DNA of 61,782 nt from a virus (lineage: Duplodnaviria; Caudoviricetes), in the IMG/VR virus record IMGVR_UViG_3300036785_000389, positions 1 to 61,782 of that record. The stretch is one strand, 5' to 3'. Of the stretch, positions 1 through 61,782 are shown in pieces. The position numbers and the translations under genes are program-made. The notes below the pieces were generated by a model. It did not search any database and was not told where the DNA came from. It saw only the letters and a list, made by a program, of their open reading frames with translations. How positions within the stretch are numbered: the stretch's first letter is position 1; the number at the start of each line of letters is the position of its first letter.

Positions 1-126
1 ACAAACTCATAGGCAAGATCGACGCCGCGCATCTCGGCCAGTGCCTTGACCTTGCGCTGTTGCTCTCGCAGCGACGTGCCTTCAATCTGTTCCTCGGTCG
101 AACAGCGAGCGTACCCTAAGATCATG
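1..126 (+). repeat. Terminal direct repeat copy 1 (circular assembly overlap)
   Basis: ACAAACTCATAGG...TAAGATCATG is identical to 61642-61767 and lies within the 5' end of the recombinase gene. Confidence 0.95.
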
Positions 127-180
127 GTTCTCTCCCCAATGTAGTCATCTACACTACACCCTGGGCGCAATCTGTCAAGT
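127..180 (-). promoter_or_regulatory. Probable sigma70 promoter and RBS for the serine recombinase (across the circular join)
   Basis: Minus strand TTGACA ... TAGTGT ... GGGGAGAG-aacc-ATG; an inverted repeat TGTAGT..ACTACA overlaps it. Confidence 0.55.
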
Positions 181-1123
181 GCTCGTAAACCCGCCTGATG
201 CCTTCCTCTAGCGTGATCCTAGGCACGTAATACTGGTGCAGTTTATGCACGTCAGCTACGCGGGCGAACACGCCTTCCTGCTTGCTGGCGTCGTTGACCA
301 CGTTCGGACTGCGATCAAACAAGACGGCGGTTTTGTACGCCAGTTCCTTGAACGAAGTACCGACGCCGGTGCCAAGATTAAGCGGTTGCCCCGATGGAAG
401 CGCGTCCATCGCGTTCAATACCGCCTCAACAATATCGTCAATATGGATGAAGTCCCGAAGCTGATCGCCCGAACCCCACACAGTTATAGGGTCCTCGCGG
501 TCGACCACCCGCTTTACAATCGACGGAAATGGATAATCAAACGACTGGTCGCCGCCGTAGCCACCGAACGGGCGGTATATTTTCACGTCTAGCCCGTACT
601 TCTCGACCGCACACTTGGCTAGGTACTCGCCGGCAATCTTGACAAAACCGTAGGTCATTTCGGGCAGACCAATGCGGGTTCCGTCGAAATTAAGAAATTC
701 CTCGACAAGCTGACAATGCACGTTACGTTTCTGCAAATCAGCGGGGTAAGCGGCAGACGACGAAAAATAAATCAACCTCGGCATTTTTTTGCTGCGCACG
801 ATCCAATTAAACAACTCAGCATCTATCGACATATCGGTAGCGACCGCCAACGGATCGCCGTCGATCATCCGGCGACCGCCGACAATGGCTGCACAATGAA
901 TAACCAGATCAAACTTGTCGGGATTAAACATCTTGAAAAACTTGCGAACGTCGAGATGGAAGTAGTTCAAACTGTGCTTATTAATTATAGTGCCGGTCCA
1001 TTTACTCGGGTGTAGCCCCGCGCTTAGGTCATCGACGCCTACAACATCATACCCAAGAACCAATAACCGCTTGGCAAAGTTCCGACCTACAAAGCCTCCC
1101 GATCCGGTAATGAGCACCCTCAT
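149..1123 (-). CDS. NAD-dependent nucleotide-sugar epimerase/dehydratase (extended SDR)
   Basis: GSGGFVG Rossmann motif, FSSSAAYP, catalytic YGFVK, WGSGDQLRDFIH. Confidence 0.93.
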   Translation of the reverse strand: MRVLITGSGGFVGRNFAKRLLVLGYDVVGVDDLSAGLHPSKWTGTIINKHSLNYFHLDVRKFFKMFNPDKFDLVIHCAAIVGGRRMIDGDPLAVATDMSIDAELFNWIVRSKKMPRLIYFSSSAAYPADLQKRNVHCQLVEEFLNFDGTRIGLPEMTYGFVKIAGEYLAKCAVEKYGLDVKIYRPFGGYGGDQSFDYPFPSIVKRVVDREDPITVWGSGDQLRDFIHIDDIVEAVLNAMDALPSGQPLNLGTGVGTSFKELAYKTAVLFDRSPNVVNDASKQEGVFARVADVHKLHQYYVPRITLEEGIRRVYEHLTDCAQGVV

Positions 1124-1323
1124 TTCTTGTCCTCGAACGATAAATGCCAATGAAGTTGGTCAGCCCGGCTCGGCGGCCACAAGTGAATGGCGTTGCCCTT
1201 GGTCACACAGTAGTATTTTGGGAAAGACGCCTCCGTAAGCCGCTCATTATTTTCTCGCCGCAGATCGTTCATCTCGGCTTCCGTGATGCGGAGCAACATG
1301 CGCTGGTGGTTAAAACCAGACAT
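1120..1323 (-). CDS. Hypothetical protein
   Basis: Short ORF overlapping both neighbours. Confidence 0.5.
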   Translation of the reverse strand: MSGFNHQRMLLRITEAEMNDLRRENNERLTEASFPKYYCVTKGNAIHLWPPSRADQLHWHLSFEDKK

Positions 1324-1756
1324 CCCAGGCCCCAAAGTCCTTTATCAACTCGGCAGCAAAACAATCGATCTTGAGATCGACACGCTCCCCGGCATGTTGC
1401 GCGATGATATTCTTAGCACGGCTCCTTACGCCATTTATACTGTGCGAAAGTTTTAGCAACGTATCTTGTTCTGAGCCGCCTTCTCTGGCCTTCGATTCAT
1501 TTAGCCATATCGTTCGGTTGGCCAGCATCAGCATCAACGCCGCAGTAATATCTTCGGAATTGAATACGAAGTTCTTCTGCTTAAGAACCACGTCGATGTC
1601 GTGCTCTATCAACCTGCGCTCATCCAGATAAGACGTGCGGTGCTGTTGTATGAATATCGACTTGAGCAAGACGATGCTCAACCGATCTATCAAATCGGCC
1701 AAGGTCGGCAAATAATGCCGCTGCTCTGGAATATCGGGGCCGTGTTCATCGCCCAT
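1310..1756 (-). CDS. DUF6165-like helical protein
   Basis: LADLIDRLSIVLLK and NRTIWLNE...RSRAKNII resemble the DUF6165 pattern often found near phage glycosyltransferases. Confidence 0.5.
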   Translation of the reverse strand: MGDEHGPDIPEQRHYLPTLADLIDRLSIVLLKSIFIQQHRTSYLDERRLIEHDIDVVLKQKNFVFNSEDITAALMLMLANRTIWLNESKAREGGSEQDTLLKLSHSINGVRSRAKNIIAQHAGERVDLKIDCFAAELIKDFGAWDVWF

Positions 1757-2088
1757 TATTTTACTTTCGCCAATGTACGCATATCTTCAAGATGATACCG
1801 AACGGCTTTTAACTCGTCCGTATGACCTTCCAGACCCTTTGGTTTGATGCCAATTTCCCATGCAGCATCAGACATTGCTTGAAGAATTTGTCGAACATTA
1901 GAATCTGGATGTGATCCGTCATCCATGAAAGATTCGTTTTGCGGAACCGACTCGTATTTATTCAACGTATGTAGCGTAGGATTAAACAAAATAGTTCCGC
2001 TGCCGTCAGGGTTATCTCTCATAACGTACATGCGATACCCTATTTGGCCGAATCTAATAAGGCTATCTAGATGAACTCTCCAAGCCAT
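1756..2088 (-). CDS. Hypothetical phage protein
   Basis: Coupled ORF; C-terminal ELKAVRYHLEDMR. Confidence 0.65.
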   Translation of the reverse strand: MAWRVHLDSLIRFGQIGYRMYVMRDNPDGSGTILFNPTLHTLNKYESVPQNESFMDDGSHPDSNVRQILQAMSDAAWEIGIKPKGLEGHTDELKAVRYHLEDMRTLAKVK

Positions 2089-2090
2089 TT

Positions 2091-3338
2091 TTACACCTTC
2101 TGGATATTCAAGTAGTCGAAACTGGCGTGAGAGTATCTGGTTTGCGGCTCTCTAGATTGAACGCCGTAGAAGCATACGCCTTTGTTCAAGGCCGTAAGCT
2201 TGACCGTCCGGGCAGCAAATGATCCAGGGATGTTGACCTGCAACAATCCACCTTCAACCGGCTCAGGCTGCAAAGACGGTTCAATCTCGAACCCGGTGTA
2301 AGGGTCCTCGATCTTGATCTTGCCTCCTTGCTCGCCGCCAGAAATTAGAAAGTTGCAAACGCCGGTCAAGGGAATTTGGATGGCGGCGCCTTCGTCGTTG
2401 GCGACAAACGTGAATGGACCGATCCGCCGCAGGTCACGGCAATTCCAGTCGCCCGTGTAATACCCTCCGATCAAACCTATTTGATGGGCAAAAATCGTCT
2501 GTAACCCGGTATCGTGGTCGGTGTGCAATAGCGTATCGATGCCGAGATCAATACTACCCTGGTACAATCTCGATAGGCTGTCCCGGTATTTGGCGAAAGC
2601 ACCTTCGTACCGGCGTCCTTCAAGCGGCTGCTTGACGATGGACAATCCCTGTTGTTCCAGTGGCGGGTCCTGCCCGATCATCTCGACATGCGAAGGCGTG
2701 AGGGCGAGCGCGGCAAGGCCGTGAGCCGCAAGAACGGCTTCCCAATGCCAGTCGGCGGTAAGATAATGGTTGTTGCTGCGGAACGCCCAGTAGCCGCCGA
2801 TGTCGATCCCGCTGACGCGCTGGAATATGCGCCGGTTATCGTCCGTCCATGCCGAGCGGAAAGTCCGTAGAACCAATTTTGCAGCTTCGCGCGTAAAAAT
2901 GACATGGCCGGCTCCAAGATTGTGACAGACGGCATAGCCGTCGCGCTGGATCAAAACGCGATCTTCGTAGCAACGAGCGGACACGGCACCGACGTTCAAT
3001 CCGTCTTTTTTGCCTTGGTCGAACAGAGCCATCGTCGGCTTGAACCAATCGGATGGCAGCAGAGTGTCGTTCTCGCACAGACCGACAAACTCATAATTGT
3101 TTAGATGCGCGAGCATCGTGGTCAACGCAAAAACGAGCGCGTTGCCAGCGCCGCCCACGATATTTCCATATCGTTTTATGTCATTACCAGGCAGGCGATC
3201 AAAATACTGTTGCCCGTTTTCTGTAGAGCTTCCATCTATCCAAAACAAATCAAATTTGTTCGCCTGCCAAAGCGGTTCAATTGAACGTATAGATAGTGTG
3301 GTTCTATCCTTACTAAGAAACGAAACTGCTACTTTCAT
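2091..3338 (-). CDS. Putative GT-A fold glycosyltransferase with C-terminal beta domain
   Basis: WIDGSST and CENDTLLP (ExD) motifs; ATGA overlap with the upstream gene. Confidence 0.65.
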   Translation of the reverse strand: MKVAVSFLSKDRTTLSIRSIEPLWQANKFDLFWIDGSSTENGQQYFDRLPGNDIKRYGNIVGGAGNALVFALTTMLAHLNNYEFVGLCENDTLLPSDWFKPTMALFDQGKKDGLNVGAVSARCYEDRVLIQRDGYAVCHNLGAGHVIFTREAAKLVLRTFRSAWTDDNRRIFQRVSGIDIGGYWAFRSNNHYLTADWHWEAVLAAHGLAALALTPSHVEMIGQDPPLEQQGLSIVKQPLEGRRYEGAFAKYRDSLSRLYQGSIDLGIDTLLHTDHDTGLQTIFAHQIGLIGGYYTGDWNCRDLRRIGPFTFVANDEGAAIQIPLTGVCNFLISGGEQGGKIKIEDPYTGFEIEPSLQPEPVEGGLLQVNIPGSFAARTVKLTALNKGVCFYGVQSREPQTRYSHASFDYLNIQKV

Positions 3339-4411
3339 TTCAATGCTTCCTCGCAATCATCCAAAAACGCGCTTGCAAGAGGACAAACAGATAGCGACCT
3401 ATCAGAGTTGTAATTTGACCAAACGGCGCGCAAGTCATCTATGACCGACTTATTTTCTAGAATAATTCCGTCGAGATATTTTGCGAAGTTCAAAATATCT
3501 CCCATGCCCCATATTTCGTCTCGCAAATCCTTCATTAGATCGTGTTCATTGCGCTCTTGAAAAACAAAAGGTTGTCCGTAATGAACGTGATACCCTCGAT
3601 CACGCATGATGCGCTGTACAACAAGGCTGGCGTAAATGTCGTCGTTTCTTTCAAAGGCCGGAATCATCAAAAAACACGGCGCAAATTCTCGCAAGTAGGC
3701 GGTGTTTTGTGTATTCACCACCGTCCAAGTGTTGTTGTCGATAACGGCCCCACTACGCATTATTTCAGCAAAGCCTGTCACTACCGGTTCTTTGGCAATG
3801 CGCTCGACGGCTCCTATGTCTGAATTTCCTAGAACTGGTCCTGTCGCTACACCAACATTGACATTAGCAACCGGAGAAACAACCATTTCCGATCTGACTT
3901 GGTGCGGATAACCTCGCACTCGCACTGGCGGCACAAACAACGAGCCAGGGTCAAACCATCCGTTCTTGCCTTGGACCGAAAGACCGGAAAATGTTGGCAT
4001 TAGTCGGCGCGGTTTGCCACCGACAACCGCCATTCCGGCGGGGAGTGTCGGGGCTACTGGTTCCTCGTGACTCAGGACCGATTCAAAACGGTCGAAGTAG
4101 TCGGTGGAGAGTGGCAAATTATCGTCGTCCACCGAAATTATAATATCTGCGCCCCATGCCAATGCTTCAAGCAATGCGATATTGCGGCGAGCGATGGTGT
4201 TCCAGCCGATCAACTCCGAACACTTCCATGCGTTTTGCGCGCCGGCGCCGAGATAAAGATGATGTCCGCAGCCGTCGAGGAAATTCACCACGTCGAGATC
4301 GGGCGTCTTTCTGTCGCCCGTAACGAAAAACATAACTTCGCCGGAACAGGACCGGTAAAGATCGAGCACTTTTGGAACATTTATAGTCGTGGTAATTAAG
4401 GCCGACTTCAC
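3335..4411 (-). CDS. STELLO/RGP (GT75-like) glycosyltransferase or NDP-sugar mutase-like protein
   Basis: ITTTIN, GDRKTP, ARRNIALL, SVDDDNLP, RGYP, NTQNT, RNDDI, QERNEHDLMKDL motifs; GTG start. Confidence 0.75.
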   Translation of the reverse strand: MKSALITTTINVPKVLDLYRSCSGEVMFFVTGDRKTPDLDVVNFLDGCGHHLYLGAGAQNAWKCSELIGWNTIARRNIALLEALAWGADIIISVDDDNLPLSTDYFDRFESVLSHEEPVAPTLPAGMAVVGGKPRRLMPTFSGLSVQGKNGWFDPGSLFVPPVRVRGYPHQVRSEMVVSPVANVNVGVATGPVLGNSDIGAVERIAKEPVVTGFAEIMRSGAVIDNNTWTVVNTQNTAYLREFAPCFLMIPAFERNDDIYASLVVQRIMRDRGYHVHYGQPFVFQERNEHDLMKDLRDEIWGMGDILNFAKYLDGIILENKSVIDDLRAVWSNYNSDRSLSVCPLASAFLDDCEEALK

Positions 4412-4557
4412 TTCTTTTTCTCCTGAATATCCAGCCACTCGTTGACCGCAAATTCGATCAACCGCGATATGCTCCATCCTCGGGGATTGGCATATTTCTT
4501 GAGGCGAGCCTTTAGCTTGCTCGATAGTCTTACAGATGTTGGTTGTGTCTTAGCCAA
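4408..4557 (-). CDS. Ribbon-helix-helix (CopG/Arc-like) regulator
   Basis: PTSVRLSSKLKARLKKYA..GWSISRLIEFAVNEWL; heads the glycan operon. Confidence 0.7.
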   Translation of the reverse strand: MAKTQPTSVRLSSKLKARLKKYANPRGWSISRLIEFAVNEWLDIQEKKK

Positions 4558-4800
4558 TGCACCTATCCGTGATTTGAAAGGCCGGAGTTGCAACGGGGGA
4601 CCAAACAACCCCGGCCACCGACGCCCCTTCGGCAGATTTGGGAGGGGGGTACGAGGAGCGAACGGCGATGTAGTCGGTAACACTACTTCGAGGAATAAGT
4701 CAATAACTATTTCAATCGTGCCACCGAAGCTCCGGTGCGCGGTAGCATAGTTCGAGGAAGGCCGAGGCCATCACGAGCCAGAAGATTGCCAAGAGGATCA

Positions 4801-5043
4801 TCACTTGTGCTCCATCGGTGGCATTGGCGAGGCCATTCCGTGTGATTTCATCATGCGCTCGACGCCTTCGTAGTAGTTCTTCCCGGCGACGTGGCAATCG
4901 ATCTGGGGCTTCTTACCGTATTGGCCCGTGGCGAACAGCTTATCGACTTCGGTTATGCACTGAGCCTTGCTGCTGTACGTACCCACATCTTCAGTCCGAT
5001 GGCCGCTGAGGTAGATGTAGGTCGCGGTCCAGAGTTCAATCAT
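4801..5043 (-). CDS. Hypothetical protein
   Basis: Coupled ORF with a YSSKAQC...IDC cysteine pair. Confidence 0.5.
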   Translation of the reverse strand: MIELWTATYIYLSGHRTEDVGTYSSKAQCITEVDKLFATGQYGKKPQIDCHVAGKNYYEGVERMMKSHGMASPMPPMEHK

Positions 5044-7148
5044 GGGCACACGCTCGCAGCGCCATTGCGGGCCGTCATAAAGACATTGAGGCGATGGCAG
5101 AGATTAGCTTCATCGGTCGAGGATAGCGACGCCCCGATTGTATAGGCCGCGATCTGCATGGCTGCGCCACCAACGGCTCCAGGTCCAGGCTGATCCCATC
5201 TAGCCAGAACCACGACCTTCCCGGGGCCTGTGTTTAATGGAAAGCCGCTATCGACCGTCCCGGTAAATATCTGCGTAGCGTTATGATAGCCCTGCTCCGC
5301 CGTCTGCCCGCTACGATTGACGAGGAAGAATCCCGTCGAGTCCGTTATGCCCGAGGTTGTGGACGAGGGCGTAAACTCCTGCATCCTGAATATGCCAACG
5401 TTCGAGCCATTGCGCGGAGCAATCAGCGAGTGCTGGGAACCACCGTTTGACCAGCCGATGACCGAGTTACCTGAGTTGGAGTTTGTATTGCTCCAGACTG
5501 AAAAGTGCGCCGAATTAGGCTTGAGTGTCTGATAGCCCGGAATTGGTGGAGCACCGGCGTCGTACCCTGGATCGAGATAGACTGTCGTGCTGGCATTGAC
5601 GCCGGTATAGCCGTTATTGGCGGACCAAGCTGGCGAGCCAACGGGTACTGACGTGTAGTACGTGCCACAAAGATTGAGATTCGCCGTGACCTGATCGGGC
5701 GCAGCCAAAATGGCTATGACATCAAACTTCGTCCCGCAACCAAACTGTCGCAGCAGGCTTCCGTCGATTAGACCGTCAGTAACCATTCCACAAATCAAAT
5801 TAGCAAAGTCAGTCGCATCAGTTCCGCTCAGGCTTGTTCTAGCTACGTAATTATCGGCCTGCGCACAGCCGAGCGATACTGGCGTGCGCGATGGGATTTG
5901 GAGTTCATTATCGGGGAACGTAGCTAAGCCACCGGCGATGATTGTCCCGCCACCGCCAGTCGAACCTCCGGTCGTCAATAGTCCAATGTTTCCCATTGGA
6001 CCGCCGCTGTTATTCTGCGCATCATTGCCAGATGGCGATTGGTTTGGCTGGAGTATCGTACTCTGTATCTGGATCGAATGGGTCTGCCAGTAGTCCATTA
6101 CGTTGTAGTCCCACGCGCCGAACCAGTCAGTGTGGAACGTTGAACCGTTGGGTTTGACGGAATGACCTACAGCCCTGTCGGATGACAAGTACCACTGGCT
6201 AAAATCCGCCGTACCACGCTGATACGTAAAGATCGCCGTAAAGAACGGTAGCGGATAAGGATTGCTCGAAGGACAGACAACTGTTCCACTTCCAGCCGAA
6301 ACTAAACTTGCAACATGCGAGAAATGATCTGCACTATCGAGATGACCGTTCCAACAGTTTGGCGCATCGCCACGGCTGACGATCTGCAAGCAATGAACGC
6401 CGTCGGACTGGATACCGAGTGCGCTGAGTCGCGCATAAAGATCGCCAAAGTTCCAAGGATCGTCGTGGTTGGGAGCTATGCTAAGATTACTGTGGCTCCC
6501 CTCAGACACATCTGAACATGACCAAGTAAAATTACTATTATTTACGTCGTTCGCGATGTTGTAGCCGAAGATATAGCGAAGTCCTCGCGGAAGCTGTCGA
6601 ACGGCTATGCCGACCCATGCGCTGAAACCTGGTGGGGTTCCTGGGTTAGCAATATCGAGAAAATGATAACGGTCGTTCTTGTAATAGAACTGCACTGTAT
6701 CGAATGGATCGACCTTGTTGTTGATCGTGTCGATAACGGCTGGCGCCCAATATCCAGTGCGGTTGAGAGGACCACCAGCACACGAGCCGCCGTTTCCCGA
6801 GGCGCGCAGGCTCGCATAAGTCGAAGCGTAGTTCGTCCCGAAGTTCCCGGCGAACTCGTGCAGATGGCTCGAACCGCCCTGCACTCCAGGAGCAAGGATA
6901 GGATCATCGTAGTTCAGGTGATCGTGATTGCAGAGGAATCGAAACGATCCCTGCTCTTGGCCGCTGCTATAGCTCGTATTGGTCCCCGGCGTGTAGGGCG
7001 TTCCAGGGCTAGAGTCATATTCATAGTCCGCAGCGGTGAAGTCTGTCGTCGGTATGATTGGAAGCTCAGACGAACCGTGGCCGACTCGGCCAGCACTTGC
7101 AGCGCCAGCAATCAATAGAGAACAAATTATCGCCGCGAGTCTTAGCAT
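5040..7148 (-). CDS. Signal-peptide protein: DUF1996 domain fused to a tail/lectin-like C-terminal domain
   Basis: MLRLAAIICSLLIAGAASA signal; FRFLC..DDPI..SHLHEFAGN, NRTGYWAP and HTDWFGAWD DUF1996 motifs. Confidence 0.75.
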   Translation of the reverse strand: MLRLAAIICSLLIAGAASAGRVGHGSSELPIIPTTDFTAADYEYDSSPGTPYTPGTNTSYSSGQEQGSFRFLCNHDHLNYDDPILAPGVQGGSSHLHEFAGNFGTNYASTYASLRASGNGGSCAGGPLNRTGYWAPAVIDTINNKVDPFDTVQFYYKNDRYHFLDIANPGTPPGFSAWVGIAVRQLPRGLRYIFGYNIANDVNNSNFTWSCSDVSEGSHSNLSIAPNHDDPWNFGDLYARLSALGIQSDGVHCLQIVSRGDAPNCWNGHLDSADHFSHVASLVSAGSGTVVCPSSNPYPLPFFTAIFTYQRGTADFSQWYLSSDRAVGHSVKPNGSTFHTDWFGAWDYNVMDYWQTHSIQIQSTILQPNQSPSGNDAQNNSGGPMGNIGLLTTGGSTGGGGTIIAGGLATFPDNELQIPSRTPVSLGCAQADNYVARTSLSGTDATDFANLICGMVTDGLIDGSLLRQFGCGTKFDVIAILAAPDQVTANLNLCGTYYTSVPVGSPAWSANNGYTGVNASTTVYLDPGYDAGAPPIPGYQTLKPNSAHFSVWSNTNSNSGNSVIGWSNGGSQHSLIAPRNGSNVGIFRMQEFTPSSTTSGITDSTGFFLVNRSGQTAEQGYHNATQIFTGTVDSGFPLNTGPGKVVVLARWDQPGPGAVGGAAMQIAAYTIGASLSSTDEANLCHRLNVFMTARNGAASVCP

Positions 7149-8659
7149 CCGCTAACACCGCTTCCGATGTTATCCACTACAGTCGTCGGCGTTGTTGATG
7201 TTCCGGCGTAAGCAATCAACTTCGCGCTCCCGGCATTGGTCCCGCAGACAATAGCGAGCTTCGCCCCTGGAGCGCCAGGAGCAACACCAGATGCGGTGAT
7301 CTTTCCCATTCCAAGTTCGCCATTAGACACTGATAAGAGCGCTGCAATAACCATGTTGGGAATAATCATCTTCTGGCCATCAGTAGAGTTACCCGGATAG
7401 AGGTCTGTTCCGACGACGGAAGTGCTTTCGCCCTGATCCGCGTTGCACAGCGGCGTGGACATCAAGCCAATACCGCCACCAATGACCTGAGTTTGCCTTG
7501 TCCCTGACGAACCAAAGTCGATGCCGCAAGTCGGCGCGCTATTGAACGCCTCGATGCTCGGGTTGATGATCCTCACGCGCTGTATTGTCGAGGGCGACCC
7601 GGCGAACAAGATGCCTGAGCCATTGGTCTTGAGATTGACGATCATGCTTGTATCGGAAGCGATGATCTTCAGTCCGGTATTCTGCCCGTTTAGTTCGTTG
7701 CCGACGAGATTGCTGTCGCCATAAGGTGTCGGGGTGTTGATAACGATTCCCCAACCACCCTGAGTGCCCTGAATATAGTTGTCGGTGAACCAGTTCGAGA
7801 TGAGGAAACTACCGAGGAATATCCCGCCCCAAAGATTGTTCATCACAATACGATTGATGTGCAAGTTGGTAACGCCGTTGCCAGAGGTGCCAGCCACGGA
7901 AAATCCATATCCGTCCGTCGCAGTCATCCCGTTTGCTTGCGAAATCTGGAAATCCTGAAACAGCGCCGCTTTGCCCTGATAGCAACCTGTCCAGCCTGAG
8001 AACCAGCCTGTAAAGCACGCCGTCGCCGCCACCTGACTGGTGTACGAAATCGTAAAGACCGTTCCGGTAGGGTTACGATTCCAGATAATCGAAAGACCAC
8101 CACCGTCGCCAACGAACGTGGTTGGTGAGCTAATCGTGAAGCCGCTGGTGACGTTGTAGTTCCCGGTGCGAAGATGAACGGGCTTGCCAGTCGCTATCGC
8201 CGCCGCAATCGCCGCCGTATCGTCATGATTAACCGTCTGCGTTGTAGCTGTCGTAATTGCGGCGTCGTTGAGCGTAAATGTCGTGCCTGAGATATTGGTA
8301 ACGCTCGTTATTAATTCCGTATTGCCACCCGTTCCGGCGTTGGCAACAGCAATGCCCATACCGATTGACCAGCCAGTAGCACTAGCAACCGTAAGTGTTT
8401 TTGAACTGGCTGTGATTGATCCTGTCGTCGTCGTTATGATGCCAGCAGCATTTTCAGACAAGATCGGATCGACGTAGTTTGTCGCCATCGTAGCAAGCGC
8501 CTGCGTCGTTGTCTTGACCGCAGGGTTGGCACCCTGAAATACAGGGAATTGTTCTTGCCCATTGAGAGTAGAAGCCGCACCGAGATTATTGATTGTCGAA
8601 CCAGCCCAAGCAGATTGGATAAGCAATAATGCTGCGAGAACATTTGCAAGCCATCTCAT
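7142..8659 (-). CDS. Signal-peptide tailspike-like beta-helix (pectate-lyase-3-like) protein
   Basis: MRWLANVLAALLLIQSAWA signal; DDTAAIAAAIA..VHLRTGNY..TFVGDG; N/G-rich beta-helix repeats. Confidence 0.75.
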   Translation of the reverse strand: MRWLANVLAALLLIQSAWAGSTINNLGAASTLNGQEQFPVFQGANPAVKTTTQALATMATNYVDPILSENAAGIITTTTGSITASSKTLTVASATGWSIGMGIAVANAGTGGNTELITSVTNISGTTFTLNDAAITTATTQTVNHDDTAAIAAAIATGKPVHLRTGNYNVTSGFTISSPTTFVGDGGGLSIIWNRNPTGTVFTISYTSQVAATACFTGWFSGWTGCYQGKAALFQDFQISQANGMTATDGYGFSVAGTSGNGVTNLHINRIVMNNLWGGIFLGSFLISNWFTDNYIQGTQGGWGIVINTPTPYGDSNLVGNELNGQNTGLKIIASDTSMIVNLKTNGSGILFAGSPSTIQRVRIINPSIEAFNSAPTCGIDFGSSGTRQTQVIGGGIGLMSTPLCNADQGESTSVVGTDLYPGNSTDGQKMIIPNMVIAALLSVSNGELGMGKITASGVAPGAPGAKLAIVCGTNAGSAKLIAYAGTSTTPTTVVDNIGSGVSGC

Positions 8660-8817
8660 TGGTATAACAACTCGCTTCCTGTATCGACCAAGATCGCGTT
8701 GCTAACGGATAGGTCTATGGCGTTAGCTGAGGAACTTCCACCACCGACGCCGTGCGTCCAGGCAGCCAGAGTAAGCGCAGCCACTACGATGAAGGTTGAT
8801 CTTAGTAAGATTACCAT
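8656..8817 (-). CDS. 53-aa small exported protein (absent from the ORF track)
   Basis: MVILLRSTFIVVAALTLAAWTHGVGGGSSSANAIDLSVSNAILVDTGSELLYQ; ATGA overlap with the next gene; fills the gap exactly. Confidence 0.65.
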   Translation of the reverse strand: MVILLRSTFIVVAALTLAAWTHGVGGGSSSANAIDLSVSNAILVDTGSELLYQ

Positions 8818-8820
8818 ATC

Positions 8821-9540
8821 TCAAGCCGATTTTATTGCGCAGCCATAGCCGACCCAGAACGTTGAGCTGCCCATTGCATAGCCAACAGAAACGCTTGCTG
8901 CTCCAACAGCATAACTTGATGCGTTTTGATTAACCCCGGTGTTTACCTTGCCTATATCGACGCAACCAACGGCCGGAACTGTAAAATTCTGCGCGGCTGC
9001 ATTGAGCCATCCAGCGATAGCAAGTTCGTTCGTTGCGCTAGTAATTGTCACTGATGGGCTGCTAGATATTGCACTATTGGTTGCGTAATCGTGGAACGTA
9101 GTCGTTCCACCCGATTGATCCGTACCAGTCGTGGACAACGCCGCTAATGATACCGTCCCGCCGCCAGTGAACGTCGCTACGATATTGTTAGCGCCAGAGG
9201 CAGGCGCGACTAAGCCAAAGACTGTTCCATCCGCCCCAATGCCTGTCATCGACACGCCGTTATAGGTAACAGACGAGCCGCCAAATACGCCAGTGTTTTG
9301 CAGGAGTATAACGACAAGGGCGCGTTGCGTTCCCGAGCCGACTGTAAACGACGTTGATGCCCCTGACGCTACGCCGCCTGTGAACTGAGAGTTGTCGAAA
9401 GTAACCGGGCCTCCGCCGCCGCCAGACGGCACCGCTTTGAACACACCCTCGCCAATCATCTGCGCACGAACGAGCGCGGGCGCGGCAAAAAGCGCCGCAG
9501 CGCCTAGCAGAAGTTTTCGGCGTGGCAGGATCAAGCGCAT
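8821..9540 (-). CDS. Tat-signal beta-sandwich tail/adhesin-like protein
   Basis: RBS AGGAG; MRLILPRRKLLLGAAALFAAPALVRA twin-arginine signal; VTYNGVSMT..APASGANNIVAT beta repeats. Confidence 0.7.
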   Translation of the reverse strand: MRLILPRRKLLLGAAALFAAPALVRAQMIGEGVFKAVPSGGGGGPVTFDNSQFTGGVASGASTSFTVGSGTQRALVVILLQNTGVFGGSSVTYNGVSMTGIGADGTVFGLVAPASGANNIVATFTGGGTVSLAALSTTGTDQSGGTTTFHDYATNSAISSSPSVTITSATNELAIAGWLNAAAQNFTVPAVGCVDIGKVNTGVNQNASSYAVGAASVSVGYAMGSSTFWVGYGCAIKSA

Positions 9541-9550
9541 TTGCGCGCTC

Positions 9551-10663
9551 CTACTTGTTAACGGTATTAATAACGATGTCGCCAGTCGTCCAGCCGCCGT
9601 TGGTGTTGTCGGTGTGGCCGTAAGCGCCACTGATGCAGTAGGCCAATCCATTTGACAGGAGAATGCCGACCGGACCGAGATTAGGACTCATCCCCGGCGA
9701 GGTCGCACTTGACATGAGATCGAACTCGAATACGAGATTGGTCGCTGACGTACAGGTAGGAGCACTTGCCGAATTGTAAATACGGACGTTAGCAATGTGT
9801 GTCCCGGTGTTCGTAGCGGTGACGCTGTATAGCGTCGTAGCCGCTGCGGTGATGAAGTTCGTCGCGACCGCTCCACCGGCAGGTGTAATAGTCGTTCCGC
9901 CTGCGCCACCAGTCGCGCCCGCCGCAGGAATAGTAGAGCCGATAATGGTCGAAGTTGGCGATGCGGCTGGGATCGGCCCCGCGATGCCGTTGGCGATGTT
10001 CTTGAGCAACGCAATCTCTGTGCCGTTGCCGGATACCCATGCGCTGTCGCCAATCGCGCCGAGGGCGACGATTGAGCCATCTGCCCACGAACCCGAGGCC
10101 GCTGCGCCCGAGGCGAACGCACCGGAGGCATAGGCCCCCGACGCCACGCCGCCAGAGGCGATTGTAACTGCACCGCCGCCGCCCGACCCGCCGCCGCCGC
10201 CCCAACCAGTCGGCAAGCCTGAGCCGCCAGAAGCGATGACGACGTTCGACGTGGAACCTGTCTGGTCGATACAGGCAAAGTGGTCGTAGGTTGTTGCGCT
10301 ATAAACAGTAGAAATAGCCAAGCCGCTAGATGCTGGTATTTGAAGTTTGTTTGTCGCGCCCGTCGCCGCGCCGGAAGCCAGCGTACAGCTAACCGTTGTC
10401 GTTCCAGAATTGAATAAAACAACAGAACCTGAATTAGTTGGTATCGCTGTTGATGCGCAGGCTGAATCTGTCGCGGTACAAGTGGCGTAAGATAAACTTG
10501 GAGCAAAACCGGCAATGGAGGCGCTGACCGAAGCGGAAACCGCCAGAGGGTTGGAGACGCTTACAAAATCCGTGCCGTTCCAGATTCTGACCGATTGCTG
10601 TGCGTTAACGGACGTTATGAGAAGCAAAAAAGCGGCTAAAACACTTGCAAATCTGGTCAACAT
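9551..10663 (-). CDS. Signal-peptide virion/adhesin-like protein, G/S/A-rich
   Basis: RBS GGGGAG; MLTRFASVLAAFLLLITSVNA signal; three Cys pairs; ASGA repeats; C-terminal jelly-roll-like segment. Confidence 0.7.
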   Translation of the reverse strand: MLTRFASVLAAFLLLITSVNAQQSVRIWNGTDFVSVSNPLAVSASVSASIAGFAPSLSYATCTATDSACASTAIPTNSGSVVLFNSGTTTVSCTLASGAATGATNKLQIPASSGLAISTVYSATTYDHFACIDQTGSTSNVVIASGGSGLPTGWGGGGGSGGGGAVTIASGGVASGAYASGAFASGAAASGSWADGSIVALGAIGDSAWVSGNGTEIALLKNIANGIAGPIPAASPTSTIIGSTIPAAGATGGAGGTTITPAGGAVATNFITAAATTLYSVTATNTGTHIANVRIYNSASAPTCTSATNLVFEFDLMSSATSPGMSPNLGPVGILLSNGLAYCISGAYGHTDNTNGGWTTGDIVINTVNK

Positions 10664-10731
10664 GGACGGCTCGCTCCCCTTTGAGATTAGGAAAGCTAAC
10701 ATAACACTTGACAAACGGAAAGCGGGGGTAA

Positions 10732-10842
10732 TCAGCCCGTCCTACGGCGCCATTCGGCCAAGGAAAACTCAAATATCTCCAGAGCCAAGATGGCAAACTC
10801 GCCAATGAGGATCAAGACAAGAAGGGTGTATTCGGACGGCAT
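10732..10842 (-). CDS. Small membrane peptide
   Basis: MPSEYTLLVLILIGEFAILALEIFEFSLAEWRRRTG; one hydrophobic helix. Confidence 0.4.
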   Translation of the reverse strand: MPSEYTLLVLILIGEFAILALEIFEFSLAEWRRRTG

Positions 10843-10880
10843 GACCGTAGGGTGTCTGGTAATTGTGACGCCCGCGTGTC

Positions 10881-11015
10881 TCAGGCAAAAACCATCAGGA
10901 AAATGGTGAGGGTGCCGATGGCGGACAGAAGGCAAAGGGCGACAAAAATCCTAGTCGGCACCAGAACCATGCCCGGCACGTAAGGGCGCATATAAATCAG
11001 TTGCGGGTCATCCAT
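10881..11015 (-). CDS. Small membrane peptide (44 aa)
   Basis: MDDPQLIYMRPYVPGMVLVPTRIFVALCLLSAIGTLTIFLMVFA. Confidence 0.4.
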   Translation of the reverse strand: MDDPQLIYMRPYVPGMVLVPTRIFVALCLLSAIGTLTIFLMVFA

Positions 11016-11049
11016 TGGGAACTTTTATCCCCTATCGTTGTTACCGGAC

Positions 11050-11250
11050 ATGATCGAAACCCTCGTCTCGCTTATCGTGTGGTTGGTGATCGTTGGCCTT
11101 ATTTATTGGGCTGTGACGACTATCCTCGGGGTGATGCCGATCGCGGAGCCGATTGCCACTGTGATCCGGGTTTTGTTGATCGTTGTACTGTGCCTCATCA
11201 TCATTTACGCGCTGCTGCCGTTAACGCATGTGCATGTCAGCCTGCATTGA
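11050..11250 (+). CDS. Small two-TM membrane protein (Thivi_2564-like)
   Basis: MIETLVSLIVWLVIVGLIYW...MPIAEPIATVIRVLLIVVLCL. Confidence 0.7.
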   Translation: MIETLVSLIVWLVIVGLIYWAVTTILGVMPIAEPIATVIRVLLIVVLCLIIIYALLPLTHVHVSLH

Positions 11251-11253
11251 GCG

Positions 11254-11892
11254 TCACGGCGCTAACGAACCTTGTTTAGGTTGATCGACGCTTGATAGTC
11301 TCCATGTAAAACGTCCCGGCAATGGGTCGCCCATGAAAAACCCAACTGTGGTCTGACCCTTCCGTAGGGCAGATCGATATTCTTCTAGGATGGACACGGA
11401 AGGCTCGAACGCTGCGTGTTCGACAAAGAGAAAACCCTCCTCACTGAAAATCTCGTAGAAAAACTCGCAAACCTCATCTCTGACCCCGCGCGGTCCGCGT
11501 TTCTCCGGTTCCTCTGGAATAAGAACTCCATCCTCGACCGCCCGGACCCGTTTTTCCTTCGGTGCCCGTGGCCCAGATAAAAGATTTAACCTCTTGGCCT
11601 CTCTCCGATCGCAAGACCGAATCACATCAACCGCCGCCTGGTCAGTACCAGCCGCCTTGATCGCCGCAGAAAGCCCTTGCAGTAAGGTAATCGCCGATCC
11701 GGTAACGGTCGCCTGTACAGCAACATCGGCCTGTAGCTTGGAAAGGTCCGCCATAGCATCATCCTCCTTTTGCAAAAGAAGCGCCAGCATCGATCTTAGC
11801 TCCCAGGCCCATTGCGGCGCTCCATCAAACGGGTCTTGAGAGTGGTGAAGGTGAAAACCGTGCAGCCGGAACCCGTGAATGTCAAAGACCAT
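11254..11892 (-). CDS. Probable deletion-fusion of two phage genes
   Basis: Common phage coiled-coil MADLSKLQADVAVQATVTGSAITLLQGL..AGTDQAA switches abruptly near 11625 to unrelated sequence. Confidence 0.5.
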   Translation of the reverse strand: MVFDIHGFRLHGFHLHHSQDPFDGAPQWAWELRSMLALLLQKEDDAMADLSKLQADVAVQATVTGSAITLLQGLSAAIKAAGTDQAAVDVIRSCDRREAKRLNLLSGPRAPKEKRVRAVEDGVLIPEEPEKRGPRGVRDEVCEFFYEIFSEEGFLFVEHAAFEPSVSILEEYRSALRKGQTTVGFFMGDPLPGRFTWRLSSVDQPKQGSLAP

Positions 11893-11930
11893 CTCAACCC
11901 CCCCTTCGCCGCACGCCGCTTGCGCATATA

Positions 11931-12446
11931 GACAACACGTCCATCCCAGTGCCATTCGAGTGCTTCTATGCAGCGGAGGTGGTCGACGCCGCCAGAGTAG
12001 AGCGCGCGATCCATGAGGCGTTCGATGATCATCGTGTCAGGAAAAGTCGAGAGTTTTTCAGGCTGTCCCCCGATAAGCCCAAAGCTATCATCGAGCTGCT
12101 CTGCCTCAAAAATGTGACGCCCGGAGATGAACTGTTCACAGAGGCCGATGACAAAGAAGCGCTTGGAGAGGCCAAGAAGCGCAGAGCCGCTTTTAACTTT
12201 TCGATTGTCGGCATTGCTCCTGGCACCGTCCTGCAATCCGTCTTCGACGACCAGATAACGTGTATCGTTAAAGGCGACCGTTCGGTCGACTTTCGAGGCC
12301 AAGAACACAGCCTGTCCAGCTCCGCCCTCGAAGTTGCCCATGAAAAAGGTTTTGGCTGGTCAGCAATCGCCGGCCCCCAATATTGGAAATATGAAGGCAA
12401 AACTCTTTCAGAGCTCAGAGAGGAAAAAGCGGGCGACGAAGATTAA
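11931..12446 (+). pseudogene. 5'-truncated T5orf172/GIY-YIG-family protein with RAMA-like C-terminus
   Basis: Starts mid-domain at DNTSIPVPFECFYAAEV..ERAIH..REFF; C-terminal SLSSSA..GPQYWKYEGKTL; N-terminal GIY-YIG/KIG part absent. Confidence 0.75.
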
Positions 12447-12489
12447 GATTTCGAAAGGCGTGGCTTGAGAAACGTTTGAACGGTATGCC

Positions 12490-13128
12490 ATGGCATCAGA
12501 TTTTATAATTGGACAGACATATAACCGCCGAAAAGACATTCACGCGCATTACAGTGGTCAGCGGCAAAGCGGAATTGTTACGCCAGCAAATTATCCGGCC
12601 GTCTTCATCTTCACGGGCCGTGGCACACGGCATGGGTACGCCGATGATTGGTCGGCCGATGGCACCTTCCGTTATTTCGGAGAGGGTCAAAAGGGCGATA
12701 TGACCCTTACGAAGGGAAACAAAGCGATTGCCAATCACGCAGCCGATGGCAAAGACTTGTTGCTCTTTGAGATGCTCGGTGGTGGCAATATTCGATTTCG
12801 GGGACCATTTAATTGTGCCGGGTATTCATTTGAGAACGGCAAGGACCAGCACGGCAACATCCGCAAGGCTATCGTTTTTCACCTAGTGCCCATTGCCACC
12901 GAGGGCGCTGAATTAGATCTCCCGCCGCTCCTTGGTTCTGGCATCAGCCTGGAGGAACAGCGCAAGAGAGCCCTTGCTGCCGCAGGCCCTGCCCGCGAGA
13001 GTGAGCGTGAGGGTTCAAACCGAACCTATCGCCTGCGCAGTCAGACAATCCGGCAGTATGTGCTGGCGCGCGCAAAGGGCGTTTGCGAAAGTTGTGATCC
13101 CGAACAAATCCCGCTCCGACATTTATGA
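12490..13128 (+). pseudogene. ScoMcrA-like SRA-HNH modification-dependent restriction protein, truncated before the HNH core
   Basis: YNRRKDIH..GQRQSGI..GYADDW..YFGEGQKGDM..GNKAI; stops 10 aa after VLARAKGVCESC with no HNH motif. Confidence 0.8.
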
Positions 13129-13430
13129 TCATTTGTTTGGCAAGTTTCTGCGCCTTTTCCTCTCGCCAATCGATCTTCCGGTCAAATTCATCGTCGTCTC
13201 GTTTTGATGGTTGCTTGTAAGCCCACCAAGCGCTCCGCCATGAGTTACCTTCGACCGCTTTTGGACACTCTCGCAGGACCTTTGCCATTGTATTGATTGT
13301 TCGCAATGAGACGGTGGTTAGGTCTTTTATGTGCTCATATGTTTTCGTTCCTTTCTTTACCAATCGAAATGCAGCATCAAATTTCTCAGCCCTAGTCATT
13401 CGCAACTTGTCTTTAACATTCACCCGCAGC
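13098..13430 (-). pseudogene. Internal fragment of a probable rhizobial ParB-like protein
   Basis: NVKDKLRMTRAEKFDAAFRLV followed by HTH-like VSLRTINTM; both ends cut. Confidence 0.4.
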
Positions 13431-13721
13431 CTTGACGCCTTCCGTCTTGAGGTGGAACGAATTACGCGGCCTAAAATAAAGCCTCACATAGTTATGTGCA
13501 TCTGGATTGTTCCAAACAGCACCTTGATTAGCCACATCACAGATCAAATTGCCAACATTGCTTCTGCATTTAATTTCGCCCGATTTTACGATCTCGACGG
13601 CGACCTCAAGTTGGCAGGTATGAAATAGGTGCACCGGCCAATTAGCTCTAACCGGGAATGGCGCCAATTTAGACGACCATTCCTTCGAGTGGCGCGCCGC
13701 ACGTTTTACAGTGATAGACAT
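13413..13721 (-). pseudogene. darT: N-terminal fragment of DarT (DUF4433) DNA ADP-ribosyltransferase toxin
   Basis: LFHTCQLEVAVEIVKSGEIKCR..DVAN..AHNYVRLYFRPRNSFHLKTEG; only 102 aa, C-terminal catalytic Glu region missing. Confidence 0.75.
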
Positions 13722-14209
13722 TCCTGGTGGTATTCCGAAGCTTGCGCGTTCTTGCTCAGTAATTCGTCGCCTACATGCAGACTGTGAATGTAGATTGGAA
13801 TACTGATTTTGCCCAAATAGCGCTCGATAATTGGCTTGACGTCGGTCCAATTCAGATTGCCGTTTCCGCAGCCCAAGGGCGGGAACGATGCCGAGACAAT
13901 TCCCATTTTTTCGTAATTTTGTACGAACGTCTCAAGGCCCTTTTCAATGTATTCAAGCTTCGACGGCAATTGCCACGTAGTCTTAGTCGGAAAGTTCAAC
14001 ACCCAACGACCGTCGCCCTTCCAAAGGTGCAGGTCGCCGATCTTAAACTCTCCACGGTCGCAAAGCTTACGGTACTCTGCGAACATCGCGGGGTAGCGAT
14101 CTCGAAAAGTTTTAGCAATACCCTTGCCCATAACTCCCACGGTGTTCACCGTATTCACCAGGGTTTGGGCCGGAGAATCAAATAGGCTGGCGTAAATATA
14201 GGTTAGCAT
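13706..14209 (-). CDS. darG: DarG-like macrodomain (ADP-ribosyl glycohydrolase); domain intact, C-terminal region replaced
   Basis: QTLVNTVNTVGVMGKGIA, LNFPTKTTW..SKLEYI, FPPLGCGNGNLNW; upstream intergenic DNA retained. Confidence 0.85.
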   Translation of the reverse strand: MLTYIYASLFDSPAQTLVNTVNTVGVMGKGIAKTFRDRYPAMFAEYRKLCDRGEFKIGDLHLWKGDGRWVLNFPTKTTWQLPSKLEYIEKGLETFVQNYEKMGIVSASFPPLGCGNGNLNWTDVKPIIERYLGKISIPIYIHSLHVGDELLSKNAQASEYHQECLSL

Positions 14210-14443
14210 GCGTTCTCTGTTCGTTCGAGCCACCGTACCATACGCTGATTCGTTGTGTCGAGTTTCTACGGTTGGAGCGTGCCTCAATCCACAGAACAAC
14301 TGGCCGACTATAGCCGCAGTTCGGTCCGCTTTCAGCTTCGCGAGGTTGATTTATGGTTTGCAGAGAGCCCTATTTCCCTCGACCCCAATAGATTCTGATC
14401 AACAAATGGAGGCGAAGCAACATTGTCTTCTTCATCTTGATGG

Positions 14444-14650
14444 TTAATCACGCATGTAAGACCGGCGTGTATCAATATCGTTGTAGGTCGTAGCCTCTCG
14501 ATTTGACGCGATCACAGCCTCCCCGGTCTTTGGACGCGCCCCCCGGGCGGACACTCGCGGCATCACACCTGAAACCTTCGGGCACGGCCTCCCCACCCCA
14601 ACCCTAAAAGGGTGGTTCTGACCACACTCCAAACAAGAATACCAATCCAT
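14444..14650 (-). pseudogene. 5' half of a phage Zn-finger/basic protein gene split by the insertion
   Basis: CLEC..H..C, then DTRRSYMRD; continues at 11928 as YMRKRRAAK. Confidence 0.7.
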
Positions 14651-15078
14651 AAAGTTAATCTGACACCGTTAGTTTAACGAAGGCAAGGCGACTACATAAA
14701 CCATTTTCATTTTCCGGGGGAAAGGGTGAGGTGCCCTCTAATCATCCTCGCGCCGACCCATTTACTTGCAAAAAACACCGCCGCAACCGGAAATACCCAC
14801 GAAATTTCAAACCCTCTATTAAGCTTCTGACGCCCTCCCCGGCGCTGAATATCGAGTTCGATCGGCACCTCATTTTCTGCCGGCAGAAAACTCCTGAATA
14901 AATATCTCCAATTTCTCAATTATTTCAATACCACAACATATCGAGACGTACACACTTACAAGACCGTCACTTACCAAGCGCAAGGCTTTGAGCCATGGGC
15001 GCATCCTGACCTGGCCGGCGATCAATCACGGTGCGATTTTGCTGGCGCCGAGCTGCCGGATCGCGCTATGTGAGGCGC

Positions 15079-15432
15079 ATGGGCGTTCAGCAAGCCGAGC
15101 CGGTCGCGCGCGTAATTAGCCGTCGGAAACACCCCCGCGCAGTTCCCAAACACCACGCACCCTTAAAACGGATGCACCGGGAAACTGGAGTTGATTTGTT
15201 AGCTGAGGCTATCTGGCCTTGGCATTGGGCAGCGTATCCAGGGCTACTTAAGGGGTTGTGGGGGTTGTTTGGGCCGAGGGCGGCTAAGGTCACTATCAGA
15301 GATTGGCGAAGGGGCCGTAGGGGCGCCCCTGTATGGGCCTTAGACCTTCTAATAGCCGAGGCGAGGAAGCGGGTCGCTGTACTATCGGCCGCAATTGAAC
15401 GAGCCGAAAAAGAAAAAACCACGCGGAAATAA
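15079..15432 (+). CDS. Hypothetical HTH-like basic protein
   Basis: TIRDWRRGRRGAPVWAL. Confidence 0.5.
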   Translation: MGVQQAEPVARVISRRKHPRAVPKHHAPLKRMHRETGVDLLAEAIWPWHWAAYPGLLKGLWGLFGPRAAKVTIRDWRRGRRGAPVWALDLLIAEARKRVAVLSAAIERAEKEKTTRK

Positions 15433-15570
15433 TAGCGTATTTGCCTATTTAGATCAATCCCCACATGCGTCTTTAAGACGTAACAATTCGTGATTAGACA
15501 TATACGACATTAAGGCTCATTGGTTCATTCATGCCCGATTGGCGTTGGGCAATAACCGAGAGGACTTTCC

Positions 15571-15855
15571 ATGAAACGCGACCTTTATCAGTCGGTAACA
15601 GATTCCATCCTAGCTAAGATGGAAACCGGAGTTATGCCATGGCAACGCGATTGGAGTTCGACCGGCCCTAGCGTTCCCATGAACGCGATTAGCGAGCGCC
15701 CCTATTCCGGTATCAACGTATTGCTCTTTTGGGCGAGTGCCGATGCCGGATATGCAAAACCGCGATATGTGACGTTCAAACAAGCCAAAGAGGCCGGCGG
15801 TACCGTATACCTACGCGGCTTGGCGATTGCCGAGCCGCAAGCGATTGCAGCGTGA
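15571..15855 (+). CDS. ardC: ArdC-like N-terminal ssDNA-binding domain (truncated antirestriction protein)
   Basis: DLYQSVTDSIL..GVMPW..W..N..RPYSGINVLL..YVTFKQA..AGG; no zincin domain; RBS GAGAGG. Confidence 0.8.
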   Translation: MKRDLYQSVTDSILAKMETGVMPWQRDWSSTGPSVPMNAISERPYSGINVLLFWASADAGYAKPRYVTFKQAKEAGGTVYLRGLAIAEPQAIAA

Positions 15856-15860
15856 TCGCC

Positions 15861-16115
15861 ATGAATCGCAACGCAATCGACTTTAGCGAGCGCATGGAAC
15901 AAGGCAACGCTAATGCGCTCGACTACCGGAATCAAGGGCGCGGCGGCACCGTGCGCGTGTTCAAAACCACCGCAGAAATGTACCGCAATCAAACTTTCGA
16001 TTGTTGGGATGTGCTGCGCGCCGAGGTCAAGGCCACATGCAAGCTCGTATTGGCCGAGATCGACGGCTCTAGGCTCAATAAAATCCTAGGAGATGACGAT
16101 GGTCTATCATTCTGA
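15861..16115 (+). CDS. Hypothetical protein
   Basis: ORF in the early cluster. Confidence 0.45.
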   Translation: MNRNAIDFSERMEQGNANALDYRNQGRGGTVRVFKTTAEMYRNQTFDCWDVLRAEVKATCKLVLAEIDGSRLNKILGDDDGLSF

Positions 16116-16281
16116 TTTGCCCGGCACCGCGCCCGATCCTGTGGGACTCGCGCGGCAATTGGCTGCAAAGCCGCTATTGTCACCAAAGCCACAACAACCT
16201 TGCGACATTGGCTTGTTTTCCGATGACGCAAACCAGCTTGATCTTATCGAAATGCTGATGGAACCAGTCGAGGACCATTAA
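16093..16281 (+). CDS. Hypothetical phage protein
   Basis: RBS AGGAG; KPQQPCDIGLFSDDANQLDL. Confidence 0.65.
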   Translation: MTMVYHSDLPGTAPDPVGLARQLAAKPLLSPKPQQPCDIGLFSDDANQLDLIEMLMEPVEDH

Positions 16282-16385
16282 TAAACGCGGCCGACGAGAT
16301 TGGCGTCCCGCCGGCCGCTTGTTACCGTTTGGCTCAAAGGCCCGAGAGGACGCCCGAGCGCCACGATAACTAAAGGGTTTATACC

Positions 16386-16577
16386 ATGACCACAAAGAAA
16401 TACCTATCCGCCATCCACAAATTAGGTCTTACGCCATCGGGATCGGCCACCGCCGAGGCGCTAGGTTTGTCGCTTCGCCAGATACAGCGCATCGCTGCCG
16501 GGACCGCGCCAGTGCCGGAACCTGTGGCTTTGCTGCTGACCGCCTACTTGCGATTTGGCCTTCCGCCTTGGCGTTAA
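16386..16577 (+). CDS. Small HTH DNA-binding protein
   Basis: TAEALGLSLRQIQRIAAG..PVPEPVALLL. Confidence 0.8.
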   Translation: MTTKKYLSAIHKLGLTPSGSATAEALGLSLRQIQRIAAGTAPVPEPVALLLTAYLRFGLPPWR

Positions 16578-16616
16578 TTCGGTAGAGTAGTTTTCCACAG
16601 GAATCGGGAGAGTTTC

Positions 16617-16988
16617 ATGTATCACGAGGGCGTAACCAACCGGCTTTCCAATGCGCAGCGAAGGTTCCTAATTAAGATGATAGATGGGCCGCATCTCTTT
16701 GTAAACGATGTGGAAACAGGATTATTCAATACGAGACTTTCGCTCTTTCGTGCCCATTTGATCCGCATGTGCGGTCCTGACATGGGAACCATAATTTGTT
16801 CTGGCGCCAAACATTTCTGCCTTACCGACGACGGCCGCCAAGTCGTTTGCTTCGTCTTAGCCGAATATGCTGAGGCTTTGGTTCAAGCAGAATTAGACGG
16901 ATTCCCTTCTGTTAACGAAATCTTAGCACGTCTTTCGTATCGTTCACATGAACGAGGAAAGACCCATGAAACAAAAGAACCAGTTTGA
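16617..16988 (+). CDS. Winged-helix-like hypothetical protein
   Basis: LSNAQRRFL ... FCLTDDGR; RBS GGGAG. Confidence 0.55.
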   Translation: MYHEGVTNRLSNAQRRFLIKMIDGPHLFVNDVETGLFNTRLSLFRAHLIRMCGPDMGTIICSGAKHFCLTDDGRQVVCFVLAEYAEALVQAELDGFPSVNEILARLSYRSHERGKTHETKEPV

Positions 16989-17367
16989 TATTCTCCCTTG
17001 CGGCTGCCGATTATGCGGATGCTCGTGTCCCGACCACTCCCCAACTCGCCAAGAGTGCGCCTGCCCCTCGCATATCGTCCGATTCTTAGCCGAGGAAGCC
17101 GCCGCCCTTGTGTCCCTGGCGCTGTTCACCGGCATGATAGCGGTTTGGGCGGCTATCTTTTCCTCCTAGATCGCCGGGCGTCCGCTCAACATAACCGGCC
17201 GCTCTTGCTGGCGTCGCATCCTGGCGAGTAGCTTTCCGTCTCTCATTTCAGCGTCGCCAAAAATCAGGACTCCAAATCGTGGAGAGTGGGCCGTAAGAGG
17301 ATAATGGACGCACCACGGAGCGTGGCCGTCGTTATCAACCCCGCACCAATTGCAGCGCAGAATCGGG

Positions 17368-18042
17368 TTACGAAGCATCATGTTTTTGCCCCTTAAGCGT
17401 TTCCAGTAACGACGGAGAGACGCCGCGCCCCGGATCAATGCCGGCGGCAGCACATTCGCGACTTAATATAGTCTCTGAGGCGCGCAAGTGTGTCTCTCGC
17501 ATGATGCTTTTCGCCTCATCCGCAGCATCTTTTCCCCGCCTATCCCTCGCCAGCCAACCACCCTTTCCGTCGCCGTATTTGTCCTTTAACTCATCATAGG
17601 TCGGTCGGTTTGCTTTGTCCGCTTGCTCTAGCTCGAATAGCTCTCGTTCGGTGAATTGCTGCCGAATACGTTCATCCCGCAACCTATCGTGCTCGACCTT
17701 TTCCGCCTCATTGTCGCAGAACTCTTTAACCTCTGCTGGCGTCGGTAAAAACTTCATTGTCGAGGCTAACCCCGTGCGCGGGTCGGTCGCTAAAATAACA
17801 ATCCATTGGGGATAAATCGACAGAACCGCCGCGACCGCCGCGCAATACATCTCAGGATCGTGGGCCTCATCCTTTCGGTAACAAGCGAACAGGATTCGCG
17901 TTCTCTCTAGGAAAAAGTCCGGGTCTGGTTGGCATTGCGCCGAAACTGAACTCTCCAACTCTTGCTTTTTCGGCAAGACGCCCAGCGGCGCGACTAATGC
18001 TGAGGTCATTGTCTTGAAGTGGTCGCGGTCCTCTCGATCCAT
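17368..18042 (-). CDS. Putative helicase loader/inhibitor-like replication protein (start uncertain)
   Basis: DPEMYCAAVAAVL..DPRTGL..KFLPTPAEV; follows an initiator-like gene. Confidence 0.55.
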   Translation of the reverse strand: MDREDRDHFKTMTSALVAPLGVLPKKQELESSVSAQCQPDPDFFLERTRILFACYRKDEAHDPEMYCAAVAAVLSIYPQWIVILATDPRTGLASTMKFLPTPAEVKEFCDNEAEKVEHDRLRDERIRQQFTERELFELEQADKANRPTYDELKDKYGDGKGGWLARDRRGKDAADEAKSIMRETHLRASETILSRECAAAGIDPGRGVSPSLLETLKGQKHDAS

Positions 18043-18259
18043 TGCCGTTTCCTTTCGCTATCCTACGCAGCCATCCCTTAAACGCCATGCTCCAGTTTGA
18101 CTTGCGGGCTATCTGGCGATTTGAATTTGCTCCTGCCCATAATTTCAAATCCTCAATAGCGTCGTCAATTTGTGTTCTCGTGAGGCCGAGCTTTTTTCCG
18201 TAATCTAGGTCATCGCATGTCGGTTGCCAATCGTGAGGAAGCGATGATCCAGACGCCAT
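17867..18259 (-). CDS. Replisome-organiser C-terminal (DnaT-like) domain protein with no N-terminal HTH
   Basis: LPHDWQP..EDLKLW..KSNWSMAFKGWLRR; RBS GGAG. Confidence 0.6.
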   Translation of the reverse strand: MASGSSLPHDWQPTCDDLDYGKKLGLTRTQIDDAIEDLKLWAGANSNRQIARKSNWSMAFKGWLRRIAKGNGNGSRGPRPLQDNDLSISRAAGRLAEKARVGEFSFGAMPTRPGLFPRENANPVRLLPKG

Positions 18260-18260
18260 T

Positions 18261-18479
18261 TTATTTCTCCATTCTCTTATTTGTTACAGAAAGTTTACGG
18301 TTTTCAAATGCAATTCTTGCTCGATTTTTATTCAAAATAAAATTCATTTTGCGGTTAAAAGCACCAGGAAAATGTTGCAAACGAGGAATTTCCGTAAAAA
18401 AATAAATAGTTTTCAAGGGTTTAACTTTGTCAAACTCAAGATTTATGCCATGAAATTTCATTGTGATCTGATTCTCCAT
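18261..18479 (-). CDS. AT-rich hypothetical ORF (possibly origin DNA)
   Basis: RBS-like GGGGG; markedly more AT-rich than its flanks. Confidence 0.35.
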   Translation of the reverse strand: MENQITMKFHGINLEFDKVKPLKTIYFFTEIPRLQHFPGAFNRKMNFILNKNRARIAFENRKLSVTNKRMEK

Positions 18480-18494
18480 AGCTGCCGCTTTTCC

Positions 18495-18912
18495 CCCTTG
18501 GTATAGGCTCACGCCTATGGACCAAGCCCTCACGACAAGGGCGTAATGGGGTACTAAATTGTCCCCGGCCCGGCTTAATAAGGCCCCGGACCATTTCTAC
18601 GGCTCGTCAGTTCCGTAGAACCTTGGTAGGCCCACGCGGCTTTCACCGCGCCAAGGTGCTAGTTGCCAATACTACAGGCAGAGCCAGCAATTTGTTTTCT
18701 GAGGGTAGGAGACGCCCCAGCCCGTCGCCACATTGCGATCACCGTGGTCATAGCTCGATCGGCTATTAGGCCGGGCTGGCAGGGGCTTGGGTCTTGACCT
18801 GGAGGTAAAGTGAATGTAAATCACATTTACTTCCTTCGTTCCGCAGCCTTGCCAAAGACCTTGCGGACATCGCCCGGCCGGGATCGCATCTCGCGCCGGG
18901 CTTCTCTTTTTT
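18495..18912 (+). ncRNA. Candidate structured ncRNA with a nested ~85-nt sRNA
   Basis: About ten adjacent hairpins; G-U pairs favour the + strand; TTGACC-17-TAAATC at 18794-18822; ends in a terminator. Confidence 0.6.
18872..18912 (+). terminator. Rho-independent terminator
   Basis: GCCCGG...CCGGGC followed by TTCTCTTTTTT. Confidence 0.7.
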
Positions 18913-18975
18913 AACGCTAAAATGACAACATTTCCAAGACCATACAGATAGATGTTATTTGTTGATTTCCTACTA

Positions 18976-19164
18976 TCAGTTGATTTTAGGCGGTTCCCGG
19001 TCTTTACAGTCGCCGCAGCACCACCACATCAGCAATGACCATTGGCCGTGAACCGGACCAAGATCGCCCACAAAACGCCAGCCATTCGATAGCGCCATAA
19101 TCACTAGGCGATGTGCCACGAACGCGAAAATTCCGCGCGTAGGACTTTCTAATCGACTAGGCAC
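18976..19164 (-). CDS. Small hypothetical phage protein
   Basis: FVAHR..GW..DLGPVHGQWSLLMWWC. Confidence 0.5.
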   Translation of the reverse strand: MPSRLESPTRGIFAFVAHRLVIMALSNGWRFVGDLGPVHGQWSLLMWWCCGDCKDREPPKIN

Positions 19165-20050
19165 AAGCGGCCTCACGAGCAAACAGGTCATCTTGTCGGT
19201 CCTGGGCGTCCAGATAACGGCAGGCTTGGCGCCAATAACTCTCTTTCAGCTCTACGCCGATAAACCGGCGCTTTAATTTCAGGCTCGATACACCTTCGCT
19301 TCCGATGCCCATGAATGGCGACAAAACGACATCTCCGGCGTTGCTCCACATAATCAATGCGCGTTCGATAACGTCGAGCTGCAGGGGGCAAAGGTGGCGT
19401 TCGTCGTTTTTCTCACGCGCCAGTTTGACGTTTAGAACGTTGGATTGTTGCACAGTCATCCAAACCGGAGACGCCCACTCCTGCCATTGATCGAGGGGAA
19501 AATCTTGCGGGGTGTGATTGATAGGGTCGGGGTTGTCGCCTGGCTTGATGAATGTCAGCAAATAGTCAGGCATTCCACCGCGCGATTTGCTGCTGTCTTT
19601 TTGCAGTTGCTTGTAAAGCAAGCCAACGTGCTTAGTACGGGTCATTTCGACAACCGGACATTTCCAGATTGTCCGGCGCCCATGATAAATCCATCCAGCA
19701 TCTTCATGGGCGCGAATAATCTGGCCGCTGAAATCCTTAATCCCAACCGCGCCGTCTTTCCATTTTGTCATCGGCAGGTCGGAACAATGCACGGCGGTTA
19801 GCCGTCCAGGCATTGTCACTCGTAGTTTTTCCCGCACTAAAAAAGCATAGTGCTCGGAAAATTCTTCATCCGTGCTGTTGCCCATATCCGCCGCTCCTTC
19901 GGAATAAACAAAAAGAGATCCGAACGGCGGAGAATAGACCGAAAATCCAACGCTATCCTGCGGCAACTGGCTAACAACATCGACGCAATCACCGTTAATG
20001 GATTGATAATTATTGCCGTGCGATTCGTTTAAGCAGCGGATTTTATCCAT
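19157..20050 (-). CDS. DNA N4-cytosine/N6-adenine methyltransferase (beta class)
   Basis: GDC, YSPPF, HLCPLQ, VLSPFMGIGS, GVELK. Confidence 0.93.
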   Translation of the reverse strand: MDKIRCLNESHGNNYQSINGDCVDVVSQLPQDSVGFSVYSPPFGSLFVYSEGAADMGNSTDEEFSEHYAFLVREKLRVTMPGRLTAVHCSDLPMTKWKDGAVGIKDFSGQIIRAHEDAGWIYHGRRTIWKCPVVEMTRTKHVGLLYKQLQKDSSKSRGGMPDYLLTFIKPGDNPDPINHTPQDFPLDQWQEWASPVWMTVQQSNVLNVKLAREKNDERHLCPLQLDVIERALIMWSNAGDVVLSPFMGIGSEGVSSLKLKRRFIGVELKESYWRQACRYLDAQDRQDDLFAREAACA

Positions 20051-21417
20051 TGGACAAGCCTTGCAGTATGAGTGGGGTTGTACGGGATTTTACGATCAAC
20101 GATATGGCCGGTCGCACGCAACATGGCGGAGCGCATTGCCTTCTTCATCGAGGTGTGGTCGCCGGCCTTGCGATCGATGACGCGACCGATTGTATCCTCG
20201 CCTTCGGCAACAATCAGGTGAACGTTGACGTGCTTTTTCTGACCAAATCGCCAGCACCGACGAACAGCTTGGTAATAAGTCTCGTAGCTGTACGATCGAC
20301 CGACAAACGCCATGTTAGCGCAATGCGACCAATCAAGACCGAATCCACACATCGACGGCTTGGCGATGAGATGTGTAGCTTTTCCGGTTGCAAATGCCTC
20401 TAGCTTTTCTTCTTTTTCATCTATCGTTTGCGATCCTCTAATTTCAATCGCGCTAGGAATAGCCCGTTTTAGAGCATCAGCCTCATAGTCGGTATCGCAC
20501 CAAATCAGCCACGGTTTTTTGTCCACAAGAGAAGCGGCCATTTCTGCCCGCGCTTCGCTCGTTTGTCGTTTCACGTCATGCAGAGTGGTTGCGGACATAA
20601 TCGGCGCGCCAAACATATCGGCCAGTTCGCGGTCTATGCGGCTGTCTTTTGCCTTGTGCCGATGAACCGTAAATGGTGGCAAAATAAAGCCTTTGTCATC
20701 CGCAATTTTATTGGTGAGGTCTGACGGCTTCTCGGCCATCCTCGCCCAAGACGCCATCCAATCCCAAAACGCCGTGACGGCATGGCCCTTTAATCGCCAT
20801 TGCTGACTTGCGGTTGACGTATCGTTGATGAAAAACCGCGATAGCATTTCGACCGCCGCCATGATTTCAAGAAACTCTCCATAGTTTCCCAATTCCATGT
20901 GATCGTTCGGCGCTGGCGTCGCCGTCGCCACCAACTTGAACCTATGCCCACGGAACGCATCGATTAACGATCGCGTCGTTTTTCCGGTGAAAGATTTAAG
21001 GATTGATGCCTCATCCAAAGACACAATCCCAAATGCAAAAGGATCGAGCTTATCTACGCGGTCATAGTTGCAAATGTTGATGCCCGGTCCCGCGTCTGAT
21101 TGTTCTCGGATGATCCTAGCCTCATAACCCCATCGATCCGCGCGTCGTTTTGTCTGACCCGCAACAGCGAGCGGCGTTAGAATAAGGGCTTTATCGTTCG
21201 TGACCTCAATTGCTTTTTGACACCATTCTAATTGCACTTCGGTCTTGCCAAGTCCGGTATCCAGAAAACAACCGGAAGCACCAGATCGTAGAGAAAAATC
21301 AACGCAATGATTTTGAAACGGAAAAAGGTGAGCAGCTAAGTTACTGACTCGCTCTAATCCTCGGCCTTTTGCCTTAATGGCTTTACTCTGCAAAAACGTT
21401 TGATAATCCTTATTCAT
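20029..21417 (-). CDS. SNF2-like superfamily 2 helicase
   Basis: LDTGLGKT, LDEAS, TATPAPND, QAVRRCWRFGQ. Confidence 0.92.
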   Translation of the reverse strand: MNKDYQTFLQSKAIKAKGRGLERVSNLAAHLFPFQNHCVDFSLRSGASGCFLDTGLGKTEVQLEWCQKAIEVTNDKALILTPLAVAGQTKRRADRWGYEARIIREQSDAGPGINICNYDRVDKLDPFAFGIVSLDEASILKSFTGKTTRSLIDAFRGHRFKLVATATPAPNDHMELGNYGEFLEIMAAVEMLSRFFINDTSTASQQWRLKGHAVTAFWDWMASWARMAEKPSDLTNKIADDKGFILPPFTVHRHKAKDSRIDRELADMFGAPIMSATTLHDVKRQTSEARAEMAASLVDKKPWLIWCDTDYEADALKRAIPSAIEIRGSQTIDEKEEKLEAFATGKATHLIAKPSMCGFGLDWSHCANMAFVGRSYSYETYYQAVRRCWRFGQKKHVNVHLIVAEGEDTIGRVIDRKAGDHTSMKKAMRSAMLRATGHIVDRKIPYNPTHTARLVQWIKSAA

Positions 21418-21773
21418 TCTATCCCCGCCCGTTCAATCATGACCATCAACGCTGGTCCTTGAGTAACCCACCGCGCCGACAACATTTCGCAGAGATAATC
21501 ATCTTCAACAATACCGAGCGAAACGAGCAAATCAGAAATTGCTTTAAAACCGAAATTGTCGAGGTCCCTTCGGCGCCGATCGGGGCGTAACAGTTGCACC
21601 GACATTTTATAGCGTCCGGTGATATGTTTCCCGCCGACTTGCGCCTTTGCTTCCCATCCGGAGGATTTCAGCCACTCTCGATACTCGTTTGACTTATGAG
21701 GTCTGCCGCCGCGATCAGACCGCCAGATTCGGTTTACGCTTGGCGGTAATTTCGTGAAGATAAGCTCAATCAT
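21414..21773 (-). CDS. rusA: RusA-like Holliday junction resolvase
   Basis: LPPSVNRIWR, RRRDLDN..KAISDLL..IVEDD. Confidence 0.88.
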   Translation of the reverse strand: MIELIFTKLPPSVNRIWRSDRGGRPHKSNEYREWLKSSGWEAKAQVGGKHITGRYKMSVQLLRPDRRRRDLDNFGFKAISDLLVSLGIVEDDYLCEMLSARWVTQGPALMVMIERAGIE

Positions 21774-22039
21774 TTGTGGTACGCGCGGCGAGAATGCGTC
21801 GAGCAATAAGGACGCCCTTCGTTCAAATCCGCATCGCCACCGCAATAGAAATAGTCGCCCGGTACGTCGCCCACGACCCACCGACAGTCTTTCGGACCAA
21901 GATCGAATATCGTCTTGCGTTGTTCTATAGGAATCATAGCGTCGGATATTTCCGGCGCCGGCAAAGGTCTAGGCTCCATATGTAAATCTGGCCGCTGTCC
22001 GCTCCATGCGAACGTCTTTCTAAATGGCGTTTTGTTCAT
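21770..22039 (-). CDS. gcrA: GcrA-like protein, C-terminal domain only
   Basis: TIFDL..KDCRWVVGD..FYCG..GRPYCSTHSRRAY. Confidence 0.8.
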   Translation of the reverse strand: MNKTPFRKTFAWSGQRPDLHMEPRPLPAPEISDAMIPIEQRKTIFDLGPKDCRWVVGDVPGDYFYCGGDADLNEGRPYCSTHSRRAYHK

Positions 22040-22236
22040 GACGCGCGCTTTCTCTCAATCGGATAAATATCGGGGCGCAATTGGTGACGGCTGATTCCGC
22101 TAACAGCCTCGACTTTCAGTACGTGCGCGGGGGGCACCCTGACCCAATCGGACACCGCCTGCGGCGAAATATCGAGCGCCCGCGCTATCTTTGATGCGAG
22201 GCCGCGAGTGGTCCTGATTTTTTCTATTCCTGTCAT
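22036..22236 (-). CDS. Cro/YdaS-like HTH regulator
   Basis: IARALDISPQAVSDW..VPP..SRHQLRPDIY. Confidence 0.88.
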   Translation of the reverse strand: MTGIEKIRTTRGLASKIARALDISPQAVSDWVRVPPAHVLKVEAVSGISRHQLRPDIYPIERKRAS

Positions 22237-22342
22237 GCGCCGTATTTGGCATATATTTTATTGCAAGTAAAGCTTGATTTTCGTTTTGGGTCGTGCTTAA
22301 TTCAATCTCTGTAATTTTCAGCTCACCATGAGATTGACCACT

Positions 22343-22477
22343 ATGATCGTCCATCCCCACATAACCCTAGGCGAACGCATCACGATTGCCGTTTGCATAG
22401 TCTTAGCTATCAGCGGATCGTTCTTGCTGGCGGCTACGGCGAGCTTGATTGGTATCGGCGCTTTGGTGTTTCCATAA
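22343..22477 (+). CDS. Small membrane protein (44 aa)
   Basis: MIVHPHITLGERITIAVCIVLAISGSFLLAATASLIGIGALVFP. Confidence 0.45.
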   Translation: MIVHPHITLGERITIAVCIVLAISGSFLLAATASLIGIGALVFP

Positions 22478-22494
22478 ATCAAAGGACATTAGAA

Positions 22495-23463
22495 ATGGCG
22501 GATCAATTTGCGTGGTACAAAGAAGCCATTGATGGAAGGCGCGGCGATATAACTGACGAACCAATGTCAGGATTTTATCGTAATCGTCGTAGGGGGCAAC
22601 AAGCAGAGGCCATCGCATATTGGCGCGATACTAAAAACGGAAATCTGCGATGCCAAATCGATGGCGAAGATGTCGATGAAATGCGAGCGCGAGAAACTTG
22701 GCCCTTCGCGAGCAAAGAGCCTATCGCTCACGAAATGTTCAAGGCCAAGATGTCCACAGGAAAATGGCCCGATATGGACGATGCTGCATTTTCCACATTG
22801 CCGCTTTCCCGCGAAGTAGTCGGCGGAAATAATCCTCCCGCCGATTCTCTCGATATTTTGAGAGAGCAAATTGAATCTGCAAAAGCGGGCGCGGTTGATT
22901 ATTCCAAAATCAGTGACGATCAAACCGCCGCGAAAGCACAGTCCCTTCGCTCTCGATTATTGGAATTGAGCGGGAGCGCCGATAAAAAAAGAGAGGCAGA
23001 AAAACGCCCTCATTTCGAGGCCGGCAAAGCCGTTGATGAGAAATGGCAGCCGCTCGTTAAAATGGCAAAGGCGGCGGCAGACAGTATCAGGTCAGCCCTA
23101 AGTGCCTGGGAAACCGAAAAGGACCGAAAAACTAGGGAGGTTTTCAGGCTTGCCGAGGAGGCCCGTAGGAAGGCCGAGGATGAGGCAAAAGCCGCCGAGG
23201 CGGCAGGACTACCAGCCGCCCCCATTCCGCCGCCCGTAGCGCCTCCTGTGCAAGTCTCCGCCCCTATTAAAGGGGCTTATGGCCGGGCTGGAAGCGTCAA
23301 ACAAATCAAGGTCGCCGTCATAACCGACCAAGCTAAGGTCTATGAGACATTCAAAGACAGGCCAGAAGTGATTGAATTACTTAGAAAATTATCACAAAAA
23401 GCCATTGATGACGGCTATGATGTGCCTGGAATAACGGTTGATCTGCAAAGGAAGGTGTCATGA
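22495..23463 (+). CDS. Phage recombination-module coiled-coil protein
   Basis: EPMSGFYR, GGNNPP, KREAEKRPHFEAGKAVDEKW; RBS AAGGA. Confidence 0.7.
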   Translation: MADQFAWYKEAIDGRRGDITDEPMSGFYRNRRRGQQAEAIAYWRDTKNGNLRCQIDGEDVDEMRARETWPFASKEPIAHEMFKAKMSTGKWPDMDDAAFSTLPLSREVVGGNNPPADSLDILREQIESAKAGAVDYSKISDDQTAAKAQSLRSRLLELSGSADKKREAEKRPHFEAGKAVDEKWQPLVKMAKAAADSIRSALSAWETEKDRKTREVFRLAEEARRKAEDEAKAAEAAGLPAAPIPPPVAPPVQVSAPIKGAYGRAGSVKQIKVAVITDQAKVYETFKDRPEVIELLRKLSQKAIDDGYDVPGITVDLQRKVS

Positions 23464-24482
23464 AAATCCAAGAGAAAACCGAGCCAATTGCCGAAGTTGC
23501 AGTCAATAAAGGCGAAATCGTTCACATTGCGCCGCCGCGCCTTCCCTATCATGACCTTGTTCAAGAGCGATTCGGTATCGATAAAGCGGGCTGGCGTGTT
23601 TTGGTTGACGCCACTTTTCCAAGCGCCAAAACAGTCGATGCGATCATTATGGCCTTGTCCTATTGCAAGGCGCGTAATCTCGATCCGTTCAAACGGCCTG
23701 TTTATGTCGTGCCCATGTGGTCTAGCTCCGCTGGCCGAATGATCGAAACCGTTTGGCCTTCCATTTCAGAGCTTCGCACCACGGCCTTCCGAACGGGGCA
23801 ATACGCCGGCATGGAAGCGCCAGAGTTCGGCCCGATGATAGAGCGTGAATTTTCTGGAACGGTAGGACGCGGCCCCGATAAGGGCAAGATAATCAAAGCC
23901 ACTATAAAATTTCCAGAGTGGTGCCGTGTTACTGTTATTCGCACCCTTCACGGCAAGGAACGGAAGTTTGTCGGGCCTACTGTCTATTGGCTAGAGACTT
24001 ATGCCAAGCGCGGCGACACCGAAGTGCCAAATGAAATTTGGTGTAGGCGAGTTGTCGGGCAACTTGAGAAGTGCGCGGAAGCTGGTGGATTGCGGCGCGC
24101 CTTCCCAGAGGAGCTAGGAAACGAACTAACCGCCGAGGAAATGGAAGGACAACGGTGGGAAGCACCTGGAGATGTGGCTAAAGATGTGACGCCAAAGACC
24201 CAGGACGAAGCGCCGCCCGATCCGGCAGTGCCGTCAACGGAAACGCCAATCGATGAAGCGGCGCAATGGCTGCGCGATCTTGAAGGCGCATTTGGCGGCT
24301 GCGAGGATATGAGCACTCTTGCTGAAAAGCAGCATGAATTGATGATGCCAATGCGGGAAAAGGTGTCTCCTAGTTTTTGGAGTGAAGCCGAAGGCATCCT
24401 GCAAGAGCACATCGTCCGGATTACAGGAGAAGCTCCTGAGAGTGACGAACAGGCAACCGGCACAATCATAGACGCGGGCTAA
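23460..24482 (+). CDS. bet: Bet/RecT-family ssDNA annealing recombinase
   Basis: YCKARNLDPFKRPVYVVP, LRTTAFRTGQYAG, QLEKCAEAGGLRRAFPEE. Confidence 0.9.
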   Translation: MKIQEKTEPIAEVAVNKGEIVHIAPPRLPYHDLVQERFGIDKAGWRVLVDATFPSAKTVDAIIMALSYCKARNLDPFKRPVYVVPMWSSSAGRMIETVWPSISELRTTAFRTGQYAGMEAPEFGPMIEREFSGTVGRGPDKGKIIKATIKFPEWCRVTVIRTLHGKERKFVGPTVYWLETYAKRGDTEVPNEIWCRRVVGQLEKCAEAGGLRRAFPEELGNELTAEEMEGQRWEAPGDVAKDVTPKTQDEAPPDPAVPSTETPIDEAAQWLRDLEGAFGGCEDMSTLAEKQHELMMPMREKVSPSFWSEAEGILQEHIVRITGEAPESDEQATGTIIDAG

Positions 24483-24483
24483 A

Positions 24484-24900
24484 ATGAAAGGCGTCTTTCG
24501 ACGCGACGGAGATAAATTAATTCCTGTCGATGATTCGGCAAAAGAGGCTTTGTTGGCGATCAAAGACGGATCAAAGTGCATGGGAGAAATTCGTGGCGCA
24601 AGAAATTTAGACCAACATAGATTGTATTGGGCGCTCTGCCAACTTGTTGCCGAGGCCGACGACGACACGAAAGAGAACGTCAAAAAATGGCTCTGCATCA
24701 AATGCAACCACGTCGATATTTGGTTTGAGCCTGATGGAAAAATGCACGTCGATCCCGCATCGATCGCGTATGAATCGATGCCACAGGCCGAGTTCAATCA
24801 AATGTTTCAGGAGGCGGTTCACCACATCGCCGCTAGACTTGGATGCAAAGAAACCGATGTGCAGACCAAGTTTGCAGAGATGACAGGAGCAAGAAATTAG
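24484..24900 (+). CDS. DUF1367/NinB-like protein
   Basis: RNLDQHRLYWAL, PASIAYESMPQAEF. Confidence 0.8.
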   Translation: MKGVFRRDGDKLIPVDDSAKEALLAIKDGSKCMGEIRGARNLDQHRLYWALCQLVAEADDDTKENVKKWLCIKCNHVDIWFEPDGKMHVDPASIAYESMPQAEFNQMFQEAVHHIAARLGCKETDVQTKFAEMTGARN

Positions 24901-25239
24901 ATGGGCCGCTTTTCCGATCAAATGCTGCTGCCTTACAACGGAAACGGAACTCCGGGCTACAAGGAAAAAACCACCAGCCGGGATGCTGCCCACGCCGTTG
25001 GGCTTTACTCCAGCGACCTACGAGAGCGGGTATTTCAAGCAATTAAGAATGCACCTAACGGTTTAACTGCTGACGAATCAGCCCTAGCAATAGGATCAAC
25101 ACCATTGGCTTGTCGGCCTCGCCTTTCCGAACTGCGCGAAATTGGTCGGATCATACCTTTATTCGGAACCAAGCGCCCGAGTAGCACAGGAAGGCCATCG
25201 CGTGTCTGGATTGTTGCGCCAACGTCAGCCCCGCGTTAA
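24901..25239 (+). CDS. Winged-HTH protein
   Basis: TSRDAA..GLTADE..RPRLSEL..GRPSRVW. Confidence 0.75.
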   Translation: MGRFSDQMLLPYNGNGTPGYKEKTTSRDAAHAVGLYSSDLRERVFQAIKNAPNGLTADESALAIGSTPLACRPRLSELREIGRIIPLFGTKRPSSTGRPSRVWIVAPTSAPR

Positions 25240-25567
25240 ATCTCCTAGGCATTGCGCTTGGATTAGACTTTTGCCCTGCATAATTTCAGGCCAGCAAGCT
25301 GAATGCGCCCACATTCGCTATAGCGCCCCGGAATACGGAAAATTCAACCCAGGAATAGGTCAACGGCCATCCGATCAATGGACCATCCCATTAAGCCCTT
25401 ATTGGCATCGTCTCGGGCCGGCGTGCCAGCATTCAATGGATGAAAGGAAGTTTTGGGAACTGCATGGAATTGATCCATGCGCCATAGCATTAAATCTGTG
25501 GGAAGTTTCGGGAGATTTAGAGGCTGGCGAGAAGATTATTGCAGAAGCTAGAATGGCAGTGAGGTAG
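25142..25567 (+). CDS. DUF968/HNHc-like Zn-binding protein (start uncertain)
   Basis: HCAWIRLLPCIISG..AHIR..PSDQWTIPL..HR..QH. Confidence 0.7.
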   Translation: MVGSYLYSEPSARVAQEGHRVSGLLRQRQPRVKSPRHCAWIRLLPCIISGQQAECAHIRYSAPEYGKFNPGIGQRPSDQWTIPLSPYWHRLGPACQHSMDERKFWELHGIDPCAIALNLWEVSGDLEAGEKIIAEARMAVR

Positions 25568-25569
25568 CC

Positions 25570-27866
25570 TCCTATTTCTTGTCTGCCAATTCGCGGATAA
25601 AGTCCCCTATTGGGTCGAGGTTATATTCCTCTGCGATCTTTGTCATTTCCTTCGCCTCGCGGCGCTCAGACTTAGACGCCTCGCGCTTAGTTTTTCCATC
25701 TCCGCTGGCGGTTAAACTCCATTTCTTTGTCACGCCAAACTCCTGCTGTTACAACGGCCTTGCGGCCAAGTCGCATTGAATACGGTTCATTTCGTAGATG
25801 CGCTCGATAGCGCGGTATGCGTTCCCGCAAGCTGGGCCATCCCCGTTGAACCAAAAGATAATTTGGCAGCGGTTACCACTCTCGCCGCCGGAGTGAACCG
25901 AAATTGAAATGTCATCCGCTTTGAGCATCGCAAGCGCGCCGGGCAACCTGCCGCGCAGAATATCGATGGCGCAGCGGATGCACGAGAACGATAACGTGAA
26001 GGGCCAACGCCTGCGCAGCGGGTGATAACGCGGATCTAGGCTGATGCTCACCAAAATCTCCTATTCTTTCAAAGAACTTTGATAATGATTCCATGCCAAC
26101 TTTGCTTCGTAGTGGCACCGCGCACCAAGTTTTGACCAGTTAGAAATGATGAACTGAGCGAGAAATCCTGTCCAATCCATTGCGGTCCTCCTGTTTTATT
26201 GAGCCACATACGCCGGGCGCGAACTTAGCGAATAGCTCGAAAAACCCATTATTTTTCAAGGTCTGACGGCGGGCGCGAACGCTCCTGTTATGTTAGACGA
26301 CCACTTGAACAGCCCTACCACCGCGCGGACACTTCTAATTGAGACAAAGTTCTTCAATAGTATTATCGAGAATTGAGAGCAACCGAGCCTGATCCTTAGT
26401 CGAGCCATCAGGAAAATTACCGCAGCGAGCAATGCGATTGCGAATAGCGTCGATAAAAAGTGCATCGTCCTCGAAAAACTCGCTGAGAGATTTCATTCTG
26501 GCTCCTGTTCTGTCTCCAGTCGGCGGCGAATCTTACGTCACCGCAAGATCGTATAAAGTAGCCACCATTTCGGCTCCGGAATCTTATCCACTGTGCTACA
26601 CTCCTGTTTTTAGCAATTACCGGCTGGCGTTGTTCGTGGTCTTGAGAACCATCCATGGCATTTCCGACATTCGACTAATTCATGAGATAGAGATCGACAT
26701 GAAATATAGTGATAAGTTTTATGAAATAGTTTGCACCACATGGCGTTGCTCCTATTTCTTCTGCTCTACATTCCAACACGCTGCGCAAGTCCATTCAATT
26801 AATTCGGTGGATCGGTCACTGTCTGGTGTGTAGTCACAATGACCACCAACCTCTTTGTGCGAAATGAACTTGCCGCAGACCACGCATTTGATTGGCTCAT
26901 TCATTTCCGCTTCTGTTTTGTTAGGCGGCTTTGCGCCCTATTGCAATTATGTTTGTGTCCTCAGATATAGGTTCCTGTTCTGGATCGGGATCATAATCGT
27001 TATCACTATCGTCAAAAGTAATTGTTTCAATCTTGTTCTCGATCTCAGTCAATCTCGTGTCTATTTTTTCAAGTTTCCAAGCATGTATCCACGGGCCAAT
27101 GATAATAGAGCAAAGACCAAGCAACCCCAAAATCTGAAATGCCGTGTCCACGTTTTTGCTCCTATTTTTCGTTGGCTAGAAAACGGTAGGTCCATTTTGA
27201 CCAAGCGTGAGCGCCTTCCCAAGCACTTACTTCTTTCCGTTCAAGCCATTCAAGCCAACACCATTCCGTACCGCATTTGAGTTTGTCGCCAACCTCAATT
27301 GGTCGCCAAGCGAAAAAGGGGCGCCAGTCGGACGATTTGATACCTGCTCTCACACTAATCTCCTAATCTTTTAACTGATTGCGGATAGTCTTAGCGATAT
27401 GAACAGCAAGTTTTGGATTGGTGGGGAGATCACCCCAACCGTTAAGACGCTCCGCTGATTGTGCCGCCGCTTCCGTCGCCTCATTCCATCCCCGCAGCCA
27501 GTTAAAATCTTTAGCGCAGTTAGACAGCGACACAATAATGGTCGTCTGCAACTGCGCTTTCTGCATAGTAAACGGCATGATATGAAATTGCTTATCCGCA
27601 AATTTCTCAATTATACTTTGCGCCAAATTAAGAGCGATTTCATCGATATTTGCGCTCAAGCTCGGCTCCTATGATTCTAACTCAATACGGCCAAAAGCTG
27701 CCGCTCGTTTTGCTGCATCTTCGGTTGGTCCCCAACCTACTGCCGTCTTGTAATCGGGGAATGAACCGAATCTCATTTCCGCTCGCCACCGGTCGGGGCT
27801 GACGGTAGGAATGTTCAGATACTTTCGCGGGCCTGAGATTTTCCAATATGGCTCCTCGTCGGCCAT
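25570..27866 (-). other. Cluster of short, tightly packed minus-strand hypothetical ORFs
   Basis: ORFs with GGAG RBS, e.g. 25749-26054, 26061-26180, 26921-27151, 27162-27353, 27363-27659, 27669-27866. Confidence 0.6.
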
Positions 27867-27875
27867 CTAAAACTC

Positions 27876-28460
27876 CTACAGTTCTAGCCCGCGCTCGCGG
27901 GCAATGATCGGTAGCTTTTCAATGCGCCATGTGCGGCTCGGCGGCTTGCCGTCGCAGCCCTTAATGCCTTCCTTGGCCAGTGCGACGACGCGCTGATTAT
28001 CGTTCTTATAGCGGCGGCTGTCTTGGATGCGCAGCATTGTCTTGAGTTCGGCGTTCGTAAAATTATGCTTGTGCTTCGAGCCGTTGACCACGTTCTTGAA
28101 GGCGTTGATGTCAGCCCGCGCCTTGATCTTCATCTCGGGCCAGTTGCGTCTAGAACTGAGCCCGTCATCGGCGGTTACGAGGACGGCCACCGCCGTGTGA
28201 ATGTCGCTGCGCGCGTCGGCCATGTCGGCTAGTCGCGTGTCGATCCGCCCCGTTGTCTTGGCGATGCATCCGGCACTCGCCACGACCGCCTCATCGCTTG
28301 TGCGAAGATGCTGGATGAAGTCCGCGCGCGTGACGCGCTTGCTCTCGACATACCACTCGGCAATGTCGGGGAAGCGTTTCAGGATTACTTCGCGCTGCGC
28401 CGTCTCCGAGAAGCCGGGCTGCGGGTTGATATAAGCTCGCCTGTGGACGACTTTTTCCAT
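27876..28460 (-). CDS. Degenerate serine-resolvase-fold protein with HTH (probably catalytically dead)
   Basis: RAYINP..SETAQR..WYVE..RADFIQHLRTSDEAVV follows resolvase spacing but lacks RxS and DRLxR. Confidence 0.5.
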   Translation of the reverse strand: MEKVVHRRAYINPQPGFSETAQREVILKRFPDIAEWYVESKRVTRADFIQHLRTSDEAVVASAGCIAKTTGRIDTRLADMADARSDIHTAVAVLVTADDGLSSRRNWPEMKIKARADINAFKNVVNGSKHKHNFTNAELKTMLRIQDSRRYKNDNQRVVALAKEGIKGCDGKPPSRTWRIEKLPIIARERGLEL

Positions 28461-28520
28461 GTGTCCGGACACTATTAAATGGGCCTTGACAAATTGTCAA
28501 GAGCCGCCCTATATAGGGTT
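28461..28520. promoter_or_regulatory. Back-to-back promoters built on palindromes
   Basis: TTGACAAATTGTCAA supplies a -35 on both strands; GTGTCCGGACAC palindrome at 28461-28472. Confidence 0.6.
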
Positions 28521-28910
28521 TGTAAGTCCAACGATGGAATGTACCCCTCCACAAAGCGGGTATCGCCGCGGGGACGGCGTTAGTGACGAGGCAAGACAGT
28601 CGCTTGTTGAGAGTGTTGCCTTACTAAAGTGCCCACCGTGGCCGTAGGCAAGACTTGAGGGCTAGAGAGCCGCAGACTCACATCCCGATAGTTTGGAGGA
28701 ACAGGCCCATGAAACGGAAACCCGCAGGACGCCTAGGCGATACAATCAAGTGGATCGACTATTGGAGCCGTGCCCACATGGTCAACGTGGATGAAATCCG
28801 GTCGCTGGCCGATATGGCGAGTGCCCGGTCGTTCTGCTCCTGCATGAGCCGGGGCATCTTTTGGGACGTGACGGACGAGGAAATGTGGGGTGCGTTGCAG
28901 GAGTTTCGTC

Positions 28911-29321
28911 GTGGCTGAACATACACCTGCCCCTTGGACGATTGAGGAATACGGCGATGACGAGACGCCAAGCCTCGTCATTCATAAAGATAGCGAGAGT
29001 CGCGTCTGCTTCATGGCAACGCCTGGATCGCATGGTGATCCGGCAATCATCGAGGCAAACGCGCATCTAATTTCGGCAGCGCCGGATTTATTCGATGCTC
29101 TCCGCGACATGAGCGAGTGGTGGGCCTATGCGATGGCGAAACCGCTTGGCGCACAGCCAAATGCCGAAGATCACAAAAAGGTTGAGCAGCTTGCCGTCAA
29201 AGCAATCAACGCTTTGCATAAAGCTGATCCGACCTATGTGCGTTGCCTTGTCGGCAAGCGACTCACCGCCGATCACCCTGCGGCGCAAGCCGCCCTAAAA
29301 GAGGATATGCCGTTGGCATAA
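28911..29321 (+). CDS. Hypothetical phage protein (HTPxPW..ANAxLIxAAPDL family)
   Basis: HTPAPW, EANAHLISAAPDL; RBS AGGAG. Confidence 0.75.
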   Translation: MAEHTPAPWTIEEYGDDETPSLVIHKDSESRVCFMATPGSHGDPAIIEANAHLISAAPDLFDALRDMSEWWAYAMAKPLGAQPNAEDHKKVEQLAVKAINALHKADPTYVRCLVGKRLTADHPAAQAALKEDMPLA

Positions 29322-29328
29322 TACCCCG

Positions 29329-30036
29329 GTGGCAAACAAATTAATGACCCTGATTGAGCGCCTACACAATCCTGCGTGGACAGCGGACGGCGGAATAATG
29401 GACGGAAAACCAGCACGATTAAATGCTGAGCGCACTCGCGCTGACATGGAGGAAGCTGCCGATAAAATCAAACGGCTAACCGCTGCACTTGATCGGATTG
29501 CTTTCTATGATGATTTTCTCAACAAAGAAGCGGCTATTTGGATGCAAAATGAAGCCCGCGCAGCATTGAAGGAGTAGCTAGCGGTGAAACCAGAGAAGAT
29601 TGACACTAGCGACGAGAATTGCGCAATGGTCTGTATGATCGTATCCAATCCAGGCGGGGGCAAACGAAAATTGGCCTGGCAGAAACGAAACAATGATCTG
29701 ATCCGTGCCTTACGTGACGAACGCAACGATCTTCTCTCTTACGTTAAAACGCTTGAGAGAACTATTGCCAATTTACAGAAGCCCCCGCACAAAGATTTAA
29801 CTCGCCGCGGCCAGTCAGGATAGCCCGCCATGTTAGATGTGCGAGATAAAATCGCTCTGCATTTTTTGTCATGTATGAGCGACGCCGACATTGAATGGTG
29901 CGTTCCTCGTCTCGAGGAATGGAAAAAGGAAGTTCATTATGGCGATTGCACAAAAGCGCCAATCACCTGCAATCGATGTGTCGCAGATGAGGCATATAGG
30001 CGCGCCGATGCGCTGGTTGCGGAATTGAAGGAGTAG
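29329..30036 (+). other. Three short early hypothetical ORFs (29329-29577, 29584-29823, 29830-30036)
   Basis: Tightly packed, each with an RBS. Confidence 0.6.
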
Positions 30037-30380
30037 CCCGATGATGCCACACATGGAAGTCACAATGAAACGCTGGCAATTTGTCGAGTATTTTATTGCG
30101 GCGTTTGTGGTCGGGGTCATCGTCGGCAGGCTATGGAATTGAAGGATAGCCCGGATGGCACTGCACGCGATCACAAATCTAGGCGTGACCCCTATTGAAG
30201 TGCGGGAACGCCCAAGCGAGACGGCAACCAATGTGCAACCCGGCGAAGCTAGAGTACTTGAACTATACGAAATCCTGACGCGCGGACGAACTCGGTTACG
30301 CGTAGAGCCAGCAGAGGAGAAATAGCCCGCAATTCTGCGGCACCGCGCGCCTCGGCGGTATCTGGGGCGGAGCAAGTAAG

Positions 30381-30689
30381 ATGAACACACACCCAAACCG
30401 TACCAAACGCACAGGCGAGCGGGCCGTGCTGGTAACGACCAGTCATCGCGGAGTTTTCTTTGGCTATGCCAAAAAGACTGACGGCGCGACAATCACTCTG
30501 CGCCGTGCCCGCAATTGCATATATTGGCCTGTTGCCAACAAGGGCTTTCTCGGCCTCGCCTCTATGGGGCCTGTTGATGGGGCGAAGATCGGGCCTGCCG
30601 CTGATATTGAATTACGCGATATTACTTGCGTGGCTGAGTGTTCAGAGGAAGCCACAAAGGCATGGGAGCAAGCGCCGTGGAGCCGGTAA
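30381..30689 (+). CDS. DUF6948-like protein
   Basis: VLVTTSHRGVFFG..LRRARNCIYW..GLASMGP. Confidence 0.75.
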   Translation: MNTHPNRTKRTGERAVLVTTSHRGVFFGYAKKTDGATITLRRARNCIYWPVANKGFLGLASMGPVDGAKIGPAADIELRDITCVAECSEEATKAWEQAPWSR

Positions 30690-31294
30690 TCCTTAAAGGA
30701 GACGCCGCGAAAGCGGCGGCAATTCTCGGCGACGGCTCCGGCTACGGCTACGGCGACGGCTCCGGCTCCGGCTACGGCTACGGCGACGGCTCCGGCTACG
30801 GCTCCGGCTACGGCGACGGCTCCGGCTACGGCGACGGCTACGGCGACGGCTACGGCTCCGGCGACGGCTACGGCTACGGCTCCGGCTACGGCGACGGCGA
30901 CGGCTCCGGCTACGGCGACGGCGACGGCTCCGTCTACGGCGACGGCTCCTATTGGCAGTCCTGCATTGCCTACTTTGCCGAGAAATGGAACACCGAGCAG
31001 AAGAAGCGCCTTGCCGAACTGCAAGGCGCAGGCGCAAAAATTTGTTTCTGGCGATCCAGTAATAGCGGTCATGCATCGAATGGCGGCAAGAAGATCGAAG
31101 TCGCCGCCCCCGGTGTTGTCCATAAGGAAAACGGCCCGCTTAATCTCTGCAATGCTGGTACACTTCACGCCACACTCATTCCGCCAAAGTGGAAAGGCGA
31201 GCGTTGGTGGATTGTCGCCCTTATCGGTGAGGTCGTGGGTGATGACGAAAAGTACGGTGCACTTGAGCGTGAAATAATTGGTGAAGCAGTTTGA
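30677..31294 (+). CDS. Gly-X (GDGSGYGYG) repeat protein
   Basis: Low-complexity repeat followed by a globular domain (LCNAGTLHAT..WIVAL). Confidence 0.75.
   Translation: MEPVILKGDAAKAAAILGDGSGYGYGDGSGSGYGYGDGSGYGSGYGDGSGYGDGYGDGYGSGDGYGYGSGYGDGDGSGYGDGDGSVYGDGSYWQSCIAYFAEKWNTEQKKRLAELQGAGAKICFWRSSNSGHASNGGKKIEVAAPGVVHKENGPLNLCNAGTLHATLIPPKWKGERWWIVALIGEVVGDDEKYGALEREIIGEAV
30728..30949 (+). repeat. Hexamer tandem repeat GGC-(GAC/TCC/TAC)
   Basis: Directly visible in the sequence. Confidence 0.95.
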
Positions 31295-31312
31295 AGGAAA
31301 AGGCCGGCACGG

Positions 31313-31714
31313 CTACAAAGCCGCATATCCCCTATTGATAATGCGAGCGCCAGAAATATTTCTGATGTGCAGCCTCGATAGTCCGCCACCAGAATTGTAA
31401 TCCCTAAGCAATGCTTCATTCGGTCCGGTCATGCGTTCCACCAGCGCGACATGGTGTGACCAAACGGCAATCATCCTATTTCCCTTGTAGTATCGCGGCC
31501 AATTGGCGGCCAGATTGAGCCGAATATCATTAATTCCAAGGTATAGGCGAGCGCCACATCCGCAATAACGAACAGGGCAACCGGCAGGACGGCCACCGAT
31601 AATGGTGCCAGAATCATAAGACGCTGAAACTCGAATATGGTGTTTCCGGTTATTTGCATCAGCCGTTCCGGTCATTATGGCAATCAGTACGATTGCGCCC
31701 ATGAAACGCATCAT
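31313..31714 (-). CDS. Secreted CHAP-like (Cys/His) protein
   Basis: Signal peptide; GGRPAGCP..YCGC..LNLAANW..HHV..DYNSG. Confidence 0.55.
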   Translation of the reverse strand: MMRFMGAIVLIAIMTGTADANNRKHHIRVSASYDSGTIIGGRPAGCPVRYCGCGARLYLGINDIRLNLAANWPRYYKGNRMIAVWSHHVALVERMTGPNEALLRDYNSGGGLSRLHIRNISGARIINRGYAAL

Positions 31715-31735
31715 GATCGTATCCTTTGCTGGTTG

Positions 31736-32005
31736 TCAGGGAAGTTCCTTGCCTTCGGTAAAGTGAATATGATCCCAAATTCTTAATCGTTCGCCATGTT
31801 GGCTTATTTTTTCTTCGTTATCTCGCTGTCTATTTTGTATCGTATTAACTCGCTCTGTCAGCCCCTTGAATGATTCTTCGTATAGCTTGGTCCACGTCGC
31901 TATGCGAGTATCAATATTTCCAACCGTTATTGACATTCTCCATAGCCCGATGACACCAGCGGCTATCAGAGCGGCGACTATGCCCAATATCCACTGGTCA
32001 TTCAC
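31736..32005 (-). CDS. TM plus coiled-coil protein (lysis-associated)
   Basis: N-terminal TM helix, heptad-rich C-terminus. Confidence 0.55.
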   Translation of the reverse strand: MNDQWILGIVAALIAAGVIGLWRMSITVGNIDTRIATWTKLYEESFKGLTERVNTIQNRQRDNEEKISQHGERLRIWDHIHFTEGKELP

Positions 32006-32031
32006 AATTCACCTAATCGGAAATGATTTTG

Positions 32032-32322
32032 TTATGTCGCGGAATCATCTTCCGCCTCGGCTGCGGCAGCAGCCGCATCAAAATCAGCATCAGTCTGAGC
32101 ATCAAATGCCTTGAGAGATGTTAATTGATCCGCAGTCGTAGCAGGATTTGCGGAGAGTGTAGTGATGATATTCTTGATAGATGGAACAACGGCCTTTTCC
32201 TCGGCAATTGCCAACGGAATTAGATTTTCAAGCATTGATATGATTTGGCCAATAACAGAAACTTCGGAGGTTAGTGACGAGATGCTTGCCAAACTGGCCA
32301 GGATGGTTGTGAGAATTTCCAT
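32032..32322 (-). CDS. Hypothetical lysis-cassette protein
   Basis: RBS AAGGAG; amphipathic. Confidence 0.6.
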   Translation of the reverse strand: MEILTTILASLASISSLTSEVSVIGQIISMLENLIPLAIAEEKAVVPSIKNIITTLSANPATTADQLTSLKAFDAQTDADFDAAAAAAEAEDDSAT

Positions 32323-32331
32323 GATCGCTCC

Positions 32332-32727
32332 TTATGATTTTACTTGGATGCCGTATTGGGTGAAGATCGCCAGCAATGTTTTACCGGCAGCTACCATGGC
32401 GTCGTAGAGGCCCTGGTTGCCCAGTTGTCCTGGGTGCGAGGCTAGAAAATCCTCTGCATTATTACGCGCCAATCGCGCCGATCTCACAGCAGGAATGATC
32501 GCCTTTGTCGCCGTTACATTCCGGCAAATCGGACCGTTACTGCCGTTGCACTTCGGCTGGCGAAGATAGACTGTTGCAGTGGCTTCCAGGGCATCGAAAG
32601 AATAACCTCCGACGATTACGGCGGTGGGATTGACAGAAGCGCCAGTCAGAGCGTTCCAGTCATTTGTGAGTTGGGTACAGCCGGTAACGCTGGTTGCGAT
32701 AAGGATAGCAATTATGATTTTTCGCAT
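32332..32727 (-). CDS. Lipoprotein (possible spanin-like component)
   Basis: MRKIIIAILIATSVTG-C lipobox. Confidence 0.65.
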   Translation of the reverse strand: MRKIIIAILIATSVTGCTQLTNDWNALTGASVNPTAVIVGGYSFDALEATATVYLRQPKCNGSNGPICRNVTATKAIIPAVRSARLARNNAEDFLASHPGQLGNQGLYDAMVAAGKTLLAIFTQYGIQVKS

Positions 32728-32741
32728 GGTGGTTTCCTTGG

Positions 32742-33089
32742 TTAATCTGCCTTTGCGATGGTGCTGACGGCAACTTCCGCTCCTGGCTTAATCTCGATTT
32801 TGTCCAGCGTCGGATCAACGGCAAGAGCGGCAACCGTTTTGTTGGCCTGTGCATTGATCTGGATTGGTTCTATCCCCGGCATTGCCGCCACGTCGCGAAC
32901 CTGCGCACCTTGTCCGGTCAAAATAGTTGAGATGCCGGATACCATCGAAACCATTAAGCCGGCGGCACTGACGACATATTTTGTCACGGTTGGCCCGAAC
33001 AAATCATTGAGTTGTCCGGTGGATGCCACCAGCACACCAAGAATTACCAGAATAATTGAAAATATCTGAGCCGTTGTAAGATTTTTCAA
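32742..33089 (-). CDS. Holin-like two-TM protein
   Basis: Two hydrophobic helices; directly follows the endolysin. Confidence 0.55.
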   Translation of the reverse strand: MKNLTTAQIFSIILVILGVLVASTGQLNDLFGPTVTKYVVSAAGLMVSMVSGISTILTGQGAQVRDVAAMPGIEPIQINAQANKTVAALAVDPTLDKIEIKPGAEVAVSTIAKAD

Positions 33090-33098
33090 TTTGCACTC

Positions 33099-33704
33099 CT
33101 ATGAAACCCATTCTTGGGCTAGTTGCGTTCCGGCATAGTAGTTAAAATCTATTGCACCGTCAGTCCCAGGAAGCCGACCTGATTCGCTATACTGCCATAA
33201 CCATGGTTTAGACCATGATGCCTGCACATGCGCTGTTGGGCCATATTGAGCCAACCAAAGTCGGTGCGAGCCGAGATAACTATCGATATTAGCCCCAAGT
33301 AAATCTTTTACCCGATTTCCAGAGTAAAGGATAGCCTTCCTACCCGTCGCGGCCTCTATCTGTTGTAGCCAAAGTCGAGCCTGATCGAGTGACATTTGGC
33401 TATGAGGATTGTCCTCAAAATCCAACGCCATCAATGTAGAATTATCCAATTCGGCGTGAGATAGAAATTCCTTGACCTGTGCCGAGACTGACTCTCCGGT
33501 GTTGAATGAATATGCTCCCCACAACAATCCGGCATCGGTCACTAACTTGCGGCGTGTTGCGTACATCGGATCGGCATATCCTGCACCTTGCGTGCATTTG
33601 TGAATAATGCCTAGAACACCAGCCGATTTAAGCTCGGCAAAATCGTGGATTGCGTTGCCGTGGTAGATATCAATTACATTTGAGGTGAGCAATGTTTCCC
33701 CCAT
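33099..33704 (-). CDS. GH25 muramidase endolysin
   Basis: VIDIYHGN, IHKCTQG, LDFED, LWLAQY, WLWQYS..IDFN. Confidence 0.9.
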   Translation of the reverse strand: MGETLLTSNVIDIYHGNAIHDFAELKSAGVLGIIHKCTQGAGYADPMYATRRKLVTDAGLLWGAYSFNTGESVSAQVKEFLSHAELDNSTLMALDFEDNPHSQMSLDQARLWLQQIEAATGRKAILYSGNRVKDLLGANIDSYLGSHRLWLAQYGPTAHVQASWSKPWLWQYSESGRLPGTDGAIDFNYYAGTQLAQEWVS

Positions 33705-33853
33705 CTGTTTTCTTTATTTCTCGGATCAAATAGAGCATAAATTATTATAGGTGTGTCTGTATGATACACATGATCGTTGTAATCATCATAGGCGTGCAAG
33801 AATAATCCCTCAAACCCTTCGATAAAATGTCTGCCGTTATCGCTGGTTTTCAT
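33674..33853 (-). pseudogene. Remnant of a GH24 (T4-type) lysozyme N-terminus
   Basis: MKTSDNGRHFIEGFEGLFLHAYDD, then loss of similarity. Confidence 0.6.
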
Positions 33854-33961
33854 AGCCCATGCCCCGGTCGCACAAGGAAAGCGATATAGCTGCATACCGC
33901 CATGGGCGGTATGATACAGATCAAAATGCCTAGCAGAATATCGAGCATCCGTATTTCCCAG

Positions 33962-36193
33962 TTAGTCGGTCAATATCATTATTGTTGCACGAACTGTAAA
34001 CGTGGAAAGAGACACGTTTGTAACGGGAGTGCCTACTTGATTAGAAGTGAAGGTAAGCAGCGTGGGAGAATAATTGGTGGCTTGAATATATAATAAAGGT
34101 ACGGCACTCGTTTGATAGCCGGTCAGCGTTGAAATAGTGCTGTTGCCTACTGATGTCGTTTGATTGCACGGCAAGCTGCCCAAAGCAGCAGAGGTGCCGC
34201 TCGCGGTCGTTGGATACGTTACGTCTAGCGTGACATAACATAGTTTACCAACCACATAGTATCTTGAGGCATTGTTTGTAATTGAAAGGCTTGCGCCGCT
34301 CGCATCCGTTGGTGTCCATGATGTTGGCCCAGTCCCAATAGGTCCAACGGTGAAAGGCGCTCCCGTTGTCGCCTGTTTCACAAAACCTGATGTGGCGGTG
34401 AAATCGGTAACGCCAACCGGCCAAAGCAGCGAACTCAAAGTAGCCGAGTATCCCGGTCGAATTGGTCCCAATGCGCAACTAAACCAATTATCTTGAACTA
34501 TATTACCTATGATGTTTGAGCCATTATTAAATTCAGAATAACAATATTGTTGTGTGCCGCCGCCTTGGTCATAAATAACATTTCCGCTGATTAGGTTGTT
34601 TGATCCTCGTAACCCATCTTGATTGCCCCCCCAAGCCGCTATTATTCCATCGTGGCTTTGCGTAGCGCCGGTCGTCAAAAGACCGTTGCCAAAAATGACA
34701 TTGTTGCTGATTGTGGAGTGTTCTGAAAATACCGATATTCCTAACCCGTCATTGTTGGCAATTATATTGCCGCTTACAATACTATTGCACCCAAGCAGCT
34801 CGCCTCCCCCTGATACGGTGGAGTTATTGTCAAGTCCCCTGCCTCCAGTAAAAACATTGTCGCTTATTATATAAGAGAGACAGGCTGGAGAACCGGCGAT
34901 AGTATCATTAGTGCCAAAACCAGTTCCAAATCTATACGACGCAACCGCGTTGCTTAAAACTCGAATTTGATCGCCCTGTAAAAAAAGACCTGATCCTGTG
35001 ACTGAATTATTTTCAAATAGAATATTGCTTGATAGTGATATAGAAGAAGCAACGACAAATGCCTGATTAGGCATTGTCTCAAAAGAAATATTATCCCCGC
35101 TACCAACGCCAGCTCCAGTAACAGCAGCGGTAAGAACGACTGTCGTAGAAGTTACCGATTGAACAGTTGCACCAGCCGGAATCGCTATATTAGCCCCGGT
35201 CGTTCGGTCGTAAACATCCATACCGGGGACAATCCACGACGGTACAGAAGCAAAGTGAAGGGTAGAATTACCCGCAGCAGTAGTTCCGTTGGTGAGAACG
35301 GCTGGCGGATTAAATGAAATACTACCGTTTTTGAACGATCCGTTTCTAGAACTCTCGAAAGCGACGCCGTACTGAACCATGTTGGTGACAGCAACATGGT
35401 CAAATGTAAAACTCGACGATATGATGACGTAAATACCGTATAAGCAAGAAAAATTGTTATTAATATCGACCGTTAAATCACTTATAGAAACGTTGTTTAA
35501 CGTATCGAATTTCATTACTGTGGATGCGGTACAAGTAGCGTCGGCGAGCATCTTAAGAGTGGTGGCGCCTTCGCCTGCACCTCTAATAGATACGTTTACG
35601 CCAGTATCTGTAATTGTTGCGTCGAGCAGGCACGTTCCGGTCGGAAGCTGAATGATAGCACCGGGATTGGAAGATATTATAGAATTAAGCGCCGCAGATA
35701 CATGGGTCACTCCGTCGCATTTAATATTTGCAATGATGACTGGTGCCGTAATCTGAGCAATCGTAAATCCGCAGTCGTACAGAACTCCGGCGGTATTTTG
35801 AAAGCAGGATATGTCGTTGGTCGTAAATGGCCCTGTTACTGTTGCTAGTACGGCGGTCGTTCCGTTAAGAACGAACTGCAAAGGTTGCGCTGCTGCCCCG
35901 CCGTGGTTCTGCAATACAACTTGCGCCGGCCCGGAAGTAGATACTTGCAAACAGAGAGAATTATAAGGTCCGGTAGTCGCCGCACTGTTTACACAAAAAG
36001 CTCCGGCTCCGTCATGTACTATTCCAAAAGTGGTCAGAAAAGGAACAGCCGCCGTTCCGCAATCTTGGATTACTCCTGTCGTTGTCCAGCACGAAGCATG
36101 AGTGGGGGTTATGGACCCGGATTGCTTGACAGGTGCTTGCGCCTGAGCGGCAAAAGAAAAAGCTGTCAGAAACAAGACTATAAGTTTTTTCAT
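33962..36193 (-). CDS. Signal-peptide tailspike with right-handed beta-helix (depolymerase-like)
   Basis: MKKLIVLFLTAFSFAAQA signal; KCDGVT..AALN..LPTGT..IRGAG; many ISNN/GN repeats; C-terminal SWTPT receptor-binding-like domain. Confidence 0.82.
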   Translation of the reverse strand: MKKLIVLFLTAFSFAAQAQAPVKQSGSITPTHASCWTTTGVIQDCGTAAVPFLTTFGIVHDGAGAFCVNSAATTGPYNSLCLQVSTSGPAQVVLQNHGGAAAQPLQFVLNGTTAVLATVTGPFTTNDISCFQNTAGVLYDCGFTIAQITAPVIIANIKCDGVTHVSAALNSIISSNPGAIIQLPTGTCLLDATITDTGVNVSIRGAGEGATTLKMLADATCTASTVMKFDTLNNVSISDLTVDINNNFSCLYGIYVIISSSFTFDHVAVTNMVQYGVAFESSRNGSFKNGSISFNPPAVLTNGTTAAGNSTLHFASVPSWIVPGMDVYDRTTGANIAIPAGATVQSVTSTTVVLTAAVTGAGVGSGDNISFETMPNQAFVVASSISLSSNILFENNSVTGSGLFLQGDQIRVLSNAVASYRFGTGFGTNDTIAGSPACLSYIISDNVFTGGRGLDNNSTVSGGGELLGCNSIVSGNIIANNDGLGISVFSEHSTISNNVIFGNGLLTTGATQSHDGIIAAWGGNQDGLRGSNNLISGNVIYDQGGGTQQYCYSEFNNGSNIIGNIVQDNWFSCALGPIRPGYSATLSSLLWPVGVTDFTATSGFVKQATTGAPFTVGPIGTGPTSWTPTDASGASLSITNNASRYYVVGKLCYVTLDVTYPTTASGTSAALGSLPCNQTTSVGNSTISTLTGYQTSAVPLLYIQATNYSPTLLTFTSNQVGTPVTNVSLSTFTVRATIMILTD

Positions 36194-36672
36194 ATTGTCG
36201 CCAGTACGATACCGCAAAGGTAAATGTCGGCGGTACAAGGAGCGCCTTGCGCCGTAGTCAACGATAGGTAAATGGAATTAACCGTCAGAATGTTTGGCGT
36301 GAATGCCGTGCCACCACCATAACTGGTCAGGGTAGGATTGATTAGTTTTGTCGAGTCGGTCAAAGCCGAGTACACTTGCGTGTTGGCGACGATCGACGTG
36401 CCGCCTTTGCTGACGGTTGTGTAGAACCCACCAACTGCGGTTGTCAGTGAGATGTTGGCGTTGGTTACGATGATGCGAGTTAGTTGAAACTTGGATATAT
36501 TGTTCGGGATAGCGATTTGCTGGTCGTTGGTCGTATTCATGTTGGCGCTGATTAATTGCGCTAGTACCGTTTCGGAAGTACCGAAAAACGGGCCGCCATC
36601 TTGTACGGTGCCGTCTGTCGTCCAAACGACAAAGTGGCCGGGGGTGACGGACCCGCTTTGAACAATTCCCAC
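36190..36672 (-). CDS. Virion tail adaptor-like protein without signal peptide
   Basis: QSGSVTPGH..WTTDG..QDGG motif shared with the tailspike; ATGA overlap. Confidence 0.65.
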   Translation of the reverse strand: MGIVQSGSVTPGHFVVWTTDGTVQDGGPFFGTSETVLAQLISANMNTTNDQQIAIPNNISKFQLTRIIVTNANISLTTAVGGFYTTVSKGGTSIVANTQVYSALTDSTKLINPTLTSYGGGTAFTPNILTVNSIYLSLTTAQGAPCTADIYLCGIVLATI

Positions 36673-36673
36673 G

Positions 36674-36958
36674 CTATTTTCTCCGCACGATTACGTTCAA
36701 TGCAATGACGAAAATCGCGTATCCGCCAAGCCCTACGAGCTGGTAAACAGTGGGTTGAAATGGAACAATAGCGAGGCAAAGCCAGAAAACAGTGGCAACT
36801 GTTAAAAGAGAGAAGCAGTCGCCAATAGCGATGGCGGCTCGTTGCGACAGCGATTTTAGATTGAGAAGTTTGTCGAGAACCAATTCAGCAAAAGCAGAGG
36901 GGTCAGGCGTCTTTTCTTGATTGTCGTCCTCGACGATCTCGAATTTCGGGGCTGCCAT
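36674..36958 (-). CDS. Two-TM membrane protein
   Basis: Two C-terminal hydrophobic helices. Confidence 0.7.
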   Translation of the reverse strand: MAAPKFEIVEDDNQEKTPDPSAFAELVLDKLLNLKSLSQRAAIAIGDCFSLLTVATVFWLCLAIVPFQPTVYQLVGLGGYAIFVIALNVIVRRK

Positions 36959-37169
36959 TCACAGGCTCCTGTAGGCTCTTGCTAAAATGCTCGAACGACG
37001 GTGTATCTTCATTGCCATCATCCGATTGTCCCCGATTTTTCTCAAGTGCTGTATATAGCGCAGTCAAGGCTTTCAAAGCATCGGTAGAATCCTGTAGCGG
37101 CGTTTCTGTTTTTTGCGCCTTTTCAGCAACGGACGCTGCCAGATCGTCGAGGTTAGAACGGAGTGTCAT
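36903..37169 (-). CDS. Hypothetical protein
   Basis: Coupled ORF. Confidence 0.6.
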   Translation of the reverse strand: MTLRSNLDDLAASVAEKAQKTETPLQDSTDALKALTALYTALEKNRGQSDDGNEDTPSFEHFSKSLQEPVNGSPEIRDRRGRQSRKDA

Positions 37170-40066
37170 TGATAAGCGCCCCGCATTTGCTGCTCGCCAA
37201 GTTCTCCAATCCCTGCGCCAATTGACCCGCCTCTATTCATGGCCTGACGAATTAACGCTCTAATGGCTTCTTTTTCTTTCGGGGCACCTTCGGTTAAACC
37301 TTTTTCGATCCACCGCAACAATCCGGGTGACGTAGCAAGTTTGGTAACAAACTTGTAGTAGGCCCCAAGTACTGCTCGACCTGCAATATTGACCCCTGGA
37401 ATCTTGCCGGTCACTTGCCCGATGATCCGGCCGCCAACAGGGTGCTCGACTTTGGCCATAGCCGACATACTACCGGCTGTGGTTTTTCCTAAGCCACGTC
37501 GCTCGGTCAAAAACTCCATTTCCTTGGCTAGTGTTTGCATCTGCTTGAGAGTGACACCGGGGAACATCAATTGCTGGATTTCCGGCGTTATTTTTTCTAA
37601 TCTCCGCCCTAGGTTCAATCCGCCTTCCAGAACACGCTGCGCATAAATTTGCCGCAGCATGTTAAATTCCTCGGATTTCTCGCCAAACTTGGCACTTGCC
37701 GCAAGGATCAAGTCCTCGGAACCAAGTATTTTTTCGACTGCTTCGCTCGCCCCAACGGTAGGATTGTGCAGAAATCCAAGGGGTTCTGATTTTCGTTCTG
37801 CTTTAAGCCTTGATAACTCCAATCTATGCTCGCCCTGTATTTCACTCATCTCGCGCTTGAGAGTTCCTAGAGGATCGCGCTTTGCCGCAGCTTGCGCTTC
37901 ATCAGCCGCCATGCGGGCGCGAGAAATTACTTGCGTCAACGTGTCGCTTGGTTTGGCGGGAATCGGCAGGCGGCCGTCCAATTGTTCGATAGCCCTCGCC
38001 TGCGCCAAAAGATTTTCTGACGCTTCCTTGCCGTGGACCGTTTCCAACAGATTGGCGCGGTGACGATCCAAAACCTCTCGTACAAACTTGCGCCCATCAA
38101 TAACACCGGGCTGCAACGACTTGCTTGCATCCATCATAGCTTGCGTATCGGCGGCACGAACGCCTGACCACAGATTAGGTCCAACCATGTCACGAACGCG
38201 CCTAATCAAGTCGGTGTGACCTTCCTTGATAAGTACATTGTATAGATTGCGAGGATCGGCTGGCTCACCAGCCTGTAATCCCTTCATCACTGCCTTGATC
38301 TGCTGCGCCTCGAATATGCTGATGTTGTGCCCGTACCACTTATCGACCATATCGAGGAATTTACCAGCCTGCTTTACGGCATCTGGCGCTGCTGGATCGT
38401 GCAACAAAGCATCGATGCGACCGGAAAAGTTCTTTAGCGCCCCATTCTTGAAGTCGGATGACAACGTGTGCCAGTCGGCAGAGCCACGGAACAAGGAACG
38501 TAGATCGTGCAACTGTCCATAGGTTAGTTGTTCCGATGCTTTTATTTCAGGGCTGTAAGCAGGACCGCCAAATCGGGAAATTTCAACATCTTCTTTTTCT
38601 CCCGCCAACTTGGCTAGTTTCTGAACCAAAGACGGATTGCGCGACTTGAACTCGGCAGGAAGTTCATCAAGCATCCGTTGTGCTGGTTCCGACAGGCTTT
38701 CGCTGCTTACGGTGTGTCCAGAGGTCATTTGATCGTAGCGATCATACCAATAGCGAGCGCGTTCCGAGATACCTCGGCGCAGAGCGGTCAATTTGTTGCC
38801 GATATTTTCCCACAGAACGCCGGTATTTCCGTTCGCGTTGGCAACTTTGAATGCGCTTGCGGTGTCGCTTTCAATGTCCTTAAATCCTTGGTCTATAAGC
38901 TTCTGCGCTGCCGCCTGCGACCTCTCTGCCGCCGCTGCGATGGATTCGCGCTGCGCTATGTTTTCCGTTAGTCTAGAACGTGACGCCTCTAGGCGTTGAT
39001 CCAAAACCCTCTGCAATTCTTGATCGGCGGAAGCCGATTCGGCCAATGTTCGTTGCAGAATACGCTCGCCTGTTGTCTGAATAGGTACGGCGGCTCTCTC
39101 TGCTTCCGTAGTCGGACGGCTGACGCCAAGATCGTCCAGAATGCGACTTTTTTCCCGCTCGTAGTAGTCGGTTGACGACTTCTGCATCGGCTTATCGGTA
39201 CGAAAAGCCGGGTCGAATACCTCCGCAACGTTCTGCAAGTGCGGAGATTCGTGCGCCCAAGACGAAGGCGGCACCATGACGCCTTTATCCGCCAACTCGC
39301 GTGCCATCTTCATGCTCTCGGGCTTGGCGCCTAAGAAATAGGAAGCAAAAGTCGGCAGCCCGGCAGACCCTTTAGAAATCGCCGCTTTGGCGGCTGGCGC
39401 GACAGCAGCCACTCCTCTGCCAACACCAGTCCCGATTAGAGCGCTGGCGCCGGCCATTCCCATGGCGGATGCTTCTTCGGTCAGTGAGCGATCATAAATA
39501 CCCGCTAATTGGAGCACGGTGTCATTGAACGTTTGCCCTAGTAACGCACCGCCCACCGCGCCAGGCAATCCACCGCCAACGGCTCCGAGAACCGTCGCCC
39601 CTACAGGTACGGTTGCCGCACCAACTCCTCCGACAATCGAACTAATGCCGCGTCCAGGTTTCCTTAACTTTCCATCGTCCTCGATATAAAGCCCTTCCGG
39701 CCCTTCTTTAACTTTTCCCTTGTAACCGCGCTCCAACGCCCTGCGCTGTTCTTTCTCGTTAACCGCCATGTCGTAGAGCGTTTGCGTCGTAACGTCGATG
39801 CCCTCGTAAGTAGGCTTCTCGCGCAATTTGTTGTCTGGATCGAGATACTGCGCACCTTCCGGCACGTCTGAAAATTCGACTGCCGTCTTGGGCGAGTAGG
39901 GTTTGACACGCGGCTTGCCCTCGGGATCGAGATACTTGCTGCCCGGCTCCAAAGCCTCAAATTCGGATTTTTCCTTGATCTTGGGAATTTCCGGCAGCGT
40001 CATGTGCTCAGAGACGGGTACGGCTCCGACGCCGGAAATATCCAAGGGCAATGCGGTTTCAGCCAT
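37166..40066 (-). CDS. Large internal virion/DNA ejection protein
   Basis: Helical protein with Gly/Ala hydrophobic segments; FEALEPGSKYLDPEG-type repeats; podoviral position. Confidence 0.65.
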   Translation of the reverse strand: MAETALPLDISGVGAVPVSEHMTLPEIPKIKEKSEFEALEPGSKYLDPEGKPRVKPYSPKTAVEFSDVPEGAQYLDPDNKLREKPTYEGIDVTTQTLYDMAVNEKEQRRALERGYKGKVKEGPEGLYIEDDGKLRKPGRGISSIVGGVGAATVPVGATVLGAVGGGLPGAVGGALLGQTFNDTVLQLAGIYDRSLTEEASAMGMAGASALIGTGVGRGVAAVAPAAKAAISKGSAGLPTFASYFLGAKPESMKMARELADKGVMVPPSSWAHESPHLQNVAEVFDPAFRTDKPMQKSSTDYYEREKSRILDDLGVSRPTTEAERAAVPIQTTGERILQRTLAESASADQELQRVLDQRLEASRSRLTENIAQRESIAAAAERSQAAAQKLIDQGFKDIESDTASAFKVANANGNTGVLWENIGNKLTALRRGISERARYWYDRYDQMTSGHTVSSESLSEPAQRMLDELPAEFKSRNPSLVQKLAKLAGEKEDVEISRFGGPAYSPEIKASEQLTYGQLHDLRSLFRGSADWHTLSSDFKNGALKNFSGRIDALLHDPAAPDAVKQAGKFLDMVDKWYGHNISIFEAQQIKAVMKGLQAGEPADPRNLYNVLIKEGHTDLIRRVRDMVGPNLWSGVRAADTQAMMDASKSLQPGVIDGRKFVREVLDRHRANLLETVHGKEASENLLAQARAIEQLDGRLPIPAKPSDTLTQVISRARMAADEAQAAAKRDPLGTLKREMSEIQGEHRLELSRLKAERKSEPLGFLHNPTVGASEAVEKILGSEDLILAASAKFGEKSEEFNMLRQIYAQRVLEGGLNLGRRLEKITPEIQQLMFPGVTLKQMQTLAKEMEFLTERRGLGKTTAGSMSAMAKVEHPVGGRIIGQVTGKIPGVNIAGRAVLGAYYKFVTKLATSPGLLRWIEKGLTEGAPKEKEAIRALIRQAMNRGGSIGAGIGELGEQQMRGAYQ

Positions 40067-41811
40067 CAATGCAGAACTTTCCCGGCAGCCGGGTCATCCC
40101 ACCAGCGATCACCGCTATCGGACTTAGGTTTCTCGCTGCCAGTGCCTTGCCGCTCGCGCAAGCCACGTTTTATTTCTTTGAGCGTGTCCTCAAAGTCTTT
40201 GTAGGCTCGCAACGTGTTAGCCTTGGTATCGCCAACCGCAAGACCGGCTATGATGCCGTTGACCCTAGAAGACTCGCTGCCGAGCGGGCGGCCCTTGGTG
40301 TCGAGCAACAATCGTGGCGCCAACTCCTGCATTTCCAGAACCAGACGTTTGAACTCGGCGCGGTCGGTCTGACTAGACCCAAGCATGTCGGCAATGGCTT
40401 CCGGCGGCCTAGTAAAAATGCCGCCAAGTCCGGTTATCGCGGCGCGCTTCAACAACAGGGCGTCGATTTTCTGAGCAATTCCAAGAGCCATATCGACTTG
40501 GTTTTCCTTGCCCTTCAATTCGTCTAGCCGATTACCGGAAGGGGCCGCTCCCTGCACCTTCAACCGGCGAGATGTTTCGGCACGGAAAGCCGCCACATCT
40601 TCGGGCTTCCAATACGGGTGCTTCGCGTGTTCTTCCTCGACGATGGCGTTGGTATCCTTGGCGCGCATACGGTCGTCGGTTATCAAACCGACGCCGGTCT
40701 TTGACCCTTTAACCTTTTCAATAGCGCGCTCAAGCGCCTGCGCCCTCGGCAATCCCAAGCCGCCTTCATCGGTAGGCTTCATGTACTGGTCCGCAAGGTC
40801 AGCCACCTCGGCATTGGTGCCGCGTCCTGCTGCTCCCGCAGTAGCAATTTCGCGTATCTTTTTGGTTTTCCAGTCAGCGGGCGGCTCGTGGCCGTTTTCC
40901 AGCGAGTATTGCTCAACTGCGCTTTGGTAGGCGTCCTGCTGCATACTGAATTTTCCAGCCATAGAATCGTGAACCACCATAAGGCGGTGCGACATTTTAT
41001 CGGCCGGTTTGGCGTTTGGATTTTGTTCGTCGTATTCCTTCATCTTAGCGGACACGACGCGGCGCTGGGTGTCGAACAAGTCGAATTTCTCCGACGAATC
41101 CCGCATGGCATCGGCAGCCCTGATCTGCGCCGTTTTGGCTTCCAAGTATTCCTTGTCCATCCCGTTTTCGAGCAACATGATGGCCTTGCGGTTGCCAAAT
41201 CTGGCTTCATTGGCAATTTGTGACGCCCGCCATGCGGTAATGTCAGAACTCATCAAGTGCTGGGTGTCGTTGAAAAGCTGCTGCTCCATGTTGAATTGCT
41301 TCTGCACGCGATTGACGTTTTCTTTCCACGCAGCAAAGGCGTGCTCGTAAGCCTTCTCGTCGCTTGCCGATATTGCGTTGTTGACGGCGGCACCCGCGTT
41401 GAGAGCGGAAGTCAAGGGCGTCTTGGTCGCCAGCGAAGCGAACATGGCGAATATCATGCCGGCCGAACCAAACGATTCCATGGGGCCGGTGGTACGCTTG
41501 GCCTTCTCTTTATCTGCATCCCAGGCAGGCGGCATGGCGCCCGCCGCGTATTGCTCGCGCTGGAACGCTTGCTCCATTTGTTGACGGTCGTATTCAACTC
41601 GCGTCTCCATGGTCCGCGCATTGGCGTCGGCAACAGTTGCTTCTTTCCGCTTTAGACCGGCAAGATCGCTCATAATGCCGCGATCTTTTTGGGTAATGCC
41701 GCCAGGATCAGGAGCTTCGTCTAGAACCGGGGCCTGCTTGGCAACGGGCGTCTTAGGATCGGCGTCGCCCGAATCACCCATGATCGTTTCGTTGCCGCCG
41801 AGCATCGTCAT
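40066..41811 (-). CDS. Internal virion/ejection protein
   Basis: Helical A/E/K-rich; position in module. Confidence 0.6.
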   Translation of the reverse strand: MTMLGGNETIMGDSGDADPKTPVAKQAPVLDEAPDPGGITQKDRGIMSDLAGLKRKEATVADANARTMETRVEYDRQQMEQAFQREQYAAGAMPPAWDADKEKAKRTTGPMESFGSAGMIFAMFASLATKTPLTSALNAGAAVNNAISASDEKAYEHAFAAWKENVNRVQKQFNMEQQLFNDTQHLMSSDITAWRASQIANEARFGNRKAIMLLENGMDKEYLEAKTAQIRAADAMRDSSEKFDLFDTQRRVVSAKMKEYDEQNPNAKPADKMSHRLMVVHDSMAGKFSMQQDAYQSAVEQYSLENGHEPPADWKTKKIREIATAGAAGRGTNAEVADLADQYMKPTDEGGLGLPRAQALERAIEKVKGSKTGVGLITDDRMRAKDTNAIVEEEHAKHPYWKPEDVAAFRAETSRRLKVQGAAPSGNRLDELKGKENQVDMALGIAQKIDALLLKRAAITGLGGIFTRPPEAIADMLGSSQTDRAEFKRLVLEMQELAPRLLLDTKGRPLGSESSRVNGIIAGLAVGDTKANTLRAYKDFEDTLKEIKRGLRERQGTGSEKPKSDSGDRWWDDPAAGKVLH

Positions 41812-42041
41812 GCGCTTATTCCGACTGTCCAATCCTTTGATCCGGGTCCTCGCACAAATTCATATACTTCTTTATTGCGCCACCCAGTTAAATTAAAGAT
41901 TGTCGGTATCTTAAACAAATGATCTTCATCTACCTCGACATTTAACCAGTTGTAAAAAATAAATTCTTCCTGCTTTGGCTCAGGCATACGCGCCTTGTAC
42001 CAAGTCGGAAATAACGAGCTAAAAACTGTCTCTGGTTCCAT
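41808..42041 (-). CDS. AT-rich small ORF within the ejection genes
   Basis: Coupled at both ends; aromatic-rich. Confidence 0.5.
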   Translation of the reverse strand: MEPETVFSSLFPTWYKARMPEPKQEEFIFYNWLNVEVDEDHLFKIPTIFNLTGWRNKEVYEFVRGPGSKDWTVGISA

Positions 42042-43105
42042 TATGCCAGCTTCAATTGAACCGTGTTAGCAGCACCCTTGCCGCTTAGAGACGCGGCGAA
42101 CGAGGCTATTGAGTTCATCAGGTTGGTGTTGTCCTGTCGGTCCATGTTGGTGAGCAACGTGTAAAGCTGAGTTGACAGGCCGGTTTCGTTCAAGCCGGTC
42201 TGCATCATCTGTATCTGCGCCTGTGCCATGGCGCCTACCGCATTGGTGTCAACCGCGTTCAACTCCTGCGCCAACGCACTATTCTGGCTCGGATCGGTGG
42301 ACATTCCGTTTTTGGCGTGATTGGCAGTAATTCGTGCCTTTTCCGCCGCAGTAGCGTTCGCGAGCTGCTGTTGCAAAGCCGGCGGCAATGTGCCATTCGC
42401 CAGATAAGATTGAAGTTGCTGGCCTTGCGCCGCCAACTGCTGCGCTTGCGCCGACATTTGCTGCTGGTTGGGACTTTGGGTGTTTCTGTTTGTAAGCGCC
42501 AATCCAAGCCCGACGCCAGCCGCACCGATACCGAGCGGATTGGAAGTTACAGATTTTTGTGCTCCGCTCAGAACGGAATTAAGGAACCCACCGCTTTCAC
42601 TTGTCGCTCCGCCAGCGGCATCACCCGCCGCCGCTCCGACGCTCGACGCGCCTCCAGGAGCGCCTATTGGGCCGGCAGGCCACGCCGCAGTATCCAAAGG
42701 AGACGGTCCCGCCCCGGATATGATGCCGGGAGCCGCTGTGGCTCTATCAATTGCGGCAATACCGGGCGAATCGGAAAACGCACTGCCTTCTGATGCCAAT
42801 CCTAACGCTCCTCCGCCAGCAACATCGGCCGCCGCCGTGCCACCAAGAACGCCGCCAGCGTCGGCTGCTAATCCAGCCCCCGCGCCAGCCGCCGTTGCCT
42901 CTCCTGCTCCGAACAAACCGCCAGCACCGCCAAAGAGACCGCCAGCACCGAACCCGGCCCCGCCCAGCAAGGCCGGAGCGCCAAACGCGGCAAACGGCGC
43001 GGCAACAGCCGCAAGTTCAAGTGGCAAGTCCTGCTGCCAATGGGCCGTCAGGTCATGCCCAAGATTGCCAAAATTTCCTTCAAACACGTCGGTCAGGAAC
43101 GACAT
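42041..43105 (-). CDS. Gly/Ala-rich ejection (pilot-like) protein
   Basis: GA-rich hydrophobic N-half, Q-rich C-half. Confidence 0.65.
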   Translation of the reverse strand: MSFLTDVFEGNFGNLGHDLTAHWQQDLPLELAAVAAPFAAFGAPALLGGAGFGAGGLFGGAGGLFGAGEATAAGAGAGLAADAGGVLGGTAAADVAGGGALGLASEGSAFSDSPGIAAIDRATAAPGIISGAGPSPLDTAAWPAGPIGAPGGASSVGAAAGDAAGGATSESGGFLNSVLSGAQKSVTSNPLGIGAAGVGLGLALTNRNTQSPNQQQMSAQAQQLAAQGQQLQSYLANGTLPPALQQQLANATAAEKARITANHAKNGMSTDPSQNSALAQELNAVDTNAVGAMAQAQIQMMQTGLNETGLSTQLYTLLTNMDRQDNTNLMNSIASFAASLSGKGAANTVQLKLA

Positions 43106-43106
43106 T

Positions 43107-43589
43107 TTACAGCCTCACGAACTTTTCCTCGCGGGTGAATACTCGTTTCTCGCACTTCTTGACGACGGTTTCATGCGGAACATCGCTATTATTCTCGACG
43201 ATGATGGTGCCGGCGCTTTGCTGTCTCGCCCAACGCATGATGTTGGTATAAAATTCTGCCGCTTCGTCCACATGCGCGGGATTGGCCGGGTCCATGGCCC
43301 AAACGAAATGCTCTCGCACCACCGGAGCAGGTATCAACGTGTGACCGCGCTCGACCTGACACAGCGCAACAGAATGGGGCATGTAAAGAAACAGAAACTC
43401 GTTGGAATAGACGATTCCGCGAAGCCACCCGGCCATCTGTTGTTCGTTAAGATGGCGATAGACCTTTGCCAGTCTATTCAGTATCCATCCGCCATGCTGT
43501 GACAAATCGGGAAGTTCAAACCGACGCGGATAGGTTCTCTCCCGGTCACGAACCGGATTGAGGACTTCGGCGGTCGCTGTCTGTGCCAT
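43107..43589 (-). CDS. GNAT-like virion assembly protein
   Basis: RRFELPDL..REHFVW..FYTNIMRWAR; position typical of podoviral acetyltransferase-like genes. Confidence 0.45.
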   Translation of the reverse strand: MAQTATAEVLNPVRDRERTYPRRFELPDLSQHGGWILNRLAKVYRHLNEQQMAGWLRGIVYSNEFLFLYMPHSVALCQVERGHTLIPAPVVREHFVWAMDPANPAHVDEAAEFYTNIMRWARQQSAGTIIVENNSDVPHETVVKKCEKRVFTREEKFVRL

Positions 43590-43596
43590 TGGACTA

Positions 43597-43935
43597 TTAT
43601 CCTATCCCCAATTGTGAGGCCGCTATACTATGCTCAACGAAGTTACTCTGCAACCATTGAGCCGTGTTCTCCTGATCCGACCAGTCTAGATAGGACAGGT
43701 CATTACTCTGGATATTTAGAACACTGTCCATCTGCTCGTGCATGATCCTGTGCTGATCTACCCATCCGCCCATGTCGCTTGGATCGAAGGGATCGAGCAC
43801 AAACTCCTGTAGGTTCTTTCCCTTGGTTTCGAAGATGCGCCGCAGTATATCTCGATGATGCGCTGCATGACCAAACGACCAGACGGCAAAATCATCTGGT
43901 GTTCTAGGATATGTCTGTAGCAACCCAATCGACAT
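43597..43935 (-). CDS. His-rich hypothetical structural protein
   Basis: WSFGHAAHH..WVDQHRIMH..FVEH. Confidence 0.6.
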   Translation of the reverse strand: MSIGLLQTYPRTPDDFAVWSFGHAAHHRDILRRIFETKGKNLQEFVLDPFDPSDMGGWVDQHRIMHEQMDSVLNIQSNDLSYLDWSDQENTAQWLQSNFVEHSIAASQLGIG

Positions 43936-43936
43936 A

Positions 43937-45922
43937 TCATCCCCTATAGTCGTGCGGATCGGCGTCTATGATCGACGAGATAAACTGCATATCAGGAGAA
44001 TTGGTTTTCATGGTCAGTCCAAGGAATTGTCCGATTTGTCCTATTGCTTGCGGCGGAGATAGAAAATATCCGGTCGATGCTGGCCCGGCAATCGTATAAG
44101 TGGTCGCCCCAAAACCCGCTTGATTGTCGATCGTAAGTTTCAAATCAGGCGTCACCGTGCTGTTGTAGTTGGCGGCAAGCCACGCTCGACCATTAGCCTT
44201 GGTGAATATATAGCTTCCCGGCTCATCCCATAGCCGAGACGAAGCGCGTTTCTCAAATCCACTCGATGCCGTAGAGAACATAGGAGATACAATAGTTCCG
44301 TCAGTGCCGTAAGCAGTAAGTTGCGAGTTGATTTCCTGCGCTCGAATATAGGTCAGGGTGATGTCCTGTTCGGAAGTCCACCACTTCTTTCCGCCGTCCC
44401 ACATGAACACTTTATTGACAGTACTGCCGGTCACTGGATCGACAATCTTGACAAGAACCATCCATACCTTACGTCCGAAGATGGTCGCCTTAGCAGAACT
44501 GAGTTGCAATCCGCCAAAGTTGCTGACGGTATTGAATATCCCATCTAGCATTTGGCTGACCTTGCGGACATCTGCTCCGAGACAGACTTGTACTCCGAAC
44601 GAATTGGCAAAAAGAATGTTTCGTCCGAATACCTCTACCGACATAGGAAACGGCGTTCCTACTTCTGGATCGGCGTTAAGATTGGTGAACGTCGTGGTCG
44701 GCGGAGAACCGGAAGTCTGCACACCGGAAATATAGTCAACCGACGAGTCTCCGATGAGATAAAGGAACCCGTTGGCCGCGATCAACTGGATATAGGAAAC
44801 CTTCAAGTTCGAGCTGCTAGACGTAAAGTTACCGCCACCATTAGAAGTAGAGAAGTCTGTAATAGAACCGGGAGAGGTGAACTGGATTAACGGTCCGTTC
44901 GCAACCCAAACATGCCCTTGGTAAGTTTCGACGGCCGTTCCTTGCACTCCGAACGGCATCAAATTCAGGTTGATCGACGCCTGAACTGCTGTGTCGGTGA
45001 TTAATATCGTTCCTGTCGTTCCTGTCGTTAAACCACTACCTCGGAACGTAATGCTAGTGCCGGTAATCGATCCGCTGGTTAGAATAGGAAGTATCGCTGG
45101 ACCTATTTGCCCCGGCGATAACGGTCCAAAAACAAGAGACGTATTAGGCCCATAGAGGCTACCAGAAGCGGCAATAGTCAAAGAAACGAGAGTGCCGCCC
45201 GACACTGAAGATGTGATCGATCCTCCGCTGCCGCCGACCGGAACAGGCGTCACTACGCCATAAACAGTATCGTTGACGCTGTATCCCGAACCCGCACTGA
45301 CAATCGATACGTTCGTCACTCGCCCTGCCACTACCGAGCCGGTCAAACTGACGCCGTGACCGTAACCACCAACCGCCGTGATTGTGATAGGCGCTGTGTA
45401 CCCGGAACCACCGTTAGCAATAGTCGCGACCGGAGAAATAGAACCGGCGGTCGAGACGTTGACGCCATCCCAAGTCCAATACCCATTGGTCTGATTAGCG
45501 ACAATGATAAGGTATTGCTGGCCCCATTGCGTCAATCCACAATTGAGAATTGATGGTGATGTGATCGAACCCGCATTTAGAAGATGAGTAACCGCTGTAG
45601 TAGAAACATTGACAGCATCTACCGCACCGTTCGCCAGAAAAACAATCATGTACGGCGTAGAACCGATATTGATGAAGTCGTAGAAAACAACGGTTGTGCC
45701 AGACGCGGTGTAAAGTGTTGAACCGACGCCGTAGAGCGTGCGAGCATTACGCGCATCAAGCGGCATGAATCCGTCAAGCCAATAAGCCTGAGCGTCAGGA
45801 ATGCCAGCACGAGTTGTCGATTGGTTTATTCCAGCAAATTGCTCGAAAATAAGCGGCTTAAACCCGGTAGGAAGAAACGGGTCCTGTTGCTGATCTGGAG
45901 GAGGAGAAGCTTGGATGGGCAT
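43937..45922 (-). CDS. Tail nozzle/DNA-stabilisation (P22 gp10-like) protein with inserted GSGY domains
   Basis: FAGIN, YQGHVWV..IQFT beta-propeller-like strands; position after the adaptors. Confidence 0.65.
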   Translation of the reverse strand: MPIQASPPPDQQQDPFLPTGFKPLIFEQFAGINQSTTRAGIPDAQAYWLDGFMPLDARNARTLYGVGSTLYTASGTTVVFYDFINIGSTPYMIVFLANGAVDAVNVSTTAVTHLLNAGSITSPSILNCGLTQWGQQYLIIVANQTNGYWTWDGVNVSTAGSISPVATIANGGSGYTAPITITAVGGYGHGVSLTGSVVAGRVTNVSIVSAGSGYSVNDTVYGVVTPVPVGGSGGSITSSVSGGTLVSLTIAASGSLYGPNTSLVFGPLSPGQIGPAILPILTSGSITGTSITFRGSGLTTGTTGTILITDTAVQASINLNLMPFGVQGTAVETYQGHVWVANGPLIQFTSPGSITDFSTSNGGGNFTSSSSNLKVSYIQLIAANGFLYLIGDSSVDYISGVQTSGSPPTTTFTNLNADPEVGTPFPMSVEVFGRNILFANSFGVQVCLGADVRKVSQMLDGIFNTVSNFGGLQLSSAKATIFGRKVWMVLVKIVDPVTGSTVNKVFMWDGGKKWWTSEQDITLTYIRAQEINSQLTAYGTDGTIVSPMFSTASSGFEKRASSRLWDEPGSYIFTKANGRAWLAANYNSTVTPDLKLTIDNQAGFGATTYTIAGPASTGYFLSPPQAIGQIGQFLGLTMKTNSPDMQFISSIIDADPHDYRG

Positions 45923-46854
45923 TAGAACCGCCCATAAGGATTTACTCCGCGACCGACACGCGCGTAGCTACTGTATCCTAGACACATTTTCTCAAATAAA
46001 TCCAAATAAAACTTGGCTACGTTGTAATTCTGGATCGAGAGCATCCCAAGATGGCACGCCATGTATGTAATGGCATCAGTCCAAGGATCGGGGATTGCTT
46101 CTTCGCTTAGATTTGTAATCAATGGTGCCGGTATGCAGAAGCAATCCAACTCGTACTGATAAATTTGTGATGGCAACGGATAGACGTAGAAACTTCCGTT
46201 CACACCCTGCCCGTACTGCGAAGCAAACGTAGGAACGTAAGTATATTGGAACGGGTACTGGCGTATCATCGACTGATAAACGCTGAAAGAGTAAACCGGC
46301 AACGAATAGCGATAATTTGCGTAGATGATTGAAATGGATTTCACCGCATAGACAGATTCACAGCCAGGATTACGCGACAAGTCAATCCCTGAAAACTGAT
46401 AAACTTCCTGGTTAGGGTTCAACTGATTGAAAGTCTGCACTTGCAACGTCACTCTCGCGCCGGTCCCGGTCGAATCTGTGATCGACGCTTGCGGCTGGAA
46501 ATATCCATCACCACCATAATTTATATCGACTCCAGAGATCGTTCCAGATTGAGAAAATGCCGTTCCAGTTGCTTGGGCACCACCCGGATTAGCGCCTTGT
46601 CCGCTTGGAAAATCTGGCGGCGTTATAGTGACAGTCGGAGTGGCGCTGTATCCAGAGCCGGGAGCTGTGACACTGGCCGTAATAACCGGACCAGAAATAG
46701 GCGTAAGAACACGAACGCATTGCGTTCGCATTGCTACTTCTCGTCGCGCGCGATTAATGAACGAGATCAAAGTTGACGGACTGATCTCGGACTGCCTCTG
46801 CTCGCGCAAAAGGCGCTGAGTGTCCATAAGGTAGTCGTTGAGTGATGCTGGCAT
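45922..46854 (-). CDS. Head-tail adaptor-like paralog 3 (with GSGY insert)
   Basis: YLMDTQRLL..FINRAR..QCVR; YPLP..YELDCFCIP..IPDPWTDA. Confidence 0.7.
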   Translation of the reverse strand: MPASLNDYLMDTQRLLREQRQSEISPSTLISFINRARREVAMRTQCVRVLTPISGPVITASVTAPGSGYSATPTVTITPPDFPSGQGANPGGAQATGTAFSQSGTISGVDINYGGDGYFQPQASITDSTGTGARVTLQVQTFNQLNPNQEVYQFSGIDLSRNPGCESVYAVKSISIIYANYRYSLPVYSFSVYQSMIRQYPFQYTYVPTFASQYGQGVNGSFYVYPLPSQIYQYELDCFCIPAPLITNLSEEAIPDPWTDAITYMACHLGMLSIQNYNVAKFYLDLFEKMCLGYSSYARVGRGVNPYGRF

Positions 46855-47606
46855 TATCCCGCTCCGTTTCCAGTAGCCCGGTTGACAACGCCAAGCTTGT
46901 TGATAACGGCAGGGTCTTGCGATTGTTGGTATAGATGTGTGTTGGTGCTCGGATTGGAGAATTGCCGCGCTCTCTGCATAAACGTCGTGTAGAGATTGAA
47001 CATGCGCTTCGCATCGTCTTGTCGAACGCCGTAAGACAAGAAAGCCAAGTACGCTGCAAAATAAGGAACAGCATCAGTCCACAAATATGGAATAGTCTCA
47101 TTGGTGCTGGAAAAATCCAGAGCGGATGGATAGCAGACGCAATCTAGAACAAGAGAGTAAGCAAAATCAGGGATTGGATTTAGTATAAAACTTCCGCTCG
47201 CCGTTGAATTTGTTCCAGTCCCGGCCGAGCCTTGTTTGTACTGCGCCCACTCTGTCGGAGGCCCAGAATCAGGAACCGGGTTATTTAGGTAATAAAGGTT
47301 AAACCACTCAAATCCATGTGGCTCTATGAATTGCGCTCCTTGCCCAACCAAATAATTTATCAAACGGACATGGATAACGCCGCCAATACCAGGTGCGCTA
47401 ATATTGATGTCAGAGAAATTATAAACCCTGTTCCCTACTACAGTAGGAAGGGTTCCAACCACACGAATACATTCGCCTTCACCCGCCACCTGACCGCGCG
47501 CCGTATTGACATAATCCACCAAATCGCCCGTATCCAACGTGTCCTGCTTTGCGTCATGCAAGAGACGTTGCGTTTGCTTCAAATATGGAAGAATAACTTG
47601 CGCCAT
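46854..47606 (-). CDS. Head-tail adaptor-like paralog 2
   Basis: YVNTARGQVAGEGECIR; LDCVCYP..IPYLWTDAVPYFAAY. Confidence 0.7.
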   Translation of the reverse strand: MAQVILPYLKQTQRLLHDAKQDTLDTGDLVDYVNTARGQVAGEGECIRVVGTLPTVVGNRVYNFSDINISAPGIGGVIHVRLINYLVGQGAQFIEPHGFEWFNLYYLNNPVPDSGPPTEWAQYKQGSAGTGTNSTASGSFILNPIPDFAYSLVLDCVCYPSALDFSSTNETIPYLWTDAVPYFAAYLAFLSYGVRQDDAKRMFNLYTTFMQRARQFSNPSTNTHLYQQSQDPAVINKLGVVNRATGNGAG

Positions 47607-48361
47607 TAGCCGGCTGCCTGTCGGTTAGGTGGAACAACGTTGGCGAGTTGCAGCGGGTCTATTGCCTGTTCATACATCCAATTTCCCAAACTTGGATTGG
47701 CCGCAGAACGCGCTCTCTGAACGAATGTCTGATAGTGCTGGAAATATCGTTGCGCGTCCGCTTGTCGAGCATTGGTCTGAGCCGACAGCAACGCATAATA
47801 GGCCGCAAAAAACGGCACCGAATCGGTCCACAGATAAGGAATGGCTTCGACCGTCGTATCATCGGTCAACGCAATAGGGTAACACACGCAATCGAGGTTA
47901 AGCGTGTAAATAGCATCAGGAATAGGATCGAGATAAAATGAACCGGATGATCCTGATCCAGTTGATGTTCCGGCAGAACCTTGAGCATACTGCGCCCATG
48001 TAGTCGGTAGCCCGCTGTTCGGAACGGAGTTATTCATGTGATACAACATGAACCATTCAAATGGTCGCGGATAAAGCCAAAACTGCCCGGTCCCTGAATT
48101 AACAGTTATGGCTCTAACGTGAATAACGCCGCGAATGCCGTTTGTCGCTGGTGTTCCCGTAGCGATGCTTGAAAAATTATACGCTCTCTGGCCGGATACG
48201 GTTGCTATCGTTCCGTAAAAGCGGATGCACTGAGACTCGCCGGCAAGCTGGCCGCGAGCAAGATTAATCCATGTGTTTAGACTGGTAGTGTCATAAAGAG
48301 TAGTCGGAGAAGAAGGGTTCTGAAGAAGGTTCTTCGTATTGGTTTGATATGCTGTGAGCAT
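47606..48361 (-). CDS. Head-tail adaptor-like paralog 1
   Basis: WINLARGQLAGESQCIR; LDCVCYP..IPYLWTDSVPFFAAY. Confidence 0.7.
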   Translation of the reverse strand: MLTAYQTNTKNLLQNPSSPTTLYDTTSLNTWINLARGQLAGESQCIRFYGTIATVSGQRAYNFSSIATGTPATNGIRGVIHVRAITVNSGTGQFWLYPRPFEWFMLYHMNNSVPNSGLPTTWAQYAQGSAGTSTGSGSSGSFYLDPIPDAIYTLNLDCVCYPIALTDDTTVEAIPYLWTDSVPFFAAYYALLSAQTNARQADAQRYFQHYQTFVQRARSAANPSLGNWMYEQAIDPLQLANVVPPNRQAAG

Positions 48362-48392
48362 CCATGCCTCCAGGCGGAGGCTACCGCCAAAA

Positions 48393-48620
48393 CTATACCT
48401 TCTTCAAGATGCGTCTGAAACCGGGGACTGATCGTTCCGCATCAAACGTATACCACTCCTGCCCGCCATCGGGTCCTTTGCACAAGAACGGCGTGTTCAA
48501 CTGCATCGCGTTCTGCTGGTCGCCCGGTGTTTGACATACCGTATCATCTATAAGCAAAACGGCCGGCTGATTTGGCGTAAAACCAGCCGGCACTCCTGTG
48601 ACCGATTGCGAGTACGTCAT
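48393..48620 (-). CDS. Hypothetical structural protein
   Basis: Coupled ORF. Confidence 0.6.
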   Translation of the reverse strand: MTYSQSVTGVPAGFTPNQPAVLLIDDTVCQTPGDQQNAMQLNTPFLCKGPDGGQEWYTFDAERSVPGFRRILKKV

Positions 48621-49807
48621 TACGGTGCCGGCTGGATGATCGCGGTGTCAGGACGGCTTCCCATGGTGAACACGATGGTCGATGAACCCGTGACCGAGCC
48701 ATAGACACCCACCGTAGTCGGCAAGGTCTGGAGGATTGGAGACGGCGGCGAAGCGAACACACCGCTATCGATGAGCGTGCCGACCTGTGCAGCGATCGTG
48801 CCGCCGCCAGTCGATACCAGCGAGATTTGCGCCTGTCGCGGCAGGAACCGAAGGCCAAGATACTCGGGGCTGTTCGTAAGCGTGCCGAGCGAGTATCCGC
48901 CACCCTGCGACGTGACCGCGACACCCGTGGTCAGATTGAGCGTCGAAGTACCAACCAGCGAACATGCCGTAATGGTCTGCAACATGGCCGGGATGACCGT
49001 GGCGTTCGTGCCCGCGCCAGCCACCGTCAAGGTGATATTGGCCGGGTTCGAGATTGGGTTGCCGGGGTTGGTGCAAAGCGCGCCGACCACCGAGCCGGAG
49101 CCGGTCAAGCTGAATGAAACGGTCCCCAGTGTGATGCCGGTCGCGATGTTCGGGTCTGTCGGGTTCGGCAGAAGCACGATGTTGGTCGGAGCGGTCGGAT
49201 AACCGGCGCCGGGATTGGTGATGACGATCGTGCTGATCGTGCCAGAGCTGATACCGGCATAGCCGGATGCCTGGATGCCGCCGACGCCGTTGGCGTTGTT
49301 GGCAGGCGGCGGCGGAGCCGGGATAATTAGGATCGGCGGAACGCCATAACCGGCACCAGCCTGTGCCGTAACGAGCGTGCCGGCTTGCGTAAGCTGGCCG
49401 CCGACGATAGGCGCCCAGGTCGAGCCGCCGCCGCCTGTGACCGAAATCGTGGTTGACGCCTGCACATAGGCCGTGCCGCCAGGATTGGTGACAATGCCGC
49501 CGATCGGGCAGCCAAGGCGGTTGGCAATACGATAGTTGAAGCCATCCGACTTGATGTAATGAAGTTGACCCTGTTGGCCGGCGCACGCTGCCCACTTCCA
49601 CGTACCAGTTACCGAGTCGTAGTATTCGAGCATAAGATACATGCCCAAACTGATGTACCAAGTGCCGGCGGCGATCGGAAGCTGATCTCCAGCGTTCAAG
49701 GTAAGATGGTTCGTGCCCGAGTCGTAGGGTGCGTTATATAATTGTGAAGGATAAAGGTTCTGGGGTAGCGCGAGGCCAAGACCGGGACCTGACAACGGAG
49801 CGGGCAT
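48620..49807 (-). CDS. Capsid decoration-like protein with NPGAGY repeats
   Basis: Directly after the capsid gene; RBS AGGAG; T/G-rich beta repeats. Confidence 0.6.
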   Translation of the reverse strand: MPAPLSGPGLGLALPQNLYPSQLYNAPYDSGTNHLTLNAGDQLPIAAGTWYISLGMYLMLEYYDSVTGTWKWAACAGQQGQLHYIKSDGFNYRIANRLGCPIGGIVTNPGGTAYVQASTTISVTGGGGSTWAPIVGGQLTQAGTLVTAQAGAGYGVPPILIIPAPPPPANNANGVGGIQASGYAGISSGTISTIVITNPGAGYPTAPTNIVLLPNPTDPNIATGITLGTVSFSLTGSGSVVGALCTNPGNPISNPANITLTVAGAGTNATVIPAMLQTITACSLVGTSTLNLTTGVAVTSQGGGYSLGTLTNSPEYLGLRFLPRQAQISLVSTGGGTIAAQVGTLIDSGVFASPPSPILQTLPTTVGVYGSVTGSSTIVFTMGSRPDTAIIQPAP

Positions 49808-49819
49808 TTCAAACTCCTT

Positions 49820-50860
49820 TTAGAAGGCGTTGCCGAGCAGGCCATAGCCCCAGAAACCGGAACTGGATTTGGCCGAAACCACATCGTAGCCGACGACCAC
49901 GACACCTTGCTGGCCGATCTGACCAAGCGGAACTAGCGAGTAGAACCCGGAGAAGTCGAACGCGGCATCTTCGGATAGGTACATCGCGGTGTATTTGACG
50001 TTGACACCGAACACGTTGCCCTGCGGGCAGAAGTGGTCGGCGAAGATAGGAACGCCAGAAATGTTGATGTTCGGAAACGACGAGCGGATCGGGGTGCCCA
50101 TCGTATAGGAACTGCCGGGATCAACGAACGTAGTTTCGTGACCAACTATGTCCTTGTTGAGCGTGGCGTAGTCGCCGGGGTTCATGACAACGAACGTAGG
50201 GGCCTCTCCGCCGGCCGTATCGGTCACGTAAGCAAGCAACGTCGCCATCGAGGCGCGAGTGAAGCCGACCGTGCCTTGGCTAAAGGTGCCTGAGTTCAGA
50301 TTGATGTACTGACCCTTGAACGCTGAGTTGCCGGCTGCGGTGCGCGAGATGCCACCGTAGGTCGGGAAGTTGGTGCCATCGTCAAAAGCGTCTTGCAGAC
50401 TGTTCGGGAATAGAGGATTGGCGCCGTTGTTGGTAAATGCCAGTCGCGCCATGTTCTGCCGTGTCACGGCATACACGTCGTTCATGCGCGCTTTGAGCAA
50501 CGAGATTTCGCGGTCGGTCGCCTGGATCACCGTCTCACCGAAGGGCAGCGGGACCGGCACGACCCAATAAGCCAAATTCCACTGGCCGTTTTGTATTCCG
50601 GGGGTGATGACGGGAGAATTGAAGCCGCCGCCATAGCCGGTGAATTGACCCTGCACCATGCTTTGTCCTTGCATGGGTACTGTGATCTGATTCAAGCCGC
50701 CGGCCGCTCTCTGAGCGTTTCCGATCATGTAGAACAGGAACGGAGAGCCGAAATAAATCTGGACAAACAGCCTCGGGACGAAAGCCCTGCGTGTTACGGC
50801 CGCCAGTTCGTTGTAAAGCGCACCCGCTGCGGGAGCGACGCCAATTCCAGGTAACGACAA
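49820..50860 (-). CDS. Major capsid protein
   Basis: 346 aa after the scaffold; strong RBS GAGGAGG; YNEL..VTRRAFVP, YGGISR, GVPIFADHFCP. Confidence 0.85.
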   Translation of the reverse strand: MSLPGIGVAPAAGALYNELAAVTRRAFVPRLFVQIYFGSPFLFYMIGNAQRAAGGLNQITVPMQGQSMVQGQFTGYGGGFNSPVITPGIQNGQWNLAYWVVPVPLPFGETVIQATDREISLLKARMNDVYAVTRQNMARLAFTNNGANPLFPNSLQDAFDDGTNFPTYGGISRTAAGNSAFKGQYINLNSGTFSQGTVGFTRASMATLLAYVTDTAGGEAPTFVVMNPGDYATLNKDIVGHETTFVDPGSSYTMGTPIRSSFPNINISGVPIFADHFCPQGNVFGVNVKYTAMYLSEDAAFDFSGFYSLVPLGQIGQQGVVVVGYDVVSAKSSSGFWGYGLLGNAF

Positions 50861-50875
50861 ACTAGCCTCCTCTTA

Positions 50876-51460
50876 TCAGCGGCGCTGAGTTCCGCGAATG
50901 TCAGCCAAAGCTTCCCGCGCCATCTTGTCGAGGAGCGGAGAGCTTTCGCCCTTGGTTTCGATGAGTGATTTGAGGTCTTTGTCGCCGTCATCCGGCAACA
51001 CAGTGAAATCCCACGCGCCGTTCCCGTTCGGCTGGATAGGAACTTGCTGCGGAAACTGTCGCTCGATGTAGGCGGCGGCGATCTCGACATCGAGAATGCC
51101 GCGCTCCTCCATAACCTTCTTGACCTTCTCGATCCCGTCCTCGGTCCACTTGTCCCGACGAAGTTCCGCAAATCCTTGCGCCTGCTTGGTTTCAATGGAC
51201 TTGAATTTATCATCCTGCTCGCGCTTGGCTTCCGCCTCTTTTCGCGCTTTCTTTTCTTCCGCCAGTTCGGCGCGTAGGTCCGAAAGGTCCTGCTCATAGG
51301 GGTCGGCCGGAGGATCGGCGATCTTGGCGTCCGGGTTGACTGTCTTAATCAACTCGTGAAGCTTCTTGGCCGTGCGCGGGTTCTTTGCCAGCCCCTCGAC
51401 CAGCGCCCGCGCATTGCGGTTCTGCTGCAATTCTAGTTCATCAACCTCGACCGTTGCCAT
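50876..51460 (-). CDS. Scaffolding protein
   Basis: Charged coiled-coil immediately before the capsid gene. Confidence 0.6.
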   Translation of the reverse strand: MATVEVDELELQQNRNARALVEGLAKNPRTAKKLHELIKTVNPDAKIADPPADPYEQDLSDLRAELAEEKKARKEAEAKREQDDKFKSIETKQAQGFAELRRDKWTEDGIEKVKKVMEERGILDVEIAAAYIERQFPQQVPIQPNGNGAWDFTVLPDDGDKDLKSLIETKGESSPLLDKMAREALADIRGTQRR

Positions 51461-51463
51461 GGT

Positions 51464-51652
51464 CTATCGCCCTACCGTCGAGCCGGCGTTCGGCACATGG
51501 CTGATGTTGAGTGATTCCGACTTCGATCCGGCCGGAAGGTGGTCCTTGCGGCCCTGAATCTCGATTTCTTCCATCGAGACGCGAACGATCTGTTCGTCCG
51601 CTTTCATCGGAACGGTCTTGGCCGCGTTCTGGAAAATGTTCATGTTCGACAT
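51464..51652 (-). CDS. Small head-module protein
   Basis: RBS AAGGAG. Confidence 0.55.
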   Translation of the reverse strand: MSNMNIFQNAAKTVPMKADEQIVRVSMEEIEIQGRKDHLPAGSKSESLNISHVPNAGSTVGR

Positions 51653-51665
51653 GGTTTCAACTCCT

Positions 51666-51893
51666 TCAAACTCGCCCGCGATTGGGGCGGTTGGCGACAC
51701 TCATTGCTGGATTAAAGACCTGCCCCGGTAGCCGCGCAAAATTGGAAGCTGTTTCATCCGGTGCCTGTGCGGTTTTTACCGACAGATTCGTATCGGCATG
51801 TTCGTGATCGGCGGAACCCGACATGGAAGGACCACTAGACACACTCACCGTCTTGAACACCGACTTCATCTTAGTTTTCGTCAAGTGCGGCAT
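51666..51893 (-). CDS. Small head-module protein
   Basis: Coupled ORF. Confidence 0.5.
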   Translation of the reverse strand: MPHLTKTKMKSVFKTVSVSSGPSMSGSADHEHADTNLSVKTAQAPDETASNFARLPGQVFNPAMSVANRPNRGRV

Positions 51894-52285
51894 TAAGCGG
51901 CCTGGGCCGGTTGAGACGCGGCAGGCGACGGGCCACCTGCTTGGGCGGCCTTCATCTGCTGCTGCATCTGAGAATTTTGCTGGTTCTTCATCGCCATCTG
52001 TTCGATGTTATTCCGCTCGGCGGCCGGGTTTAGTTGCCCCGGTTGAACGTGCTTGGCGAGCTTCTTAATCATGTCCATTACTTGCATGCCGACTTCGGAT
52101 GTCGCGCCCACCAACGGAAGCGCCTCGGTCAGCAACTTGGTTGCCATCCCCAACTTCTGCATGCCTGCTGCTTCAAACCCCTTATTGGGTGTAGGTCCCG
52201 TTATCGGGGACGCTCCCATGGGGGCCTGCTGCGGTCCGCCCTGACCGGGCATTTGTGCAGTCGTTGGTGACGGCGAATCAGGCAT
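51893..52285 (-). CDS. Q/P/M-rich head-module protein
   Basis: ALPLVGATSEVG helical core. Confidence 0.65.
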   Translation of the reverse strand: MPDSPSPTTAQMPGQGGPQQAPMGASPITGPTPNKGFEAAGMQKLGMATKLLTEALPLVGATSEVGMQVMDMIKKLAKHVQPGQLNPAAERNNIEQMAMKNQQNSQMQQQMKAAQAGGPSPAASQPAQAA

Positions 52286-52301
52286 GGGCGATCAAATGCC
52301 C

Positions 52302-52346
52302 TTACTTCCGGCCCTTGCGACCCTTGCGACGGTAGTGCGTCAGCAT
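52302..52346 (-). CDS. 14-aa basic micropeptide MLTHYRRKGRKGRK
   Basis: RBS GGAGAG 6 nt before the ATG; TAA stop; heads the capsid operon. Confidence 0.6.
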   Translation of the reverse strand: MLTHYRRKGRKGRK

Positions 52347-52490
52347 TTGGTACTCTCCGTGTTGGGTGTTGGGTTGACTAAACAGTGGAGAGAATTTCGT
52401 TAATTCACGGGAATTACTAGATAGTTGACAAAATGAACTCCGGTAGCGTATTGATTATTTTACAACGTGTTAAAGGATGCCAATTTTTCA

Positions 52491-52727
52491 ATGGCGCAAA
52501 GTAACGGAAAAATTGAACGGCGTTACTGGACGGCAAAAGAAGCCGCCGCTTACATACCAGTCTGCGTGACCACACTGTACCAATGGGTAGGCGTCGCAGA
52601 GGGAAAAAAGATCGCAGGAAAAATCAGCAAACTACACGGACCGCCCCCGCCTTTTCGAAGATTCGGTCATAACAAATTGATGTTTCCTGTCGAACGATTC
52701 AAAACCTGGGCCGACGCTCCCAACTAA
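52491..52727 (+). CDS. Excisionase/AlpA-like HTH protein
   Basis: WTAKEAAAYI..TTLYQW..PPPFRRFG..LMF...FKTW. Confidence 0.75.
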   Translation: MAQSNGKIERRYWTAKEAAAYIPVCVTTLYQWVGVAEGKKIAGKISKLHGPPPPFRRFGHNKLMFPVERFKTWADAPN

Positions 52728-52735
52728 GGAAAAGT

Positions 52736-53077
52736 TTGATGCACAGCATCACCGTCATCATCGGCTCTCTTGCGTTCGCATTGATTTTCAAGACCAAAGA
52801 GAGCGCTGCCAAAGCCTGCACTACTCTCGGAGAAAGAATTGGTGAATACCTAGTTATAGAAGATGACTACGGACAAAAAATAGACGCTCGCTTTGATATG
52901 ATCGCCGGTTTTATCTTCGAGGACATGGAAAAAAGCAAACTAGCCCATGTCGAACGCGCCTTGCACCAACAGCGCACTCAAAACCTCGCGCAAAAAACCG
53001 CTGAAACCGATCCTAGCCTTCGCATGGCGCGCAACATGAACGGGCCTGCCATCGTCAGTCCGTTCCCACGTAACTAG
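52736..53077 (+). CDS. Hypothetical protein (opposite strand within the head module)
   Basis: IEDDYGQ; RBS AAGGA. Confidence 0.65.
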   Translation: MMHSITVIIGSLAFALIFKTKESAAKACTTLGERIGEYLVIEDDYGQKIDARFDMIAGFIFEDMEKSKLAHVERALHQQRTQNLAQKTAETDPSLRMARNMNGPAIVSPFPRN

Positions 53078-54795
53078 CGGCGGCCACCACCAAGAGACTT
53101 GGCGAGTATTTTCTGGCCGACTTCCGGGTTTTCCTTGAGGATATTTTGAAGCATCGCCGCTTGGCGTTGTTCCTTCTCGCGCAATTTGATCTTGGCGCCT
53201 TCCTTGTCGGGCAAGGGCAAGTGGTCGATCGCATACTCGCCATCGACAATGCCGGATTTCTGCGCGTAAGTGACAAGCTGCTGGTTCTCGCTTGAGAAAA
53301 TAGGCGATGACGAATGGCTATCCACCGTCACGAACCAATCATCCGGCAAATTTGACAGCAAGAAACTGGTCTTTTGTGCGTCCTCTGGTGTGTCTGCCTT
53401 AGTCCAATAGGTCGAAGCGTCCTTGGCTTCCTTGATCGACAAAGTTAGATCGGCAGCGTTCTCGACTTGACGCTCGATAATCAAAGCACGATCACGCAAT
53501 GTCGGAGCCGCCGTTTTCATCAACGTGTCGGCATGTGCGCCGGCCCGAACTCCCGGCTCACCCTTACCCTGCATAATCTCTGGAAACGATCCTAGATTGT
53601 TGATCGTGTCGATCATAAATTTTATCATGTTCAACAATTCGGCCGGGAAAGCAGGAGTCAAATCCTGCACCTTCCCGGTAGGACCCATATTCATGTAACC
53701 AGAGATACGAAACTGCCCGTACTGTTCGTCGGTGATATTGTTGTCGCCCATGAAGGCGAGTATTTTATCGACCTGCAATCCGGTCAACCGCTTCGCGTCA
53801 TCCGCCATGGACGACAACATGGCCTGCGGTTCGATCAAATCCACCAGTTCGCTTCTACCCCACAGCCAATTCGAGACTTCGTTGGCCTGGATCAACGTGT
53901 AAGGGTGCTTTCCCTCGACGCCGAGAAGGTTTGCCTTCTTATGTAATGGAGCAATCAAAACATCAGGATCAACCATGATTATCGTGGTGTAATCATCGTC
54001 GTCCTGTACCCATAATTCATGAATCTGCACGGTTTCAGCGGCGACCTGTGGACCCATGATCGCGAAGTTCGGATCGTTATTGAGTTGAACGATCCCGCCG
54101 GGGAGAGGGCGGGTGGCACCCTGCACTCCGGTCTGTATTTGAGATGTCGATAGGACCTGATGGAAAAACGACTGTGGATCGGACAATGATTGCCCGGTCA
54201 TGGCGTGCGAACGGATACGATTATAGAGCTTGTCCGCGTTGGGAAGGTGACAAATTCTGCGCCACACCTCTGGCAACGTCACAATGGAAGTCTCGCACAG
54301 TGCCGGCTGGCGCTCTAGTTCGTTCTCGGCTTCGTTGTAAACCCCAAACTGCCACGGCATGACTAGTTTGGCGTAGTAATTTGGCTTCTGCTTAGGTCCC
54401 TCGACCTGACACCACTGCTTCAAGAATGAAGCACCATACTTCATGGCGTCGAACACGCCGCGCCCGAACAACTTGTCAGTCGAATTTCTCTGCCACTGTC
54501 GAGTTAGCTGCTTGGAAACGACATTCGCTTTCTCGTACCATGTTTTCGCGGCAGGGCGGTCGAAGTCTATGGAGAATTTCAACTCGACCGGGCTATACAA
54601 ATGCGTTGCCGATCGATCAAGGTGCTTATACATCATATTGATGAGAGACTTGGTTCCGTCGTACCGGCCAGTCTCGGTAATCGAGTTCATCAACCGACAA
54701 TAAGCCGCTCTCGAGCCAACACTCACTCGACACTTTTCGATAGTGTCGTTGGTAAAATTCAACAACTCCTTTGGCGCGGACGGAACGGTAAGCAT
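53074..54795 (-). CDS. Portal protein
   Basis: 573 aa after terL; WLWGRSEL..L..PQ; GKGEPGVRAG..A. Confidence 0.8.
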   Translation of the reverse strand: MLTVPSAPKELLNFTNDTIEKCRVSVGSRAAYCRLMNSITETGRYDGTKSLINMMYKHLDRSATHLYSPVELKFSIDFDRPAAKTWYEKANVVSKQLTRQWQRNSTDKLFGRGVFDAMKYGASFLKQWCQVEGPKQKPNYYAKLVMPWQFGVYNEAENELERQPALCETSIVTLPEVWRRICHLPNADKLYNRIRSHAMTGQSLSDPQSFFHQVLSTSQIQTGVQGATRPLPGGIVQLNNDPNFAIMGPQVAAETVQIHELWVQDDDDYTTIIMVDPDVLIAPLHKKANLLGVEGKHPYTLIQANEVSNWLWGRSELVDLIEPQAMLSSMADDAKRLTGLQVDKILAFMGDNNITDEQYGQFRISGYMNMGPTGKVQDLTPAFPAELLNMIKFMIDTINNLGSFPEIMQGKGEPGVRAGAHADTLMKTAAPTLRDRALIIERQVENAADLTLSIKEAKDASTYWTKADTPEDAQKTSFLLSNLPDDWFVTVDSHSSSPIFSSENQQLVTYAQKSGIVDGEYAIDHLPLPDKEGAKIKLREKEQRQAAMLQNILKENPEVGQKILAKSLGGGRR

Positions 54796-55352
54796 CAGGC
54801 CCTTCGTCTATAATTTGGGCTGAACATCTCGTTCGCGGGACGATCACCAACCGCGTCGTAACCCACTCTTTCGGCATGTGCGCTACGCAAAACTGACTGA
54901 AACTTGGCACCCGAATTGGCAAACGGTCCTGACGCTACCGGACCGCTGAATCCAAGTCCGTTGTTTCCCTGAAAACCAAACGGGCTTTGCGGCGCCGACA
55001 CCATCTGAGCAACCGGATTATTTGCTAGAGACGGCGCTGCAATATCTCCGTTTCTCATTCCGGTGTTCATGTTGGTGATCTTGAGCGCAGACATTTCTGC
55101 GGCAGTAGCGCCGGTCATTTCCGCTGCTGCATTGGCGCGCACTTCCGACCCGGCCTCCATGTCTCGATAAACCTTATCGACCGAACGGTTTTTGGCCGAC
55201 GACAAGAACGGCATTGGAATGTCGATTATCTGAGATTCGGTCAAACCGATATTGGTTTTGCAATCAGGATTTGGGCACTGATCGGGAAACCCCTCGGTAG
55301 GCTTCCAAGGAAACTTCTTGCGACACTCGGGGCAACGGATGCTGAAAGCCAT
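54795..55352 (-). CDS. Zn-ribbon protein
   Basis: CPEC..CPNPDC. Confidence 0.7.
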   Translation of the reverse strand: MAFSIRCPECRKKFPWKPTEGFPDQCPNPDCKTNIGLTESQIIDIPMPFLSSAKNRSVDKVYRDMEAGSEVRANAAAEMTGATAAEMSALKITNMNTGMRNGDIAAPSLANNPVAQMVSAPQSPFGFQGNNGLGFSGPVASGPFANSGAKFQSVLRSAHAERVGYDAVGDRPANEMFSPNYRRRA

Positions 55353-55355
55353 GTC

Positions 55356-57266
55356 CTACCTATAGCGCCAAGCGTTCCTCGCCAGAACGGCCTGATCTTG
55401 GCGGCGGGCGCCCTGTTTAGCCTTGAAAAACATATCCAGATGGTTCCGATTAAACAAGGCCACCCGATCAACCACACTGCCGATCTTGCGAGCTTCCTCG
55501 GCTTCGCGCGTTCTGCGCTGTGAAATCAGGTTCTTTTGAGACTTTTGCTCCCAATTATAAGCCGCCAATGCCGCAGCAAGAACGCGGTCGTCCTTTTTAG
55601 ACCCCTGCGCTCCTATGGTATCCCCGTCTCGTGCAATAGACTGCATCTCGTTAATCAAATCAGCGGATCGGATGCGAACCACCGCCCGCGAAATATGATC
55701 GCGCAGCCGTTCCAGAACCATGATCTTTAGGCGGGTGTTGGTCAGCCAGTGCCAATTGTATCCCGCTCCCATGGCGTCAACGCGAGTGTAGATGTAGGTC
55801 TTGATGTTCTGGAAAAGATTTCTAAGACCCTTTTCCTCCACCATGGGCTGTAACCATGTCGCGTTGTCGATCTTATACTGTAGAGACTTTAACTCCGTGA
55901 ACACCGCAGAACCGGGACCGTTGATTTCAAGAATATACCGGACTTCGTTATTGCCCTGTCCGTACCAGCCCATGATGGTGGCGAGAACCCAAGCGAGCTG
56001 CTGTGCGGTAATCAACGGCGAAGCATATTCGGCCACCTGATCGACGCCATCGGCATAGCAACGAAATACTTCGATAGCCGACCTATCGTTATGCTCGTTT
56101 TCACCGTAGGCTGGATCGACGCCAATCGTATAGCAGGCGTCGTTTGGTTCCGGCTCCTCCCAAACTTTCAACTCGGTCATCTTCTGGTTAGGAGCCTTAT
56201 GAACCAGCATGTCCATGAACTCCTGACCTGGGGTGAACATATATCGTTCGTAGTTTTTGTTCACGTATTTGTTGGTGTGGTCGGTCAGTGTCTCTGGCGT
56301 GAAGAAAACAGAACCAGTTTGCTGGAAGGCTTCTTCTTCTGTCCAAGGCTGCTCTTGGATTTTTGTAGTGGAGCCTTCAAATTCAATTGTTTCTCCCTCC
56401 GCTGATTTGGCGGAAGGGTCCATCTTTCGACGATACCAAGCCAATATTTCCTGGCTTACTTCAAATGAGTATTGTTCCCGGACGGCTTGTATCTTCTTCA
56501 ATTCCTTATCTGTAGGTGGTTGCAATCCATATTTTTCAAAATCCTTATCATCCCTATCAATGCGTTGGCTTTGCTTGCTCCAAAAACCAAGGAAAACACA
56601 CTTGCAATGATCTGGATCATTGCGCGCGTTAATCCATAAATCGTTCCAGAAATTGAACCCCCTAGCGGTGGACTCATAAATATAAAGTCGGTCTGGATGT
56701 ACTTCTGACAACGACTGCTGAAACGCTTCAAATCCTTCTTCATTATCCCAAGAACACAATTCAGAACAATGAGCTATAGTAAGACCTACAGAGCGGCCTA
56801 GCGTTCCAGAACTCTTTGTCTTTCGCACACCAGCCGACATAAAAAGAACCTTGGAGTTATTTTCCAAAGTCAGGCCAGCACGATTGTTGTTTTTTATTGA
56901 AGGGAATTTTAGATTTGCAGGCAGGCCATCAATCATTAATTCCAATTCAACACGGCTTTCGCTTTTATTTTGATCCGTGTCAAATACGATGGCTCCCTTG
57001 AGCGCCTTGTGAACTCCTAGGAGAAAAATACAAAGAGCGCGTATGAGAGTAGAGATTCCCAATTGACGGCTCTTTAACACATAAATCTGGTGGATATCTT
57101 CTTCTAATGCGTCAAATATCTCAGTTATTAGCTCCATTTGCCCCCAATACAAATGTTTTCCAAGCGAGATTTCTCCCGCGTCTTTTGAATTAACAAAACA
57201 TCTGTCGAGATATTGGTAGAAAGCAATTTCTACCCGCTCTCTCTTTTCGTGGGACCATCCAGCCAT
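55356..57266 (-). CDS. terL: Terminase large subunit
   Basis: LKSRQLGIST, AHCSE, YESTARG, IGVDPA, DDRVLA. Confidence 0.93.
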   Translation of the reverse strand: MAGWSHEKRERVEIAFYQYLDRCFVNSKDAGEISLGKHLYWGQMELITEIFDALEEDIHQIYVLKSRQLGISTLIRALCIFLLGVHKALKGAIVFDTDQNKSESRVELELMIDGLPANLKFPSIKNNNRAGLTLENNSKVLFMSAGVRKTKSSGTLGRSVGLTIAHCSELCSWDNEEGFEAFQQSLSEVHPDRLYIYESTARGFNFWNDLWINARNDPDHCKCVFLGFWSKQSQRIDRDDKDFEKYGLQPPTDKELKKIQAVREQYSFEVSQEILAWYRRKMDPSAKSAEGETIEFEGSTTKIQEQPWTEEEAFQQTGSVFFTPETLTDHTNKYVNKNYERYMFTPGQEFMDMLVHKAPNQKMTELKVWEEPEPNDACYTIGVDPAYGENEHNDRSAIEVFRCYADGVDQVAEYASPLITAQQLAWVLATIMGWYGQGNNEVRYILEINGPGSAVFTELKSLQYKIDNATWLQPMVEEKGLRNLFQNIKTYIYTRVDAMGAGYNWHWLTNTRLKIMVLERLRDHISRAVVRIRSADLINEMQSIARDGDTIGAQGSKKDDRVLAAALAAYNWEQKSQKNLISQRRTREAEEARKIGSVVDRVALFNRNHLDMFFKAKQGARRQDQAVLARNAWRYR

Positions 57267-57296
57267 GATGGAAACTTAACTATTTCGGCAACAAAA

Positions 57297-57545
57297 TCAA
57301 CGCCCAAAAGCCTTCCCGGTACGCTGGCGAACCGCCATTTCCGTCTGAATTAGTTGCAATCTTGTCGCAATCGTCGAAATAAATTGAGCCTCGTCGGGTT
57401 GAGCGTCCAACGTCACAAACTCGATAGCCTCCCCTTGCGGAAGGACGATCACGCAAGCTCCGCCAAATGAAGCGTCCTTGTTGTGCTCGATCCTATCGGC
57501 CATGCGGCGAAGGGTGGCAACAGCTTGATCGGACTGCTCAGACAT
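57297..57545 (-). CDS. Hypothetical protein
   Basis: FGGACVIVLP. Confidence 0.65.
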   Translation of the reverse strand: MSEQSDQAVATLRRMADRIEHNKDASFGGACVIVLPQGEAIEFVTLDAQPDEAQFISTIATRLQLIQTEMAVRQRTGKAFGR

Positions 57546-57753
57546 ATCTGTGACTATGATACGGTTTAATTTCTGATTCTATCATCTGTCCTACGCTCGG
57601 CGCCTTCGATAGTTCATCGGCTTTGGCTTCATCCACCCCTTGATAGGCACTCACCTTTCCGCCCCTGGCCCACTTCACCAGCAACTCTTGGTTTTCGGCG
57701 TCATAGCCTATTTCCGACACCATAGACGAATGAACGTCGCGCCACCAAGTCAT
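57538..57753 (-). CDS. KTSC-domain protein
   Basis: SSMVSEIGYD..LLVKW..YQGV..APSVG. Confidence 0.88.
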   Translation of the reverse strand: MTWWRDVHSSMVSEIGYDAENQELLVKWARGGKVSAYQGVDEAKADELSKAPSVGQMIESEIKPYHSHRYV

Positions 57754-58106
57754 GACATTTTCCTAGCCGCATCTGTCATTATCTCTCGTATCAATGGAAG
57801 TAGAATCTCGTCGCTGTCCTCTATCATCTCGTCGGAAAACGACAGCAATGGCAATTTCAGAAGGTGGTTGTCCTTCAACGGCTCGCCTTTCACGTCCACT
57901 CTCGTCAAGATGATACGGCGCCTCGACTTGTCGTGATCGCCCAAGGACCAAAATTCTCCTTCGCATTCGTCAACGTATCGAACGCCCCGCTGCCTGTCTT
58001 TCGACAACACTTTTCTAGGATAACGAATCCTAGCCTTGCGATCGGGGTTCAGCATGAAAAACTGCGCATCTTCATCCGGTCGTCCGTTGGCAAACAACAG
58101 TGTCAT
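57750..58106 (-). CDS. Hypothetical protein
   Basis: DAQFF..NPDRKARIR. Confidence 0.65.
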   Translation of the reverse strand: MTLLFANGRPDEDAQFFMLNPDRKARIRYPRKVLSKDRQRGVRYVDECEGEFWSLGDHDKSRRRIILTRVDVKGEPLKDNHLLKLPLLSFSDEMIEDSDEILLPLIREIMTDAARKMS

Positions 58107-58363
58107 GCGCCCCGAACCTGTGGGTTATAAGAACCGTCAGCAGGTGGATTAGTTTGTCCGTAGCTGGCCATCGTAACGCAATCGGCCCCGTCGCCACACC
58201 CCCAACTGTCGGGATACTCGATAATGGGCCATGATGCCGAACCAGTAGCTTCATGCGCGACCGGGCAGCTCCTAGCACATACCGTCCTGTCTCGCGGTCC
58301 TTCGTTCGTGTGAACGGGGATCGTGCGAACGAAATAGCACTTTGCACAAGTTCCGATGGTCAT
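58103..58363 (-). CDS. Small Cys-rich protein
   Basis: CAKCYF..CAR..WP...WGCGDG. Confidence 0.65.
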   Translation of the reverse strand: MTIGTCAKCYFVRTIPVHTNEGPRDRTVCARSCPVAHEATGSASWPIIEYPDSWGCGDGADCVTMASYGQTNPPADGSYNPQVRGA

Positions 58364-59148
58364 TTTAGCTCCACCGTATTCCAGACTTCGCCAACATCCT
58401 TTAACGTTGAAAACAAGATATTGGGCGGATTAGGCTCCCGATGAATCTTTGTACTCAACGGAAGCATGGTAGGCATAGCTCCGTCATTGTGCAACAAAAA
58501 CGTATCGTAGCCCAAATCTTTAGCCGTTTCTCTCAAATACATGGGCGTGTGTTTGGCGTATCCGAGAGTAATTCTGTGGCATTCGCAAACTATAAATGCC
58601 GGGCGAACATTTCCCAACCCCTGTAAAACATCAGGCTCCGAACCCTCAGTATCGATCTTGACCAACCTCGGCACAGGCTTGCAAAATTCATCTAGCGTAC
58701 TGGCCTGTAGCTTGACCGCGCTCAATGCGTTGGGAATATCGACAATGGAATTTAAGCCACTGTCGTGCGCCAAGTGAAAAGTGACTTCTTCGTTCTTGCT
58801 CCACATCGGCTGTGTCAAGATCGTGATATTGGTGATCTTGTTGTGGGCTATATTGTCTTTGAGCTTCTGGATGTTGTTGACGCCCGGCTCGACAGCAAGA
58901 ACCTTTCCTTTAGGTCCAACTAGCTTTGATAGAACGATACTCATGAACCCGGTGTTAGCGCCAACGTCGATCACGTAGTCGCCAGGGCGCAATACCCGTT
59001 TGAATAGATGAACGGTTTCCGGCTCGCACAAACCGTTTTTCAAAAGATACTGTCTCATTCCGACATCAGAATAGAAATTGGGATCAAACGTCATCTGAAA
59101 CGACAACTTTGTGCCGGAAATATCCAAATTTATGTCCAAAATGCTCAT
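58360..59148 (-). CDS. FkbM-family SAM methyltransferase
   Basis: IDVGANTG, AVEP, LVKIDTEGSE. Confidence 0.93.
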   Translation of the reverse strand: MSILDINLDISGTKLSFQMTFDPNFYSDVGMRQYLLKNGLCEPETVHLFKRVLRPGDYVIDVGANTGFMSIVLSKLVGPKGKVLAVEPGVNNIQKLKDNIAHNKITNITILTQPMWSKNEEVTFHLAHDSGLNSIVDIPNALSAVKLQASTLDEFCKPVPRLVKIDTEGSEPDVLQGLGNVRPAFIVCECHRITLGYAKHTPMYLRETAKDLGYDTFLLHNDGAMPTMLPLSTKIHREPNPPNILFSTLKDVGEVWNTVELK

Positions 59149-59531
59149 AGCAATTCACATGCCCGTTCAATGATAAGAGCGCCCCACTTCCTCGCAGCTA
59201 TTTTTTCCGCGTCTCCGGTCAAAATGGACGACGCCTTGGCCGCCTTGGCGAGGATTTGGGCGGCCTGCTGCACGAAGTCCTGAATATCCTCCTGTACTTG
59301 AGGAACCGGCGCCATCGCTCCAATAAGCGCGCGAGCATCTTCGTTTTCCCTTTCGTCCACGGCTTTTTCTCCTGCCGGGGTTATATAATTGTTGAATTTA
59401 TCGCCGCGCTTCAAGAATCCGAGCCGAACCAGACTATCGACAGGAATTTCCCAACGCCCAATCGCGCCTATCGATTGCCCGGTTTTGGCTATCAGAAGCA
59501 CCGTAAACTCGTCGTCAGTCAGTTTTTCCAT
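59145..59531 (-). CDS. Winged-helix-like hypothetical protein
   Basis: LVRLGFL..YITPAGEKA. Confidence 0.6.
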   Translation of the reverse strand: MEKLTDDEFTVLLIAKTGQSIGAIGRWEIPVDSLVRLGFLKRGDKFNNYITPAGEKAVDERENEDARALIGAMAPVPQVQEDIQDFVQQAAQILAKAAKASSILTGDAEKIAARKWGALIIERACELL

Positions 59532-59709
59532 CGGCGCTCACTCCGCCAGATAAAGTTACAGTAGTCATACGAACCGGCGGTGATAAAACTTTATCTAATA
59601 CAGCACACAACTCGGCGGATTTGTAATCAAAGTTTTCCCCTTCTAGAGAATCAAGAGAGCGTTTCTTTGCTTCATCACGAAATTTTTCAAGCCTATCTCT
59701 TAGAGACAT
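59515..59709 (-). CDS. Hypothetical protein
   Basis: Coupled ORF. Confidence 0.45.
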   Translation of the reverse strand: MSLRDRLEKFRDEAKKRSLDSLEGENFDYKSAELCAVLDKVLSPPVRMTTVTLSGGVSADGKTD

Positions 59710-61078
59710 CTAACATCTCCTTTAACGCTTCTATGATCTGCTCGAATACTGGTCCCCACTGGCGGTCTTTGCCTTGGCGAAAAATTCTATGTTTTGGTGT
59801 CCAGAGCATGTCTTTTGTATCTAGCCCAAGACGATAATCGCGGCCTAGATAACTATACAGGAGCCAAAATTCTTTGCCGGTCGCGGCACAGATATGGCCG
59901 AGAGCTGATTCGCATCCGATTACGAGGTCAAGGTCGCTCAAAACCGCGAACGTATCGGCCACGTCGCGCAAGTAGGGACCAAGTTCCCGCACCAACCCCG
60001 AACCGCCGCTGTCTCCAATTTCTTTGGCGCGGTCGCCAACCTGCAACGAATAAAGTTGAACTCCTGGCACCCGATACAATTCGTAAAATTCGTGTACGGG
60101 AATGGACCTGTGCATGTCGAGATTGTTCAACGGTGAACCGGCCCAAGCAATACCGATGTGTATCTTTCGATCCGGCACCTTCCAGTTCAACGGAATTTGC
60201 CAGTTCGATATTTCAATCTGTTTGGTATTACGAATAGTTGCGTCATCAAGTCCCAATGCGTTTGGCAGACTTACAAAAGTCGTCCAAGCATCAGCCGCCG
60301 GGAACACTTGCCCGTTCGGAATGAGATTGAGATTTCTTATGTCGTTGAACACATGCACAAACAGTCGCATCAGCTCGGGCTGAATCGCGGCATGAACATA
60401 TTTCGATTTCTCACACAGCATCGGCACAAACCGAGCGAACGAAAGCGTATCCCCCAAACCCTGATCGGCGCTAAGAAACACCGTCTTGCCGGCGGTGCCG
60501 TCCCATTTAGGATACGGGTACTGGAGATAGTTTTTCAGCTTGTAAGGAAAACGGGCTTCGAGATGATTGAATCCTTCGACCAATTCTCGATTAAACAATA
60601 AAGCAAGTCCCAAACCGAACTCGACTAGAGGATCGTCGGGCATCAATGCGTAAGATTTACGTGCAGCATCCGCCGATTTCTCCGCATCGTCAAGTATCTG
60701 GTAGATGTTGGCGAGCGTGATCCAGCAATACCCGTTTTTCGGATCGACTTCGACCGATTGCAATCCAGCCTGCAATGCTTCTTCAATGCGTCCGAGAGTC
60801 AACAGACGCCATGACATATTTCCGAGAATTTTTGATTTCTGATCGGAGGTCGTCTCGCATTGCAGCCCGCGACGCCAATAAGCAACGGCGGCGTTGAACA
60901 AGTTCAAATCGGATATTGTATTGCCGTTCTGGTAAAAGGCGTCGGAAAACGTTGGATCGACCAAACACGCCGACGAAATACACTGGTAAGCATGCTGCAA
61001 TGCCTGCGGATTTGATTTGTCCGACAGGCTGGCAATACCGGAATTGAGAAGATCGACAGCGTGCTTACGATCACCCAC
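59693..61078 (-). CDS. TPR-repeat glycosyltransferase (GT9/GT-B-like)
   Basis: TPR helices, then DQGLGDTLSFARF, IGIAWAG, SLQ, DLVIGCESALGH. Confidence 0.88.
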   Translation of the reverse strand: MGDRKHAVDLLNSGIASLSDKSNPQALQHAYQCISSACLVDPTFSDAFYQNGNTISDLNLFNAAVAYWRRGLQCETTSDQKSKILGNMSWRLLTLGRIEEALQAGLQSVEVDPKNGYCWITLANIYQILDDAEKSADAARKSYALMPDDPLVEFGLGLALLFNRELVEGFNHLEARFPYKLKNYLQYPYPKWDGTAGKTVFLSADQGLGDTLSFARFVPMLCEKSKYVHAAIQPELMRLFVHVFNDIRNLNLIPNGQVFPAADAWTTFVSLPNALGLDDATIRNTKQIEISNWQIPLNWKVPDRKIHIGIAWAGSPLNNLDMHRSIPVHEFYELYRVPGVQLYSLQVGDRAKEIGDSGGSGLVRELGPYLRDVADTFAVLSDLDLVIGCESALGHICAATGKEFWLLYSYLGRDYRLGLDTKDMLWTPKHRIFRQGKDRQWGPVFEQIIEALKEMLDVSKR

Positions 61079-61766
61079 GCACCCGCTCCATGATTCTCTG
61101 CATCTGGTTTGCTTGGAACGGCTTGCCTGAGCGGGACAAAATGCCTTCCTTCCTACACTGGCGTAGGATTTTCCAACGTGACGCTCGCTCTCCCTCGATC
61201 ATTGATCGAACCCTTTCGATAACTGCCTGTTCCTCGGGAATAGGCTCAAGCTGTGCCTGTTTTCCCATCCCCACCTTACGCCAGCCATAAGGAACGGTTC
61301 CTATGCAGCCGCCCCTAGCCCGCTTGGCCTCGCGACCATCCTGCATACGCTCGGCAATACGAGAGCGTTCAAACTCGGCCATGAGCGCCAACATGCCGAA
61401 AAACAACTTGGCGGTTCCGGAATCGGTCACAGGCTCAACGCCAAGGTCTATCAGGATCAAACCGATACCGCGTTTCTTCAAAAGATCGGCAGTATTGAGA
61501 GCGTCGGACGCCGAACGGAACAAGCGATCTAGTTTTGTGCTAACTATAATATCTCCCTTGCCGGCGTCGGACAGTAGTTTCCCGCCATTGGGACGTTCCG
61601 CCAAAGGAATTGTTCCTGATACTCCAGCATCGACATAAGAAACAAACTCATAGGCAAGATCGACGCCGCGCATCTCGGCCAGTGCCTTGACCTTGCGCTG
61701 TTGCTCTCGCAGCGACGTGCCTTCAATCTGTTCCTCGGTCGAACAGCGAGCGTACCCTAAGATCAT
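61071..61766 (-). CDS. Serine recombinase (resolvase/invertase family)
   Basis: GYARCSTEEQ, DAGVSG, KLDRLFRS, AEFERSRI..R, PYG. Confidence 0.93.
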   Translation of the reverse strand: MILGYARCSTEEQIEGTSLREQQRKVKALAEMRGVDLAYEFVSYVDAGVSGTIPLAERPNGGKLLSDAGKGDIIVSTKLDRLFRSASDALNTADLLKKRGIGLILIDLGVEPVTDSGTAKLFFGMLALMAEFERSRIAERMQDGREAKRARGGCIGTVPYGWRKVGMGKQAQLEPIPEEQAVIERVRSMIEGERASRWKILRQCRKEGILSRSGKPFQANQMQRIMERVRG

Positions 61767-61767
61767 G
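61642..61767 (+). repeat. Terminal direct repeat copy 2
   Basis: Identical to 1-126. Confidence 0.95.
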
Positions 61768-61782
61768 AGTTTGTTTCTTATG

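Follow-up and report, generated by a model that had tools for sequence, protein, structure and literature searches.

Anatomy of the block

The window analysed here, by which we mean the entire 61,782-nucleotide stretch of the IMG/VR virus record IMGVR_UViG_3300036785_000389 (Caudoviricetes), is a virus contig estimated to be 96% complete. In its accessory region, with the tail-fibre genes on one side and the divergent early region on the other, it carries a 2.5-kb block (11931-14444) containing five genes, all five of which are truncated. The block is real: it was assembled identically in two sequencing runs, with every junction crossed at even depth and with 0 differences by a 30.8-kb Logan contig of run X1 (covering 10500-16000) and a 7.5-kb Logan contig of run X2 (covering 11801-16000), two runs that may both be source samples and whose support is then not fully independent. 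A sequence-only reading had described the block as about four joined pieces in which each toxic or nucleolytic part was cut off, and as lacking a transposase and terminal inverted repeats. The mosaic character was borne out, as was the loss of the GIY-like start of T5orf172, of the HNH core and of most of DarT; one of the supposed junctions (at ~13762) proved to be a deletion within a single module. Neither a transposase or integrase (profile scans of the block ORFs) nor terminal inverted repeats (comparison of the block ends) were found. Judged by its homologies, the block is foreign and mosaic, and is made of defence-type genes that are all disarmed. Reading frames contain no internal stops or frameshifts in any fragment, and Rfam and tRNA scans of the whole window gave no matches.

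The leftmost gene, P1' (11931-12446, plus strand), is the remainder of a PDC-S57/T5orf172 (GIY-YIG-like) protein that has lost its first ~31 residues and kept its native C-terminus. It strongly matches PDC-S57, a candidate defence gene of PADLOC (1.2e-50, profile positions 43-207 of 212), and covers only positions 42-100 of 101 in Pfam T5orf172, where a full-length relative of 211 aa (L022) covers 2-98; homology to this relative begins at window position 11928, opposite its residue 31. In contrast to PDC-S57, P1' is without the start of the GIY-like domain and without its own start codon and ribosome-binding site, and it begins at an internal GTG that has no Shine-Dalgarno sequence. This gene had been labelled T5orf172/RAMA, of which the first part applies to a partial domain and the second could not be recovered: beyond T5orf172 and MUG113 no Pfam family matched at E<=0.1, and the segment 12150-12446 matched 0 Pfam families at E<=1. 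A literature search for the name PDC-S57 gave no match.

P2' (12490-13098, plus strand) retains the native start and the probable SRA domain of an SRA-HNH protein resembling the type IV restriction enzyme ScoMcrA. It matches phrog_15103 (5e-51, positions 6-211 of 280) and the SRA region of ScoMcrA (PDB 5zmm, 1.5e-5), and reaches 16 bits against Pfam SAD_SRA, for which the cut-off is 30.7. Homology ends at 13096-13098, directly after CESC, the first CxxC of the HNH domain; a blastn match to locus L108 stops exactly at 13098, and the ORF continues for 10 codons past the homology, to 13128. In comparison with ScoMcrA-type enzymes, P2' extends through the probable SRA domain and its linker as far as the first CxxC, but the HNH catalytic core, into which the relatives of 269-277 aa continue (Pfam HNH, 36.4 bits), is absent from P2'. 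The sulfur-binding domain of ScoMcrA is missing both from P2' and from these close relatives.

On the minus strand, P3' (13099-13427) is an internal fragment of a ParB-N/HTH protein of ~300 aa. A phmmer search against 1.84 billion representatives gave 47 matches, the best after the self-match being a protein of 307 aa (P0002) with 72% identity over its residues 131-238. P3' corresponds to residues ~131-238 of proteins of ~270-307 aa, and is missing both the N-terminal (DGHHR) domain, downstream of which it maps in its relatives, and the C-terminal ~70 aa. It had been called a ParB-like fragment on this strand; a fragment it is, while even among its relatives the Pfam ParB_N and ParBc_2 matches are weak and below the cut-off. 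The remainder of the block is occupied by a darG-darT module on the minus strand, described below.

A sixth truncated gene lies 1.1 kb from the block. This stump of the anti-restriction gene ardC (ArdC', 15571-15855, plus strand) covers only positions 2-79 of 123 of the ArdcN profile and has no metalloprotease domain; a full-length ArdC-like ORF from locus L083 (an open frame of 294 residues) matches 15559-15807 over its residues 5-87 only. The stump shows truncation to be a general feature of the region around the block. Since ArdC' is itself cut mid-domain, truncation here does not spare useful parts, which argues for recombination debris over a designed cassette. Foreign genes between conserved modules, with breakpoints inside genes and none of the hallmarks of transposition, are likewise found among phage morons, mosaic accessory regions and gene remnants. 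The density, however, is unusual in comparison: 4 kb hold six genes of defence or anti-defence, every one of them truncated.

The pieces have their closest relatives among bacterial or mobile-element genes from soil Alphaproteobacteria, and the phage host is on these grounds probably a member of the Hyphomicrobiales. Relatives of the phage itself were sought with several of its genes. Near and distant searches of INPHARED found no related phage, and no relatives came from IMG/VR scans with the proposed split ORF, the gene downstream of the block and a 505-aa neighbour. The downstream gene (11257-11754) was also run against JGI metagenomes, where no relative appeared, and in the Atlas, which returned low-score viral hypothetical proteins only. 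The tail-fibre gene led to one locus (L002) that shares that gene only. A helicase search matched 474 IMG/VR stretches, and the 80 of these 474 that were retained share just the helicase-methyltransferase pair, with no flanking ORFs and no block pieces. In the fetched loci, relatives of P1, P2 and darG-darT are never neighbours, and the idea that the pieces were captured from one defence island is not supported.

A complete DarG macrodomain beside a DarT stump

The ORF darG' (13709-14209, minus strand, 167 codons) encodes a whole DarG2-type macrodomain; past an in-frame deletion it still has the original stop codon and the ~10 codons that precede it. Alignment to bacterial DarG places the deletion at ~130 codons and shows that it removes the C-terminal domain. 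It is followed by darT' (13416-13721, minus strand), which consists of the first ~97-100 of 316 codons by alignment to the DarT proteins of loci L004 and L005, and whose native ATG overlaps the darG stop. The identification of a DarT N-terminus and a DarG-like macrodomain on this strand agrees with the homology searches. The position ~13762, which had been taken for a join of unrelated pieces, was rejected as such on alignments and blastn: it is the site of the ~130-codon deletion inside a contiguous darG-darT operon. The in-frame character of this deletion has a chance of 1 in 3.

Several profiles recognise the macrodomain, including PADLOC DarG (9e-58, positions 1-144 of 329), NCBIfam DarG (positions 6-147 of 338) and Pfam Macro, which is covered over positions 1-117 of 118 and thus as a complete domain. 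The match to the Taq DarG macrodomain (PDB 5m31) is at 5e-34, with an identity of ~50% as estimated from the printed alignment. PMC13309987 names N22 and K80 as the catalytic Asn and Lys of the Taq macrodomain; their counterparts N22 and K76, on a numbering map that we infer, are invariant in 28 of 28 sequences, the window included, and the VNTVNT and FPTK motifs are conserved in darG'. The toxin gene is in a different condition. While darT' shows 72% and 69% amino acid identity to DarT of L004 and L005, which pass the Pfam DarT cut-off (22.5 bits) with 48.9 and 32.9 bits, it matches that profile at 14 bits, below the cut-off, and over positions 10-74 of 201 where the relatives cover 1-190; only about a third of the DarT domain remains.

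Both genes are recognisably those of DarTG2 (Pfam DarT PF14487, NCBIfam NF048014, PADLOC DarG/DarT), in an operon type found in Hyphomicrobiales at 74-80% amino acid identity. Whereas L004 and L005 hold a full DarG (macrodomain and C-terminal domain) and a full DarT, the window has neither whole; with DarT reduced to ~100 of 316 residues and DarG deprived of its C-terminal domain, the pair is therefore not a working toxin-antitoxin or defence system. Of the 13 genome loci that the macrodomain ORF retrieved, 10 have a darT homologue after darG; it begins 875-935 nt after the darG start in eight of these ten, compared with 488 nt in the window; in the remaining two, the distance is 2087 nt in one and the match begins at query residue 28 in the other. 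In L004 and L005 darG stands before darT, the reverse of the textbook DarTG order (darT before darG). In three loci (L004-L006) the module has a GC content of 49-52% against 58-68% in its flanks, a contrast that marks the module as itself mobile; the window segment is at 49%.

For the macrodomain as well as for the darT stump, the non-synonymous branch leading to the window is no longer than those of the bacterial relatives. A branch of normal length, together with the absence of internal stops and frameshifts, indicates that the rearrangements are recent. Synonymous sites were saturated, which makes dN/dS unusable and selection after truncation not measurable.

The darG' gene is co-oriented with the surrounding minus-strand phage operon, to which P1' and P2' are antisense. 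Three promoter-like sites were seen in 11000-15600, all on the minus strand and none on the plus strand, in a scan that overall was not above chance; one of them (14335-14307) lies upstream of darG', in a stretch (14210-14446) that scores as non-coding in all six frames. The beginning of this stretch (14210-14252) is homologous to the bacterial darG leader, the blastn match to L004 extending to 14252. No Shine-Dalgarno sequence precedes darG', an absence of little weight given that just 18 of the 34 long phage ORFs have one. In this phage genome darG' stands alone, its C-terminal domain deleted and its darT partner cut. Other short DarG-like proteins in the databases are mostly encoded on short contigs, whose ends may account for their truncation, and a distant search of PLSDB found one macrodomain gene only, on a Rhizobium binae plasmid.

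A candidate anti-DarT factor among recombination remnants

We suggest that the block is a field of recombination scars that left an orphan DarG2 macrodomain as an anti-DarT factor amid otherwise inert debris, a reading to which we give somewhat better than even chances. Recombination of an illegitimate or low-homology kind would have strung together, head to tail, three or more segments (probably four) of mobile defence modules in this soil phage's accessory region, with no segment keeping both gene ends. The segments would be a PDC-S57 gene without its N-terminus, an SRA-HNH gene without its HNH domain, the middle of a ParB-like gene, and a darG-darT operon. The phage encodes RecT and RusA, and recombinases of this kind favour recombination at short homologies. 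In the order of events that we envisage, the operon would then have lost the C-terminal domain of DarG, in frame, and DarT beyond about residue 100. Toxin and nuclease parts may have been the first to go because they would harm their carrier, as might DarT without its full antitoxin, or HNH acting on phage DNA if methylated. Expression of the 167-aa macrodomain would come from read-through of a phage minus-strand promoter, and its predicted enzymatic activity would be to remove the ADP-ribose that a host DarT2 places on thymidine of the phage single-stranded DNA. It would then be an orphan antitoxin of the AdfM type, caught beside the stump of its former toxin, and the other fragments would most likely be inert and awaiting deletion.

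Orphan anti-DarT enzymes of phages are described in PMC13309987, PMC11825919 and PMC11481870. AdfM is a macrodomain anti-DarT factor by which chimalliviruses counter host defence; according to PMC13309987 it is, like darG', a stand-alone phage DarG2-like macrodomain without the DarT-binding domain and with the catalytic N and K conserved, and removal of the DarT2-made ADP-ribose from DNA is the expected activity of both, for darG' a predicted one. In contrast to AdfM, darG' is a direct and recent derivative of bacterial darG (74-80% identity), still attached to the toxin stump and to its last native codons, and the soil phage that carries it is unrelated and not a jumbo phage. T-even phages counter DarTG1 by the same logic: their NADAR orphan antitoxin, AdfN, likewise provides the enzymatic antitoxin moiety without the toxin, and PMC11825919 proposes its co-option from bacterial defence systems. 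Its fold is NADAR rather than a macrodomain, the base and system targeted differ (guanine, DarT1), and, within that account, no toxin remnant adjoins it. By its sequence features, darG' fits this class of phage orphan anti-DarT proteins, and it is likely a fresh example of a host antitoxin turned to counter-defence.

It is possible, with a lower probability, that the whole block including the macrodomain ORF is recent non-functional recombination junk that has yet to be purged or mutated. All five block genes are cut, as is the nearby ardC; P3' lacks both ends and darG' its Shine-Dalgarno sequence; a deletion in frame is a 1-in-3 event; and, the rearrangements being recent, with no excess of non-synonymous change, intact frames need no selection to explain them. 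What weighs against it is that the macrodomain, alone among the block genes, has its domain and both catalytic residues whole between a native start and a native stop, that it is oriented as the phage operon is, and that phages have been proven to counter defence with orphan antitoxins made of a macrodomain or a NADAR domain alone (PMC13309987, PMC11825919).

The sequence-only reading had gone further and seen a captured part of a host defence island pared down to an anti-defence cassette. In such a cassette, modified phage DNA could be protected against type IV enzymes by an SRA-only protein, with the PDC-S57 remainder as a decoy and the macrodomain as an anti-DarT. The probable SRA domain, seemingly intact, and the native start of P2', cut exactly where HNH begins, the native C-terminus of P1' and the lack of stop codons within the fragments would suit such a cassette. 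We nevertheless consider it improbable: P1' has lost its start and opens at a GTG with no Shine-Dalgarno sequence, P1' and P2' run antisense to the operon and their strand showed no promoter-like site, the P3' fragment and the darT stump have no plausible role, and ArdC, a genuine anti-defence gene, is cut mid-domain. RAMA, too, was not detected with Pfam. We know of no case in which an SRA-only protein or a truncated PDC-S57 protein acts in anti-defence. A related view, of counter-defence being born, in which two deletions turn a captured darG-darT into an orphan antitoxin still joined to its toxin stump and SRA-only and PDC-S57 binding modules are domesticated against type IV restriction and PDC-S57 to form a multi-target anti-defence island composed wholly of disarmed defence genes, seems to us similarly doubtful.

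Under the preferred reading, of an orphan macrodomain among debris, the window appears to be a genomic intermediate, with the macrodomain intact, the domain that according to the literature binds the toxin removed in frame, and the toxin itself a stump, in a module that still shows 74-80% identity to darG-darT pairs on chromosomes. Such an intermediate bears on the published proposal that orphan antitoxins arise when phages take over the enzymatic half of a toxin-antitoxin defence system. If the 167-aa protein is active, macrodomain anti-DarT factors would occur in an ordinary soil phage as well as in jumbo phages, and one concrete path to their origin would be in view. Caution is in order where defence-gene fragments crowd together in a phage, as they need not form a cassette.

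Borders of the block

On the left, ordinary phage genes resume with a minus-strand gene (11257-11754, MADLSK...) that has an AAGGAGG Shine-Dalgarno sequence and for which no relatives were found. Between it and the block, a minus-strand frame of 44 codons (11799-11930) reads YMRKRRAAKGG...GPGS, with its stop at 11796; on the right, a minus-strand ORFan of 68 codons (14447-14650) ends in RRSYMRD followed by a TAA stop at 14444-14446. These had been taken for the 3' and 5' halves of a phage gene split by the block. That the two frames, ending at 11930 and 14446, can be joined was confirmed on the sequence, but the split gene gained no support: the 68-aa ORF has no homologue in an IMG/VR scan and a protein search, and the frame at 11799-11930 has no match in the 80 phage loci from the helicase search. 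The codon score of the 68-codon ORF (0.011 per codon) is ambiguous, lying between the 5th percentile of in-frame genes (0.071) and the 95th of off-frame ones (-0.137), and a complete small ORF, or a non-coding leader, would explain it equally well. Within 11799-11930 a second frame scores as well or better (0.118 vs 0.06). The sole argument for a split gene is that the frames continue, which chance alone gives in 1 of 3 cases, and the ORF concerned is an ORFan; the claim is not supported.

The TA flanks, of 2 nt only, had likewise been read as marks of insertion. Both borders read TAYATGCGYRA, a pattern derived from these same two sites, and a border match of 8/11 was reached in 1694 of 5000 shuffles of 14252-14650 (34%), so that the TA and the border repeat are within chance. 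A regular expression for a YMR-x-YMR-basic motif had 0 matches in ~1 Mb of fetched loci and also 0 in shuffles, and is hence uninformative. Judged from the leader homology and the codon scores, the right end of the block is within 14253-14446 and is not placeable more exactly. A discrete mobile element that inserted at TA, split a phage gene and duplicated its target would account for the joinable frames and for the shared border pattern; it would do so without a transposase or integrase among the scanned block ORFs, without terminal inverted repeats, through an ORF that has no homologue and with a right end that cannot be placed independently, and its interior would be a patchwork of fragments with sharp breakpoints inside genes. 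Such an element is in our view very unlikely. Least credible of all is an assembly chimera, which the metagenomic source of the record and the differing GC of the pieces (46-55%) might suggest but against which stand the contigs of X1 and X2, possibly both source samples, with their even depth and 0 differences.

Integrity of the mosaic and its phage context

The block at 11931-14444 lies in a record of 61,782 bases (estimated completeness 96%) that two soil-metagenome runs contain. Its mosaic structure is real: a 30.8-kb Logan contig of run X1 spans 10500-16000 and a 7.5-kb Logan contig of run X2 spans 11801-16000, each crossing the junctions with 0 differences from the window, which rules out an artefact of one assembly, with the proviso that both runs may themselves be sources of the record. 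The window encodes a helicase, a DNA methyltransferase, a RecT recombinase, a small serine recombinase and RusA, together with large ORFs without family matches, among them a tail-fibre-like gene.

Positions 1-126 are 100% identical to 61642-61767, a direct terminal repeat placed 15 bases in from the record end, so that the record, though classed linear, is probably circular or terminally redundant. An 18-nt inverted repeat (CATAAGAAACAAACTCAT ... ATGAGTTTGTTTCTTATG) flanks the end copy, placed where the serine recombinase gene (61071-61766) has its start codon; it could represent either a segment able to invert or a hairpin produced in assembly. The helicase (19157-21417, minus strand) matched 474 IMG/VR stretches at 60-84% amino acid identity; the adjacent methyltransferase matches too in all 80 loci kept of these (86-89% in the best four), and almost none of the other neighbouring genes are common to the window and these 80 loci, so that the two genes appear to be exchanged widely as a cassette.

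Truncation of the defence-type genes

On the plus strand, piece 1 (11931-12446) covers only positions 43-207 of 212 in the PADLOC profile of the candidate defence gene PDC-S57 (1.2e-50), on which a full-text literature search found no paper, and it spans positions 42-100 of 101 in Pfam T5orf172; the RAMA label proposed for it in the sequence-only reading was not reproduced by the Pfam scan. A full-length relative of 211 aa (L022) matches T5orf172 over positions 2-98 and GIY-YIG weakly, and homology to the window opens at 11928-11931, facing its residue 31; piece 1 has therefore lost the start of the GIY-like domain. The first start available to it in frame is an internal GTG (11949), which lacks a Shine-Dalgarno sequence.

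Piece 2 (12490-13098, plus strand) keeps its native start; its matches are to phrog_15103 (positions 6-211 of 280) and to the SRA region of ScoMcrA. Full-length relatives (269-277 aa) run on as ...GVCEGCE/APAPF...HH...CPNCH (Pfam HNH, 36.4 bits), and the blastn alignment with a closer metagenome relative, L108, stops exactly at 13098, after which L108 enters the HNH; piece 2 was thus cut directly after the first CxxC. With L106 and L107 (79-84% identity), homology opens at 12487-12496, beside a different upstream neighbour, in L106 a serine recombinase. Pieces 1 and 2 were not seen as neighbours in any fetched locus. The closest SRA-HNH relatives lie on mobile DNA (L108, 202-962; L106, 689-1243), and the gene of L108 is itself broken into two frames and adjoins a tyrosine-recombinase fragment.

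Piece 3 (13099-13427, minus strand) gave no Pfam match and 47 phmmer hits among 1.84 billion representatives, matching about residues 131-238 in full-length hits of about 270-307 aa (database protein P0002, 72% identical). Full-length relatives open with a DGHHR region that by sequence is ParB-like, with Pfam matches below cut-off, and piece 3 is just the middle of a gene of this putative ParB-like type.

The two remaining pieces, darT' (13416-13721) and darG' (13709-14209, both minus strand), had been read as separate pieces joined near 13762; the alignments instead show a deletion inside one darG-darT module. Scanning genomes with the macrodomain ORF returned 13 loci. In the closest, from MAGs labelled Rhodopseudomonas (L004) and Roseiarcus (L005), a darG of ~300 aa (macrodomain and C-terminal domain) precedes a 316-318-aa gene that passes Pfam DarT and whose ATG overlaps the darG stop; 10 of the 13 loci have a darT homologue downstream of darG. 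Both genes have counterparts in the window (macrodomain 78-80%, DarT N-terminus 69-74% identity), which lacks the ~400 nt that separate these matches in bacteria. In alignment A1, ~130 codons of the DarG C-domain are lost in frame; darG keeps its last ~10 codons (ASEYHQECLSL) and its stop, and darT keeps its overlapping start, which identifies ~13762 as an internal deletion and not a seam of unrelated fragments; in alignment A2, DarT stops after about residue 97-100. In these Hyphomicrobiales relatives (L004, 5004-6838; L005, 5001-6844) darG precedes darT with a 16-nt overlap, and DarT extends ~100 aa past the Pfam domain.

Borders of the block

As the sequence-only reading had described, the insert has no terminal inverted repeats at its ends and no transposase match among the block ORFs scanned. 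For its further proposal, a phage gene split at TA flanks, the frames can be joined: the minus-strand ORF 14447-14650 closes with ...RRSYMRD before a TAA at 14444-14446, and the minus frame that opens at 11930 with YMRKRRAAKGG... continues to a stop at 11796. Neither IMG/VR nor a 5.8-billion-protein collection contained a homologue of the 68-codon ORF, its codon score (0.011 per codon) falls between real genes and off-frame sequence, and in the proposed 3' part (11799-11930) a second frame scores equally well. The border similarity (TACATGCGTGA vs TATATGCGCAA) is 8/11; when the 399-nt region possibly holding the right border was shuffled 5000 times, such a match arose in 1694 of them, and the two-hit count of the border pattern is post hoc. 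The remaining support is frame compatibility, a 1-in-3 chance, and the placement of the match at the end of the ORF, a coincidence whose chance we put, by judgement and not computation, at a few percent. Interruption of a phage gene is a tentative reading, with the balance tilted somewhat against it, and the TA flanks are likewise unproven. Leader homology with bacterial darG reaches 14252, and 14253-14446 is non-coding by codon score and unassigned; no independent placement of the right end is possible within this interval. A 181-codon antisense ORF (11796-12341, minus strand) crosses piece 1 into the phage flank in the frame of the proposed 3' half, and piece 1 likewise scores as coding when read in its antisense frame (0.144).

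Cassette or debris

The block is best read as debris of recombination, of which one part is plausibly still useful. Gene by gene, the description of its contents as disarmed is accurate, but a multi-gene cassette pared down for anti-defence is disfavoured. An ArdC-like ORF ~1.1 kb right of the block (15571-15855, plus strand) covers ArdcN positions 2-79 of 123 only, and the window matches a full-length ArdC-like ORF (from L083) only over residues 5-87 of the latter; only the first ~80 residues of ArdC are left, the remainder being missing from the entire window. Since the match stops mid-domain, an anti-defence gene has itself been cut, which counts against a designed cassette. Moreover, P1' and P2' (pieces 1 and 2) run antisense to the operon, and the promoter scan found no promoter-like site on the plus strand, all 3 sites lying on the minus strand with 3.8 expected by chance. 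A low-depth 230-nt X1 contig has only 15814-15856 in common with the window, and both its ends are loose.

Nothing supports a single donor defence island: P2 relatives adjoin recombinase genes, no P2 homologue occurs in the five genomes carrying the closest darGT relatives, and in samples of 401 same-order genomes 5 contained P2 relatives and 3 contained P1 relatives, the single genome with both having them on different contigs. The bacterial darG-darT module has 49-52% GC vs 58-68% in its flanks, indicating that the module itself is mobile; the window segment has 49%.

State and possible role of the macrodomain

The macrodomain of darG' (167 codons) matches the Thermus DarG macrodomain 5m31 (E = 5e-34; ~50% identity, estimated from the printed alignment), and the active-site Asn and Lys named in PMC13309987 are invariant in 28/28 aligned relatives, the window included. 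Its orientation is that of the surrounding minus-strand operon. In both macrodomain and darT stump, the non-synonymous branches of the window are no longer than those of bacterial relatives (synonymous sites are saturated), so that nearly all divergence accrued under constraint and the truncations are recent; the intact fragment frames thus need no selective explanation.

Phage orphan antitoxins against DarTG are already established: AdfN, a NADAR protein, acts against DarTG1 (PMC11825919) and AdfM, a macrodomain, against DarTG2 (PMC13309987); AdfB is a small protein described in PMC11481870. Judged by sequence features, darG' would qualify as an AdfM-like protein; what sets it apart is its fresh derivation from a bacterial darG, with the toxin stump attached. 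A short DarG-like protein from a 24-kb ENA contig (P0050, 166 aa, 76% identical) ends shortly past the macrodomain at a different point, an independent macrodomain-only form. On Rhizobium binae plasmid p3 (NZ_CP071607.1, 1241-3414), a full-length DarG-like macrodomain gene directly adjoins IS3 and IS66 transposase genes in the position expected of darT, and may be another darG orphaned through toxin loss.

Follow-up and report, generated by a model that had tools for sequence, protein, structure and literature searches.

Covarying loop and site contacts in about 20 phage loci point to a new RNA-only control switch

A soil phage contained, ahead of its likely replication genes, a structured element of about 430 nt within which a small opposite-strand RNA is predicted to be nested, and the locus raises the question of what this element does and on which strand it acts. 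The stretch of DNA that was analysed, 61,782 nt in full, is called the window here, and its features are collected in Table 1. The contacts that covary in about 20 loci point to a new RNA-only control switch. In the favoured reading, to which a probability of roughly one half was given, the minus strand makes a long structured operon leader, two loops near its 5' end dock on internal sites, and a cis-antisense RNA of about 80 nt competes with this docking. That the transcripts are made, that the contacts lie on this strand and that they have a regulatory outcome is what we infer from the sequence.

Table 1. Positions of the element, its parts and the adjoining genes in the window
Feature	Position	Strand	Basis or remark
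224-aa protein	17368..18042	-	Confident core (residues ~38-114) weakly resembles phage helicase loaders
130-aa protein, N-terminal 70 residues weakly DnaT-like (ssDNA-binding domain)	17867..18259	-	Pfam and VIA-align
AT-rich ORF, 72 codons (66 from second ATG)	18261..18479	-	One base between its stop and the next gene's start
Large multi-helix leader domain	18474..18752	-	Folding and covariation
Hairpin arms CTTGGTATAGGC / GCCTATGGACCAAG	18497 / 18513		
Hairpin arms TTCTACGG / CCGTAGAA	18595 / 18613		
Hairpin arms CCTTGG / CCAAGG	18621 / 18651		
Helix arms CCAGCCCG / CGGGCTGG	18717 / 18772		
Site S2	18734..18740	.	TGCGATC on +, GATCGCA on minus; complementary to the T/T' loop
Most conserved block of the family	18753..18779	-	Invariant columns in alignments A3, A4 and A5
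Site S1	18777..18784	.	TGGCAGGG on +, CCCTGCCA on minus; beside the invariant box
Predicted small-RNA promoter P_as	18794..18834	+	-35/-10 architecture in 15/15 homologues
Hairpin arms GGAGGTAAA / TTTACTTCC	18801 / 18826		
Predicted cis-antisense small RNA, ~80 nt	18829..18910	+	Predicted from promoter and terminator
Hairpin SL1 (SL1' in the leader)	18840..18867	+	Stem TCCGCA (18840) / TGCGGA (18862); loop CCTTGCCA (18847-18854)
Hairpin T (18872-18901, GC-rich) and T-run (18902-18912)	18872..18912	+	Helix covariation, alignment A5
Putative leader promoter P_L	18908..18937	-	Comparable arrangement in relatives

Folding of positions 18480-18915 gave energies beyond those of shuffled sequences on both strands. 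The + strand reached -177.4 kcal/mol against -154.2 +/- 6.1 in shuffles (z -3.80) and the minus strand reached -180.9 kcal/mol (z -3.50), with 0 of 100 shuffles as good in either case. The hairpins, the internal + strand promoter, the terminator and both loop and site complementarities lay at or within a few bases of the positions given in a preliminary description of this DNA. The large domain contained hairpins at 18497-18526, 18595-18620 and 18621-18656 and a helix joining 18717-18724 to 18772-18779, and at its 3' end the minus strand carried the conserved word GCTATGGAG (18474-18482), which holds the Shine-Dalgarno-like word GGAG. The most conserved block of the family reads, on the minus strand, CAGCCCGG, a short hairpin P1 (18760-18773) and CCGATCGAGC, and lies 10-45 bp upstream of the antisense -35 box. 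An AT-rich stretch (18250-18499, GC 0.28-0.35) flanked a block of 0.50-0.64 GC; this stretch had been remarked on earlier and is indeed present, but it consists mostly of the 72-codon ORF that abuts the next gene.

The predicted promoter P_as has a -35 box TTGACC (18794-18799), a 17-nt spacer and a -10 box TAAATC (18817-18822), with a likely start near 18829, and the same stretch also folds as hairpin SL2' (18801-18834) in the minus-strand leader. The small RNA predicted from it begins with the 3' half of SL2, continues through SL1 and terminator T and ends in the T-run. Hairpin T, whose large loop holds GATCGCA (18882-18888), would be the intrinsic terminator of this RNA on the + strand and the first leader hairpin, T', on the minus strand. 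The putative P_L has a -35 box TTGGAA (complement of 18932-18937), an 18-nt spacer and a -10 box TAAAAA (complement of 18908-18913), and this -10 box overlaps the T-run of the small-RNA terminator. A simple consensus scan of the window listed neither P_as, P_L nor the terminator; the -10 box of P_as agrees with the consensus at only 3 of 6 positions, and the terminator loop exceeds the size that the scan allows. The case for P_as and the terminator therefore lies in their conservation in relatives and not in the window by itself. The pattern TTGA(C/T)N, exactly 17 nt, then TA was found on the + strand of all the homologues (15/15), with a hairpin, a second and GC-rich hairpin and a T-run behind each copy, and the earlier proposal of a structured element with a nested + strand RNA is borne out to this extent, at an element length of about 430 nt. 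The leader promoter-like pattern TT(G/C)NNN-16..19-(T/G)ANAAA was recognisable in only 10 of the 15.

Relatives were found with nhmmer profiles built from the first seven copies, while the distribution of the element is known from exact-pattern scans. About 20 distinct related phage or prophage loci carried it, 15 of them at full length and the others partial or cut by a contig end. Blastn of the gap gave no match against INPHARED phages or against the first 88 related loci, and homology of the element was visible only by eye and by profile search. The pattern scan of genome contigs returned 58 stretches, of which 1 was real (L213, titled Bradyrhizobium sp. MAG), and that of metagenomes returned 52, of which 7 were real, mostly duplicate viral contigs. 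Three weak metagenome matches (L266, L290 and L307) proved to be transposase coding sequence and were set aside. Two sequencing runs were listed as containing the sequence of the window, both of them soil-metagenome DNA runs from which it may derive, and the listing showed no RNA run. Alignments were made by L-INS-i. A single alignment over both subgroups gave almost no consensus structure, so the subgroups were handled apart; the window falls in a subgroup of four, and the large domain of these four aligns poorly to that of the other twelve.

Rfam showed 0 matches in the whole window at gathering thresholds, and at E <=10 the region 17900-19300 matched only STnc430 (E 3.5), CRISPR-DR26 (6.6) and SNORD50 (9.5). 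The loci of 11 relatives gave nothing relevant, and a tRNA/tmRNA search found none. The words CUCCAUAG, GGAAAGUCC and CCCGGCUUA resemble RNase P and were dismissed, as their order is unfitting and no RNase P model matched.

Covariation, which had been suggested earlier as a check, was found in the relatives for the hairpins, the large domain and both loop and site pairs. The three hairpins of the 5' module formed in 15/15 homologues. In alignment A5, the 24 pairs of this module were 76.4% paired, compared with 62.6 +/- 1.4 in shuffles and 23-41% in slid controls, and 16 pairs changed on both sides compared with 10.8, a value reached by 0 of 500 shuffles. The P1 stem covaried as well, with CG in 12 and AU in 2 of 15 sequences at one pair. 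The large domain measures 290-370 nt across the family and follows the 5' hairpins. In the sister subgroup (12 sequences) its 40 pairs were 88.5% paired against 76.5 +/- 0.9, slid controls giving 35-52%, and 23 of the 40 changed on both sides, where shuffles gave 11.7 and 0 of 500 reached the observed count; the pairs include a long-range helix spanning about 220 nt (UUUCC/GGAAA, CCCC/GGGG). In the subgroup of the window itself (A8, 4 sequences), 18 of 58 predicted pairs changed on both sides. A decayed gene or an inserted repeat was rejected as an explanation, the element being single copy in the phage and conserved with covariation. Its 3' end abuts GGAG and a start codon in 10 of 15 copies, and the remaining five (L150, L115, L213, L137 and L139) have no start codon beside it.

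The preliminary description had pointed out that two loops are complementary to two upstream sites, and this arrangement recurs in relatives at fixed positions with other sequences. On the + strand of the window, the SL1 loop (18847) has its complement at 18777, in S1, and GATCGCA in the T loop (18882) has its complement TGCGATC at 18734, in S2. In the leader, about 255-310 nt separate the two sites from the downstream GGAG word (18474-18477). For S1, which is always directly beside the invariant box, the cognate Watson-Crick runs in the 15 homologues were 5, 6, 4, 5, 7, 3, 6, 6, 6, 6, 6, 6, 6, 7 and 7. Runs of at least 5 were thus present in 13 of 15 and of at least 6 in 11 of 15, compared with a mean of 3.4 for non-cognate pairs, 7 of 208 of which reached at least 6. 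The run of 3 came from an RNAfold misfold of L006, which on rereading gave GGGGAA/TTCCCC, 6 bp. For S2, cognate runs of at least 5 were found in 11 of 14 and non-cognate ones in 17 of 178, and 0 of 2000 loop shuffles reached the observed mean. Close pairs of relatives showed compensating changes: L287 and L137 have a near-identical domain with the S1 words GACGAA/TTCGTC and GCACAA/TTGTGC, respectively, and the window and L136 have the S2 words TGCGATC/GATCGCA and GGCGATC/GATCGCC. As the complementarities keep fixed positions while their sequences differ among relatives, they are functional and not due to chance.

The same complementarities are present on the opposite strand, where they would be intramolecular within the minus-strand leader. 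The consensus folded better in the leader sense (-33.9 vs -25.9, and -30.5 vs -21.4), and GNRA-type loops (GAAA, GCAA) appeared in that sense in L006, L095, L002, L008 and L005. G-U cells numbered 24 against 9 A-C cells in a structure partly derived in the leader sense, while on pairs predicted in both orientations the ratios of 6:4 and 1:2 do not decide the strand. Every gene served by the element is on the minus strand, and the element is always co-oriented with the downstream genes, usually abutting them. Single-sequence folding of the window was equal on both strands, S1 of the window made 8 bp with one G-U on the + strand against 5 bp on the minus strand, and S2 in L009, L002 and L151 also paired over a longer stretch on the + strand. 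The minus strand is taken here as the more likely bearer of the contacts.

In the proposed mechanism, P_L (18937-18908) would start a minus-strand leader of about 430 nt for the operon, the first 100 nt or so of which would fold into hairpins T', SL1' and SL2'. The SL1' loop would pair with 5-8 nt (S1) immediately 5' of the invariant CAGCCCGG box and the T' loop with S2, a stretch of 5-7 nt shortly beyond the 3' side of the small hairpin after the box. The two contacts would clamp the 5' hairpins onto the base of the 290-370-nt multi-helix domain, whose far end would meet the first gene's ribosome-binding site. On the opposite strand, a promoter within the leader region would yield an RNA of about 80 nt that, being fully complementary to T' and SL1', would carry the S1 and S2 words in its loops. 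This RNA would kiss the leader loops, displace both internal contacts and refold the leader, and the operon would be switched off, the direction of the switch being a guess. Since the scaffold is conserved and the loop and site words change with every phage, these words would serve as address labels that make immunity or copy control specific to each phage, and the element may set phage-specific immunity. The minus-strand leader sits less well with a P_L recognisable in only two thirds of the copies (10/15), with the five copies that have no adjacent start codon, with the distance of about 300 nt between S1/S2 and the ribosome-binding site, which is unlike the plasmid precedent, and with the better + strand pairing of S1 in the window and of S2 in L009, L002 and L151.

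The operon that the element would serve in the window is a probable replication operon. Its first gene is probably the 72-codon ORF, which had no family match; an equally long stop-free run occurred in 64 of 2000 dinucleotide shuffles. The 130-aa protein matched the DnaT DNA-binding domain (Pfam PF17948) with E 0.012 and 15.7 bits, below the cut-off of 25, and only 1 of 8 members of its family matched at E <=0.1. VIA-align of its predicted fold gave Z 6.0 (4ou6; rmsd 3.4, 64 aligned), 5.9 (6aeq) and 4.0 to DnaT entries at ranks 1, 2 and 5, Z below 8 being common for small helical domains. Foldseek gave E 2.6-7.3, and a PDB sequence search with the family returned nothing meaningful. The protein had been presented as an initiator lacking its DNA-binding domain, a description to be amended: its size is that of a complete family member (8 relatives measure about 114-142 aa), and its weak DnaT likeness is to the ssDNA-binding domain itself. 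The ORF of the 224-aa protein overlaps that of the 130-aa protein by about 175 nt. Its product aligned to lambda P in 9oa1 (9oa1_Y; rmsd 2.4, 70 residues) with Z 6.1 and to SPP1 G39P (1no1_A; 66 of 67 aligned) with Z 4.8, values common for helical folds; Foldseek gave E 0.7, and neither Pfam nor PHROG returned a family for it. The scan of 44 window proteins, most of which are without any family, showed no recognisable origin-binding initiator. An RNase H-like gene (PF13456, 7e-14; PF00075, 4.7e-6) was the first after the element in L008 and lay within the operon of L003. The element also heads operons unrelated to replication, and one copy precedes a terminase operon. Among the 10 loci found by DNA pattern alone, a loader-like gene was downstream in 1 (L136) only and a DnaT-like gene in none. 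No antirepressor family was identified near the element, and there was no sign of a conserved leader peptide ORF. In L003 the 5' module is retained ahead of a different downstream leader with an intrinsic terminator, which makes the 5' module and the large domain separable.

What the large domain itself is can be proposed only tentatively, in a reading with the odds well against it: the 290-370-nt domain might be a new large phage RNA class, either an RNA II-like preprimer (a self-contained origin that needs no protein) or a switch of ribozyme or riboswitch grade, gated by two programmable contacts that the antisense RNA overrides. The phages would thereby possess sequence-addressable immunity or copy control made of RNA alone.

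It seems rather unlikely that the element is a ColE1-like RNA-primed origin, with the minus transcript as an RNA II-like preprimer that forms a persistent hybrid near the conserved G-rich 3' end and is processed to prime. The antisense RNA of about 80 nt would then act like RNA I by refolding the preprimer, and the DnaT-like and loader-like proteins would load the host helicase on the displaced strand. The layout agrees with such an origin: the predicted antisense RNA would match the 5' end of the structured leader of about 430 nt, and its terminator overlaps the putative promoter of that long transcript. The two neighbouring proteins fit it weakly, the RNase H-like genes of L008 and L003 and the lack of a recognised origin-binding initiator among the scanned proteins are in keeping with it, and a self-contained origin would also explain the varied gene contexts of the element. 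However, the conserved 3' end runs into GGAG and a start codon in 10 of 15 copies, so expression control fits better than an origin. The scarcity of loader-like and DnaT-like genes at the pattern-found loci and the copy before the terminase operon also speak against an origin, the likenesses of the two proteins are within the range common for helical folds, and no match to Rfam RNAI was found. Cumulative GC skew had no extremum or turning point at the element, a measure that is uninformative in this phage.

The large domain could alternatively be a free-standing RNA of a new class (ribozyme, protein-binding or ligand-sensing) that lies only incidentally ahead of operons, its level or folding being tuned by the antisense RNA. 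Its complexity is like that of a riboswitch or ribozyme: at least nine helices covary, some pairs are long-range, and certain unpaired words, CCGAUCGAGCC among them, are invariant. The copies without an adjacent start codon and the separable modules of L003 would suit such an RNA. Its constant orientation with the downstream genes, usually in direct contact with them, makes this decidedly unlikely, and there is no nameable ligand, cleavage site or partner protein and no match to a known family.

Control on the same strand, as by P1 C4 or P4 CI, in which the loops of the small + RNA would pair with the upstream sites on a + transcript and block it, was judged very unlikely. The preliminary description had likened the arrangement to that of P1 C4; two loop words do match two same-strand sites and covary with them, and the duplexes of S1 in the window and of S2 in L009, L002 and L151 are longer on that strand. 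As family membership the likeness is not supported: the Rfam C4 model matched neither the window, even at E <=10 in the region of the element, nor the loci of the 11 relatives. The small RNA also has its own predicted promoter, oriented against the neighbouring genes and placed between the sites and the RNA in 15/15 homologues, and the sites are therefore absent from its transcript. No conserved + promoter was found upstream, where the + strand of the relatives is the antisense of varied coding genes, as it is to every nearby gene, and no antirepressor-type gene was identified alongside. Action on same-strand targets is thus less likely than the minus-strand leader, given the position of the promoter, the lack of a conserved upstream + promoter and the placement of all the genes on the minus strand.

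A feature of the DNA itself, such as an operator array, a packaging site or a single-strand origin made of clustered protein sites or hairpin DNA, would agree with the equal folding of both strands and with the place of the invariant block, which a regulator might bind at 10-45 bp upstream of the antisense -35 box. It is highly improbable all the same. Compensating changes keep bases paired across distances of up to about 220 nt, as they do between the loops and their remote sites, and protein-binding DNA needs none of this; G-U exceeded A-C by 24 to 9, and each phage has one element with no iterons reported.

The minus-strand leader with its competing antisense RNA can be set beside several known systems. 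The predicted folds of the two proteins are like those of the E. coli DnaT C-terminal domain, lambda P and SPP1 G39P; sequence support is marginal or absent, and the proteins here are much shorter than the references or otherwise unlike them. The P1/P7 C4 and P4 CI immunity RNAs are cut from a same-strand transcript that bears their targets, and they control an antirepressor operon. There as here, a pair of short loop words finds its complements at two sites elsewhere in the control region, and variation of the words could set phage-specific immunity, whereas the small RNA of this element has its own predicted opposite-strand promoter, with no covariance-model match and no antirepressor gene. 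In ColE1, which requires DnaT and RNase H, the antisense RNA I of about 80-110 nt faces the 5' end of the structured RNA II of about 450-550 nt, ends at the RNA II promoter and has its effect at a distance, through refolding. The layout appears to be shared, as the conserved promoters and terminator suggest an antisense to the 5' end of a long transcript that terminates at the promoter of the latter. The long RNA here differs in running into a ribosome-binding site and genes in most copies and in having no Rfam RNAI match, and contacts between loops and internal sites are not known from ColE1.

Control by an antisense RNA that competes with a pseudoknot is textbook knowledge for a few enterobacterial plasmid groups, and the literature searched offered no phage example. 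As outlined in PMC8053102, antisense RNA competes with a pseudoknot in the IncI1 and IncB/O plasmids, where Inc RNA hits a 5' loop of the repZ (repA) leader (IncI1, ColIb-P9; IncB/O) that otherwise pairs with a distal site of the same mRNA. The likeness to the plasmids as described there is that one and the same word stands in the antisense loop and at the distal site, and S1 and S2 were complementary to the SL1' and T' loops when set against non-cognate and shuffle controls, on what is predicted to be the minus strand. In plasmids of this type the distal site adjoins the ribosome-binding site of rep, whose translation is coupled to that of a leader peptide; here about 300 nt lie between the ribosome-binding site and the two sites, which are at the base of the large domain, and no leader peptide is evident. 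The replicon here is a phage, with no sequence or Rfam relationship to the plasmids. Three things are unusual here: two contacts are proposed where the plasmids have one, the two would grip the base of a large conserved multi-helix RNA, and the words differ from phage to phage on a kept scaffold, the signature expected of a specificity determinant, as in heteroimmunity or incompatibility. If true, the favoured reading would place an RNA-based early-gene or replication switch in phage biology outside enterobacteria, and the element would be a natural, re-addressable two-key RNA switch and a new large structured RNA family, absent from Rfam; if it were instead an origin, it would bring a ColE1-style RNA-primed origin into a tailed-phage genome.

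The favoured reading, given a probability of about 0.5, is that the element is a new structured leader, conserved and antisense-gated, in which the plasmid-type control by antisense RNA and pseudoknot occurs as a phage variant. The window, an entire virus record of 61,782 bases (completeness rated 96%, coding dense), carries it in its largest gap without genes. The hairpin arms, loop words and target words named in the preliminary description were all found in place. Folding of the structured block beat 100 of 100 dinucleotide shuffles on either strand (z -3.80 on the plus strand, -3.50 on the minus strand), and the reported AT-rich neighbour was confirmed. The AT-rich stretch is mostly a 72-codon ORF with its stop one base ahead of the next gene start, and an open run as long occurred in 64 of 2000 shuffles. 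Rfam gave no family match for the whole window at curated thresholds, for the element region at E up to 10, or for eleven relatives' loci, and the label of the P1 C4 family attached earlier is thus unsupported as stated. The tRNA/tmRNA search returned none.

The genes upstream of the element are listed in the table, while RecT-like, exonuclease-like and NinB-like proteins and a serine recombinase are encoded elsewhere in the window. Some of the gap on the upstream side of the putative leader promoter is taken up by a 71-codon ORF, which shares 35 nt with the 3' end of the methylase gene. A second gene-poor stretch holds short, mutually overlapping ORFs only and adjoins a macro-domain/phosphatase-like gene and an anti-restriction-like ORF; no element copy and no Rfam match was found in it.

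No match came from blastn searches of phage records or of 88 loci that had been retrieved via neighbouring proteins. The same layout was read in the DNA upstream of homologues of the 130-aa protein encoded downstream of the element, in the related phage or prophage loci L002, L005 and L006, then L095, L008 and L009. The element was located in about 20 distinct loci by a profile search (nhmmer on the seven copies of alignment A3, with one further round) together with exact-pattern scans of three kinds, which returned 85 viral stretches, 58 from genomes and 52 from metagenomes. Fifteen copies were full-length; two were cut by contig ends (L139, L269), two were partial (L194, L163), and L003/L004 carried the 5' module only. 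Pattern matches were mostly due to chance, with a real copy in only 1 of the 58 genome stretches (L213, titled Bradyrhizobium sp. MAG), and three weak metagenome matches were rejected as transposase coding sequence. The family is small, its members come from uncultured soil phages, and its distribution is that given by exact-pattern scans alone.

The anatomy is given in the sense of the downstream genes, which lie on the minus strand of the window. A promoter-like TTGNNN - 17/18 nt - TANAAA stands at the leader start in 10 of 15 copies, and the hairpins T', SL1' and SL2' come next in all 15. After SL2' the leader runs through GTCAA, a spacer that is short and variable, an invariant CAGCCCGG box, the small hairpin P1 and CCGATCGAGC into a large domain of 290-370 nt with GCGGAAAGCGG-CTATGG at its 3' end; GGAG and a start codon lie within a few bases of this end in 10 of 15 copies. 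Read on the other strand, GTCAA supplies the -35 of a predicted promoter present in 15 of 15 copies, TTGA(C/T)N - exactly 17 nt - TA, which faces SL1 and then T, with a T-run directly after the T stem. Since the leader promoter's -10 is the complement of this T-run, the predicted small RNA would be the exact antisense of the leader's first ~80-90 nt. The promoter/terminator layout in the window thus predicts the nested plus-strand RNA that had been proposed; a consensus scan of the window did not list the internal promoter and terminator.

Immediately upstream of the putative leader -35, the window, L005, L136 and L008 share a conserved word like CTATCTGTA(T/G)GG (alignment A4), which may serve as an operator or a UP-like element. 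At least 9 of the 15 homologues (L002, L003, L005, L006, L007, L008, L095, L136 and L151) have GANTC (GAATC or GACTC) in the spacer of this putative promoter, and the site is absent from the window. GANTC is the site type of CcrM-like methylases, and DNA methylase genes adjoin the element in these phages; the leader promoter could be tied to methylation state via this site.

The strongest result was the recurrence, with changed words, of the two loop/site complementarities on which the preliminary description had centred. Site S1 (5-8 nt, abutting the invariant box) complements the SL1 loop in nearly all copies, with a different word each time. Cognate Watson-Crick runs reached at least 5 in 13 of 15 copies and at least 6 in 11 of 15, compared with runs of at least 6 in 7 of 208 non-cognate combinations; the low value of L006 is a misfold, with 6 bp when read by eye. 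The domains of L137 and L287 are near-identical, and their S1 words differ in a compensating way. Site S2, 10-16 nt past the box-hairpin block, complements the unusually large T loop, with runs of at least 5 in 11 of 14 cognate and 17 of 178 non-cognate combinations, an observed mean reached by 0 of 2000 loop shuffles, and one compensating change between the window and L136. The contact words vary from phage to phage on a conserved scaffold, which suggests that they would act as a specificity determinant.

Features of the element and its surroundings in the window and in related phage or prophage loci (L numbers)
Feature	Locus	Position	Strand	Detail
Largest gap without genes	window	18260-19157		
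AT-rich stretch	window	18261-18479		GC 0.28-0.35
Structured block	window	18480-18915		GC 0.50-0.64
Predicted small RNA	window	18829-18910	+	~80 nt
CTATCTGTA(T/G)GG-like word	window	18940-18960		
71-codon ORF	window	18976-19191	-	
DNA methylase gene, upstream	window		-	PF01555, 2.7e-15
SNF2-type helicase and RusA genes, upstream	window		-	
130-aa/224-aa ORF overlap	window	17867-18042		
Second gene-poor stretch	window	14300-15570		~1.3 kb
Full-length element	L115	3591-4028		ahead of terminase operon
Full-length element	L137	10414-10837		ahead of 739-770-aa ORF
Element	L139	31-380		ahead of 739-770-aa ORF
Full-length element	L287	1248-1669		ahead of 739-770-aa ORF
5' module on different leader	L003 (L004 identical)	2648-3160		
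S1 site/loop	window			TGGCAGGG / CCTTGCCA
S1 site/loop	L002			TGCCAGA / TCTGGCA
S1 site/loop	L008			GGACAG / CTGTCC
S1 site/loop	L095			ACCCAA / TTGGGT
S1 site/loop	L005			GAGGAA / TTCCTC
S1 site/loop	L007			GCTGAA / TTCAGC
S1 site/loop	L151			GCCAGA / TCTGGC
S1 site/loop	L150			GACGGC / GCCGTC
S1 site/loop	L213			GCAAAGC / GCTTTGC
S1 site/loop	L003			TGGCGGC / GCCGCCA

Besides both loop/site pairs, the helices also showed compensating changes. In alignment A5 (5' module, 15 copies), 24 pairs were 76.4% paired compared with 62.6 +/- 1.4 in shuffles, with two-sided changes at 16 pairs compared with 10.8; 0 of 500 shuffles reached any measure, and slid controls gave 23-41%. The large domain falls into two subgroups that align poorly with each other. 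For the larger one (A7, 12 copies, window not included), 40 pairs in 9 helices were 88.5% paired (76.5 +/- 0.9 in shuffles), with two-sided changes at 23 pairs (11.7 in shuffles; 0 of 500 as high; slid controls 35-52%), and in a long-range helix among them UUUCC/GGAAA is replaced by CCCC/GGGG. In the smaller subgroup, made up of the window, L136, L005 and L009, two-sided changes were seen at 18 of 58 predicted pairs. The structure of the large domain is resolved in part.

In L003 the 5' module (leader promoter, antisense RNA and S1 pair) is joined to a different leader of ~330 nt, so the antisense module is separable from the large domain. This leader ends in an intrinsic-terminator-like hairpin and T-run ahead of the first gene, and the L003 copy may work by attenuation.

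Because the complementarities are present on both strands, sequence alone does not decide which strand carries the contacts. The gene strand is favoured, mainly because a plus-strand target transcript would have no conserved promoter and would be antisense to all neighbouring genes. Consensus folding was better on the gene strand (-33.9 vs -25.9, and -30.5 vs -21.4), where the A7 structure, partly derived in that sense, gave 24 G-U vs 9 A-C. GAAA and GCAA tetraloops appear in the gene-strand sense, the difference between L115 and L150 yields G-U on this strand, and it holds the putative leader promoter and ribosome-binding site. Single-sequence folding energies were equal for both strands, pairs predicted in both orientations gave G-U vs A-C ratios of 6:4 and 1:2, and the S1 duplex of the window is longer on the plus strand.

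The 130-aa and 224-aa ORFs downstream of the element had no family match at E up to 0.01. An initiator lacking its DNA-binding domain had been proposed here; as stated this is unsupported, the 130-aa protein not being truncated and having eight relatives of about equal length with a conserved C-terminal tail. Its first ~70 residues are weakly like the DnaT ssDNA-binding domain (VIA-align Z 6.0, 5.9 and 4.0; Foldseek E 2.6 or worse; Pfam E 0.012, below the cut-off, in 1 of 8 members), and the core of the 224-aa protein is weakly like the helicase loaders lambda P (Z 6.1) and SPP1 G39P (Z 4.8). Both likenesses, the RNA I/RNA II-like layout, and an RNase H-like gene directly after the element in L008 and within the same operon in L003 speak for the main rival, a ColE1-style RNA-primed origin. 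Such an origin is nevertheless considered unlikely, since the 3' end of the element mostly adjoins a start codon and a loader-like gene lies downstream in only 1 of the 10 loci found by DNA pattern alone. In L115 the operon that follows includes a large terminase (PF03237, 2.4e-18), and the 739-770-aa ORFs of the other three tabulated loci have a signal-peptide-like N-terminus and no Pfam family.

The 130-aa and 224-aa ORFs overlap in different frames by ~130-290 nt (mostly ~165-180) in the window and all eight relatives (counterparts in L002, L003, L005, L006, L007, L008 and L009). Within the overlap, the tail of the 130-aa protein is conserved at protein level and the N-terminus of the 224-aa protein is poorly conserved; the 224-aa gene may start further downstream, or there may be a real long overlap or a frameshift site.

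As an antisense-gated leader, the element would dock its two 5' loops on S1 and S2, which lie at the large domain's base with hairpin P1 between them. The antisense RNA would compete for these loops, as its own loops necessarily bear the S1 and S2 words. In IncI1 and IncB/O plasmids, antisense RNA blocks a pseudoknot required for rep translation (PMC8053102). The logic of competition between antisense RNA and leader-loop contact would be the same, whereas the phage element has two contacts and a distance of ~300 nt to the ribosome-binding site, with the large domain between.
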